A stretch of DNA of 42,216 nucleotides from a virus: IMG/VR virus record IMGVR_UViG_3300027858_000002. One strand, 5' to 3'. The position numbers were made by a program, and so were the translations under genes. The notes beneath the pieces are model-generated. The model did no database searches. It was given only the letters and a program-made list of their open reading frames with translations, and had not been told where the DNA came from. This document shows positions 1 to 42,216 of the stretch, piece after piece; positions within the stretch are counted from its first letter, which is position 1, and the number at the start of each line of letters is the position of its first letter.

Positions 1-99
1 TTCGATTAAAATGTTTTTAGCATGTGCAAGTACGAAACTCGAGCCACCTGTATACGCTGGGAAGTTTGCGTCCCACACGCCACTTTTTATAGTTATATT
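1..99. repeat. Terminal direct repeat, copy 1 (identical to 42118..42216). Overlap left by closing a circular or circularly permuted genome.
   Basis: Bases 1-99 match 42118-42216 letter for letter. A minus-strand ORF stays in frame across the join. Confidence 0.95.
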
Positions 100-666
100 A
101 CCGTTGCCGTTATAGGCTGTCATGCTATCAGTAGACTTTAAATTAAGCAACATCGGACCATTGTGTTGTTTCGTGAATTTAGCACCCACTGAACAAACTA
201 AATGCGTATTCTCCGATATGAACAACGGTGATTCAAGTGTATATTGACCGGCAGGAAATACGATTTTTACGCCATCATAAGTAGCAGCTAAATTAAACAA
301 CTCTTGAATGCCTGGCGCATCATCGGTAGCACCATCAGCTTTAATATTCGGAAAGAATGTCGCTACCACTACATTTTTAACCCTAGCTGCATCAGCTTGT
401 AAATTCCCTATTAAAGTATCACTAGCCGCCAAACGATCAGCTAATACATCAAACTCTGTTCCATCATTTTTAATTCGTGCTTGTAAGACCTCGGCATCAC
501 TTGTCCCATTTTCAATTACGATTCTACTTAATTGACGACTAGTTGATAATGATTGACTGAGTGCTTTTTCAGAGTCGGTTTTTGCTTGATCAATTTGTTC
601 AATCGCATTGTTGACTTTAGAATATGAAGTGTATAAACTTTCTCCTCTTGCAATTTTTTCTACCAC
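1..666 (-). CDS. Tail spike / receptor-binding protein with a pectate-lyase-like parallel beta-helix, N-terminal part. The ORF continues across the circle junction into 42118->40957; the full ORF is 608 aa.
   Basis: GTG at 666 lies 7 nt after AAGGTGG, with an in-frame TAA at 679-681 just upstream. Hand translation gives VVEKIARGESLYTSYSKVNNAIEQIDQAK...NIKADGATDDAPGIQELFNLAATYDGVKIVFPAGQYTL..., which runs in frame into the listed ORF 40957..42195 (GVWDANFPAY). Confidence 0.9.
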   Translation of the reverse strand, partial: MVEKIARGESLYTSYSKVNNAIEQIDQAKTDSEKALSQSLSTSRQLSRIVIENGTSDAEVLQARIKNDGTEFDVLADRLAASDTLIGNLQADAARVKNVVVATFFPNIKADGATDDAPGIQELFNLAATYDGVKIVFPAGQYTLESPLFISENTHLVCSVGAKFTKQHNGPMLLNLKSTDSMTAYNGNGNITIKSGVWDANFPAYTGGSSFVLAHAKNILIE

Positions 667-688
667 CGTACCACCACCTTATTTAATT

Positions 689-1516
689 TTATCCATACCA
701 TTTATCTCTAAAATCGAACGCTAGTTTCATATCTAATCCTGTGCCACCCACTGTTACAGTGTTATCACCTTCTACAAGGTTCATAGTGAGCCAAGAACCT
801 CCGATGCTATTCAAACCATTTACACCGTTTTTTATAGCTACATATTCATCTAATTCAATTAGCCATGCGGTATTCGAGAATGTACCGAGTGTCATCGTTT
901 TTCCGTTAAATTTAATGGTGACATTAGTACCACTACCAGTTATGTGGAGGATAGGCTTCAAATTATTTCCGATGACTTCAACATTCATTGTTCCTGCTGA
1001 CGTAAATGTTTTAGGAACATTCCCCCCAGTACTTTCCCAGGTATAATCCGATGCCCAAGTAACTGTTTTACTGTTCCAGTTAACATTCTCGTTTTTAGCC
1101 ACAGAGAGTGCAAAACCTTCATAACATATCAACGGAAGAGTAAACTTTCCTTCTCTTGCCATTATTCGTTCAATTGGTACATTCCCGGTAACTCGAACGT
1201 TGTAATATTTATCAGGCTCGTACCCAAATTTCAGTTTAAATGTCCGAGGTTTACCGTTTCCATCAAGCAACATGTCTTTCGCTTTGCGTACCATGCGTTG
1301 CAAGTCGTATGGATTACTCGTTTTAATATACAAAGGAATGTTAAACGGAATTGGATCTAAATCCGCGCCAAAATCTAACGCTCCGTTTCTTCCTGCTATC
1401 GTCGTATCACGATCACGAGTACCTGACAATAAAGGGTTAGAGTGACCAGGAGTAAAGAGAAATCCGAGTGTGCGAACGTCTACATCATCGAAAAATACTG
1501 TGTATTCGTTTTGCAT
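689..1516 (-). CDS. Distal tail protein (Dit, siphovirus tail component)
   Basis: 275-aa ORF directly after the tape measure gene, with a TAATG stop/start overlap. The N-terminal pattern (TVFFDDVDVRTLGF...IAGRNGALDFG...FGYEPDKYY) is typical of Sipho_tail-type Dit proteins. Confidence 0.88.
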   Translation of the reverse strand: MQNEYTVFFDDVDVRTLGFLFTPGHSNPLLSGTRDRDTTIAGRNGALDFGADLDPIPFNIPLYIKTSNPYDLQRMVRKAKDMLLDGNGKPRTFKLKFGYEPDKYYNVRVTGNVPIERIMAREGKFTLPLICYEGFALSVAKNENVNWNSKTVTWASDYTWESTGGNVPKTFTSAGTMNVEVIGNNLKPILHITGSGTNVTIKFNGKTMTLGTFSNTAWLIELDEYVAIKNGVNGLNSIGGSWLTMNLVEGDNTVTVGGTGLDMKLAFDFRDKWYG

Positions 1517-3360
1517 TATGCGAACTCTCCTCTCTCTGCTTGTTGCGTAAGTTTGTATAACTCTCTGGCAATCTTTTTAATGTCGGCTTCTTCACGAACA
1601 ATCATATTAGCAACATTAATATCAAACTTACTGCCACTATTTTGAGCATCCATTGTGTCAGAAATCTTTTGTCCGATCATTCCAAGTACAGAACTATTCA
1701 GAGGTAACGCAGCTTCGGGACCAGCTTCACCAAAACCTTGTAAACCCATTGGTGTATTGAATACAGTAGGCTTTGTGAATAGTGCGCCTTTCGCGTTCCA
1801 ATTGATTCCGATAGATGGCATATTCCCAATCCAGTCAAGAGGATTCTTAGACCAGTTTTTTAAGCTGAAGCTAGGAACTTTGATTTTCGGTAAATTTAAC
1901 TTCATTCCACTGAAGAATCCTTTGATTTTATCTACAGCTGCTTTCACTTTGTCTTTAGCTGCATTAATCGGATTCATTATTGCGTTCTTCACTTCATTAA
2001 ATTTCGTTCTAGCTGATGTCACTAGTTCAGCGAATTTACTCACAGCACTCGATTTTAATTCGTTAAATTTGCTAACGGTTCTCGCTACCAATTCCACAAC
2101 TTTTTGAATGACTATATTTTTTATGGTATTAAATACAACAGAAAGGAACGAACCTAACTCTTTTGCTTTGGCAACAATCGTGTCCCAATTCTTCCACAGC
2201 AATACTCCTATTGCTATAAGTGCGCCAATAGCTAGTGCCACAAGGAATATTGGTGACGTTACAAATGCTAGTACCACGCCAAACGCTGTTGTAACTGCTG
2301 TCATAGCTGTGGTCATGGCGATATATATTGGACCTGTTCCCATAGCGAACAATAAAGCCGCATTATATAAAGCAACCGCGCCTGTTATCGCATAGAATGC
2401 TGTAACTCCGCCTGTAAGTCCTAGAATTAATGGTGACCACTTATTAAGAAAGTCCTCAACAGACTGTGCGCCTGACTTTACTTTGTCATCTATTGAAGCA
2501 ATACCATCAATAATTGGTTGTGGATCAAATTCAGCAACCTTCGTAGCTAAATCACCTAGCATTTTCACCGCTGGTTCGAGTACTGGCTCGCCAAATTTCG
2601 CTTTCACATCTTCCCAGGCTTGTTTTAAGTTTCCTAGTTGGTTTGTGTACGAATTAGACTCCCTAGAAGCTTGTCCCGTAGCTCCTGCTGATTTTTGCAT
2701 AGCTTCGGCATATTCAAGACGAGCCACTTGTTTTCCAGCTTCATCTAACTTTTTCCAATCCAAATCAAGTTCTTTGGCAGCATAGGCAGCTAATTGTGTT
2801 TCATTAGCAAATAATCCTATTGATTCACCACCCTCGTAGTTACCTTTAATAAATGAATTCAAAGCCGCGTTAGCATCTTCGAACGATTTATCATAAAATG
2901 CAGCTGCATCGGCGGTTAATGTCACTGCTCGTTCAGCTGTTTCCATCGCTTCAGTCGTGTCCATACCCAAACCTTTGAACATACTTGTCATCATCGACAT
3001 AGCAGGCTTAATTCGGTTAGGTAACATGCCGAAGTTTTTACCCATTTCTTCAATGGTTTTTTGTGCGTCCTTCTGCATATCTCCGAATACTTGTTCAAAT
3101 TGTGCTTTCATGGCCTGAGCGTTCGCTGCTGCTTCAACTAATGGGACTGCCATAGCTGCAATTGCGCCACCTGCAATAACTGCACCGCCTACAATAGCAG
3201 CACCCCAACCAGCCGCGACTTTTACTCCATTACTGAATTTCTTACCTATTCCATCAGCGTTTTTCCCTGTTTTTGCTATTGACCTGTTCGCTTCGTCTGA
3301 ATCAACCATTATGGATCCAAACAGTTTAAATATTTCCAATTTCGCTTTCACCTCCGACAC
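1516..3360 (-). CDS. Tail tape measure protein
   Basis: 614-aa ORF following the chaperone pair. It has Ala/Gly-rich hydrophobic blocks and long helical regions. The start is uncertain: GTG 3360, or in-frame TTG 3339 lying 9 nt after GGAGGTG. Confidence 0.92.
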   Translation of the reverse strand: MSEVKAKLEIFKLFGSIMVDSDEANRSIAKTGKNADGIGKKFSNGVKVAAGWGAAIVGGAVIAGGAIAAMAVPLVEAAANAQAMKAQFEQVFGDMQKDAQKTIEEMGKNFGMLPNRIKPAMSMMTSMFKGLGMDTTEAMETAERAVTLTADAAAFYDKSFEDANAALNSFIKGNYEGGESIGLFANETQLAAYAAKELDLDWKKLDEAGKQVARLEYAEAMQKSAGATGQASRESNSYTNQLGNLKQAWEDVKAKFGEPVLEPAVKMLGDLATKVAEFDPQPIIDGIASIDDKVKSGAQSVEDFLNKWSPLILGLTGGVTAFYAITGAVALYNAALLFAMGTGPIYIAMTTAMTAVTTAFGVVLAFVTSPIFLVALAIGALIAIGVLLWKNWDTIVAKAKELGSFLSVVFNTIKNIVIQKVVELVARTVSKFNELKSSAVSKFAELVTSARTKFNEVKNAIMNPINAAKDKVKAAVDKIKGFFSGMKLNLPKIKVPSFSLKNWSKNPLDWIGNMPSIGINWNAKGALFTKPTVFNTPMGLQGFGEAGPEAALPLNSSVLGMIGQKISDTMDAQNSGSKFDINVANMIVREEADIKKIARELYKLTQQAERGEFA

Positions 3361-3664
3361 TGTGGGAGTTCATCATTGCTCTTACATCTGCAAGTATTTG
3401 TTCGGATGTCTTTTCTTCCACAACCCCTTGTTTCTTCTGCGGAGTATAGAATTTATCGAACGGCATAAACGTTTCTTTTGTATAATTCGGATAGACAGCG
3501 ACGTATAACTGATACGCTTTTTCTTCATTACTCTTTTTGTTTGCTTCAGCGAGTAACCGCCCTATCTGTCTAATTTTCGTCTTCATGATGAAATCCAATG
3601 AGTAATGTTTGTGAAACAACATCAAGGATTCCTCATAACCCACTAGACAGACTGATTGAAAAAA
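3326..3664 (-). CDS. Tail assembly chaperone, -1 frameshift extension (T part of a G/GT pair)
   Basis: The -1 frame is open from the slippery heptamer at 3658-3664 to TAA at 3326. There is no SD of its own, and it overlaps the tape measure start as in other siphoviruses. Confidence 0.75.
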   Translation of the reverse strand, partial: FFQSVCLVGYEESLMLFHKHYSLDFIMKTKIRQIGRLLAEANKKSNEEKAYQLYVAVYPNYTKETFMPFDKFYTPQKKQGVVEEKTSEQILADVRAMMNSHSVGGESEIGNI

Positions 3665-3987
3665 TCCATTAATTCTTTATTTTTTATAATCGCTTTAACG
3701 GATGCCATCGTTTTAACTAAAGACTGAGACTTTACTTCTTCCACACTCTTACTCTCGAATATGGAAACAACCTCAAAAAATGCATCTTTAGCCTTTGGAG
3801 AGTTCTTCAAGATGTAAGCAATTAGGTTAGCACCAGCGACTTTCTTCGCCACCTCTGAATCTTCGCCTTCTTCAGCTTTAAAAACGTTGTTTGCTAGGTA
3901 TTCTTTGATATTTAAGTTGGTGTATATATCAGCAGCGTGTGGCAGCATATCAAATGCTTGTTCTGTAGAGAAAGTTGGTGTTGTCAT
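3643..3987 (-). CDS. Tail assembly chaperone (G-like)
   Basis: ATG at 3987 lies 6 nt after GGAGG and gives MTTPTFSTEQ.... The longer listed ORF (to 4029) has no SD. It sits between the major tail and tape measure genes. Confidence 0.85.
   Translation of the reverse strand: MTTPTFSTEQAFDMLPHAADIYTNLNIKEYLANNVFKAEEGEDSEVAKKVAGANLIAYILKNSPKAKDAFFEVVSIFESKSVEEVKSQSLVKTMASVKAIIKNKELMDFFNQSV
3658..3664 (-). promoter_or_regulatory. Programmed -1 ribosomal frameshift slippery heptamer T_TTT_TTC
   Basis: The minus strand reads GAT TTT TTC AAT in the chaperone frame. After a -1 slip the frame reads FFQSVCLVGYEES... with no stop. Confidence 0.7.
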
Positions 3988-4007
3988 AGTTGTCCTCCGA
4001 TTTTTAA

Positions 4008-4038
4008 TAAAATAAAAAAGCACCCTCAACGGATGCTT
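4008..4038 (-). terminator. Intrinsic terminator/attenuator after the major tail gene
   Basis: Minus-strand RNA AAGCAUCC-GUUGA-GGGUGCUU followed by UUUUAUUUUAUU. Confidence 0.6.
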
Positions 4039-4045
4039 AAATTGT

Positions 4046-4642
4046 TTATGGTGTAACTACTGTTTTTGGATAGAAGATTGCAAATGGTGGTGAATCTAAA
4101 TCCTCTACATCGTAGTGGCCAACGAACTCCATAGCAATTACAGCTTCACCTTTATCTTGTGTTTGTAATTTCAATCCTGATGTATTCAAAGCGTTATAAA
4201 CCTGGATTATAACTGGATCAGTTGCACCCGTTTTTTTACCCACATACGTGATGTTGTCGATGTAATCCGTCAACTCAATGTCGTTTTTCGCTTTGATGAT
4301 GTCATACTTAGGATCTGTAGTTGTATCGACCTCACTTGAAGTCAATGCTCTTTGTAATCCCTCTTTTGTAATTTCAAGGACGTTAGCCACTAGTTTAACT
4401 TCCCATGAATCAATTACCTGTAAACCTTTCGCTACACCCTTCACGCCATCTACTTCTATTGGTCGCATTTCAGGTGTTGCTTCAAATTCGCCACCACCAC
4501 GGGTTGCCCCTAGTAATTTACCTGCGAGAACTGCCGTATCGAATGTGTCTGTACCGACATTAAAGTTTACAAAAAATGCTCCTGCATCAAGCAAAAGATT
4601 TTCTGCTGTTTTTGCTGTATAACCACTGAATACTTTAGCCAT
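4046..4642 (-). CDS. Major tail protein
   Basis: 198-aa ORF with AGGAGG 9 nt upstream of the ATG. Position is between the tail completion gene and the chaperones. Confidence 0.88.
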   Translation of the reverse strand: MAKVFSGYTAKTAENLLLDAGAFFVNFNVGTDTFDTAVLAGKLLGATRGGGEFEATPEMRPIEVDGVKGVAKGLQVIDSWEVKLVANVLEITKEGLQRALTSSEVDTTTDPKYDIIKAKNDIELTDYIDNITYVGKKTGATDPVIIQVYNALNTSGLKLQTQDKGEAVIAMEFVGHYDVEDLDSPPFAIFYPKTVVTP

Positions 4643-4657
4643 TTATGAAATCCTCCT

Positions 4658-5035
4658 TTAATCTAATAACGTTCTATCAAAATAACGTAGTTGGAAAATT
4701 AATTTTCTCCGTCGAATACCGATTTCTGTTTCATCTAGTTCGGGAATACGATTTTCACGATAAATACTGAATTGAATTTCATCATCCGAATAACGATAAT
4801 GGTGTAATTCCTTCCACAGTTTTGATGCTAATGATTCTAATTCTGTTGTGTCCGTTCGATTGTCCCAAATATCAATGTCCAAAGAAAAAATCTCCTGTTC
4901 CTCATTGGTGAATGAGTTTGGGAGATTAAGGACGATGTATGGGAATGTTGCTGTAGTTGGTGCTACTTGATAATGAACCTGTGGATGATATAACTTGAGC
5001 AAGTTCCTTAAATGTGTTCTAAGTCTTTCCATCAT
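4658..5035 (-). CDS. Tail completion/terminator-type head-tail joining protein
   Basis: 125-aa ORF overlapping the upstream stop, in the connector gene block. Confidence 0.75.
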   Translation of the reverse strand: MMERLRTHLRNLLKLYHPQVHYQVAPTTATFPYIVLNLPNSFTNEEQEIFSLDIDIWDNRTDTTELESLASKLWKELHHYRYSDDEIQFSIYRENRIPELDETEIGIRRRKLIFQLRYFDRTLLD

Positions 5036-5484
5036 TCTTCACCCTTCGGACTTTCATATTCAGATTCACTCGTTCCACCAAGAGAAGGTTTTTCATTTGA
5101 AATCCCACTCAAATATTGTGATTGAATTTTTATGATCTCATCAATGTTATTGAAAACTATTTTCCTTAGTAGCCCACGAGCAGGAGAACCATGTGTTCCT
5201 AATTCGCTTCTAGCACCATACCAGGAATCATGCTTGAATCCGATTTGCAAATCAGCATCACGTCTGCGAACCCAATACTGTGTGGAAGTGAAAATACGTT
5301 TAGAACGTTTCATACCAGGTAACTTTTTCAACTCAATGATCATTTTCTTGCGAATCAACTTGGCCACATCTCTCAACGCGGCACGAGTCAATTCTTGAAT
5401 TGTATAATTAACCGCATCCACATTAGATGTGAAGGTGACTCCACCTTTTCTATCAATCTTTGTGACGCTTCTAGGTAGTGGCAA
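5032..5484 (-). CDS. HK97 gp10-like head-tail joining protein
   Basis: 150-aa ORF with a TTG start 6 nt after AGAGGTGA. Assignment rests on size and position. Confidence 0.8.
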   Translation of the reverse strand: MPLPRSVTKIDRKGGVTFTSNVDAVNYTIQELTRAALRDVAKLIRKKMIIELKKLPGMKRSKRIFTSTQYWVRRRDADLQIGFKHDSWYGARSELGTHGSPARGLLRKIVFNNIDEIIKIQSQYLSGISNEKPSLGGTSESEYESPKGEE

Positions 5485-5833
5485 TGTCCATCACCTCTTT
5501 AGCCATAATGGTTAGAGTCTTATCCAACTCGTCATCATTAATAGGTGGAGCAATGATTTCAAAAGTGCGCCCTTTATATACAATCCTCATATCATTGGTT
5601 AATCCAGTGGTGTACCTGGTAACAAAACGAACCGTATTTTCACCTTGAACAGCAGCAGCTTGAATATATTCTCTACCTTTTGTGGTTTTCACCATAGCCC
5701 ACATGACTTTTACATCAACCCAATCCGTTACAGTGTCGCCCATTGCGTTTTCTGTCTCTTGATTGAGTTGAAATGTGATTTTCTTGTTAAATCTCCCCGA
5801 ATGATACTCAGGATTGTACTTAAACGGTTGCAT
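5471..5833 (-). CDS. Head closure / head-tail adaptor protein (SPP1 gp16-type)
   Basis: ATG at 5833 lies 5 nt after AGGTGA. The C-terminal pattern RIVYKGRTFEI...LTIMAKE is typical of this adaptor family. Confidence 0.82.
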   Translation of the reverse strand: MQPFKYNPEYHSGRFNKKITFQLNQETENAMGDTVTDWVDVKVMWAMVKTTKGREYIQAAAVQGENTVRFVTRYTTGLTNDMRIVYKGRTFEIIAPPINDDELDKTLTIMAKEVMDIATT

Positions 5834-6125
5834 CAGCTTCACCTACTGGCAAAATGATTTCATCAAGAGCTTTAGCAACACCGAGATTGTTGATTTGGTT
5901 GAGGAAATTCGTATTAAAATACTCCAACGCATCATTATAGACATACCGAGAACGCTCAAAGACTAACTCCTTGAACGCTTCATCGGTATTGATGTCATAA
6001 TCACCGCAAATCCTCACTAAATCGGCATTAGACGCAGAAAGGATGCGCTTTAGGTTGTCGTCTTCATCATCCCCTAAGTGCATCCGATCTTTAAATTCTT
6101 GTAATGTACCAGGAGTAACAATCAT
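5820..6125 (-). CDS. gp6-like head-tail connector protein
   Basis: 101-aa ORF with AAGGAG 9 nt upstream. Position is after the capsid gene. Confidence 0.8.
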   Translation of the reverse strand: MIVTPGTLQEFKDRMHLGDDEDDNLKRILSASNADLVRICGDYDINTDEAFKELVFERSRYVYNDALEYFNTNFLNQINNLGVAKALDEIILPVGEADATV

Positions 6126-6131
6126 TCAACG

Positions 6132-6338
6132 TCACTCCTTGTTTGCAGCTGGTTTTGACTTGCTTTTTTGTTTTTCTTCTTCAATAAAGATGTATTTGTA
6201 CCTTGGATGTACTTTAGATAAATCATCAATACGTTTCTTAGTGGGTTTAAAGTTCCCTTTCGGAAACTCGTCACCTATCTCATAAACTGTATTGTTATCT
6301 TCCACATCTGTGAATCTATTAATCACTTTGTATTTCAT
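6132..6338 (-). CDS. Hypothetical small Lys-rich protein between capsid and connector genes
   Basis: 68-aa ORF with AAAGGAGG upstream. Confidence 0.7.
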   Translation of the reverse strand: MKYKVINRFTDVEDNNTVYEIGDEFPKGNFKPTKKRIDDLSKVHPRYKYIFIEEEKQKSKSKPAANKE

Positions 6339-6358
6339 TTTTAATAACCTCCTTTAGA

Positions 6359-7501
6359 TTAGACTGCTGGAGTGAAAGAAATATTCAAGTCATACACCAA
6401 TGCAGCTTTGTTGTCTTTTGGTTTACCATTAGCAAACTGTTTGATTGTGTAAAGAGTTGCATCTTCGATAGCAAGAGTTTGATCGAATTTTTTAAGTTTG
6501 TAACCACCTGCAAGGATTGCGATATACTCACCTTTAACAAAGAAGATAGCTTTGCTCGTTGGTACTTCTTCAGACTCAACAACTTGAACGTTATAAGGTA
6601 ATGCCATAACCCATTGACCGTTAGCAGTTTGAATTGTGTTTCGTGCTTGAACCCCAACAGCATCCACAGGATTCACAACCATCACGACTTTATTCAATAC
6701 TTTTCGTGACTTGCCATCAGCATCAGTAGATAACGCGCTTACTACGTTATAAAGTTCTCCTGAAACAACCTCACCATATTGAGAAGGTGCGAATGTTAAT
6801 GTTCCTGAAGATACTTTGTCCGTTACTGCACTTGTAGCAGGATCAACATTTTTCAACAATCCGATTGGTTGGTTAGCACCAGTACCGTTAACGAATCCGA
6901 ATTCTAAACCAGTAGAATATGATTCTACCAACAATGTGCGAACATAACGTTCAACCCATACTGGACCAAGTTCCAACATGTCGTTAGGGATAACTGCAAA
7001 TGCTGTTAACTTGAATTGTCCGATTGACTCCTCACTGAATGCTGCGTTAATTTGTCCAGCGATAGGTCCGAATAATGGCCCCCATGCATATGCTTTAGTT
7101 GCATCAGCGTAGATGTAACGAGTAACCGCCCCTAAATCTTGTAAACCTAATGCTTCAAGTAATGGGTGTTCTTGTACTAAGTCCTCAAACACGCGCTCTT
7201 GAGTCGTTACAGGAAGGATTGAATCGTCTTTAAATCCACCTTCTAAAACCGCAACATTGAAGAACTTAGTTTCTTCAGACGTTAAAACATTTTGACCGCG
7301 TTGTTGAAGAATAGAACGATCTAACATTTCGTCATTTACTTGTGAACGTACCGCGTTAGCTACCTCAGTTTGTAGTGTATCAAAGTAGTTACCAAACGCT
7401 TGAGTCTGTTCTTGTTCTGTTGCACCTTCTTTAGCTAGTACCGAAGTTAAAGCTGTTTTTGCATTTTGAAACGCTTCTGATTTGTTGAATTTAATCGTCA
7501 T
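6359..7501 (-). CDS. Major capsid protein, HK97-fold family
   Basis: 380-aa ORF directly after a ClpP-type prohead protease, with a GGAGG SD. Confidence 0.93.
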   Translation of the reverse strand: MTIKFNKSEAFQNAKTALTSVLAKEGATEQEQTQAFGNYFDTLQTEVANAVRSQVNDEMLDRSILQQRGQNVLTSEETKFFNVAVLEGGFKDDSILPVTTQERVFEDLVQEHPLLEALGLQDLGAVTRYIYADATKAYAWGPLFGPIAGQINAAFSEESIGQFKLTAFAVIPNDMLELGPVWVERYVRTLLVESYSTGLEFGFVNGTGANQPIGLLKNVDPATSAVTDKVSSGTLTFAPSQYGEVVSGELYNVVSALSTDADGKSRKVLNKVVMVVNPVDAVGVQARNTIQTANGQWVMALPYNVQVVESEEVPTSKAIFFVKGEYIAILAGGYKLKKFDQTLAIEDATLYTIKQFANGKPKDNKAALVYDLNISFTPAV

Positions 7502-7522
7502 TGTTTGTTTCCTCCAATTTTT

Positions 7523-8260
7523 TTAGATATTCAAAAAAGCCTTACGAGCGCTGTTTTCTTTAACAGGTGTAGGCTTCTCTGATTCCGTAGTTTTTAGTTG
7601 TTGTAATTCATTTTGCATTGCTTGTACCCGACTTCGTAGATTAACGATTTCAGGACTTTCTTCCATAGGCTGAGTAGCAGTTGATGTAGCAAAACCAATA
7701 GTGACAGCTTCATTTGCGGAAAACCACGTTTCGTTGTCAACCATGTTTTTGATTTCCTCACGTTCGATATTCGCTTTTGTCATATAGATGTCGATAAGAC
7801 CATCTTCAAGCTTCTCAAGCAAATCAGCTTCTTTTCGGAATCCGTTTTTCGTACCCCAAACGATTGTGCTTGCTTCGTGTATCATGATCATTGAACCTGC
7901 ACCCATGATTAAATCATCAGCAGCCATAGCAATTACTGAAGCCGCAGAACACGCCCATCCATCAACATGTATTGTCTTTTTACCTGGATGATTTTTTAAT
8001 CGGTTATAAATAGCGATTCCGTCAAACGCATCTCCACCAGGTGAGTTTAGGTGAATGACTAAATCATTAGAACCTACTGTTTTTAAAGCATTATCAATAT
8101 CCGCTGCAGATGTGGAATCATCCCACCACGAATCACCAATGACTCCATAAATCGTTAATGTTGATTCATTCTTTTCTTCGTCATGAACAACTCCGAAATT
8201 GTGAGGAATGCTTTTTAATTGCTCTACATACTTTTCGTTTTTGAATTTTAGGAATCTCAC
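7523..8260 (-). CDS. Prohead serine protease, ClpP-like (S14)
   Basis: Motifs NSPGGDAFDG, GWACSAAS (Ser) and MIMIHEA (His). The C-terminal helical region is scaffold-like. Confidence 0.93.
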   Translation of the reverse strand: MRFLKFKNEKYVEQLKSIPHNFGVVHDEEKNESTLTIYGVIGDSWWDDSTSAADIDNALKTVGSNDLVIHLNSPGGDAFDGIAIYNRLKNHPGKKTIHVDGWACSAASVIAMAADDLIMGAGSMIMIHEASTIVWGTKNGFRKEADLLEKLEDGLIDIYMTKANIEREEIKNMVDNETWFSANEAVTIGFATSTATQPMEESPEIVNLRSRVQAMQNELQQLKTTESEKPTPVKENSARKAFLNI

Positions 8261-8262
8261 TC

Positions 8263-9399
8263 TTATTTCTCACCACCTTTCGAAGTGTCTGTTGTTTCAT
8301 AGTTCTTCGTTACCATATGCTTGTCCAACATCGGATCGTCTGAAGCTTCTTCACCAAGAGCCAAACGGATTTGATTAGCCGTAAACACACTAGATGAAAC
8401 CAACTTATCAATGGCTGTCGCCAAGTCGAACATGTTGTTATACGAAATACTCTTCGTTTCAATTCGATTACCTGCGAGATATTCTTCTTGGTCAAAAAAC
8501 TTAGCGTTTGCTTCGTCTTTCACTTTCTTCAATAACGCTTCAACAGTGAACATCATATAGTTCTTCGTGTTCTTCTCTACATCTGCCATATCTCCGTATA
8601 ACAAACTGACTGGAATACCTATAGCCATCGCCACTTGATTAAGGAAGCCATTCGTTACCTTATTGATTTCGTCCACACTTTGACCGACCGAACCACCCTG
8701 AGAGGTTTCTTTGTACTCAAAGCCCTTCTGTTGCGGAATAATCGCAACGTCTTTTAAATCAACAGCCTTATACATGTTATTAATGAACTCTTGTAACTTC
8801 GCTTGATGTTCTTGACTCTTAGCAGAAATCATATCCATATCCACCGTTGCTCGTATCTGATTCTTACGCTTTTGCGAACTCAAAATACGTCCAAACAAAT
8901 CACCATAATCAGTAAATAAACTATCAATCAATGGAACTAATTTTCCGTTAGCATATCGAATGTGGATGACTTCGCTTTGTTTAAATGATCGTTTGAATTC
9001 AAATTCCTTGACGACAACGTTTGAAAAATAATCTCCCAAGACTGCGTACTCATTGTGAACGAAGCTATCAGCGATTAACAAATCACCATCGTCAGCTTGA
9101 ATAATCAAACATTCGTTTTCGTAAATACACTTATTAACGAACGTCCCCCAAAATGTACTAGCTGTTTGATTCTTATTCGGTCTGACGTTTAAACGATAGT
9201 ACAATTCGTTTTTTTCATATGCCTTGCCGTTCTTTACTCTAAATTCTGTTTGGCTAATCGTTCGACCTAAGAACGCTGCACACGTGTCGATCGCTAACCG
9301 TTTCATATGCGTTCTTGTGGATTGATCCACAAACATTTCAACATCAAACATGAAGCCCAGTTCGCTATTTCTTTTGAATACTGCATCTAAGAAACCCAC
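8263..9399 (-). CDS. Portal protein (HK97-type)
   Basis: 378-aa ORF between TerL and the protease, with a GTG start after AGGAGGTG. Confidence 0.92.
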   Translation of the reverse strand: MGFLDAVFKRNSELGFMFDVEMFVDQSTRTHMKRLAIDTCAAFLGRTISQTEFRVKNGKAYEKNELYYRLNVRPNKNQTASTFWGTFVNKCIYENECLIIQADDGDLLIADSFVHNEYAVLGDYFSNVVVKEFEFKRSFKQSEVIHIRYANGKLVPLIDSLFTDYGDLFGRILSSQKRKNQIRATVDMDMISAKSQEHQAKLQEFINNMYKAVDLKDVAIIPQQKGFEYKETSQGGSVGQSVDEINKVTNGFLNQVAMAIGIPVSLLYGDMADVEKNTKNYMMFTVEALLKKVKDEANAKFFDQEEYLAGNRIETKSISYNNMFDLATAIDKLVSSSVFTANQIRLALGEEASDDPMLDKHMVTKNYETTDTSKGGEK

Positions 9400-9420
9400 T
9401 ATTTATTTTCACCTCCTTTT

Positions 9421-11055
9421 TTAAAACTTAATGTTCCCAACAAAGAAATCAACGTCTTCGCCCAATATTTTATCCGCTTGAAACAAAGCGTGTATGAAGG
9501 CTTGGAAACCATCTGTTTTCCTTCTGAATTCATCCTTCTTCAAATACTCTTTGTTCCCATCTTTCTTGATGTGGACGTACACGTTATTCGTGTACCATCT
9601 CATCAGTGGGTTGTCGTCGAAGATGATTTGTTTATTAGCGAACATCGTTTCTACTCTTGGAGCTAGGAGAGAATGAATCGCTTTAGGGTTGCGGATGTAT
9701 TGCAGTTCAAAACCTTCTGCTTCTAACGCTGACTTAACTAAATCAAGTCTGAATGTATCGGCTACGATTGTATTAACTCCATATATCTCACGCATCTCCA
9801 CAAACCAATTAACGATGTTAGCGATGTTAATTACAGGCTCATCAAGTATTGTAAGGAAACCTTGTTCTTCCCACAGTTTGATAGGTACTTTTAATTGCAC
9901 CGTGTCCAAGAACCCTTTACGAACATAAGAATGAGACTTCCACACGTATTCATCACCTATCTTGAATAACAACCCAACAGCCGCGAAATCTTTAATGCTT
10001 GCAAAGTCTAAGCCACCTACTGCTGTACGATGTTTCAATTCGGGGAATGGTCTGTTGGTTGCTAAGATGTCTTCCCATGATGCGACTGTTTTATTTAAAT
10101 CGACTTCAGGATAGTTCATCCGTTTAGTCATAAACTCTTCACGATTAGAAGGATTGTTTGCGAGTTGCTTGTATTGCGTGATTACTTTCTTCAACAATCC
10201 CTTAGCGTAAAAGCTCATAGGCTTGCTAAACATTGGATTAGCTTTCTCCCACACTGACGGATCATCAAGCTCTTTAGGATCATCAATCTTACATATGAAA
10301 GGAAATAACGGATCGTCTAAATCTTTGCCTTCCAATATGTTCATCGCTCGTTCTTTCATCTTGTCTAAGAAACCTTCACGAACATATCCATCTGTTCCAA
10401 TAAAAAATTCCCTAGCGTTTGCGACTTTTCCAAGTCCACTAGAGAATACATTTACTACATCTGAATTTTCATAACGATGAATCTCATCATAGATGACCGC
10501 GCCATCACGCAAACCATCTTTACTACCAGCGTTTGAAGTGTGGAATTGAAGAACGCTTTTCGTGTCATTCCCTGCAATTTCTACTTTCGTTCTATAAAAC
10601 ATTTCCTCTAATACTTCATTAGATCCTACAATGTCGTATATTTCCTTGAACGATGTCTTTGCTTGTAACTCGCTGTTGGCCACAATGGAGATATTATATT
10701 TCGGTATGCCATGTAATGGGCTTAGGAAGAAGTGGCTCAACGCGGAAATCAATCCGTTCTTACCACCACCACGCGCCATCATAATTAAAAACTGTTCGTA
10801 GAATACTGAGTTATCCGATTTGTGAAACAAAAATACAAACGCTGCAATGAATCGTTGAAATGACTGTAAAGGGAAATACCATTTCTCTGTAAACTTGATA
10901 AAGTTTTCAATCATCTCATTATCAAAATACAAATCATCTCTAATCAGTACGTGTGCTTCCAGGTAATCAATCAGCATGATTCGCTCTTTATTCAGCATGA
11001 TCTCGCCTGACTTGTACTGACGAATATATTCAGCGACGTGCGTGTTCGAAATCAT
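9421..11055 (-). CDS. terL: Terminase large subunit
   Basis: 544 aa with the Walker A-like ARGGGKNG. ATGA overlap with the small subunit stop. Confidence 0.95.
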   Translation of the reverse strand: MISNTHVAEYIRQYKSGEIMLNKERIMLIDYLEAHVLIRDDLYFDNEMIENFIKFTEKWYFPLQSFQRFIAAFVFLFHKSDNSVFYEQFLIMMARGGGKNGLISALSHFFLSPLHGIPKYNISIVANSELQAKTSFKEIYDIVGSNEVLEEMFYRTKVEIAGNDTKSVLQFHTSNAGSKDGLRDGAVIYDEIHRYENSDVVNVFSSGLGKVANAREFFIGTDGYVREGFLDKMKERAMNILEGKDLDDPLFPFICKIDDPKELDDPSVWEKANPMFSKPMSFYAKGLLKKVITQYKQLANNPSNREEFMTKRMNYPEVDLNKTVASWEDILATNRPFPELKHRTAVGGLDFASIKDFAAVGLLFKIGDEYVWKSHSYVRKGFLDTVQLKVPIKLWEEQGFLTILDEPVINIANIVNWFVEMREIYGVNTIVADTFRLDLVKSALEAEGFELQYIRNPKAIHSLLAPRVETMFANKQIIFDDNPLMRWYTNNVYVHIKKDGNKEYLKKDEFRRKTDGFQAFIHALFQADKILGEDVDFFVGNIKF

Positions 11056-11360
11056 AGCAAGTCTTTAGCTGAGCGTGGCTTGTCCTTATCGTCATCAGGT
11101 TCGAATCCGAATGACCTTTCAATATTTAATAATGAAGCGTTAATCTTATTTCTTTCTCCGATTAGAGGGTGGGCTTTTGTGAAGCGTTGCGCCCCGTTTT
11201 CCGTGACGACAGATTCACCTTCGTCTTCAATTATTTGATTGACCTTTCTGAATGACTCAACCATGTTGATATATCTTTCGACTTTCTCGACTTGAATTAA
11301 ATCTTCCACATCAATCCTATCCATGAGCTGCTTTTTCAACTTCGTAATATTAACCGCCAT
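11052..11360 (-). CDS. terS: Terminase small subunit (P27-like)
   Basis: 102 aa immediately upstream of terL and overlapping it. Confidence 0.85.
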   Translation of the reverse strand: MAVNITKLKKQLMDRIDVEDLIQVEKVERYINMVESFRKVNQIIEDEGESVVTENGAQRFTKAHPLIGERNKINASLLNIERSFGFEPDDDKDKPRSAKDLL

Positions 11361-11464
11361 ACCCCCACCCCCTATCCTGATTAATTTGAGTTAAATCTCA
11401 AACATCGACTCCCCCTCCGGTGCCTAGAGTTGTTTGAATTTGTCAAACAATTTGACGGGGGGTG
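11361..11464. other. Candidate cos region in the HNH-terS intergenic gap
   Basis: 104-bp gap with C/G runs unusual for this AT-rich genome: ACCCCCACCCCC, CGACTCCCCCTCCGGTGCC, GACGGGGGGTG. It also holds an 8-bp perfect inverted repeat TTGTTTGA-N5-TCAAACAA (11431-11451) and TTTGAG-N6-CTCAAA (11385-11402). Confidence 0.45.
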
Positions 11465-11791
11465 TCACCACTGTTCATCATTCCATTGTGGTTCTTTCTT
11501 TTCTTGTGTTCGCCCATGAATTTCATTGTGACACTTAACACAACACACTTCTAAGTTGTCTATGTCTAATGCAAAGGCAGGATGATCTTCTAACTCTTTG
11601 ATGTGATGAACGACCAGCTTAATCTTCTTTCGTTTGCCAGTGTGTTCATATACATCAATGCTTGTTAGTCCATTACGTTTACATCGTTGACATTCATTGT
11701 TGTCTCTCTCCATTACCTTACGTCGTATAGACTTCCACAACCCTGAGTCGTAGAACTTGCGCTTCTGTTCGATGGATTTGTATTCGTTCAT
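11465..11791 (-). CDS. HNH endonuclease associated with the terminase
   Basis: Motif HHIKELEDHP...NLEVCCVKCHNEIH plus a CxxC pair. Position is directly upstream of terS. Confidence 0.93.
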   Translation of the reverse strand: MNEYKSIEQKRKFYDSGLWKSIRRKVMERDNNECQRCKRNGLTSIDVYEHTGKRKKIKLVVHHIKELEDHPAFALDIDNLEVCCVKCHNEIHGRTQEKKEPQWNDEQW

Positions 11792-12042
11792 TCATTCACC
11801 CCAGTCATTAACGCATGACCAAACGAGATAGTGTTGCGATCACCCTAACCTTTCTCGATTTGACTTAATAGCCTTCAAGTAAAGCAGTATGACCACCACC
11901 TTTCATATGTATGTAACAATACTCACCATTTAATGAACGCAGTCGATATGATTAGATAACCCATCATCATGAGTCGATATCGTGTAACATATCCCTGTTC
12001 ATCTATCTATGTTCATTAACCATTAACGTTCTATCTTATGTA

Positions 12043-12076
12043 CATAATAAAAAGCCCTAGCAATCGCCAAGGCTTT
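12043..12076 (-). terminator. Intrinsic terminator closing the middle-gene unit
   Basis: Minus RNA AAAGCCUUGGC-GAUU-GCUAGGGCUUU (11 bp, two G.U pairs) followed by UUAUUAUGU. Confidence 0.7.
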
Positions 12077-12258
12077 CATGTGACTGTCATCAATGGTGTA
12101 CATCCCTGAGACCATTGCAGTCTGTTTGTTTACATCCACATTACTGAATGTTTTATGAACCTGTGTTTGGCAGTGCTAATAATTTGAGTCGCGCGACTAA
12201 ACTATTTTAAATCTCATGGCTTATCAATCCATTTATAGTTATGACCTTTCAGTCATTG

Positions 12259-12960
12259 CTACCTATTATCATTCTCTATCATCTTTTGTAAAGCTTCATC
12301 ACGTTTAGAATGATTAGTAGGTATGTAACCATTATTCATTCCGCGAAGCTTTTGTTTCTCTTTATACAATGCTTTTATTGCTGGAACCAAACGATCCAAA
12401 CGCTGCTCGATATGTTTCGTTGGTATTCTTATAACTTCCCAACCTTTACCAAACTCATTAATCAAATCAACATCTCGCACACTGTCTTTTAATATTTGGT
12501 ATTGATGAAGATAACCATCGATTTCTAACGCTACTTTCATTGAAGGTATCAATATATCTATACGATGCCTTTTAATCTTGTATTGCATTTTGATAGGAAC
12601 TTCATTTCTTATAAGTTCCATAGCTGCCATCATCTCAGGTGAACTCCCGAATTTATTAGGGTCTTTCCTCGCTAACTCAATGACGGCTTCAGCAACTTCT
12701 TTGTATTTAAACATCGGCAATGATTGCTTCTCGATGTTTCTTAAAGCACGTTCATACATAACCTCAACTTTTAACGCCACATACTCTTTTAATGTTTCTT
12801 CTTTTTCTTCTAAATATTTATCCTTACAATCTTGGCAAAACATTCTAAGTGTAGGTTTCTTGTAACCATGTGCTACTTTACTTTCACAGTACCAACACTC
12901 AAATAGATAAATCATTTCTTCCTTTTCCACATACTCATTTTTCTTAAAATCATAAACCAT
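12259..12960 (-). CDS. Zn-ribbon protein with a C-terminal DUF559/Vsr-like PD-(D/E)XK nuclease-like domain
   Basis: 233 aa. N-terminal CWYC...CQDC. C-terminal RHRIDILIPSMKVALEIDGYLH...RDVDL...GWEVIRIP resembles the DUF559 endonuclease pattern. GAGGAG SD. Confidence 0.8.
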   Translation of the reverse strand: MVYDFKKNEYVEKEEMIYLFECWYCESKVAHGYKKPTLRMFCQDCKDKYLEEKEETLKEYVALKVEVMYERALRNIEKQSLPMFKYKEVAEAVIELARKDPNKFGSSPEMMAAMELIRNEVPIKMQYKIKRHRIDILIPSMKVALEIDGYLHQYQILKDSVRDVDLINEFGKGWEVIRIPTKHIEQRLDRLVPAIKALYKEKQKLRGMNNGYIPTNHSKRDEALQKMIENDNR

Positions 12961-13063
12961 AGTTTTCCCACTCCTCGCGACTGTGTCTAACTGTTGGGGT
13001 TGTACCCCATAATAGAACTATAAACCAAAAGTGTTACCTCAAAATACCAATTCAGTATTATTT

Positions 13064-13480
13064 TCAATGCCATCCCAACTTATCACCCACAGCGTAAATG
13101 ATTTCATTACGCCATCTAAAGCCTGTCATTCTTCCCACTTCTAATTCTTCTGTTATCGCTTCCCATGTACGCTTACGATTTGCCCAATAAAGCATATGAA
13201 TCAATAACTTAGGCTTTTCTTCTAACTTGTCATACACGCTCGTAATAGCCGTTTCAATGCGTTCTAACTCACTTAGTCGTTTGTCCATAACTAAACGTGT
13301 AGCAATTCTTCCTGTTGGGTCAGACGGCTCATTTGAACGTCCACCGACTAATTCTTCTGTCATTGTCGGATTCATGATTTCTTCACGACGTTTGATGATT
13401 TCTTTTCGTAAATCGTGCAGTGATGCAATTTCAGCTTCTATGTGTTTGAACGTGCTAGGTCGCATCTTGTTGTTTTTCAA
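13064..13480 (-). CDS. ArpU/RinA-type late transcriptional regulator
   Basis: 138 aa. The C-terminal WEAITEELEVGRMTGFRWRNEII resembles sigma region 4. Position is upstream of the packaging module. Confidence 0.8.
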   Translation of the reverse strand: MKNNKMRPSTFKHIEAEIASLHDLRKEIIKRREEIMNPTMTEELVGGRSNEPSDPTGRIATRLVMDKRLSELERIETAITSVYDKLEEKPKLLIHMLYWANRKRTWEAITEELEVGRMTGFRWRNEIIYAVGDKLGWH

Positions 13481-13498
13481 TCACCTTCACCCCTTCAA

Positions 13499-13514
13499 AT
13501 CTATTTTAAATCAG
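13499..13514 (-). promoter_or_regulatory. Conserved AT-rich promoter box, copy a (minus strand CTGATTTAAAATAGAT)
   Basis: One of five or more related boxes placed at operon heads. This one is just upstream of the SD of the ArpU-like gene. Confidence 0.45.
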
Positions 13515-13557
13515 TTAGTTGAGCGTGAGTTGTCGTTGAGTTTGGACGAACTGTGAA

Positions 13558-13815
13558 TTACTTAACATCTTCCTCTTTCCAAACCACCTCTGTGTTAGGT
13601 GCTAAATACATCAATCTCCCATGTTCACCAAAATTACATCCGAAACCTTTTCCTTCTTTGTGTTTCCTGTCAAATTCAGTTTTCAAGTGCGTGAATACCG
13701 CAACTATAGTTTCCTCGGTAATATCCTCTCGCTTACCTGTGATTAACCCTTTACCATTTGTTGTTACATATTCAATGCGATTCCCTAACCCTGTTACTAC
13801 GACTTCTTTTGGCAT
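13558..13815 (-). CDS. Hypothetical protein
   Basis: 85-aa ORF with AGGAGG 8 nt upstream. Confidence 0.75.
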   Translation of the reverse strand: MPKEVVVTGLGNRIEYVTTNGKGLITGKREDITEETIVAVFTHLKTEFDRKHKEGKGFGCNFGEHGRLMYLAPNTEVVWKEEDVK

Positions 13816-13861
13816 TTTACAATTCCTCCTATAGTTCGCTATATAAGTCTTCTGTGCGGTA

Positions 13862-14026
13862 TCAATCCAACCTCATCAATTTCTCATAATTCTCAATCAA
13901 CTCACGATCCGTCAGCTTCTCGAAATACTCGCGTGATTTATTCGTGTTGAATTGTGTGAGGATTTCGATGTAATAATCGCGGTCAATAGTGGTTACTTTG
14001 TCGCCACTCGCCCATTTAATACCCAT
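13862..14026 (-). CDS. Hypothetical small protein
   Basis: In-frame ATG at 14026 overlaps the dUTPase-like gene end by 11 nt. The listed longer ORF (to 14086) would overlap it by 71 nt. The SD is weak. Confidence 0.5.
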   Translation of the reverse strand: MGIKWASGDKVTTIDRDYYIEILTQFNTNKSREYFEKLTDRELIENYEKLMRLD

Positions 14027-14573
14027 TGTCTTGCCTAACATGATTAGTTTGATTTTTCGCAATGTAAGCTGCTTCAATTTCTTCAAAGCTAAATCCTAAT
14101 TTATAACCAAGTCCTAATACGCCATCTAGGAAATCTCTAACATATCGTTCTGCGTTTTCGTAATACAATAATTCATTAATATCTTGAAAAACCATGCTAA
14201 ACGTTTTGATTATTGAGTTTTTGTGATAGCGTAAATCACCAAATCTTGTTTTGTATGTGGTTAAACCAAATTCAGTTGCAATACTGATAGAGAAGTGGAG
14301 AACGTCTACGAACTCTTCAAGCAATGGATTAACAGTTTTATGAGGTGGAATTGTTTTACCTGAACCTCTAGCAAAAACCATCAATTTCTTCCTAGGTTCT
14401 TGGTCATTACTCCAAAACTTAAAACCTCTCCATTCATTTGCACACTCACCCAACTCAACCTGTAAAGCTAATAACTTTTTAGCTAAACGATCCTCACCAT
14501 CTTCTCGTGGATGTTCCTTCTCAATCCTTGCGTCCAATGCCTTCTGCATCTCGAATAATTTACTCAAATCCAT
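14016..14573 (-). CDS. dut: Dimeric (all-alpha, MazG-like) dUTPase-type nucleotide pyrophosphohydrolase
   Basis: 185 aa with LALQVELGECANEWRGFKFW and EEFVDVLHFSISIA, matching the dimeric dUTPase pattern. Confidence 0.8.
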   Translation of the reverse strand: MDLSKLFEMQKALDARIEKEHPREDGEDRLAKKLLALQVELGECANEWRGFKFWSNDQEPRKKLMVFARGSGKTIPPHKTVNPLLEEFVDVLHFSISIATEFGLTTYKTRFGDLRYHKNSIIKTFSMVFQDINELLYYENAERYVRDFLDGVLGLGYKLGFSFEEIEAAYIAKNQTNHVRQDNGY

Positions 14574-14933
14574 CTACTCGTCCCCCAACCTAATATCTAA
14601 ATGCTCACTCATCAAAAATTGTATGGTGCGTTTTAATGCTGGTATTTGGTTTACTTGTGCTTGTAGGTTCTTGTTTGCGAATTGACTATTCTTATAATCC
14701 ACTTCTAAATTCTTATAATCATCAATATACACTTGTGTACTATTTTGATAGTTGATTAATGTTTGTTTATTAAACGCTAAATCTGATTTTAATTGTTCAA
14801 TTTCCGCATCTAATTCTATGGTTGTTGCTTCCACAGGTCTTTTATTCGCTTGTGTTAAATCGTATTCCGTTAATGCAGGCCATTCAAAGTCTATTACAGG
14901 CATTGTGTGTTTAACGTTGTATGGTGAAGTCAT
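14574..14933 (-). CDS. Hypothetical coiled-coil protein
   Basis: 119-aa ORF with an ATGA overlap to the upstream gene. Confidence 0.75.
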   Translation of the reverse strand: MTSPYNVKHTMPVIDFEWPALTEYDLTQANKRPVEATTIELDAEIEQLKSDLAFNKQTLINYQNSTQVYIDDYKNLEVDYKNSQFANKNLQAQVNQIPALKRTIQFLMSEHLDIRLGDE

Positions 14934-15415
14934 CCAATCATCCCTCTCAATCTAATAATCTCTTTATTCTTAGCCGTCCATCTACCCAACACACGAATAC
15001 TGGTATTTAACTGTTTAGCTATTTCCGCATTGGTTAATCCTTGTTCACGCATTCCATTGTAGACATCAATAGACAAATCAAAACTCAATCGCTTACGTGT
15101 AACATTAAATTTCTGCTTCCAATTCTTCAAAGAGTTTGGCGACACCATGATTTCAATTGCGATTTCTTTATCTGAAATGCCTGTCTTGCATAATTCGTGA
15201 TACCGTTCAACAGTCAAACCTGATGCTGTACAAATATCCACATTCGATGGCGATAATTCCTCACCAATAGCGCGTATCTTCGTGCATATCTCACACCCTT
15301 CACATTGAGAGATGATGAAGTCCGTACCGCTAATTAACTGATGTTGTATTTCCAATCGTTGCAACTGATGGATTAATTGGCTGCGTTTTTCCCGTTTTTG
15401 TTGGCGTGTGGTCAT
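14930..15415 (-). CDS. Putative DNA-binding protein with two helix-turn-helix units and an N-terminal Cys cluster
   Basis: 161 aa with CEGCEICTK, GISDKEIAIEIMVSPNSLKNW and LTNAEIAKQLNTSIRVLGRW. Confidence 0.78.
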   Translation of the reverse strand: MTTRQQKREKRSQLIHQLQRLEIQHQLISGTDFIISQCEGCEICTKIRAIGEELSPSNVDICTASGLTVERYHELCKTGISDKEIAIEIMVSPNSLKNWKQKFNVTRKRLSFDLSIDVYNGMREQGLTNAEIAKQLNTSIRVLGRWTAKNKEIIRLRGMIG

Positions 15416-15627
15416 GTTATCGTACTTTTCTTTCTTGGAACAATTTCAACCACTCCACATTGTTGAGGGCAAATTGTTATTAAGTTACCACTTGTATCAT
15501 CACCTTGAAAATATTCTACCGCAGCTATTGAACGTTTAAATTTTTCTTTGAAATCTTCAAATTCCACATCGAAGTAATAGTTATTTGATGCACCGTTGAA
15601 ATGCACATATACAGTTGTGTAGTTCAT
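15412..15627 (-). CDS. Hypothetical protein
   Basis: 71-aa ORF with ATGA overlaps on both sides. Confidence 0.7.
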   Translation of the reverse strand: MNYTTVYVHFNGASNNYYFDVEFEDFKEKFKRSIAAVEYFQGDDTSGNLITICPQQCGVVEIVPRKKSTIT

Positions 15628-15830
15628 ACTCTCTCCCCCATTTCTAACATCTTAACCTTCAACTTCAACTGCCGATTCTCTTCCTTCACCTTCAAATACT
15701 TGTTATGACTGTTCAACAGAAAATTAAAATTCGTGCGACTGATCGTGCAGCTATCTGCAAATAGTTGGTCATGGAAGTAGTTGGTTAGGTATTCGAAACG
15801 ATTGGCGTCAGTCAACTTGTTCAACTCCAT
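15624..15830 (-). CDS. Hypothetical protein
   Basis: 68-aa ORF in a translationally coupled chain. The start is uncertain. Confidence 0.62.
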   Translation of the reverse strand: MELNKLTDANRFEYLTNYFHDQLFADSCTISRTNFNFLLNSHNKYLKVKEENRQLKLKVKMLEMGERV

Positions 15831-16020
15831 TCAATGCTTTTCTACCAGCCATCCGTAATTCAGCCCACTCAAGTGTAATAAATGGGTTACCGTCAAGTAG
15901 GTTTTCGAGTGCTTCAGCAGTTACCGCATGTCGATACTCCGATTCTTCACGTTTAGCTTTTTCGCGTTTGAGTTCAGCTTTCAAGTTATTCATCGTTTCT
16001 TCGAGTGTTAATCTAGCCAA
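15808..16020 (-). CDS. Hypothetical helical protein
   Basis: 70-aa ORF with a TTG start 7 nt after GAGGAGG. It is the first gene after promoter box b. Confidence 0.7.
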   Translation of the reverse strand: MARLTLEETMNNLKAELKREKAKREESEYRHAVTAEALENLLDGNPFITLEWAELRMAGRKALNGVEQVD

Positions 16021-16040
16021 AATACATCCTCCTCATTAAA

Positions 16041-16056
16041 AGCTATTTATAATCAG
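16041..16056 (-). promoter_or_regulatory. Conserved AT-rich promoter box, copy b (minus strand CTGATTATAAATAGCT)
   Basis: Lies just upstream of the SD of 15808..16020. A possible -35 TTGTTA sits 16 nt upstream of TATAAA. Confidence 0.45.
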
Positions 16057-16124
16057 TTTAAAGCTCATAACAATCCCTTGGCACAATTGTCTATCTTGAT
16101 AGTTAAAACGTGTTGTGCGTGTTG

Positions 16125-16832
16125 CTAGGTGTTAATTAAACGCATGTTTGCACTTGTATGATATTCTTCACTAATTTCATAACCTAAATAATTTCTATTT
16201 AGTTCTTTTGCTGCTACTGCGGTTGTTCCACTACCCATAAATGGATCGAATACTAAATCACCTTCAACTGTGCTTGCGTTTATACATCGTCTTGGTATGT
16301 CTACGTGAAACGTTGCAGGGTGTCCGCTAATTCTTCTTGGAACTTTCTTAGCTTCCCACACATCTGTCAGACACTCATGATTATTCAATTTAGTACCCTT
16401 AGTTTTTGTAAGTACAAATATCAGTTCATGTACTGGGAAAAATCTACGCTTGTCCACGTTTGCGGTCGATTTCAAATTCATTACTAACACTTGACTGATA
16501 CTAAATTCACTTTTTTGAATCCATTCAAATGGAGTTATAACTTCACCTTTTACAATTCGGTTCTTGTGATTGTAAAACATAAAGCCATCTTGCTTTAACA
16601 CTCTATAACACTCGTTCAAGACTTCTAACTGCCAATCTTGATAATCTGTTTCGGTCAACTTGTCGTTATAAGGACTTTTGTAATCACCGTAAGTCACTCT
16701 TTTACCTGCTACCATTGTGTGAAAGTCTCCTCCTAAATTGTAAGGCGGACTTGTGACGATGCAGTCTACACTATTTTCTTCCAGGTTTTCACGCATCAAG
16801 TTTAGACAATCACCGTTAATAATTTTATTCAT
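16125..16832 (-). CDS. Beta-class N4/N6 DNA methyltransferase. The SPPY motif suggests m4C.
   Basis: Motif IV IVTSPPYN precedes motif I FDPFMGSGTT. No cognate restriction gene is present. Confidence 0.93.
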   Translation of the reverse strand: MNKIINGDCLNLMRENLEENSVDCIVTSPPYNLGGDFHTMVAGKRVTYGDYKSPYNDKLTETDYQDWQLEVLNECYRVLKQDGFMFYNHKNRIVKGEVITPFEWIQKSEFSISQVLVMNLKSTANVDKRRFFPVHELIFVLTKTKGTKLNNHECLTDVWEAKKVPRRISGHPATFHVDIPRRCINASTVEGDLVFDPFMGSGTTAVAAKELNRNYLGYEISEEYHTSANMRLINT

Positions 16833-17083
16833 ACCGTCACCTCAACCTTCTTCAACCTCGCCCAACATTTCTTATGAACATCACTACCCGAAAAACTCAT
16901 CTTAGGACCACGTGTATCTTTGTTGAATCCAAATTGTTTAATATCCTTTTCGTCCACACCGCGACCCATTAACTCATAACCACGTTTCTCCAATTCCTCA
17001 ATCGCAAAATCTAATTCATATTCGTTTACTCGTTGAATGGTTAGTTTGTTTGAGTAGTTTCTGCCGTAAGCTTGAGTTGTCAT
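16829..17083 (-). CDS. Hypothetical protein
   Basis: 84-aa ORF with ATGA overlaps to both neighbours. Confidence 0.75.
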   Translation of the reverse strand: MTTQAYGRNYSNKLTIQRVNEYELDFAIEELEKRGYELMGRGVDEKDIKQFGFNKDTRGPKMSFSGSDVHKKCWARLKKVEVTV

Positions 17084-17235
17084 GATTGTTCTCCTCTCAA
17101 ATAATGCTCCACAATAATCTTAGCCAACCGACTGCTGCGACTGGTGAAGGCTTTTTCAGCTTCTTTGTCTACTTTGTTTACTATGGATCGTGGTAGTACG
17201 ATACAGACTTGCATGTTTTGTTTGTTGATTGTCAA
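17080..17235 (-). CDS. Small ribbon-helix-helix (CopG/Arc-like) protein, below the ORF-track size cutoff
   Basis: TTG at 17235 lies 9 nt after AAGGAGG. Hand translation: MTINKQNMQVCIVLPRSIVNKVDKEAEKAFTSRSSRLAKIIVEHYLRGEQS. The stop overlaps the next ATG (ATGA). Confidence 0.65.
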   Translation of the reverse strand: MTINKQNMQVCIVLPRSIVNKVDKEAEKAFTSRSSRLAKIIVEHYLRGEQS

Positions 17236-17254
17236 TAGTTTCGACCTCCTTAAA

Positions 17255-17288
17255 GTCTATTATAAATCAGCAAGTCAATTAAAGTCAA
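17255..17288 (-). promoter_or_regulatory. SigmaA-type promoter (TTGACT-18-TATAAT) with box copy c and a tandem AGTCAATTA repeat
   Basis: -10 at 17259-17264, -35 at 17283-17288. AAGTCAATTA occurs twice in tandem at 17272-17291. Confidence 0.6.
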
Positions 17289-17316
17289 TTACTATTTTGG
17301 AAGTTTCTGCATATAT

Positions 17317-17625
17317 GTTCAAAGTTACAAGAATATAACCGAAGTTACGGTTTCATTCACTCGTCCAAACCTCTCAACCCTTACTCTCCCAACGGTTATA
17401 GAACAAAAGTTACAAAAACACACTTTTTTCTCTAATTTCAAGAGCTATATATTAACAAACCAAACATCTAGATGTTTCAATCAAAGGAATTGAGTATAGT
17501 ATGGATTAGTATATATTTATGTAACTTTGTAACCTTATAGAGATTTACCTAGAGAGAGTAAGAGTACAGTGGTTACATTTTGGTTACAAAAAGAGCAAAG
17601 GTTACATTTTTTGCCGTAACTTTCA
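17317..17625. repeat. Iteron cluster / putative replication origin
   Basis: Nine GTTAC/GTAAC cores are present. Longer units repeat too: AAAGTTACAA twice (17321, 17406) and GGTTACATTTT twice (17571, 17600). A 16-bp perfect palindrome AAACATCTAGATGTTT sits at 17462-17477. The region is noncoding and AT-rich. Confidence 0.55.
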
Positions 17626-17682
17626 CTCTTTTTGACCTCCCAACATCTCCGACTTACAATAATCTGACTATTCCGTATTCTC

Positions 17683-19485
17683 TTAATCAACGAAAACACG
17701 AGCAGTCTTTTTGTTGATTTTCTTGACCCCCACTACTAATTTATAAACATCGTAGATCGACTGAACAAACAATTTCCGACTCTGAACATTCAATCCATTC
17801 TCTAAAGCCCAAATTTCATACTCGTCATATGCTTCAGGACTTCTGCGACCTATGAAACTAGCTTTATCAAAATCTTGTAGATACTGCAGCACACTGTTAT
17901 TATCCTCATGATAGTCAGTATTGAACTTGTTCACCAGTTCGCAATTCGTGAAACGTTCGTTTGTGTACAATCTCATATATCCATCAACCATTAACTTCAA
18001 CCAATATTCCAGCGCATCAGGAGTGGTTAGTTTTGTTATAAACTTTCCATCCTTCTTTGTTGGCTTGGTGTACATCGGCAACCAATCGACCCTACGTCTG
18101 TACGACTCACCTTTTTCAAACGATTTTAGTATGTGGTTACTTGTGAATATTAAAGTAGTAGTCAATTCAACTTCTCTTGACTGTTTAAACAACTCTCTCG
18201 TTGATACAAAGTCACATGTACTAATGTTCTTCAAATGCTTCATCTGTTCATGGTTGATCGCTTCGTCTTGAATATCGTCACCAAGATTGACCAATTTCCC
18301 CTGCATCGTTGTGAAATATCGTTCATCACTCATGTTACTGATACTCAACCCTGTACAATTCTTTTGATTCAAAATCTTACGAATGATCGCCAACAATGTT
18401 CCTTTACCGTTACCACCATCGCCAACGAATATAAAGAATTTACCCATCATTCGTTTAAACTCTTTGTTCACAATCAACGGGTGGGCCAATATTTCAAGCA
18501 AACGATCCCTGTACTGTTTATCGTTGTTTGTCAGAAGATTAATATACTCGTCCACTTCTGCCACTGGTTCAGCATCGGGATAGTAAGCAATGTCGATGTT
18601 AAAAGGTGTGAAATCTTGGTAGTCAATTTCAATAAATCTACCTTCACGTAATATCCCGTTTTGAAACTTAATATCAAAAGGCTTAGTATCATCCACCAAT
18701 GGTGCGCGATATTGTAGCTGCTTGACAACTTCGTCAACGTATCTTGTTTTCTGTGCGCCAACTTCACTGAATACCAAACGTCTTAATTTACTTTCATCGA
18801 GAATAAACTCACCGTTTTGATGGAAGTAGATATTTCCCAGGTAGTTCACGATTTTGTATTTCGTCATCATGAAATCAGCCACTTCAGGTTCATCGTCTTT
18901 CCCTGCTTTTATTTTCACATCCCTACTGATTGTTTGAAATTCTTCTTCAGATAAAGGTGTAGCAAATATTTCATTGTTTATAAACCGTAGAATACTGGAC
19001 CAATTCTTGATCGCGTGTATATTCATGCGATGTGTAAACAATTTACTATTTCGGCCATCCCCTTCATCTAATCCAAGTAACGATTCCAATTTCTTTCGAG
19101 AGAATAAAAAGTCAGGTAAATCTTCACGTATTCCCTCGTTTTCGATTTTGCGTAATACGCCACCGCGTTTGATGGTAATGTGTTTCGTGTTTGCCATGTG
19201 TTTATATTCAACTTCAAACCCTAAAGCACAGACCTTTTTAGCACCTCTGAAGCCAACAGGTTTTTTAAACCAAAGATGCGCGCCCCTTGTAGTCCATGTG
19301 ACTTGTGTCTTGATGTTGAATAGTGAAATCAGTTTCTCAATCTTTGATTTCTCAAGATTATCTATATCTACGATTAAATCATTATCGTTTAAAATCCACC
19401 CTGCATCTTCAAACGCTTCATGTGAATCAGCTACATCGGCATATTGCGCAGCATGTTTTTCGGTTGGTTTAAATTCTATATACAT
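17683..19485 (-). CDS. Bifunctional primase-polymerase (AEP) / SF3 (P4/D5-type) helicase
   Basis: 600 aa with LIVDIDN and TTRGAHLWFK (prim-pol motifs) and Walker A FVGDGGNGKGT. Confidence 0.92.
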   Translation of the reverse strand: MYIEFKPTEKHAAQYADVADSHEAFEDAGWILNDNDLIVDIDNLEKSKIEKLISLFNIKTQVTWTTRGAHLWFKKPVGFRGAKKVCALGFEVEYKHMANTKHITIKRGGVLRKIENEGIREDLPDFLFSRKKLESLLGLDEGDGRNSKLFTHRMNIHAIKNWSSILRFINNEIFATPLSEEEFQTISRDVKIKAGKDDEPEVADFMMTKYKIVNYLGNIYFHQNGEFILDESKLRRLVFSEVGAQKTRYVDEVVKQLQYRAPLVDDTKPFDIKFQNGILREGRFIEIDYQDFTPFNIDIAYYPDAEPVAEVDEYINLLTNNDKQYRDRLLEILAHPLIVNKEFKRMMGKFFIFVGDGGNGKGTLLAIIRKILNQKNCTGLSISNMSDERYFTTMQGKLVNLGDDIQDEAINHEQMKHLKNISTCDFVSTRELFKQSREVELTTTLIFTSNHILKSFEKGESYRRRVDWLPMYTKPTKKDGKFITKLTTPDALEYWLKLMVDGYMRLYTNERFTNCELVNKFNTDYHEDNNSVLQYLQDFDKASFIGRRSPEAYDEYEIWALENGLNVQSRKLFVQSIYDVYKLVVGVKKINKKTARVFVD

Positions 19486-19489
19486 GTAA

Positions 19490-21151
19490 TCACATCCATC
19501 TTTCTAGTTTCTTAGTGATTATTTGGTAGTAATGGTTTAAGTCCAACATCTTTTCAAACCCTTCAATGTCGGAACACTCACCATTCCACAAATACATCTG
19601 CATTGGAGCATCTGCAAAACGAACCATTCCGCCATCTTGACGTTTCTTGAATAAACAAAACTCGCTATTCTTAGCAGCAAATACACGATTTACTTTTGCG
19701 TGTTTTACGTCTTGGTTATCATAAGTTCCTTGATACGTTCCCCCAGCTTGTAGAATGTACTGGAATAGATGTGGGCGGTCTAAATGTTCCATTAATGTTT
19801 CGATGATGTCTTTTCCGTTAACTAACTTATTGACCAAAGCAATGTCTATGATCCTAGCATTATTGTTTTTGAATAAAGCATCAGCATGAAAACGTGTAAC
19901 ATCCCCACCCTTACACTTGATGTCATCACCTTTTTTAGCAATATAGTTGTTTACGTCCTTTTGGATAAGTAAATCAAAGTCATCTTCTTCAAGCGTCAGA
20001 TTGAATTCTTTCTCCCAATCTTTCCAAACGGTCTTGTAATCGTCACTATATGGGATAAAAGCAACCCCATCTGTATTGATGTTGATTATGTTTGCAAATG
20101 GTGAAAGCCGTCTGCATAAATCGTATAAAGCTATTTGACCATACACACAAACCGATAAAGCAGCTTTAGGATTATTGAGTAATGAATACTGATTTTTCAA
20201 GTTTCCGTATACGCTGTTTAAAACCAATTTCAAGGCATCTGACAAGGTTTTATCTGTATGCTTAACTTCTATACGTTTGTCGATAATATCTTTGTATTTC
20301 GAGGTCGCAGGACCAAGAGCATCAATGTTCAAGATAATATTCGGGTACATACTCGCCACATCTAGCAGTTTCACATTTTCAGCACGTTTAATGCGATTAT
20401 GAACCCCATGAAGTCCACCAAAACCAAATTCAATTTCACAATCAAATTCCTTTATCGTCACACTTCCTTTGTCTTTCGTCAGCCATAAATCAACAACTTC
20501 AGGTGGTACAATGTCCATCATTTCTTCAGGTACGCGAATGTTTGACCATTTTGTCAATGGCTTGTCCAAGAGTACATTTGCAGAAAGTGTTGTTGTGTTC
20601 CAACGTCTGCCGCGATCATCTCCAAGCATCTCAAGTAGTGATTCTTTTGGGGCAAAGTATGATTTAATGCGCTGCTTATAAACTTCCACCAACATGTCAA
20701 CATCGTACTTACAGTATTCCAGGACATCTGTAAACTCTTCGTCAGTCAATGGGCGGTCAATATCGAATGAAACACTGGATTCTAGAATCATTTTCCCCAT
20801 GTTACCTTCAATTTTCTTTAGGCTTGGAAACCCTACGTCTATTTGTTGGAAACAATCGAGCGATTTGAAACGATAATTCTTTATCTTAGGCCGTTCCCCA
20901 CCGATGATACGGTCATTTAACGCCTTTAACTGTGTTGGAGTGCGTAAATCAAGCATTGCATGAAGGATATGGTCATCGTAGAAATAACCGTTATATGAAA
21001 CGAGTGTCTTACCGTCAATAAACTTTTCAAGTCCTACAAAGTTATTGTGAAATACTCGTAACAATTTCTTATTAATGTCCTTAAACACTACAAACGCATT
21101 GTGTGAAAAAACTTCTATGTCAAAAAACACTGTATTCTCCAATAAATTCAC
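19490..21151 (-). CDS. Family B DNA polymerase with 3'-5' exonuclease domain (compact, about 550 aa)
   Basis: Exo motifs FFDIEVF, YNGYFYDDHIL, YCKYDVDML. Pol motifs LDVASMYPNI (A), LVLNSVYGNL (B), INTDGVAF (C). The likely start is TTG 21142, 6 nt after GAGGTG. Confidence 0.92.
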   Translation of the reverse strand: MNLLENTVFFDIEVFSHNAFVVFKDINKKLLRVFHNNFVGLEKFIDGKTLVSYNGYFYDDHILHAMLDLRTPTQLKALNDRIIGGERPKIKNYRFKSLDCFQQIDVGFPSLKKIEGNMGKMILESSVSFDIDRPLTDEEFTDVLEYCKYDVDMLVEVYKQRIKSYFAPKESLLEMLGDDRGRRWNTTTLSANVLLDKPLTKWSNIRVPEEMMDIVPPEVVDLWLTKDKGSVTIKEFDCEIEFGFGGLHGVHNRIKRAENVKLLDVASMYPNIILNIDALGPATSKYKDIIDKRIEVKHTDKTLSDALKLVLNSVYGNLKNQYSLLNNPKAALSVCVYGQIALYDLCRRLSPFANIININTDGVAFIPYSDDYKTVWKDWEKEFNLTLEEDDFDLLIQKDVNNYIAKKGDDIKCKGGDVTRFHADALFKNNNARIIDIALVNKLVNGKDIIETLMEHLDRPHLFQYILQAGGTYQGTYDNQDVKHAKVNRVFAAKNSEFCLFKKRQDGGMVRFADAPMQMYLWNGECSDIEGFEKMLDLNHYYQIITKKLERWM

Positions 21152-21163
21152 CTCTTTTTAGTT

Positions 21164-21189
21164 ATAAAAAAGACGGGTTTTACCCCGTC
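21164..21189 (-). terminator. Intrinsic terminator/attenuator between the 208-aa gene and the polymerase gene
   Basis: Minus RNA GACGGG-GUAAAA-CCCGUC followed by UUUUUUAU. Confidence 0.7.
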
Positions 21190-21200
21190 CGATGTGTTGC

Positions 21201-21827
21201 TTATTTCTTTTTCTTAGGGAATGGTTTGATTTCAACGTAAGGGAATTTACTGAACGCCACTTTCACTTCACACATGATTTTCTTGCCTTGTAACTCTTGT
21301 AAGTTATCAACTGAGATACCGAACTTGTCCTCGAATTTCTCAAACTGTTTCTTCTTCTTGATAGGATTCACGAACCACTCTTTGCGTGATTCCATGTAAT
21401 CCGCATAACTCATTTTTGATTCGTATGTCTTGCCCTCAAAGTCAAAGCTGATGCGAATTGCTTTTCCGTCATCTTCGATTTCCAGCACTTCAGTTTCAAA
21501 GATTTGACCTTCTTCGTCTTTAGTGAATTTCTCGACCATCTTCACTTCAAACAATGAATTGAATTTGTCATAAGCGTAGATGTCTTTACGTTCGCCAATC
21601 GCTTCAGCTAAACGGTCAAATGTTAGGCCAAAGATTTCTTGACACCATTCTTCAACCTTTGCAGCCTTTTCAGGATCGTTTACGAATTTCTTAGTGTCCT
21701 GGTTATAACCTTGCTTGTTAAAGTTAATCTCACGAATTTCCCCACGTTCAGCGTCCAAGAACGTCAATACTGCTTTGCTATCTTCAAAAACCACGTCTAC
21801 TAGTTCTAATTGAGTTAATAATTCCAT
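21201..21827 (-). CDS. Hypothetical protein. Its position after DUF1351 suggests a ssDNA-binding or annealing role.
   Basis: 208-aa acidic ORF with a C-terminal KKKK tail. The functional guess rests on synteny only. Confidence 0.75.
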   Translation of the reverse strand: MELLTQLELVDVVFEDSKAVLTFLDAERGEIREINFNKQGYNQDTKKFVNDPEKAAKVEEWCQEIFGLTFDRLAEAIGERKDIYAYDKFNSLFEVKMVEKFTKDEEGQIFETEVLEIEDDGKAIRISFDFEGKTYESKMSYADYMESRKEWFVNPIKKKKQFEKFEDKFGISVDNLQELQGKKIMCEVKVAFSKFPYVEIKPFPKKKK

Positions 21828-21828
21828 T

Positions 21829-22599
21829 TTAATTTCCCACTCTCTTTGATTTGTATTTGATGTTGTTATTCTGCATAAACATTTCTACTAGTTTGAAGTC
21901 CTTCTCATCTGTGATTTGAATCACATATTCACTAGGTAACTGATTCTTAATCACCTTTGAAGCCACAATAGTGTTCTTGATAGCTTCACGATCATTTACA
22001 ATATTAATAGCTGTTGTTAAATCTTTTGTATCGTAATATTCAGCAAGAACTGAATCACTGTTTGTAAGTGAACCGATAACCTTTAAATCGTTGTCAATCT
22101 TCTCTAACCAATCGACCATCTCTTTTTCTACTGACTTAATAGAAGTAGATTTATTCAGATGATTAGGTTTAATAAACTTCTCAAACGTAAATACTTCACC
22201 AAAGATGTAGTGACCAATCCGTTTTCCAAAGATTTCAGCAACCTGGTCACGCTTCGCATCCCGTTCACGCTCTTCAAGCGTTCGCACTTGGTCACGGACT
22301 AGGTTGTCTGCATCTTTTACAATGGTTACGATCTCTTTCACTTGTGATTCAAAAGTGTTGTATGGTTCAAGCATTTCCTTTTTAATGGAGATACGTTTTG
22401 CTTCTAATTCTTTGATTTTAGTGTTAACTGCTGCTAACATCTTCTTAGAGAACTGGATAGTTTCTTCTGTTACTTCAACTTGTCCAATGTTTTCTGCTAG
22501 TTGTAAAGCCTGTGACTTGAGTCGGTCAAACTCTGTGAATTCAATGAGTCCAGGCTTTACGATTATCTGTTGTAGATTAAATGCTAATTCGTTTGTCAT
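21829..22599 (-). CDS. DUF1351-family phage protein
   Basis: ATG at 22599 lies after GAAGGTG and forms an ATGA overlap with the upstream stop. It starts MTNELAFNLQQIIVKPG. The listed 5' extension has no SD. Confidence 0.82.
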   Translation of the reverse strand: MTNELAFNLQQIIVKPGLIEFTEFDRLKSQALQLAENIGQVEVTEETIQFSKKMLAAVNTKIKELEAKRISIKKEMLEPYNTFESQVKEIVTIVKDADNLVRDQVRTLEERERDAKRDQVAEIFGKRIGHYIFGEVFTFEKFIKPNHLNKSTSIKSVEKEMVDWLEKIDNDLKVIGSLTNSDSVLAEYYDTKDLTTAINIVNDREAIKNTIVASKVIKNQLPSEYVIQITDEKDFKLVEMFMQNNNIKYKSKRVGN

Positions 22600-22826
22600 G
22601 TGTTCACACCTTCTATCTTTATCCCTAATAGATTGAGAGTCATTTCTACAGATTGCCAACCTTGTCTATGTTGTCCACCATGTATACCAGCACCCTCTAA
22701 ACCTTCCTCACGATCTACCAATGATTTATGATATTCTTTGACCTTTTCTTCAGGTTCACTCATTCGCTCACCCTTCTTCGCCCATGCTACATATTCAGGC
22801 GTTGTCACTGTATATGATACTGTCAT
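22596..22826 (-). CDS. Hypothetical protein
   Basis: 76-aa ORF with CAGGAGAG 6 nt upstream. Confidence 0.62.
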   Translation of the reverse strand: MTVSYTVTTPEYVAWAKKGERMSEPEEKVKEYHKSLVDREEGLEGAGIHGGQHRQGWQSVEMTLNLLGIKIEGVNT

Positions 22827-22841
22827 TAATAACTCTCCTGT

Positions 22842-23030
22842 CTACCATTCATATTTATATAACTTGTAATCATCAGTTACAGCTTTATAAAAATCAGCAC
22901 TATCTTCTCCACCAAATTTATCGTTTAAGACCTTCACGATAATTCCTGCATAATACTCGTTTACATTTTCACAAATTAATCGGTCATCGTATATTTCCCT
23001 GTCAAAATTATCGCAGTTGATAATTTTCAT
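22842..23030 (-). CDS. Hypothetical protein
   Basis: ATG at 23030 follows GGAGGTGA and gives MKIINCDNF.... Confidence 0.62.
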   Translation of the reverse strand: MKIINCDNFDREIYDDRLICENVNEYYAGIIVKVLNDKFGGEDSADFYKAVTDDYKLYKYEW

Positions 23031-23044
23031 CCTCTCACCTCCCT

Positions 23045-23653
23045 TCAATAGAACCTATGACTCTTGTGCAGCTCAATAAATTCCGATTCCCTACCCTTAC
23101 GATGCGTATAATAAAACGCCCTCGCATCTTGTGTACTTAGATGGCGTTTACCTCCGAGATACGGATTGTAACCGCCTTTCACTTGATTAATAGCTTGTTC
23201 AAGTTTGTAGGTATCATGGTTACTCTCCAAAAACAGGTAATCATACTTCTTCTTAGGTGCGTTTATTAAACTGGAAGTATCTGTTACATAGATGATTTCA
23301 TTATCTTCAAACTTCCAAACGAAACCATACGTCACTACGTCATGGATACATTCAAATGCAAGGAAAGAATAATCATCTGTTTCGACTGGAAAACCTGCAT
23401 TTACAATAATATCTACGCCCACTGTCATATGAACTTCATAATTTCCAATTATCTTAATTCTTGGAAATAACGATTTGATGTTTTTTAACGTTGCTGGTTT
23501 AATATGATCCCCGTGAATGTGAGTGAGTAGTAAATACTTTATATCGTATAAATGTTCCTTAATCTTTCCGAAAGGTACACCGACGTCAATCATTACGTCA
23601 TTGATAATTACACAATTCCCTTTGCTACCTGATGAAATAATTTCATACTTCAT
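23045..23653 (-). CDS. Metallo-beta-lactamase-fold hydrolase
   Basis: 202 aa with the LLLTHIHGDH motif (HxHxDH). Confidence 0.9.
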   Translation of the reverse strand: MKYEIISSGSKGNCVIINDVMIDVGVPFGKIKEHLYDIKYLLLTHIHGDHIKPATLKNIKSLFPRIKIIGNYEVHMTVGVDIIVNAGFPVETDDYSFLAFECIHDVVTYGFVWKFEDNEIIYVTDTSSLINAPKKKYDYLFLESNHDTYKLEQAINQVKGGYNPYLGGKRHLSTQDARAFYYTHRKGRESEFIELHKSHRFY

Positions 23654-23829
23654 TTGTTAACCCCTTCTTCATATTTTTTCAAGAAGTGGCGATCTTGATG
23701 CTCCTTGACTTTATCTTTATTGTTTTTACGCCAATTACGATTGTATTCGTTAACCTTTTCTTTGTTATCTTTACGCCATTGCTTCAAGTACTGGTTCTTC
23801 GCTAACTTGATTTTCTCAGCTGCATCCAT
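23650..23829 (-). CDS. Small basic protein with WRK-x-N-K-[DE]-K repeats, below the ORF-track cutoff
   Basis: ATG at 23829 lies 8 nt after GAGAGGAG. Sequence: MDAAEKIKLAKNQYLKQWRKDNKEKVNEYNRNWRKNNKDKVKEHQDRHFLKKYEEGVNK. ATGA overlap with the next gene. Confidence 0.6.
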   Translation of the reverse strand: MDAAEKIKLAKNQYLKQWRKDNKEKVNEYNRNWRKNNKDKVKEHQDRHFLKKYEEGVNK

Positions 23830-23861
23830 GTTTTCAACTCCTCTCGTAATCTCTTATTCTT

Positions 23862-23890
23862 ATTATAATCTATTTAAAATCAATTTACAA
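23862..23890 (-). promoter_or_regulatory. SigmaA-type promoter of the replication operon (TTGTAA-17-TATAAT), with box copy d in the spacer
   Basis: -10 at 23862-23867, -35 at 23885-23890. The spacer contains ATTGATTTTAAAT, one mismatch from operator O2. Confidence 0.6.
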
Positions 23891-24040
23891 GTAATATGTT
23901 GATTATAAATAGACTATAATAGAATGATGGGATTCAAACTTTTAACGCATTGTATAAATCCCCCTCGAATGTGATAAACTTGTCTTACAAATGTTTTACT
24001 GTGATACCTGCTTAGGTTGTGGAATAGCCTAGGTGGGTTT

Positions 24041-24319
24041 TTATTCGTGTTCATCAACTTTGCGTTGCAATATTTCATTAACCTCTTCCAACTCTTTGTT
24101 TTGACTTTCTAAATCTTCGACACGATCTTTTAATGCTTGCAAATCATCTGAATCAACTAACTCTTCGCCTTTTACATTCAGTTTGAAATGAAGATACTGA
24201 CGTTTGTAACCTGCGTGTGTTAATTCAAAATCACTTACCTCATCGTCACCAATTTCAAAATTAACTTCCATATCCATATCGAACTCAAGTAATTCTCTAA
24301 TCAAATCTCTAACGTCCAT
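24041..24319 (-). CDS. Highly acidic hypothetical protein
   Basis: 92-aa ORF very rich in D/E, with a helical C-terminus. Confidence 0.75.
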   Translation of the reverse strand: MDVRDLIRELLEFDMDMEVNFEIGDDEVSDFELTHAGYKRQYLHFKLNVKGEELVDSDDLQALKDRVEDLESQNKELEEVNEILQRKVDEHE

Positions 24320-24345
24320 CTTTCCATTCCCCCTATTAATCTTTT

Positions 24346-24564
24346 TTAATATTTCGGTTCACCGAATACTGCATTTCCGTATCGCTTATAACGGTAATAA
24401 TGATTTTGGCAATATCCCAATCCTTGCGCTGATTTCCCGCACCCTTCGACTGAACACGTATGCCCTGTGGAAGTTGATTTCCTGTGTTCCCTACGATAAT
24501 GCATGTGACACATTCCTTTTGCGATAAATGGTTTGTGACAACCTTCAATTGTACATGGTTTCAT
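24346..24564 (-). CDS. Zinc-binding repeat protein (two C-x3-GC...C-x2-HY-x-R units)
   Basis: 72 aa with CTIEGCHKPFIAKGMCHMHYRR and CSVEGCGKSAQGLGYCQNHYYR. Confidence 0.75.
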   Translation of the reverse strand: MKPCTIEGCHKPFIAKGMCHMHYRREHRKSTSTGHTCSVEGCGKSAQGLGYCQNHYYRYKRYGNAVFGEPKY

Positions 24565-24568
24565 AACC

Positions 24569-24730
24569 TCATACCTTTCCTTTTAATAATTCTAGTATTT
24601 CATCAATGTCCGACTCTTCAACTTCAAAAGTTTTTGCTCGTTGACAGATGACTTTAATTTCTTGCATGGTTTTTATACATTCGTGCAAAATTTCATAGGT
24701 AGATTTATTAGGTTTATATTCTTCTTCCAC
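24569..24730 (-). CDS. Hypothetical micro-protein (53 aa), below the ORF-track cutoff
   Basis: GTG at 24730 lies 7 nt after AGGAGG. Sequence starts VEEEYKPNKSTYEILHECIK.... Confidence 0.5.
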   Translation of the reverse strand: MEEEYKPNKSTYEILHECIKTMQEIKVICQRAKTFEVEESDIDEILELLKGKV

Positions 24731-24732
24731 AA

Positions 24733-24891
24733 TTAATCCTCCTTCCGAAACTCCTGCGCTTTCAATACTTCAACTAAATAACGTTCCATATTAATCACAT
24801 GTATATATTCTTCATCAAGACTCACATAATACGTTTCTCCATAATCAATGCTTGTACCAAACATATCTCGTTTTGGACAATCTTCATTCAT
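24733..24891 (-). CDS. Hypothetical micro-protein (52 aa), below the ORF-track cutoff
   Basis: ATG at 24891 follows GAGGGGTGAAAGGAT. Sequence starts MNEDCPKRDMFGTSIDYGETYYV.... Confidence 0.5.
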   Translation of the reverse strand: MNEDCPKRDMFGTSIDYGETYYVSLDEEYIHVINMERYLVEVLKAQEFRKED

Positions 24892-25028
24892 ATCCTTTCA
24901 CCCCTCTCTGTCCAATCAACTCCTTCTTCAACTCCTCAATCAAGTTAAATCCAATCCCTCTTAAATCGCGTGTTCTGTGGATGGATTTCGATACGTAACG
25001 GAAACTTTTACTATCTGCCCGGGTGTTC

Positions 25029-25235
25029 TTATTCGTTTTCTTCATCGTCATCCTCCAATTTAATTACAACCAATCCGTTGCCATCATTTTTTATGCGATT
25101 CCGATAAGTAGGTGAAGCAAAGAATTGAGTGTTTTTGGCTTTCTTCCATCCCATGAACGTGGCACATTCGATAGCAGTACCGAGTGTTAAGAACTCCTCT
25201 CCGCGATAAACGGCATATTCACATTGTTTTCTCAT
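25029..25235 (-). CDS. Hypothetical protein
   Basis: ATG at 25235 forms an ATGA overlap with the upstream micro-ORF. The listed TTG start at 25244 is an alternative. Confidence 0.7.
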   Translation of the reverse strand: MRKQCEYAVYRGEEFLTLGTAIECATFMGWKKAKNTQFFASPTYRNRIKNDGNGLVVIKLEDDDEENE

Positions 25236-25402
25236 GACTGGCAAGCGTGCACAAACGAAATGTACTCCACCTTGTAAACATTCGCACTACTCCCAAACAC
25301 CTTACGAAACAATTCCCTCGCAGCCTCTTCATTATTTGATGTGGTGACGATCATGTAATAGTCACCGTTTAATTCTGTGATTTTGAATAGATGACCTGGC
25401 AT
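25232..25402 (-). CDS. Hypothetical micro-protein (56 aa), below the ORF-track cutoff
   Basis: Hand translation: MPGHLFKITELNGDYYMIVTTSNNEEAARELFRKVFGSSANVYKVEYISFVHACQS. It fills the gap between two listed ORFs. Confidence 0.55.
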   Translation of the reverse strand: MPGHLFKITELNGDYYMIVTTSNNEEAARELFRKVFGSSANVYKVEYISFVHACQS

Positions 25403-25404
25403 GG

Positions 25405-25626
25405 TTATTCAGTCCCTTCTGACTGCAATTTCAAACATTCGTATAAGTCGAGGTGAACTATGCCTTTTCTGATAACTTTTGATTCAAATTCAAAACGCTT
25501 TTGAAAAGCCGTTATACCCTGTCTTCCTTGAGTGAAATAAATGTGGCATAAAGAACCATCTTCATGAAAATTAATTGCTGCTACTGGATAATACTCACCT
25601 TCGTATAAAAATTTTGGTTGCTTCAT
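25405..25626 (-). CDS. Hypothetical protein
   Basis: 73-aa ORF with AAGGAGGG upstream. Confidence 0.75.
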   Translation of the reverse strand: MKQPKFLYEGEYYPVAAINFHEDGSLCHIYFTQGRQGITAFQKRFEFESKVIRKGIVHLDLYECLKLQSEGTE

Positions 25627-25657
25627 TTTTTACCCTCCTTTTTGAACGAACTGTCGG

Positions 25658-25927
25658 TTAATCTGTCGCTTGTTTTAATCTTGTAACCACCATTTGAACC
25701 TGTCCGATGTCACTTGCAGAAAGGTATTTGATAGCAAATATAATCGCTTCACTTAATTCTTTTATACGTTCATCTTTTTCGTATAATTGAATCCCTCTTT
25801 CTCGATAAGCGTTATAGTCTTTCGATGTTTGACGTTGCCCTGTTTCCCACTCCAACAATTCCTCTTTCAACCTTTTCACTTCGTCAAACAAATCAACATT
25901 TATTTCTTCTTGGCTCATTTTTCCCAT
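25658..25927 (-). CDS. Hypothetical helical protein
   Basis: 89-aa ORF with GAAGGAG upstream. Confidence 0.75.
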   Translation of the reverse strand: MGKMSQEEINVDLFDEVKRLKEELLEWETGQRQTSKDYNAYRERGIQLYEKDERIKELSEAIIFAIKYLSASDIGQVQMVVTRLKQATD

Positions 25928-25963
25928 CTAAAACACTCCTTCGCTTTTTAAGTCAACTGTGAA

Positions 25964-26080
25964 TCAACCCTCACTCAAATCTTCCACAACACTATTCCCA
26001 ACCCCAAACTTACGATCAAAATAACTGACAGTTACATACGTGACGATAACGACATATGCGATTACTAATGTGGTTGTCAT
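25964..26080 (-). CDS. Putative 38-aa membrane micro-protein
   Basis: ATG at 26080 lies 8 nt after GAAAGGTG. Sequence: MTTTLVIAYVVIVTYVTVSYFDRKFGVGNSVVEDLSEG. Confidence 0.45.
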   Translation of the reverse strand: MTTTLVIAYVVIVTYVTVSYFDRKFGVGNSVVEDLSEG

Positions 26081-26169
26081 TTACTACACACCTTTCGTAT
26101 TAGCGATTTCACGTTCAGCCAAAAGGCTTGTTCTTCTGTGGACATGGGTTTGTTTGATGTGGATTTCAT
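26077..26169 (-). CDS. Possible 30-aa micro-ORF
   Basis: MKSTSNKPMSTEEQAFWLNVKSLIRKVCSK, with an ATGA overlap to the next micro-ORF. The SD is weak or distant. Confidence 0.3.
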   Translation of the reverse strand: MKSTSNKPMSTEEQAFWLNVKSLIRKVCSK

Positions 26170-26196
26170 ATTTAAAATCAACTCCTATTCTCATAA

Positions 26197-26415
26197 TCAA
26201 TTTTTAATAGACTCTTCAGCGAAAAAAATATAATCCAGTGGCTTGTCAAAATGTTTCTGAATAATAATTACTTCTTTAAGATTGAATTTTGTTTTACCCA
26301 ATTCCTTATTACCATAAGTTTGATACTCTTTCACGCCTATTAATTGAGCCATATCCAATTGTGTCATGTTGTTTTCTTTCCTTAGTTTGATTAAGTTCCA
26401 ATACATATTTTTCAA
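26197..26415 (-). CDS. Cro-like XRE-family HTH regulator, first gene of the early lytic operon
   Basis: 72 aa with LRKENNMTQLDMAQLIGV. It is divergent from the CI-like gene. AAAGGAG SD. Confidence 0.88.
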   Translation of the reverse strand: MKNMYWNLIKLRKENNMTQLDMAQLIGVKEYQTYGNKELGKTKFNLKEVIIIQKHFDKPLDYIFFAEESIKN

Positions 26416-26437
26416 CTCCTTTCGTTTCTATAACCTA

Positions 26438-26493
26438 ACCATAATCTATTTTAAATTGATTGTCAATCATTTAATTGATTTTCAATGTATAAT
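26438..26493. promoter_or_regulatory. Genetic switch: divergent promoters and two palindromic operators ATTGA-N3-TCAAT
   Basis: O1 is ATTGATTGTCAAT (26455-26467) and O2 is ATTGATTTTCAAT (26474-26486). The lytic promoter on the minus strand is TTGACA (26461-26466), 17 nt, TATGGT (26438-26443). A plus-strand TATAAT at 26488-26493 faces the repressor gene. Confidence 0.65.
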
Positions 26494-26543
26494 ATTTATA
26501 TTTCAGTCATATACTAAGTCGTGTTAAACTATTTTGGGGAGGA

Positions 26544-26948
26544 ATGAGACTAATGACAATCACCAACAAGAACGAATTTATAGGGAATAAAATTAAGGAA
26601 TATCGGAATAAGAAGAAGTGGGTTCAACAAGACTTGGCTGATCGTGTAGGTATGAAGAAGGCTGCAATATCAACATATGAAAAGGGAAGAGTGGAAGCGC
26701 CGATTTCCAAGCTTCAAGCCATCGCAGATGTGTTAGAAGTAAAATTGATCGACCTACTCCCACCGCATGAGTCAGTCGACCAAGATTCTATTGATGAACA
26801 TATTCGTGAAGCTAAAGCAAAATTGAGCAGTTCTGAATTAGCTTTCTTGGAGTTACTGATAGCCGAAACGACTTCACTCGATATTGAAAAAAGGGAAGTT
26901 TTCTTGAAAAATTTGAGGTTCGCTCTTGAATTTACTAATAAGGAGTAG
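26544..26948 (+). CDS. CI-like XRE-family repressor. This is the only convincing plus-strand gene.
   Basis: 134 aa with N-terminal HTH KKKWVQQDLADRVGMKKAAISTYEKG and a C-terminal helical domain. ATG 26553 (10 nt after GGGGAGG) may be the true start. Confidence 0.9.
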   Translation: MRLMTITNKNEFIGNKIKEYRNKKKWVQQDLADRVGMKKAAISTYEKGRVEAPISKLQAIADVLEVKLIDLLPPHESVDQDSIDEHIREAKAKLSSSELAFLELLIAETTSLDIEKREVFLKNLRFALEFTNKE

Positions 26949-26960
26949 CTGGATTGATCG

Positions 26961-26991
26961 CGGCAGTTGAACATAACTGCTGTTTTTTTTT
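26961..26991 (+). terminator. Intrinsic terminator of the repressor gene
   Basis: CGGCAGTT-GAACAT-AACTGCTG followed by a T9 run. Confidence 0.75.
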
Positions 26992-27284
26992 GCAGTCACA
27001 AAGGATAAAAGTAAGTCAAATGTTTCTAATTCGTTCACGTGGTTATCCTCCTTGTATTCTGATTTGTTTCTAATCACAATATTACATGAGAACATATGTT
27101 TTTAAATATAGTCCATATTCCCTTATCGTGCGATAAGATTCGACAGTATATGACATAGGGTTCAGTGTATATGTACTATCAAGTTACTTTAGTATTATTT
27201 TTCTTGGTAATTGTTGACAATGGTTTATCAATTATCTTGTATTCATGCTAACTTTGCATATGTCTTTACATGTCAACTATACCC

Positions 27285-27494
27285 TCATAAATCCTTCTTA
27301 TTATAAGTTATCACTGGTGAAGCTTTACCGTCCGATTCCCTCCAACCTCTCCAGGTGCGTTCCACGTTTCTTTTCTTCGCTTTATTCTTCAAACTGTTAT
27401 GACTACCCTTTTTCCCCTTCTTACTATCTATGATCTTCGCGTCATATTGTTTTAATCTTTTTTCTAATGCGTTATCCCTCTTCTTTTTAGTCAC
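27285..27494 (-). CDS. Very basic small protein (69 aa, 23 K/R)
   Basis: GTG start 7 nt after AGGAGG. Sequence starts MTKKKRDNALEKRLKQYDAK.... No recognisable family. Confidence 0.6.
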   Translation of the reverse strand: MTKKKRDNALEKRLKQYDAKIIDSKKGKKGSHNSLKNKAKKRNVERTWRGWRESDGKASPVITYNKKDL

Positions 27495-28050
27495 CCTAAA
27501 TCCTCCTATATACCCATTATTTAATGTTTGCTTTTTATGTTTTACGCTCTCATACTAGCAGATTGGAAGCGAGTTGGACGGCTTGGCGAACAGACTTATC
27601 CCTGTGAAATTATGAGATTAAGCCTGTCCACAATAACTAGCGTCATGTCGCTGAGCGTTACGTATTGTTTGAACGTTGCATAAGACTGTTAGAATTAACT
27701 CCTAACCTATAACTTATAGACGTGATCGTCTTACGGTGCGCGTCCATGCCCAACACCGTTCCTTTTCAGGTAATTCGTTATATAATCCTTTACCCTCGTA
27801 AAAAGAGTAACCATGATTGACTAGCTATGAAAATACTAGTCTGACCCCCCGTACGCTCTTTGCCGTCGATGTCTTGGTTATCATCATCAATAGGGTAATA
27901 CCCGTTAGGCTTTCTTTATGCAAGGCTTGCGTCCTTTACCTCGCTTACGTCAGACGATTGTTTGCAACAGCAACCGTTATCCGAATGTATTTTTTGCATT
28001 GGCTACACCACACCTTATTTTTTATAGTGGTTAGCTCCCACTTTTGAACG
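27495..28050. ncRNA. ORF-free, GC-enriched island: candidate large structured RNA or long leader. Strand unresolved.
   Basis: Stops occur about every 35 codons or fewer in the three minus-strand frames; the plus strand was only scanned for ATG-initiated ORFs, none with an SD. Two hand-counted 60-nt blocks are 50% GC in an AT-rich genome. Many local helices are present, for example GGACGGCTT/AAGCCTGTCC and GACTAG-N11-CTAGTC. A possible minus promoter TTCAAA-16-TATAAA lies at 28020-28047. Confidence 0.3.
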
Positions 28051-28053
28051 CAA

Positions 28054-28106
28054 AAAAGGCATTATTCCCATAGACCCACAGTTGCTAGGTTAGGAAATAA
28101 CGCCTT
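28054..28106 (-). terminator. Candidate intrinsic terminator (long imperfect stem) for the 28295..28759 transcript
   Basis: Minus RNA AAAGGCGUUAUUUCC, 24-nt loop, GGAAUAAUGCCUUU, then UUUGCG. The loop is large, so this call is uncertain. Confidence 0.4.
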
Positions 28107-28118
28107 TAAAAATTACCA

Positions 28119-28147
28119 GTTGAAATGTTTAAAACAACAGTATATAA
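28119..28147 (+). promoter_or_regulatory. Near-consensus sigmaA promoter TTGAAA-17-TATAAT on the plus strand
   Basis: -35 at 28119-28124 and -10 at 28142-28147, with an exact 17-nt spacer. Confidence 0.5.
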
Positions 28148-28152
28148 TTAGG

Positions 28153-28227
28153 GTTATCAATTAACCAGTGTTCGTCGCACTGTTAATCACGGGTCATTCA
28201 GTTGGTAGCTGAATGGCTCTTTTATTT
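28153..28227 (+). ncRNA. Candidate small RNA of about 75 nt, convergent and antisense to the 3' UTR of 28295..28759
   Basis: Bounded by the promoter above and a plus-strand-specific terminator: GUCAUUCAG-UUGGUAG-CUGAAUGGC plus UCUUUUAUUUU (28192-28227). It has an internal hairpin CAGTG-N7-CACTG and no ORF. Confidence 0.45.
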
Positions 28228-28294
28228 TGTCCGAGTTATTGAATTACTCTTATTCTATCTATTAATCTATAAAATGACAACATAAATCGACAAA

Positions 28295-28759
28295 CTACTC
28301 ATACTTCTTAATTATATCCTCAATAGCCAACTCCAGCACATTCGATTTTTGAACCCTTTTAACCCTGCAAAACTCATCAAGCTTATCGCCCGCACTTTGT
28401 GAAATGACAATTGTTTTTCTTACCTTATCATGTTTTGGTAAATCTTTAATTCTGTTTAATAAATCAACCTCTGCTGGATCACTCTTATGTATCAATGCTT
28501 TAATTGCTACAACTTCTTCCAATGTGAACTCGTATGAACTTGATTCGCTTTTTTGTGTGAAGTCATGTGAATTCGCATCATGAGAAGTTGTGTGAATTTC
28601 TTTGTTCCATGTTCTATCCACTGAGTTATATTTATAACCATTACCCTTCATTAGATTAGTCATTGTTGTACTGCTCATATTAGAATCAAAGTGTTTTAAA
28701 CCCCTTGCAACGCTGTATTTCTCTTTGTTTAAATGTTGTACGAATAAATCTACATCCAT
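28295..28759 (-). CDS. Protein with a C-terminal ribbon-helix-helix-like DNA-binding tail
   Basis: 154 aa with an AGGAGGG SD. The C-terminus KVRKTIVISQSAGDKLDEFCRVKRVQKSNVLELAIEDIIKKY looks RHH-like. The central Ser/His/Asp-rich segment is encoded by the iterons. Confidence 0.8.
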   Translation of the reverse strand: MDVDLFVQHLNKEKYSVARGLKHFDSNMSSTTMTNLMKGNGYKYNSVDRTWNKEIHTTSHDANSHDFTQKSESSSYEFTLEEVVAIKALIHKSDPAEVDLLNRIKDLPKHDKVRKTIVISQSAGDKLDEFCRVKRVQKSNVLELAIEDIIKKYE

Positions 28760-28823
28760 AGCGTAAAAGCCCTCCTGTGAAGTCGTGTGTGGTCATGTGA
28801 ATTATTATTATACTTTATGTGAA
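28523..28823. repeat. Seven same-orientation TGTGAA iterons in and upstream of gene 28295..28759
   Basis: TGTGAA starts at 28523, 28556, 28566, 28591, 28776, 28796 and 28818. TGTGAAGTC occurs twice and TCATGTGAATT occurs twice. Confidence 0.6.
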
Positions 28824-28825
28824 CA

Positions 28826-28860
28826 AAATAAAAAAGGATCTCTCAATTGAGAAGTCCTTT
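28826..28860 (-). terminator. Intrinsic terminator closing the FtsK-to-YopX operon
   Basis: Minus RNA AAAGGACUUCUC-AAUU-GAGAGAUCCUUU (one mismatch) followed by UUUAUUUUG. Confidence 0.6.
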
Positions 28861-28867
28861 TGTTTAT

Positions 28868-29044
28868 CTATTGTCCATCTTCCTTCGCCCAACGTTTGTA
28901 ATGCTCCAATCTTTCTGTTTCACTAACTATTCCTTTAATAATCATGTTCTCGATTGAAAAGGGTGTTTCTTTATTGTCTAATAACCATTCCTTGGCTTCT
29001 GATATTTCTCTCTCCGAATTTTCAACGTACTTTTTCCAATCCAT
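28868..29044 (-). CDS. Hypothetical micro-protein (58 aa), below the ORF-track cutoff
   Basis: ATG at 29044 lies 7 nt after AGGAGG. Sequence starts MDWKKYVENSEREISEAKEWLLDNKETPFS.... Confidence 0.5.
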   Translation of the reverse strand: MDWKKYVENSEREISEAKEWLLDNKETPFSIENMIIKGIVSETERLEHYKRWAKEDGQ

Positions 29045-29202
29045 CACATTTCCTCCTTTTTCGTATTCTCCAACATATCCGTATGAACCAGCCGTTTAAT
29101 ATATCCACTCTTTTTTCGTTTACCTTTACTCATTAGGTATTCAAATATTTTACGTTCATAATCATCTTCTAAATCAATGGATACGGTTATTGATGTTTTC
29201 AT
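29044..29202 (-). CDS. Small RHH-like protein (52 aa), below the ORF-track cutoff
   Basis: ATGA overlap with the YopX stop. Sequence starts MKTSITVSIDLEDDYERKIFEYLMSKGKRKKSGYIKRLVHTDM.... Confidence 0.55.
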   Translation of the reverse strand: MKTSITVSIDLEDDYERKIFEYLMSKGKRKKSGYIKRLVHTDMLENTKKEEM

Positions 29203-29597
29203 TTGTTAAGCTCCTTTAATAACTTATGGTTTTCGTAAATATTCCCGACCACTTCACACATTCTCCAAAGTGAATGATTAGTTTTATAAATTTCGAATTC
29301 TCCAGGCATTTTAACCAATGCGAATCGACATTCATTTTCTAACCATTTTACAGAGCACAAGCCACCGTTTTTGTGTTTGACTATGTCACCTTCATAAATA
29401 TTCACTTCATTTTTATCATTCAACCCTGTATATCGCATGAGAATGTATCTGTCCTCAAAAAAACCATAGAATGATGACATCCATCCATATTTATCGGATG
29501 TTTCTATATCAATGCAATATCCGTCATACATTGTCTGTATTTCTTTTGCCATAAAATCTTCTTCGATGTCCCACGCTCTGAATTTAATTTCTCTCAC
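29199..29597 (-). CDS. YopX-family protein
   Basis: REIKFRAWD...RYTGLNDKNEVNIYEGDIV...EVVGNIYENHKLL matches the YopX signature. The likely start is GTG 29597; GTG 29609 overlaps its own SD. Confidence 0.88.
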   Translation of the reverse strand: MREIKFRAWDIEEDFMAKEIQTMYDGYCIDIETSDKYGWMSSFYGFFEDRYILMRYTGLNDKNEVNIYEGDIVKHKNGGLCSVKWLENECRFALVKMPGEFEIYKTNHSLWRMCEVVGNIYENHKLLKELNK

Positions 29598-29614
29598 TGT
29601 TAGGTACACTCCTT

Positions 29615-29672
29615 TATTGTTGTAGTAATATTACTATACTAACACACACTTTAATTTATTACTACAACAATA
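29615..29672. repeat. Perfect 16-bp inverted repeat TATTGTTGTAGTAATA / TATTACTACAACAATA with a 26-nt spacer
   Basis: Arms at 29615-29630 and 29657-29672, read directly from the sequence. It lies in the gap between the membrane-protein gene and the YopX gene and abuts the YopX SD. Confidence 0.9.
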
Positions 29673-29686
29673 AATAAATGTTTATA

Positions 29687-30214
29687 TTAAGTAACCGAAT
29701 CCCCAACGTTTCTCAATATGTCCAGGAACATAGGTGAAAGTCTAATGACGATGTAGCCCAAACTAGCGTTAAATATTGTACTCCAAGCCTTTTCCGAATT
29801 GCCTAGCATAAAGAAGAAACAACCACCAATCATGATTACGCTTGCTATCGGAAAACTAATGGCAACCATTAAATTAACTAATGGATCTAAAACATTAGCA
29901 AGCATTGTCAATGAAGTATCTGCAACGACTCCTGTATTTTGTGCGATCACTGGCGACATTTGCTCGATGGTTTGTGACACAGGCATTGAAGGTATTTGTA
30001 CAGGTGGTGGAATTGTGGCAACTATAGAAGGGGATGATACTGGAATGGTTGTAGCTGTGTAGGCTTCTTTTGAAAAGCGATTGATAATCATTGGAGTTGC
30101 AGCAACAGCCAAAGGAATTAATGTGGCAGCAACAACTGTCCGTTTAGTCGCATAGATTTTTTCGCCCACATCATTAGTTTCAATAACCTCGATTTTATTT
30201 TTTCTATTAAACAA
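29687..30214 (-). CDS. Polytopic membrane protein with a Pro/Ser/Thr-rich linker
   Basis: 175 aa with a TTG start 7 nt after GAGGAGG. Hydrophobic segments: VVAATLIPLAVAATPMII, LVNLMVAISFPIASVIMIGGCFFFML, LGYIVIRLSPMF. Confidence 0.8.
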   Translation of the reverse strand: MFNRKNKIEVIETNDVGEKIYATKRTVVAATLIPLAVAATPMIINRFSKEAYTATTIPVSSPSIVATIPPPVQIPSMPVSQTIEQMSPVIAQNTGVVADTSLTMLANVLDPLVNLMVAISFPIASVIMIGGCFFFMLGNSEKAWSTIFNASLGYIVIRLSPMFLDILRNVGDSVT

Positions 30215-30228
30215 TGTGAATCCTCCTC

Positions 30229-30831
30229 TTATTTAATGTCGTTAATCGTATAAACCTTCGCGCCATGTAATGACTTACACGCATCTTGTAACTGCTTACG
30301 TCTTAATTCGGTTGTAGTGAGCCATATGACAGAAGGGAAATGCCCTAAAGATTCAGCAATTGCCCCGTTATTGTATAACTCTATATACTTAGCAATTTTA
30401 ACCTTGTTTTCTCTCATGGGTTGTATGTTATCGACTTCTAAAAAATGCTGCTGATTATTCTTTTTATACATTGCATCCACAATTATCACAGTCTTACCAT
30501 CGCTTACTTTCACTTCGTTCTTCCATTCAAACGGAAAGCCATTATATATCCAAAAATCATTTCTCATGATTGTGTGGGCGACATGACCACCTTTTTTTCG
30601 TATCTTGTCACATTCCACATAAGCTTTACCTTCACGACTTAGATAGTAAATTGTTTGATGACCTTCTCTTATGCTTTGTAGGTAATCAGATAAGCCCAAG
30701 AGTACACGATTTGTGTTTCTAACTGCACCTAGTCGGCAATATTGACTGATTTGATCGCGTGTCATAAAGTCAAACTTCTTCAAAGCTAACAATATCATTT
30801 CGTCTCGTGGAGTTAATGATTTCTTTTTCAA
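30229..30831 (-). CDS. Replication-relaxation (Replic_Relax)-like winged-helix protein
   Basis: 200 aa with a TTG start 9 nt after AAGGAGG. The N-terminal LTPRDEMILLALKKFDFMTRDQISQY pattern matches the family as recalled. It overlaps the FtsK-like gene by 62 nt. Confidence 0.8.
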   Translation of the reverse strand: MKKKSLTPRDEMILLALKKFDFMTRDQISQYCRLGAVRNTNRVLLGLSDYLQSIREGHQTIYYLSREGKAYVECDKIRKKGGHVAHTIMRNDFWIYNGFPFEWKNEVKVSDGKTVIIVDAMYKKNNQQHFLEVDNIQPMRENKVKIAKYIELYNNGAIAESLGHFPSVIWLTTTELRRKQLQDACKSLHGAKVYTINDIK

Positions 30832-32071
30832 TCGATTTTACCTCCTTCTTCACAATGTGTGGAAGAATAGCCTTATCAATATCGTCAGATGTAATTAAAG
30901 GAGTTTGTAACGTTCTCCGTCCGTAGCCTGTTTGATAAATGGCTCTACCTACAATATCAGGAAGCTTTTCAGCACCGCCATCATCAAGAGCAACCCGTGA
31001 AGCAACCTCTGATTGAACACGGAATGAAAGCTTTCCGTCAGCGTTCGCTTTACATTGTCTTGGAATGGTATCGCCCACAGGGTACTGAGTAGCTAAGATT
31101 AAACGAAAACCCAATCCAGCACCAAGCCTTGAAATTTGGCTCATATATATCTGACATTGAAGTTTTATTTCTTTATCTTCTTTCCCTACACCTTCTTTTG
31201 GATTCAATTCCCCAACTTCATCCACAATCACAAAGTGACGCGTTTTGATACCTGCATCTTGAACCTTTTTCTTACCCATGCGTTTTAAGGTTATTTGCAT
31301 CTCCCTCATAGCATCACAAGCATTTTTTAACGTTTCTAGTGCTTGCTCAGGTTCGTAGGCAATAGAGGCTGTCTGTTTAAGGTTCTCATAGTCACCTAGC
31401 TCGATACCGCCTTTTAAATCGACCAGGTGAAATTTTACATCATTGGGTTTTTGCGATAGTAAACTAGTAATAATTGAGTTAATTAAATTACTCTTGCCGT
31501 ACCTCGATGTGCCACCGATAACTAAATGCGGTATTTTCTCAAAATCATGTGTAACGATCTCATTGTTTTCGCGTACTTGGCCGACGTGAAATTTCCAACC
31601 TTCAGATACTTTAAAATCAACTTGCTTGGGGAGTGGCTCATTGTAAACTCGCAAAATTAACAGACCATCGAATGACATTTCTAACTCTTTGCTTTCTGTC
31701 AATTTATTGTTCCACATGCTTTTTACGTTATCGATTATGTTTTCATCGAGCTGCAGACTTTTTAAATCATCTATGGTTATTTTCTTTCTTCTGTTGTTCA
31801 ATCCATCTTCGAGGGTTTCTTGTTTATTAAGGTAATCTTTGAAACTTCGACCTAAAGGGATACGATATTTATATTCCCATCCCCAGGAGTATTCTTTTTT
31901 CTTAATCAATTGAGTGGTGAGTGTGTCCTTTCCATCTTTCACATTTAATCCACTTAATGAAAATATCCGTTGAATCTTGCCCGAATCATTGTTAGATAAT
32001 CCATTCTTTTTTACGAACGCTTTGAAAGCAATTCCTCCCATAATTCCAGTGGTGAAGATTTCAAAAATCAT
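30770..32071 (-). CDS. FtsK/SpoIIIE-family DNA translocase-like ATPase with an N-terminal membrane anchor
   Basis: 433 aa with Walker A GGTSRYGKS, Walker B HFVIVDE, and RLGAGLGFRLILATQYP. The N-terminal segment MIFEIFTTGIMGGIAFKAFV is hydrophobic. Confidence 0.93.
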   Translation of the reverse strand: MIFEIFTTGIMGGIAFKAFVKKNGLSNNDSGKIQRIFSLSGLNVKDGKDTLTTQLIKKKEYSWGWEYKYRIPLGRSFKDYLNKQETLEDGLNNRRKKITIDDLKSLQLDENIIDNVKSMWNNKLTESKELEMSFDGLLILRVYNEPLPKQVDFKVSEGWKFHVGQVRENNEIVTHDFEKIPHLVIGGTSRYGKSNLINSIITSLLSQKPNDVKFHLVDLKGGIELGDYENLKQTASIAYEPEQALETLKNACDAMREMQITLKRMGKKKVQDAGIKTRHFVIVDEVGELNPKEGVGKEDKEIKLQCQIYMSQISRLGAGLGFRLILATQYPVGDTIPRQCKANADGKLSFRVQSEVASRVALDDGGAEKLPDIVGRAIYQTGYGRRTLQTPLITSDDIDKAILPHIVKKEVKSIEKEIINSTRRNDIVSFEEV

Positions 32072-32075
32072 TTTT

Positions 32076-32186
32076 TCATCCTTTCATTTTTTTATTTATT
32101 TTTACGGAAAATTTGTTGTTTGAAATTCTAAGTTTCAAGACTTCATTCACCTTGACCTCAACGCCACAGGGGTTATATATATTCAT
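32076..32186 (-). CDS. Possible 36-aa leader ORF upstream of the FtsK-like gene
   Basis: ATG at 32186 lies 5 nt after GAAAGGAG. Sequence: MNIYNPCGVEVKVNEVLKLRISNNKFSVKINKKMKG. Confidence 0.3.
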   Translation of the reverse strand: MNIYNPCGVEVKVNEVLKLRISNNKFSVKINKKMKG

Positions 32187-32360
32187 ATATACTCCTTTCA
32201 AATAAGCATTGATAAATGAGTCAAGATCGTTGATGTTAACCGATTTTGTGTATTCCTACTTTTAAGGTGAAGTGGTATTGATAATAGAATATGTTTAGGT
32301 AGTTTGTCCTGATACCATTTTGGGCAAATTTCTTTTATTCGTGGACAAGTATATGGCAAA

Positions 32361-32390
32361 ATAAAAACCCCTCACTGTGGAAGCGAGAGG
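32361..32390 (-). terminator. Intrinsic terminator after the HNH-like gene
   Basis: Minus RNA CCUCUC, 11-nt loop, GAGGGG, then UUUUUAUUUUG. Confidence 0.55.
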
Positions 32391-33184
32391 ATCATTGGAT
32401 TGTCAAAACACCAATCTACATAAGCACGATATTCTTGTTTTGTCATTTCGTTTACTTGTGCTAAGTATTCCACAAGGCTATCAAATTTCTCTTGCGATAA
32501 ATTGAAACGGTTACGATTGGAGGAAAACCATTCGAATATGTGAGATGCTTTTTTTGAAGAATTTAAGTCGTCTCTTAGTGGAATCATGTTTTCAAATATA
32601 GTCCCGCCATGTCCACACGCGATTGGTAACACGTGATCCATGTGATAATCCGTCGAACCAGTCAACGCACAAGCACCCATAAAATGATTAAGAATGAAAT
32701 CGCGTTCCTCGAATGTGAAAGTGTCAGGTAATGCTGCCTTTCTAGCGCGACGACGACAAACGTTCAGTATTAACTTTTCTTTGTTGTCCCTTTGCCACCT
32801 TAAACTGTATTTCTTTTTTTGAATCCTATACTCTTCAGTATTTGTATATCTCTGAATAACTTCACGAAACTTATCTGGATTCGCTTTACGCCATTTTACA
32901 TCGTATTCGTATTGCTTTTTCGGATTTGCTTCGTTGAATCTGCGAGCTTTATCGCGCACTTTTTCACGGTTTTCTTCACGGTATTTAGTTTCTCGTTCAC
33001 GCTCTTTTTTGTTTGCTTGGTGTTTACTTCTACCCTTTACTTTACACAACTTACAAAGTGAACTTTTTCCATCTTCTCTACGTTTGTCATTGACAAGTTC
33101 CGTCATCAACTTAACCTCGAAACACTTCGTGCAAGTCTTCGCAACCACTTCACCTGCTTGGTTTTCAAAGTAAGCACCACCCAT
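32372..33184 (-). CDS. HNH (His-Me finger) nuclease-like protein with a Zn-ribbon and a basic repeat N-terminus
   Basis: 270 aa with CTKC...CKLC, repeats such as KWRKANPDKF and RWQRDNKEKL, and C-terminal YHMDHVLPIACGHGG...NMIPL...LNSSKK. Confidence 0.85.
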   Translation of the reverse strand: MGGAYFENQAGEVVAKTCTKCFEVKLMTELVNDKRREDGKSSLCKLCKVKGRSKHQANKKERERETKYREENREKVRDKARRFNEANPKKQYEYDVKWRKANPDKFREVIQRYTNTEEYRIQKKKYSLRWQRDNKEKLILNVCRRRARKAALPDTFTFEERDFILNHFMGACALTGSTDYHMDHVLPIACGHGGTIFENMIPLRDDLNSSKKASHIFEWFSSNRNRFNLSQEKFDSLVEYLAQVNEMTKQEYRAYVDWCFDNPMILSLPQ

Positions 33185-33216
33185 TCTGTTTCGCTTCTCT
33201 ATACACCCCTGTATGT

Positions 33217-33474
33217 TCAGGATTCCTCCTCGACTATTTCCACTTCCATCCCACCTAAGACTTCAGGCATTTTAATGTCAAATTCTTTACATAGTTCAAG
33301 GGTATAAGTGAAGGCGGAGAATTTACTCATCGTTATACTTTCTATAACCTCAGCCACGTCTTTGTTACCTTCTCTTTTCCTTAATTTTTCAAGTATTCTT
33401 TCTTGACTGTTCATGTGATCAACTTGTTTCTGAATGAATCTTTCTAATTTTGCAGTTCTAAATGTTTCAGCCAT
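33217..33474 (-). CDS. Hypothetical 85-aa protein, first gene of the moron
   Basis: ATG at 33474 follows GGAAGTG and gives MAETFRTAKLERF.... The listed 5' extension covers the promoter and has no SD. Confidence 0.7.
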   Translation of the reverse strand: MAETFRTAKLERFIQKQVDHMNSQERILEKLRKREGNKDVAEVIESITMSKFSAFTYTLELCKEFDIKMPEVLGGMEVEIVEEES

Positions 33475-33495
33475 TTGAACACTTCCTTTTCTGTT

Positions 33496-33533
33496 TGTAT
33501 ACAAATTGTAACATAATGTATACGACATGTAAA
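33496..33533 (-). promoter_or_regulatory. Strong sigmaA-type promoter TTTACA-17-TGtTACAAT, bracketed by two TGTATAC sites
   Basis: -35 at 33528-33533, extended -10 at 33505-33513. TGTATAC at 33496-33502 and 33517-33523, 21 bp apart. Confidence 0.65.
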
Positions 33534-33564
33534 GGGTTGTGTGTACAAGCTGTAAACGAAAAAA

Positions 33565-33598
33565 GGCACAAAAAAAGACCACCCAATTAAGGATGGTC
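33565..33598 (-). terminator. Intrinsic terminator ending the late/lysis operon
   Basis: Minus RNA GACCAUCC-UUAAUU-GGGUGGUC followed by U7. Confidence 0.78.
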
Positions 33599-33604
33599 GA
33601 TTGA

Positions 33605-34606
33605 TTACTTGTTCATATACTTAGCCACATTCGCAACTGTTGTTTCTCGATTCTTGCCTGATAAATCCGTCAAACGATCCGCAAACTTTTCTAATCCTTT
33701 TGAGCCACCACCAGCAATGATTAACTCTTTTGCAACTTTTTCTTTTACTGCAGCTCGTTCAAATATTGGGTAACCTGTACGAATGTGTAATTTTTGTACT
33801 GCTGGATAATCAATATATGAGTTGATAACAATCGCTTTTTCTGTCAATTCGGTTTCCTCCTCTTTTATAATGGGTTTGCTTATCGGTGTAGCAGAATCAG
33901 GCTTAATGTTTGCTTCGAGTTTAGCCTTCGTAGTAGGACCGTACAAACCATCGACTATTAATTTGTTAGCCTTTTGAAATGCTTTAACTGCATTTTCTGT
34001 AGCTGGTCCGTAACTTCCATCCACATCAATTTTATAACCTGCTGCAATTAATCTCATTTGTAATTCTTTCACAACCGTTCCTGAGTCACCCTTTTGTAAA
34101 TACTTTATTGTCGTGTTCTTTATTGGATTTGATACTTGTTTCACGTCAACCTGTAACTCTTTTAATCTATTACGGACCATGTTCATATCAATGCCAGGAC
34201 ATGCTGTATTGGCTCCATTAAATTCACGATGACCTTTAACGTCATCAGTAGACAATTCAAAACGTTCTAAGTTGTATAAACAACGTTCTTCCCATGCTCT
34301 TTCTTGTGCATCGGTAAATGAACCGTTACCGACAACTGTAATGTGATAAGTGGTTGAATTGTGATTAGCTACACCGTTTGTGATTTCTTCAGGATCGTAG
34401 CAAAGTTGAACCGTACCATCACGTAAAATAATTTCATGATAACCACCTGTTCCCCAACCCTTTGTTCCGTTCCAATATTTCCAAAATGTCGTCCAATCTC
34501 CATCAGTAGTTGCGCTGTGGTGACGAGCAATGTTTTTGATGCTGTTAACATTACGTCTGCTATTTGTGAATGGTGTGATTCTTCGTAAATCCTGAATTGT
34601 TACCAT
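33605..34606 (-). CDS. Endolysin: N-acetylmuramoyl-L-alanine amidase (PGRP/Amidase_2 type) with PG-binding repeats and a C-terminal domain
   Basis: 333 aa with ARHHSATTDG...GYHEII...GHREF...CPG. PG_binding_1-like DGSYGPATENAVKAFQ and DGLYGPTTKAKL. Confidence 0.94.
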   Translation of the reverse strand: MVTIQDLRRITPFTNSRRNVNSIKNIARHHSATTDGDWTTFWKYWNGTKGWGTGGYHEIILRDGTVQLCYDPEEITNGVANHNSTTYHITVVGNGSFTDAQERAWEERCLYNLERFELSTDDVKGHREFNGANTACPGIDMNMVRNRLKELQVDVKQVSNPIKNTTIKYLQKGDSGTVVKELQMRLIAAGYKIDVDGSYGPATENAVKAFQKANKLIVDGLYGPTTKAKLEANIKPDSATPISKPIIKEEETELTEKAIVINSYIDYPAVQKLHIRTGYPIFERAAVKEKVAKELIIAGGGSKGLEKFADRLTDLSGKNRETTVANVAKYMNK

Positions 34607-34858
34607 CTATTTCAACCCATTTCGTTCTAATACTTTTTCCTGCGTTTTCGCTTTTTGAGTTAATAGATATTGATTCTTATATATCCCATAAAAAATAGCC
34701 ACCAACGGAATTAAAGCTGATAGCAATACAAGAAACGCTTCAATTGTCATTTCGTTAAACCATGATATTTCATGACCAACTGCACGAATGAATAATAGTA
34801 ACGCTCCCAAAACTCCACCTATCATAGCCACATACTGCTTTAACTTGTCTGCTGTCAT
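34607..34858 (-). CDS. Holin (XhlB/phage-holin-like, two TM segments)
   Basis: 83 aa with two hydrophobic helices and a basic C-terminus. It sits directly upstream of the endolysin. GAGGAGG SD. Confidence 0.85.
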   Translation of the reverse strand: MTADKLKQYVAMIGGVLGALLLFIRAVGHEISWFNEMTIEAFLVLLSALIPLVAIFYGIYKNQYLLTQKAKTQEKVLERNGLK

Positions 34859-34872
34859 TTAACTTCCTCCTC

Positions 34873-35271
34873 TTATTTTCCAAATATTAATTGAGCAATT
34901 ATCACCAATATACCGCCAGCACCAGCAACCTTTATAACAACTTCGCTCCATTTCTCTAGCTTTGATTTACTAAATTCGTATTTCCGTACTTTATCATTCT
35001 CTGAAAGTGCATCTCGTGATTTAATTAAATCCCATTGTTTGTCCATTGTGGAGGAAAAGAATGTTTGCATTCGTTCGTTTGATAATAGAATAGTGTTTTT
35101 CAAGTCTTGATAATTAAGTTCACCTTGTTGTATGCGTCTTTCAATCTCTTGTTGCCATGACTTTGAATTATCGAATTCTTTTTTCAACACCGACTGCTCC
35201 TCTTCAAGAACAACTATTCTGTCACCTTGATCTTTTACTGTTTCAAACATTGAATCACCTGATAGTGGCAT
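34873..35271 (-). CDS. XhlA-like coiled-coil protein with a C-terminal TM anchor (lysis-associated)
   Basis: 132 aa with a long coiled coil and C-terminal VIKVAGAGGILVIIAQLIFG. The arrangement resembles PBSX xhlA-xhlB-xlyA. Confidence 0.72.
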   Translation of the reverse strand: MPLSGDSMFETVKDQGDRIVVLEEEQSVLKKEFDNSKSWQQEIERRIQQGELNYQDLKNTILLSNERMQTFFSSTMDKQWDLIKSRDALSENDKVRKYEFSKSKLEKWSEVVIKVAGAGGILVIIAQLIFGK

Positions 35272-35300
35272 GGTTCACCTCGTTACTTCGATTTTTGGAC

Positions 35301-35334
35301 ATAGAAAAAAGCACAACCTTTGATGGTGTGCTTT
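35301..35334 (-). terminator. Intrinsic terminator between the tail and lysis genes
   Basis: Minus RNA AAAGCACA, 11-nt loop, UGUGCUUU, then UUUCUAUG. Confidence 0.7.
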
Positions 35335-35342
35335 GATTGGTT

Positions 35343-35627
35343 TTATTTAGTTACTAAGTTTTCAAAGAATCGTTTTTCCTGTTCAACTGATTGAGCATAA
35401 GCTTTATCCAGTTTTTTGTAACGATCCGTATATTTGAAAAGCTTAAATTCAGTCGTCATTTGCTCGTGAAATACGTCATCTAAAAATTTAGTCGTACCAT
35501 TAGATTCAAGTTGATTTTCAAACTCTGAAGCAAACACATGAAATTCTTCCGTTTTAATATTTCCGTACCCCACAACCACCGCGACTATTACCGAGAATAC
35601 AAGAAAACCAATCAGAATTCGTTCCAT
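35343..35627 (-). CDS. Small membrane-anchored protein
   Basis: ATG at 35627 lies 8 nt after GGAGG and gives MERILIGFLVFSVIVAVVVGYG.... Confidence 0.65.
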   Translation of the reverse strand: MERILIGFLVFSVIVAVVVGYGNIKTEEFHVFASEFENQLESNGTTKFLDDVFHEQMTTEFKLFKYTDRYKKLDKAYAQSVEQEKRFFENLVTK

Positions 35628-35738
35628 AATGTTTGCCTCCACTGTCATTTTTTTCAATCTTACAGTCAGTATATGCAGATGTCAATGGGTTTATTCATTT
35701 TAAATAGAATTTTATTTTATCAATCTAATTAAAATCAG

Positions 35739-37580
35739 TTAAAGAACCTGACCAATCCTACTCTGAATAAATAATCTCGAACTAACAGTAGCATTAATTC
35801 TCGCTAAATTGTTAGGTGTTATGACGATTTCAGCATATCTTCCACGACTTATATTCCCATCGCCATCTTTTTGTAAGTATGGAAGTAAATCAATATCTTC
35901 GCCACTTGTCGCAGTTATCGGAATAGTTGTTCCATCCACTTTAATGACAACTGCTGTTGCTGTCTCAGGAGACTCGAATATCCCGTAATCAATACCATGA
36001 GTATGTTCGGGTATGACTGTATCATGGGTATGGGATGGAATGGTCACGTTATGCGAGTGGTTTGGAATGCTTACGCTATGTGAGTGATCACCACTACTAG
36101 TCCATGTTTTGATTTCATTTCCAGTCGATTTCAACTCAACTGTTGCGCCACCTGCCTCAAATGCTTTCGGTGTTGCTGCTACATCACCAGTAAAGATATG
36201 GGCAAACATGATATGATCGTGGTCGCCCCCTGCAGTGCTTGATTGTGTAGTAGAGCCGCCACTCGTGGTTGATTCTGTCGTAGCTCCTCCGCTAGATGAA
36301 GTTCGGGTTGAACCGCCACCACCTTTTACCGCCTTGCTATAAGCCCTATACTTCTGAGTCTCAAACGTAAGTAAAAACTGATTGATATTCACCACGTCAG
36401 AAGGTATCGGAAATCTTATGATAGCTGGATAAGTTGCGTCACAATTATCAACGAAATCACGACTATCAATATTAGTAGCCCCCTGCGAATACGTGTCATT
36501 AATCAATTGTTTCTTCTGCAGATCAGCCCATGTCATCCCAATGTCAGCAACTCGATTCCCCAACTCTAAACTAATGTTCGAATTGTCTCCGTAAATATCC
36601 GACTTGCTCAACTTCTCGACTCTCATTTGTCTGTCTGTGGAAGTATCTAAATCGAATATCTGAAGCATATCGCCCACAATATAGCCGCCTAAGTCGTATA
36701 AATCTTTTAACGAATAATCAATAGCATCAATGGCGCATGATTCAATAGGCGTTTTGTATTTATCTAATATCGCTTGAGCTGATGCCATTAATGAATCAGC
36801 TTTCTCAAATGACTTATCTACCCACACTCTTTTATGAATACCATACTGAGCGACCGCTGCATTGTCTTGTAAATAAGGAATGTCACCATTAACCTTCCTA
36901 ATATTCAACTGGTTAACACCCTCACCAAATCCTAAAGGATAGATTCGAGTAACAATATTAGTCGGATCTTCTTCTAAGTCGATACCTTTTAGATTCTTAC
37001 CTGCAACTATGACATCTTTAATCGCATCTGAAGGCTTCACAAGGTTCAATGTAAATGGATATGTTGAATCATCCCACGTCCACATGAATGACTCGTTAAA
37101 TGGCTTTGGTACGCTCATGATAGCGTTCAATAAAGAATCCTCATTCTCCCATGCGTAACTAAAGTAACGAGTAATGCTGACTGTTCCTATCTTCCAATGT
37201 TTAACCTCTTGATTCTCTAATAACGCTTCAAGTGTGCTTCTTGTTGAAAGGTGTGTGTATTGGTGATACATAAATAAAATATCTGAATGAAGTGTACTTA
37301 GAACATGCTCACAATTGAAAGTAACTTCCCTGGTGGAATCGTTTTTAGTTGTTCGTTTAGGGTTCACAATAAAACGACCTATCCGTTTGTCATGGTCGAA
37401 TATTTCAATATGATATTTAGGTTGCACATACTCCATTTTCGAGTCATTCAACGGTAATGTAAACGATGCGGTCCACAATCCATTCTTAATCTTGGAGTAC
37501 CCAATTTTATAAGCTCGATTTAATACCGCAACCAAGTTTCCCTCAATATCTAATACTTGTGGATAGCGTATTTCTTTCAA
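35739..37580 (-). CDS. Tal-like minor structural protein with a C-terminal Gly/Ser/Thr linker and an HxH-repeat tip domain
   Basis: 613 aa. The N-terminus MKEIRYPQVLDIEGNLVAVLNRAY...GLWTASFTLP matches the phage minor structural protein N-terminal pattern. The C-terminus carries DHSHSVSIPNHSHNVTIPSHTHDTVIPEHTHG. TTG start after GAGGTGA. Confidence 0.88.
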   Translation of the reverse strand: MKEIRYPQVLDIEGNLVAVLNRAYKIGYSKIKNGLWTASFTLPLNDSKMEYVQPKYHIEIFDHDKRIGRFIVNPKRTTKNDSTREVTFNCEHVLSTLHSDILFMYHQYTHLSTRSTLEALLENQEVKHWKIGTVSITRYFSYAWENEDSLLNAIMSVPKPFNESFMWTWDDSTYPFTLNLVKPSDAIKDVIVAGKNLKGIDLEEDPTNIVTRIYPLGFGEGVNQLNIRKVNGDIPYLQDNAAVAQYGIHKRVWVDKSFEKADSLMASAQAILDKYKTPIESCAIDAIDYSLKDLYDLGGYIVGDMLQIFDLDTSTDRQMRVEKLSKSDIYGDNSNISLELGNRVADIGMTWADLQKKQLINDTYSQGATNIDSRDFVDNCDATYPAIIRFPIPSDVVNINQFLLTFETQKYRAYSKAVKGGGGSTRTSSSGGATTESTTSGGSTTQSSTAGGDHDHIMFAHIFTGDVAATPKAFEAGGATVELKSTGNEIKTWTSSGDHSHSVSIPNHSHNVTIPSHTHDTVIPEHTHGIDYGIFESPETATAVVIKVDGTTIPITATSGEDIDLLPYLQKDGDGNISRGRYAEIVITPNNLARINATVSSRLFIQSRIGQVL

Positions 37581-37602
37581 TCACTTCACCTCGATTTTCC
37601 TA

Positions 37603-37630
37603 AATAAAAAGGACACCCAATTGGATGCCC
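37603..37630 (-). terminator. Minus-strand-specific intrinsic terminator inside the tail module
   Basis: Minus RNA GGGCAUCC-AAUU-GGGUGUCC (two G.U pairs, which would be C.A mismatches on the other strand) followed by UUUUUAUUU. Confidence 0.65.
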
Positions 37631-37682
37631 TTTGATGATTTTATTTAACTTTTGTTACCGCACAGTTTCATCCTATGCTTGA

Positions 37683-40600
37683 TTAAATAATGAAATCGAA
37701 TACAGGAAGAATACACTTCGCCATAACTGTAGAACCTTTATCATTCCAGTGGCTTCCTTCGTTCGTAAGCGTATCTCCATCTTTACCACTTCCGAGAGTT
37801 GCTGTTTTTAAATCACCGAAAATTTTATTACTTGAATTAACCCAATATTTAACCGCATTGATTGAAATAACATTTGCTTTATTTTCCTTCAACCATTCGT
37901 GCGTTGCCATTTGAGCGTCAAGAGCCGTTATCATTCTGCCACTGCTATCTTCCGAAATGACTAGTTTACCATCTGCATCAATACCGTTGAAATTCCACGT
38001 AATTGTTGAATTAAATATAACCCATTCTAAATTACTGACACCGTTTGCAGTCGCTCTTGTTTCTAAAGACAACACACTATCAGGATTGAAAAAGAAGTTA
38101 TTCGTAATGCTTCCCCAATATCCCGCAACGTAAGAAGCAAAATTACCACCACCACCACCACTATTATGAATAGGGTTTTCAGTAAATATTAAGTCAGGTT
38201 TAAAACTCCATATTTCATTGTCTTGATAGTGTTGTAAACATAAATCAGATGAAACCGTCATGCTATGACTACCTCTTGATGCGTTTATAAATGTCATCAT
38301 AAATTGTCTAGGCGACCATTCAACGCCCCAATAAAGCAACCTACCCGAAACGGTAGAAATAGTAACTGCTTTTGTAGTAGTTCGGCTATTAATGACTGCT
38401 GATTTACAACGCATTTTCAAACGTTTCTGATAAGTAGTGTTACCACCTATTTTATAAGACGCAAAACTGTAAGTTGTCGCATTTGCAGTATGCGGATCAG
38501 GAACAACAATATTTGAAAGGAATTTCTCTGTTTCTTTCATACTGAAAACATATCCGTTTGCCTCAACCCAAGCAGTACCATTATATACTTCCATTTTCCC
38601 GTTACCTTCTGCAATAGCAACAGTACAGGCTTCACTACCGAATTTATCCGAACGATAGATGAAATTAAATTGCCATGCATTAATTGGTACGGTAAATTTA
38701 ACATTTGAAGCACCGTCAGCATAACGAGTTAAACCGTATCTATAAGAGCCATCGTCCCAATCAGCTATGTTAGATTGTGTTGCAAAAGTTCCTGTTTCAG
38801 TAAAAAACCCTGCATAATCAAATCTTCTATATTTTTGACCTTCCCATTTCAATTTATCCCATGCGTGTGAAGCAAAGTTGGTTGAGTGAAAAAGTGGTGG
38901 TCTACTTGTAGCATCAACGTGTAACGAATGGTGTTCTGAACTTCTAGCCGTTAAAGATGTACCTGTCATAGCGACCACTAAATCTTTGTCTTTTTTAATC
39001 CAATGTTCGCGGAATTTAGGGGTTTTCGACGTAACATCTCCATAAGAAACACCCTCTAAGAAATTAAACCACGAAGCATTATCTAAGGACGATGACGTAA
39101 CAGGTGTAGAAGATGCGGACGGTATATGTTCTGCTTTAATTAAGTCAAGTTCTTGATAAGCCTGTATTGATGTACCTTGTTCGCCTTCCTCAACTTGCAA
39201 AGTACCTTGTACTACTCTTGTAGTAGTATCAACTACAACGTTTAAAAGAGCGTATTTAATTCCCGAACCAAGAGGAACTTGAAAAGCATAACCATTCGCA
39301 TCAACTGGCGTTACGAAAGTAATACTGGAGATCGCTGCCTGTCCTATTGCCAAAGTAGCACTCCCTGCAAAATAACCACCTGTGTTTAATTTTGCTGTTC
39401 CTGTGTATACATACCATTCACCTTCAACTACAGGTATAAAGCCAGTTGACCCGTAAATAGTGCCTGTACCGTCTGCAATATTAACCCCTGCTGGAGAATA
39501 CCTCAAACTAGGTTTTATATTTGCAGGGTTTACTTTGTTTTTGCCGATAACCTTTTCAATGATGGAAAGTTTTTCAGGTGTTACAGCTTTTTCTTGCAAC
39601 ATATCTGTGGAAATACCACCACCTGATTCAACTACCTCGCCTAAATAAGTCGTTTCATAATAAGGATCAGATAGTTTGTTCTTTATCCAATAAGCTTCAT
39701 AGGATGTTGCTACTGCACCTTCTTCGAGTTGATATGTGCCACTGATTACTCCTGTAGTTGTATTGCAAATTAGATTAAAAATAACGTACTTTATTCCCGA
39801 ACCAGTTGGCACAGTGAAGGAGAAACCACCACTTATCGCTGTTGTCGTCACATTTGAAATTGCGTCTTGTCCATCTGTTAGCGTGGCATTCGCCGGGAAA
39901 TATCCTCCTGTACTTGTTACGGCTGAACCCGACAGAGCATAAGTTTTCCCTTCTTCCACAGCTAACAATCCTGAAGTAGCAACGTTGTTAACGCCACGCA
40001 AGCGAAGCTCAAAGCCTGTATTTGAATATCGCAAATTAGAATTTATATTTGCAGGATTCATTTTATTTTTACCTACTACAGCATTCATGAAAGTCGTTTT
40101 GATTGGGCTAACTGATTCGTCTTGTGGAATAGATAACAGATTAAAAGTAGTCCCTGCGCCACCTTCAATTGCTGCTAATAAAGTAGGAGAAGCATCTTCC
40201 AACTCTAATTTAACTGCCTTTAAACGAGCATCTTCTGTATCAACCTTTTCCGCCACCTGTGAAGTAATATTATCTATTGCAGTCGGATTATAAACGTCTG
40301 TTACTACCCATCCAGTACCTAATACATAACGATAAGTTGTAGATGTTCCAGTAACTCTGACCGTGTCGCCATGTGCAGGTAATGGGTAAGTAGAATCACG
40401 TAAAGCAACACTAGATACCGCGTTTAAATATCGCGTTTCATTGTCCACGCCTACTTGCAAAGCGTAGTCACCTTGCTCATTTGCGTAAGCAGCAGCTTCT
40501 TCAGCCGATGCAATAATTAATGGTCCATCATTTAAAACGATTTCAATCAAAGTTGAATCACGTTCATTCGGTACATAGTCTTCACCAGTCGGATCTGCAC

Positions 40601-40934
40601 CTACTTGATAAGTAAATTTAAGAGTTGATACTCGTCCATCTGCATCATAGAATTGAGCTTTCGCAGTCACTTCGCCAGCAACAGACGTTTCACCTGCATT
40701 TAAAATAAAAGTCGCTTTGTTATCTAATCTTGTTCCCATAGTTACAACTACTGTTCCGTCATATCTTGTATGAGTGAGCGACACCGTAGTAGCATCAGTT
40801 AAATCGAAGGGTATTCCATTTTCTGTGACCGACAAAATAAAAACCACTGAGTCATTTTGCGTGACTAGTGGCTTAATAACTCTTTTTTCTTCTTTTAAAT
40901 CAACAGGTATATCAAATACTAACTCCATTACCAT
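37683..40934 (-). CDS. Large tail fibre / baseplate protein: BppU-like N-terminus, two tandem ~140-aa modules, SGNH-esterase-like C-terminal region
   Basis: 1083 aa. The N-terminus LVFDIPVDL...NDSVVFILSVTENGIPFDLTDAT is BppU_N-like. The duplicated modules start VVGKNKMNPANI and VIGKNKVNPANI. The C-terminal blocks are MTGTSLT, ENPIHNSGGG and EGSHWNDKG. Confidence 0.9.
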   Translation of the reverse strand: MVMELVFDIPVDLKEEKRVIKPLVTQNDSVVFILSVTENGIPFDLTDATTVSLTHTRYDGTVVVTMGTRLDNKATFILNAGETSVAGEVTAKAQFYDADGRVSTLKFTYQVGADPTGEDYVPNERDSTLIEIVLNDGPLIIASAEEAAAYANEQGDYALQVGVDNETRYLNAVSSVALRDSTYPLPAHGDTVRVTGTSTTYRYVLGTGWVVTDVYNPTAIDNITSQVAEKVDTEDARLKAVKLELEDASPTLLAAIEGGAGTTFNLLSIPQDESVSPIKTTFMNAVVGKNKMNPANINSNLRYSNTGFELRLRGVNNVATSGLLAVEEGKTYALSGSAVTSTGGYFPANATLTDGQDAISNVTTTAISGGFSFTVPTGSGIKYVIFNLICNTTTGVISGTYQLEEGAVATSYEAYWIKNKLSDPYYETTYLGEVVESGGGISTDMLQEKAVTPEKLSIIEKVIGKNKVNPANIKPSLRYSPAGVNIADGTGTIYGSTGFIPVVEGEWYVYTGTAKLNTGGYFAGSATLAIGQAAISSITFVTPVDANGYAFQVPLGSGIKYALLNVVVDTTTRVVQGTLQVEEGEQGTSIQAYQELDLIKAEHIPSASSTPVTSSSLDNASWFNFLEGVSYGDVTSKTPKFREHWIKKDKDLVVAMTGTSLTARSSEHHSLHVDATSRPPLFHSTNFASHAWDKLKWEGQKYRRFDYAGFFTETGTFATQSNIADWDDGSYRYGLTRYADGASNVKFTVPINAWQFNFIYRSDKFGSEACTVAIAEGNGKMEVYNGTAWVEANGYVFSMKETEKFLSNIVVPDPHTANATTYSFASYKIGGNTTYQKRLKMRCKSAVINSRTTTKAVTISTVSGRLLYWGVEWSPRQFMMTFINASRGSHSMTVSSDLCLQHYQDNEIWSFKPDLIFTENPIHNSGGGGGNFASYVAGYWGSITNNFFFNPDSVLSLETRATANGVSNLEWVIFNSTITWNFNGIDADGKLVISEDSSGRMITALDAQMATHEWLKENKANVISINAVKYWVNSSNKIFGDLKTATLGSGKDGDTLTNEGSHWNDKGSTVMAKCILPVFDFII

Positions 40935-40956
40935 TTATTCAATCCCCCTTTTATCA

Positions 40957-42216
40957 TCACGTCATGTTCCCATTTGAATCCACAGTTCCATTGACAGCAG
41001 CGTTGTAAATCGTCATACCTATGGCCATGTTGTCACCTGCGCCTACATTCGTACATCCATTAGTGACATAAATTGCGTGTGTTGTTGTATAACCAGGTGC
41101 ATTTGTAAATACGTTACCGAGCACCATTGCACGATCAACGCCGCCAGTTAAACGAATATGGTTAGCATCTGTTCCAGCAAGAACTAATCCGTTAACTCCA
41201 ACAATGTTGTTATTTGCAATAGAAATATTTCTAGTTGATGCTTCAGATGCATATATCCCACTTTTGCCAACTCGATTAATGTTATTTCCGTTTACGTTCA
41301 TGTTAGATGAACCACCGACAATCTGTATTCCGTAACCTTCCACACTGGCGATGATATTACCGATGACCGTAATGTAATTTGAAATTGACTTGATTAAGAT
41401 CCCGTCAGAATTTACACCGTTTACATAGTTCCCGATAAGACTTATGCTGTCAGAATACGTGATGTTAATTCCGTCAAAAGTAGTATCAGGTGCAATAATC
41501 GTGTTGCCAATTACCGCAATCCCTTTATTTTTCCCGGTTGTTCCTTCTTCACCATAAATCTCAATACCACGACCACTAGTAAGACCACCTTCAATCGTGT
41601 TATTCGAGATAATGCCGCCTTCGCAAATTTCTGATTCAGAAGCAACACCACTAGAGTTTTGTGTATCTACCCCTGTAATTGCAGTGCGTACATTGATTCC
41701 TCTACCACAATTAAAAATCTTGTTATTAGTAATCGAATACTGTTGCCAGTTATAAGCACGAAACGCCCATTCTAATGTTCCTTCAACAACATTATTATCG
41801 ATGGTAATATTTTTATGTTGTTTACCGATTGTCGCACTATGTGAACCGACTGCACGACCCCAAGAACCTAGAGTTTCCGAAGCACCGAAACGACAATTTG
41901 TCACCCAAATGTCTTTACAAGGAGTATGATCGAATACTGAACCACCCCAAGGAAACGCGCTTGCATCTTTAGCAAGGTCAATTTGTACAGCTTCGGAATA
42001 ACTTCTTGCGCCGCCTTCATCGTCAAAACCAAGGAATCCACATTTGTTTACAATAGCATTTTGAATAGCGTTTAATTCAATCGCGTGACCACCCGAAATG
42101 TTATGGAATTCCGTCTCTTCGATTAAAATGTTTTTAGCATGTGCAAGTACGAAACTCGAGCCACCTGTATACGCTGGGAAGTTTGCGTCCCACACGCCAC
42201 TTTTTATAGTTATATT
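40957..42216 (-). CDS. Tail spike / receptor-binding protein with a pectate-lyase-like beta-helix, C-terminal part of the junction-spanning ORF (see 1..666)
   Basis: The reading frame is open to the window end. Repeated beta-helix rungs are visible: ISNNTIEGG, VIGNTIIAPD, LIGNYVNGVNSDG, VIGNIIASVEGYG, VNGNNINRVG, IANNNIVGVNG. Confidence 0.92.
   Translation of the reverse strand, partial: NITIKSGVWDANFPAYTGGSSFVLAHAKNILIEETEFHNISGGHAIELNAIQNAIVNKCGFLGFDDEGGARSYSEAVQIDLAKDASAFPWGGSVFDHTPCKDIWVTNCRFGASETLGSWGRAVGSHSATIGKQHKNITIDNNVVEGTLEWAFRAYNWQQYSITNNKIFNCGRGINVRTAITGVDTQNSSGVASESEICEGGIISNNTIEGGLTSGRGIEIYGEEGTTGKNKGIAVIGNTIIAPDTTFDGINITYSDSISLIGNYVNGVNSDGILIKSISNYITVIGNIIASVEGYGIQIVGGSSNMNVNGNNINRVGKSGIYASEASTRNISIANNNIVGVNGLVLAGTDANHIRLTGGVDRAMVLGNVFTNAPGYTTTHAIYVTNGCTNVGAGDNMAIGMTIYNAAVNGTVDSNGNMT
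42118..42216. repeat. Terminal direct repeat, copy 2 (identical to 1..99)
   Basis: Direct comparison of both window ends. Confidence 0.95.

What the first reader, a model, noticed from the sequence alone, without database searches (positions are those of the whole stretch)
27495..28050. About 0.55 kb of GC-enriched, ORF-free sequence in a gene-dense phage: candidate large structured RNA
Between the basic 69-aa gene and the antisense-RNA locus no frame stays open beyond ~40 codons, apart from one implausible plus-strand ORF with no SD. Two hand-counted 60-nt blocks (27541-27600 and 27721-27780) are each 50% GC, visibly above the AT-rich flanks. GC enrichment without coding capacity is characteristic of structured RNAs in AT-rich genomes. 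Many helices can be drawn. GGACGGCTT (27575) pairs with AAGCCTGTCC (27620). GACTAG-N11-CTAGTC lies at 27818-27840. GTTAG-N9-CTAAC, GACG-N4-CGTC and GCAAG-G-CTTGC are also present, and AAGCGAG (27566) can pair long-range with CTCGCTT (27940). A possible minus-strand promoter (TTCAAA-16-TATAAA, 28020-28047) would make this a ~520-nt leader of the very basic 69-aa protein, a possible RNA-binding partner. A plus-strand role cannot be excluded. Large ornate RNAs of unknown function are known to reside in Firmicute prophages. I could not match this one to any class by eye.
Basis: partly seen in the sequence, partly recalled or inferred. Interest (0 to 1): 0.7.

Follow-up and report, generated by a model that had tools for sequence, protein, structure and literature searches.

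The report
Phage copy of ori1030 replicon RNA
The gene-free, GC-richer 0.55 kb is a real, conserved, about 460-nt folded RNA element: the phage's copy of the noncoding core of the Bacillus plasmid pHT1030 replicon ('ori1030' of common cloning vectors), which suggests that this integrase-less phage persists as a plasmid and that the replicon works through a large structured RNA.

Summary
Window 27495-28050 has no credible ORF and is GC-richer (41.5%) than its flanks (33%). It is not a pseudogene. It is conserved in a syntenic phage-like contig at 91.5%, more than the adjacent 69-aa gene (81.8%). It is homologous to a noncoding block of about 1 kb in 16 small Bacillus cereus-group plasmids, three IMG/VR phage contigs and one Bacillus scaffold. 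That block is the only sequence four natural plasmids share. It lies in the only Bacillus-derived fragment of a pHT304-type shuttle vector, i.e. ori1030 of pHT1030. Comparative analysis supports an extensive secondary structure on the window's minus strand: 110 pairs, 37 with compensatory changes against 15.6±2.7 in shuffles, 170 G·U cells against 6 A·C, and 90-93% of pairs kept in four held-out sequences. Upstream lies a conserved promoter / antisense-RNA / terminator cassette. The phage genome is complete and circular, has a CI/Cro switch, and no integrase was found. Best reading: an antisense-controlled, structured replicon RNA that maintains the prophage as a plasmid. The RNA structure and the homology are shown. 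The replication role in the phage and the ColE1-like priming mechanism are inferred. No Rfam family matches.

The parts
28252..28280 (-). Promoter P_L (TTGTCA-17-TAGAAT), directly after the stop of the 154-aa gene. It is the likely start of the long minus-strand transcript that runs through the antisense target.
   Evidence: Promoter scan, 10 of 12 matches. The -10 GATAGAATAA / GGTAAAATTA is conserved in phage and plasmid homologs while the spacer varies (A1, A3).
28120..28148 (+). Promoter of the countertranscript (TTGAAA-17-TATAAT).
   Evidence: Best promoter match in the region, 11 of 12. The -35 (TTTCAACT on the other strand) is invariant in all 9 phage and plasmid sequences of A3.
28154..28228 (+). 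Antisense RNA (ctRNA) of about 75 nt with two hairpins. The second hairpin is an intrinsic terminator with apical loop UUGGUAG.
   Evidence: Terminator scan, 28191-28219. Fold -25.1 kcal/mol, z = -5.8. Homologs in L002, L008 and BTB_15p fold alike, z = -4.7 to -6.2.
28052..28104 (-). Terminator/attenuator hairpin plus U run on the minus strand, between the antisense target and the structured core.
   Evidence: The sequence shows it directly. It is only 58% identical in L002, yet the hairpin and T run are kept. A hairpin plus T run lies at this position in every family member examined (A3, A4).
28026..28042 (-). Small hairpin AGUGG-GAGCUAA-CCACU just 5' of the core.
   Evidence: Conserved in WIN, L002 and the BTB_15p, NJ-W and p30090_4 groups (A2). 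An equivalent GUGG...CCAC hairpin is present in L019, L022, L025 and L026 (A4).
27557..28014 (-). Structured RNA core of 458 nt, closed by helix 28012-28014 / 27557-27559. It holds the conserved hairpins, including the GNRA hairpin 27761-27770 and the invariant hairpin 27733-27759.
   Evidence: RNAalifold: 110 pairs, 37 compensatory. Controls. Strand test. Held-out sequences. Mapping to window coordinates, 78 pairs carried over.
27536..27556 (-). Conserved 3' tail (GCUAGUAUGAGAGCGUAAAAC). Conservation drops after it.
   Evidence: A2 columns 644-668. WIN/L002 identity falls to 76% in 27510-27539.
27285..27494 (-). 69-aa basic ORF downstream. It is a neighbour, not a constant partner of the element.
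   Evidence: Only four homologs among 5.8 billion proteins. Only L002 has the element next to the homolog.

Best explanation
Window 27536-28280 is a phage-borne copy of the pHT1030 (ori1030)-type plasmid replication module.

Layout on the minus strand: a promoter (28280-28252) starts a transcript that crosses the target of a convergent antisense RNA of about 75 nt (28154-28228, plus strand). The transcript then meets a terminator/attenuator (28104-28052). If it reads through, it continues into a 458-nt, highly structured RNA (28014-27557).

In the plasmid relatives this ORF-free block is the only shared sequence. It also lies in the only Bacillus-derived fragment of a pHT304-type shuttle vector, so it is the replicon itself.

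I infer three things. The structured RNA is the positive replication effector, most simply a pre-primer or origin-activating transcript, as RNA II is in ColE1. The antisense RNA sets copy number by attenuation. This complete, circular, CI/Cro-carrying genome, in which no integrase was found, uses the module to persist as a plasmid prophage.

Shown: non-coding status, conservation, covarying structure on the minus strand, homology to the ori1030 fragment, and the conserved cassette. Inferred: transcription, a replication function in the phage, priming, and attenuation.
For: Not a gene:
- No Pfam signal in six frames.
- No conserved ORF, no 3-periodicity, and indel lengths not biased to multiples of three across 15 homologs.
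- Three insertions of 1, 5 and 1 nt in L002.

Selection: between WIN and L002 the core is 91.5% identical, against 81.8% for the 69-aa ORF and 58-77% for the flanks.

Homology:
- 16 Bacillus plasmids.
- L025, L026 and L027, L032.
- nhmmer finds full-length single copies.

Structure:
- 97.9% of cells paired. 37 pairs with double changes against 15.6±2.7 in shuffles (0 of 500 reach it) and 2-7 in slid controls.
- 170 G·U cells against 6 A·C cells. RNAalifold energy -96.6 on this strand against -59.6 on the other.
- Held-out sequences keep 90-93% of pairs with 11-18 double changes each.
- The 15-sequence alignment gives 100 pairs, 40 of them compensatory.

Replicon:
- The vector record CP041081.1 carries bla, ErmB, lacZ pieces, M13 sites and ColE1 RNA I/II. 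Its only Bacillus part is BTB_15p 1273-3914 at 99.6% identity. That part includes the element and excludes the RepA_N-like gene.
- pHT304-18Z is described as such a shuttle vector (PMC9430311).
- ori1030 is named as the Bacillus origin of vectors (PMC5678133, PMC10101014).
- A 'spbB protein' is annotated next to the element.
- Four natural plasmids share only this block.
- No Pfam Rep family in the proteins tested from the 7.7- and 8.0-kb plasmids (every annotated hypothetical protein of the 7.7-kb one; three of the four in the 8.0-kb one).
- ParA or TubZ partition genes lie next to the element in L026, L025 and L019.
- No iterons and no DnaA boxes.

Cassette:
- It is homologous in phages and plasmids.
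- In L011 and in Peribacillus p16118 the same cassette ends in a terminator directly before the RBS and ATG of a plasmid-borne 266-aa protein.

Phage:
- 99-nt terminal overlap, so the genome is circular and complete.
- CI/Cro present.
- No integrase among the 30 largest ORFs.
Against: - There are no expression data, so the transcript ends are unknown.
- The promoter next to the core is weak and the terminator upstream is strong. How much RNA reaches the core is therefore unclear.
- No convincing antiterminator was found. The only hint is a single-sequence fold.
- That the 1-kb minimal replicon of pHT1030 lacks an ORF is my recollection of Lereclus & Arantes 1992 (PMID 1738313). The paper was not held.
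- The 2.64-kb vector fragment also carries a 58-aa ORF and a 134-aa PBECR2-fold gene.
- BTB_15p and PSCG11 have RepA-like genes close by, so in some plasmids the block could be an accessory.
- The window copy lacks one hairpin domain of the plasmid versions and is only 58-63% identical to them overall. It could be a non-replicating remnant kept for another role.
- The phage also has Replic_Relax and FtsK-like genes and its own polymerase and primase. These could serve maintenance instead.
- Small ORFs were not all screened for recombinases.
Confidence: 0.65

Rival explanations
1. The element is a conserved accessory RNA of these plasmids and phages, for example a copy-number, incompatibility, stability or anti-defence RNA acting in trans. 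It is not the origin or primer itself. Replication depends on other determinants: RepA-like or Replic_Relax proteins, or a short origin elsewhere in the 1-kb block.
For: RepA_N-like or RepA genes lie 0.5-0.8 kb upstream in BTB_15p and PSCG11. Replic_Relax genes are near the element in the window, L019, L022 and L025. Related phages keep the cassette without the element.
Against: The vector fragment lacks the RepA-like gene yet is the only Bacillus-derived DNA in a plasmid assembled from a Bacillus strain. Four plasmids share nothing else. No Rep family was found in the proteins tested from the two smallest plasmids.
Confidence: 0.17
2. The structure forms in single-stranded DNA rather than RNA. 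It would be a strand-specific origin-type signal, such as a single-strand origin or an origin of transfer, used during rolling-circle replication or transfer by the neighbouring Replic_Relax/FtsK-like proteins.
For: The hairpin pair at 27729-27774 gives a local match to GEBRO, a motif found between the single- and double-strand origins of a rolling-circle plasmid, for which an ssDNA role has been suggested. Strand specificity would also fit ssDNA.
Against: Many invariant G·U pairs (170 cells) are better tolerated in RNA. The size (about 460-560 nt) and the multi-helix architecture exceed typical single-strand origins or transfer origins. No rolling-circle Rep is present in the vector fragment. 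A conserved promoter / antisense RNA / terminator cassette implies transcription.
Confidence: 0.08
3. One reading: a leader of about 520 nt, or an RNA partner, of the very basic 69-aa protein, regulating or binding it.
For: Same strand, no terminator between the core and the ORF, and a good RBS. A different small basic ORF also follows the element in L026.
Against: The protein's homologs occur without the element, and the element occurs without the protein. In the plasmids the downstream genes are unrelated.
Confidence: 0.07
4. A decayed protein-coding gene, for example a remnant of the integrase that usually sits between the lysis and CI genes.
For: Its position matches the classical int/attP slot. 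Relatives carry a 266-aa gene there.
Against: No Pfam hit in six frames. The 266-aa gene is not similar to the element. The element is more conserved than the neighbouring genes, shows covarying helices, has no codon periodicity, and carries frame-breaking indels.
Confidence: 0.01

Closest known systems
pHT1030 replicon (ori1030) of Bacillus thuringiensis, the replicon of the pHT304/315/370 vectors and of pBS0E-type vectors
   Same: DNA homology over the whole core. The same upstream promoter / antisense RNA / terminator cassette. The same ORF-free organisation. The plasmid block lies inside the 2.64-kb fragment carried by a pHT304-type vector.
   Different: The window copy sits in a 42-kb phage genome. 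It is only about 58-63% identical overall (77-85% in the conserved segments). It lacks one hairpin domain (A2 columns 280-328) and has a diverged 3' domain. To my knowledge a covariation-supported RNA structure for ori1030 has not been described. That rests on memory and on the absence of an Rfam family, not on a full literature check.
ColE1-type replicons (RNA II pre-primer, RNA I antisense)
   Same: What it works like: no plasmid Rep protein required (inferred), a long structured RNA of about 500 nt in the origin region, and a small antisense RNA made from a convergent promoter near its 5' part.
   Different: No sequence or Rfam similarity. The host is Gram-positive. The antisense target is separated from the structured core by an intrinsic terminator, so control looks like attenuation rather than interference with RNA II folding. 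Dependence on RNase H and Pol I is untested.
Countertranscript-driven attenuation of rep genes (pT181, pIP501/pAMβ1 family)
   Same: A convergent small RNA opposite the leader and a terminator just upstream of the controlled unit. In the relatives L011 and Peribacillus p16118 the terminator directly precedes the RBS and ATG of a protein gene.
   Different: In the window and in pHT1030-type plasmids the controlled unit is a non-coding RNA, not a rep ORF. No alternative antiterminator pairing has been demonstrated.
GEBRO RNA motif (Rfam RF02988; plasmid pUA140, between the single- and double-strand origins)
   Same: A GC-enriched non-coding element in a plasmid replication region. Local similarity of a GNRA hairpin plus a large-loop hairpin (model positions 265-310), found in four family members.
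   Different: Scores are 17-25 bits against a gathering score of 284.7. Only about 40 of 350 model positions match. This is not a member.
ARRPOF motif (region required for replication of a Fusobacterium plasmid without its rep gene)
   Same: A structured non-coding motif inside an ORF-free region that suffices for plasmid replication (PMC5737381).
   Different: A different phylum. No Rfam match here.
ROOL and GOLLD large ornate RNAs of prophages
   Same: Large size, a multi-helix architecture, and presence in Firmicute phage genomes.
   Different: No Rfam match at either the gathering or the E-value threshold. The context is a replication/partition region, not tRNA clusters.

Membership tests
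pHT1030/ori1030 replicon family | Sequence homology to the ori1030 fragment carried by pHT304-type vectors | tested here: met
   blastn gives 77-85% identity over window 28063-27842 and 27788-27732. The whole core aligns. The vector fragment equals BTB_15p 1273-3914 and contains the homolog at 1687-2327.
pHT1030/ori1030 replicon family | ORF-free core without a conserved reading frame | tested here: met
pHT1030/ori1030 replicon family | Upstream cassette: leader promoter, convergent antisense RNA, terminator hairpin with T run | tested here: met
   A3 alignment with an invariant antisense -35. Folds. Scans.
pHT1030/ori1030 replicon family | Complete set of consensus helices | tested here: inconclusive
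   78 of 110 consensus pairs carry over to the window. Helices at A2 columns 280-328 are replaced by a shorter hairpin. The 3' domain is diverged and partly misaligned.
pHT1030/ori1030 replicon family | Supports autonomous replication in Bacillus without a plasmid Rep protein | not testable with these tools
   For the plasmid version this is inferred from the vector record and from shared-sequence analysis. For the phage copy it is untested.
GEBRO (RF02988) | Score at or above the Rfam gathering threshold over the 350-position model | tested here: not met
   16.9 bits in the window and 22-25.5 bits in homologs, against 284.7. Only model positions 265-310 match.
ROOL, GOLLD, group I/II introns, riboswitches, ribozymes, other Rfam 15 families | Any covariance-model match | tested here: not met
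   No gathering-level hit in the whole window. Nothing relevant at E ≤ 10 in 27000-28400.
ColE1-type RNA II/RNA I replicon | Antisense RNA complementary to the 5' part of the long RNA | tested here: inconclusive
   True only if the long RNA starts at P_L (28280-28252) and reads through the terminator. The transcript ends are unknown.
ColE1-type RNA II/RNA I replicon | RNase H-processed primer, Pol I dependence, no Rep protein | not testable with these tools
Rep independence is inferred only.
Countertranscript attenuation systems (pT181/pIP501 type) | Terminator directly upstream of the controlled unit, plus mutually exclusive antiterminator pairing that the antisense RNA sequesters | tested here: inconclusive
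   The terminator is present and conserved. A possible antiterminator, pairing the 5' arm of the terminator with 28172-28150, appears only in a single-sequence fold.
Protein-coding gene or pseudogene | Similarity to proteins, codon periodicity, frame-preserving indels | tested here: not met
Dedicated leader or partner of the 69-aa protein | Co-occurrence of the element and the protein gene across relatives | tested here: not met
   They co-occur only in the window and L002. They are separate in all other loci.

The most novel reading that the evidence does not exclude
The covarying RNA of about 460-560 nt is itself the initiator of a protein-independent replicon in Bacilli. That would make it a new class of large structured RNA that primes or licenses DNA replication (a Gram-positive counterpart of ColE1 RNA II, unrelated to it), is gated by antisense-RNA attenuation, and has been captured by temperate phages as their plasmid-prophage replicon.
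Probability: 0.4. Interest if true: 0.85.

Novelty: new variant of a known kind. Interest (0 to 1): 0.72.

Why it matters
ori1030 has been used in Bacillus vectors for more than 30 years, yet how it replicates is, to my knowledge, unexplained. This finding gives a concrete and testable hypothesis: a large RNA with 37-40 covarying base pairs, an antisense RNA and an attenuator. Bacterial structured RNAs longer than 400 nt are rare, and this one matches no Rfam family. Its presence in complete phage genomes that have no detectable integrase but have repressor switches, next to ParA or TubZ genes in related elements, links it to the phage-plasmid lifestyle. It also shows a replicon module moving between small plasmids and phages.

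Tried and rejected
- DNA searches of the region and of 22 kb of the window against the phage collection found nothing. The BTB_15p element against the same collection also found nothing.
- tblastn of the 154-aa and 69-aa proteins against phages found nothing.
- Exact-pattern scans with 21-31-nt stretches of the window found nothing in viral, metagenome or genome collections. Only patterns built from family-invariant columns worked.
- I searched a six-frame pseudo-protein of the region against 5.8 billion proteins. It gave no hit, but it also failed to recover the spurious 67-aa ORF called in L002, so this negative carries little weight.
- Pseudogene or integrase remnant: rejected.
- ROOL, GOLLD, intron or riboswitch: rejected.
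- Protein-dependent origin with iterons or DnaA boxes: none found.
- I tried to obtain the primary pHT1030 literature (PMID 1738313, PMC93776, PMC179355, PMC98934) and ori1030 primer sequences. The papers were not held and the sequences were not found. Statements about the 1-kb ORF-less minimal replicon therefore rest on memory.
- I built no covariance model. nhmmer and RNAalifold were sufficient.

Full report
**1. The observation**

Window 27495-28050 has no plausible ORF. The longest are a 76-aa and a 51-aa TTG-started plus-strand ORF. GC is 41.5%, against about 33% on both flanks and 37.6% for the window.

Folding the single sequence gives only marginal support: z = -1.9 on the minus strand and -0.8 on the plus strand. 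Rfam 15 gives no gathering-level match anywhere in the window. In E-value mode the only relevant match is a 46-nt local hit to GEBRO at 27729-27774, minus strand, 16.9 bits against a gathering score of 284.7. There are no tRNAs.

**2. Not a gene**

Six-frame translations have no Pfam match. Across 15 homologs the longest ORFs differ in strand, frame and position. Variable columns show no 3-periodicity (0.61, 0.54, 0.60). Indel lengths are not biased to multiples of three.

**3. Genomic setting**

The window's first 99 nt equal its last 99 nt, so it is a complete circular or terminally redundant genome of about 42.1 kb. It encodes:
- terminase, portal, protease, capsid, tape measure, Dit and tail proteins;
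- an endolysin;
- its own DNA polymerase and primase;
- a CI-like repressor (26544-26948, +) and a Cro-like protein (26197-26415, -).

Upstream of the finding, on the minus strand, lie an FtsK/SpoIIIE-like protein, a Replic_Relax protein, YopX and a 154-aa protein of phrog_2727. No integrase or recombinase was found among the 30 largest ORFs. The finding occupies the slot where int/attP usually sits. Small ORFs were not all screened.

**4. Homologs**

The 69-aa protein has only four homologs among 5.8 billion proteins. One of them, on the Logan contig L002, is syntenic: L002 1147-2829 matches window 28835-27106 at 81%. In the pairwise alignment, identity by segment is as follows.

| Segment | WIN/L002 identity |
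|---|---|
| Non-coding core | 91.5% |
| 69-aa ORF | 81.8% |
| Upstream cassette | 77% |
| Terminator hairpin (hairpin and T run kept) | 58% |
| Downstream of the ORF | 64% |

L002 has insertions of 1, 5 and 1 nt inside the core.

The other homologs of the 69-aa protein (L001, L003-L005) have no such element. Related phage contigs found through the 154-aa protein (L008-L014) share the 200 nt just 3' of that gene, window 28300-28087, at about 80%. They do not share the long element. L011 and L012 carry a 266-aa gene in its place.

A sensitive blastn search against plasmids found 16 small Bacillus cereus-group plasmids of 7.6-30 kb, plus one of 128 kb, with 77-85% identity. Almost all of these matches lie in unannotated DNA. 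Patterns built from invariant columns then recovered further copies:
- a Bacillus sp. BP-3 scaffold (L025);
- three IMG/VR viral contigs of 52-54 kb (L026, L027, L032).

An nhmmer profile finds one full-length copy in each of these, and one in the window at 28062-27504.

**5. What the plasmid block is**

*The shuttle vector.* Record CP041081.1 is a 9.9-kb 'plasmid p8' of a Paris Bacillus strain. It carries TEM bla, ErmB, lacZ fragments, M13 primer sites and the ColE1 RNA I/II region, so it is a pUC-based shuttle vector of the pHT304-18Z type. The literature describes pHT304-18Z as an AmpR/EryR lacZ-fusion shuttle vector (PMC9430311). Its only Bacillus-derived DNA is BTB_15p 1273-3914 at 99.6% identity. 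That fragment contains the homolog of the finding (BTB_15p 1687-2327) and excludes the nearby RepA_N-like gene.

*Identity with pHT1030.* BTB_15p is 15.2 kb and carries Tn4430 tnpI. A relative has a gene annotated 'spbB protein' next to the element. spbA is the stability locus named in the title of the pHT1030 replicon paper (reference seen). ori1030 is the Bacillus origin of widely used vectors (PMC5678133; PMC10101014).

*Shared sequence.* Four natural plasmids of 7.7, 8.0, 10.8 and 15.2 kb share, in all pairwise comparisons, only the non-coding block of about 1 kb. None of the proteins tested from the two smallest plasmids (all seven hypothetical proteins of the 7.7-kb plasmid, three of the four in the 8.0-kb one) has a Pfam Rep domain.

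*Neighbours.* In other members the element lies next to divergent partition genes: ParA in L026, and TubZ in L025 and pH308197_29. There are no iterons and no DnaA boxes in window 27450-28300.

From memory, Lereclus & Arantes (1992) reported a 1-kb minimal replicon without an ORF. I could not read the paper. The only ORF-free stretch of about 1 kb in the vector fragment is the one that holds the element.

**6. Structure**

*Main alignment.* A 12-sequence alignment (A2) spans six lineages at about 58-85% pairwise identity. RNAalifold predicts 110 pairs in 21 helices on it, and 37 of those pairs show compensatory double changes. On that structure:
- 97.9% of cells form standard pairs;
- the 37 double-changed pairs compare with 15.6 ± 2.7 in column shuffles (0 of 500 reach the observed value) and with 2-7 when partners are slid by 1-3 columns;
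- the covariation score is 0.266, against 0.145 in shuffles.

*Strand.* There are 170 G·U cells against 6 A·C cells. The consensus energy is -96.6 kcal/mol on this strand and -59.6 on the complement. The fold therefore belongs to the window's minus strand.

*Held-out sequences.* Four sequences found afterwards keep 90-93% of the predicted pairs and contribute 11-18 double changes each. A 15-sequence alignment gives 100 pairs, 40 of them compensatory.

*Clear examples of covariation:*
- the GNRA hairpin CCU-GAAA-AGG, which appears as CCC/GGG, GCU/AGC and CUC/GAG in other lineages (window 27761-27770);
- helix 27728-27731 / 27718-27721;
- helix 27971-27976 / 27955-27960;
- hairpin tips that accept insertions of 15-40 nt in some plasmids.

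*The window copy.* Its core runs from 28014 to 27557 and 78 consensus pairs carry over. It lacks one hairpin domain of the plasmid versions. Its 3' domain is diverged.

*GEBRO.* The GEBRO-like local match recurs at the same hairpin pair in three other members at 22-25.5 bits. That suggests a shared small module, not membership.

**7. The upstream cassette**

On the minus strand the order is as follows.
- A promoter at 28280-28252, TTGTCA-17-TAGAAT, with a conserved -10.
- The complement of a plus-strand small RNA. Its promoter is at 28120-28148 (TTGAAA-17-TATAAT) and its terminator at 28191-28219. The RNA is about 75 nt, with z = -5.8.
- A long hairpin with a U run at 28104-28052.
- A small hairpin at 28042-28026.
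- The core.

The cassette aligns between the phage relatives and the plasmids. The antisense -35 is invariant in all nine sequences. Every member examined has a hairpin plus T run just 5' of the core.

In L011, and in a 16-kb Peribacillus plasmid, the same layout ends directly at the RBS and ATG of a 266-aa protein. That protein has homologs on small plasmids of several Bacillaceae. The cassette therefore looks like a replication-control unit of the countertranscript/attenuator type, placed in front of interchangeable effectors. In the window and in pHT1030-type plasmids the effector is the structured RNA.

An antiterminator pairing is suggested only by a single-sequence fold.

**8. Interpretation**

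Shown:
- a non-coding element under purifying selection;
- a large covarying secondary structure on the minus strand;
- homology to the core of the ori1030 fragment;
- a conserved antisense/terminator cassette;
- a complete phage genome with no integrase detected.

Inferred:
- the RNA is transcribed and is the positive effector of a Rep-protein-independent replicon, ColE1-like in logic;
- the antisense RNA controls it by attenuation;
- the phage uses it to persist as a plasmid.

Rivals are an accessory RNA that is not the origin, an ssDNA signal, and the leader of the 69-aa gene. All three are weaker for the reasons given in their entries. A pseudogene is excluded.

**9. Novelty**

The replicon is known and widely used. 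The window's element is a divergent, phage-borne variant of it. The covariation-supported RNA of about 460-560 nt matches no Rfam 15 family, and to my knowledge it has not been described. I could not check the primary literature on pHT1030, so that part of the claim is provisional.

Noticed in passing
L006 (BTB_15p) 2882-2993, minus strand: A skipping-rope RNA (RF02924) scores 65.7 bits against a gathering score of 36.7. It lies inside the ori1030 vector fragment, just 3' of a PBECR2-nuclease-fold gene, so common pHT vectors carry this motif.
   Followed up: no
L025 (Bacillus sp. BP-3 scaffold31) 5117-5183, minus strand: A Bacillus-plasmid RNA (RF01691) scores 40.6 bits against a gathering score of 31. 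It lies near Replic_Relax and FtsK-like genes, on the same scaffold as a copy of the element and a TubZ-like gene.
   Followed up: no
window 1-99 and 42118-42216: The first 99 nt are identical to the last 99 nt, so the window is a complete circular or terminally redundant genome of about 42.1 kb. No integrase was found among the 30 largest ORFs.
   Followed up: partly
window 28202-28209 (+) and 28026-28042 (-): The apical loop of the antisense RNA (UUGGUAG) is complementary to its own antisense leader. It is also nearly complementary to the loop of the small hairpin that precedes the structured core. In BTB_15p this second match is exact for 7 nt (UGGUAGC / GCUACCA). It could be a second target site.
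   Followed up: no
L011/L012 4214-5014; L033 (Peribacillus p16118) 1501-2316: In related phages the slot after the antisense cassette holds a 266-aa phrog_1835 'HTH DNA binding' protein. Its homologs (50-67% identity) sit on small Peribacillus and Heyndrickxia plasmids behind the same cassette. It is a candidate replication initiator under attenuation control.
   Followed up: partly
L008 4176-4713: Another relative has about 540 nt of unannotated DNA in the same slot, unrelated to the element. Only a 55-nt stretch matches two small plasmids of other Bacillales. It may be a further non-coding replicon variant.
   Followed up: partly
window 27285-27494 (-); L001 1750-2013: The 69-aa basic protein shares a WRGWRESDG motif with a handful of homologs. 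In L001 the homolog follows a tyrosine recombinase and a 580-nt gap that does not match the element.
   Followed up: partly
window 30229-32071 (-); L019 4401-5138; L022 3036-3763; L025 5812-7651: Replic_Relax genes, paired with an FtsK/SpoIIIE-like or coupling-protein-like ATPase gene in the window, L022 and L025, recur within a few kb of the element in phage and plasmid contexts (the gene after Replic_Relax in L019 was not tested). They are also present in relatives that lack the element. Their relation to it is unclear.
   Followed up: no
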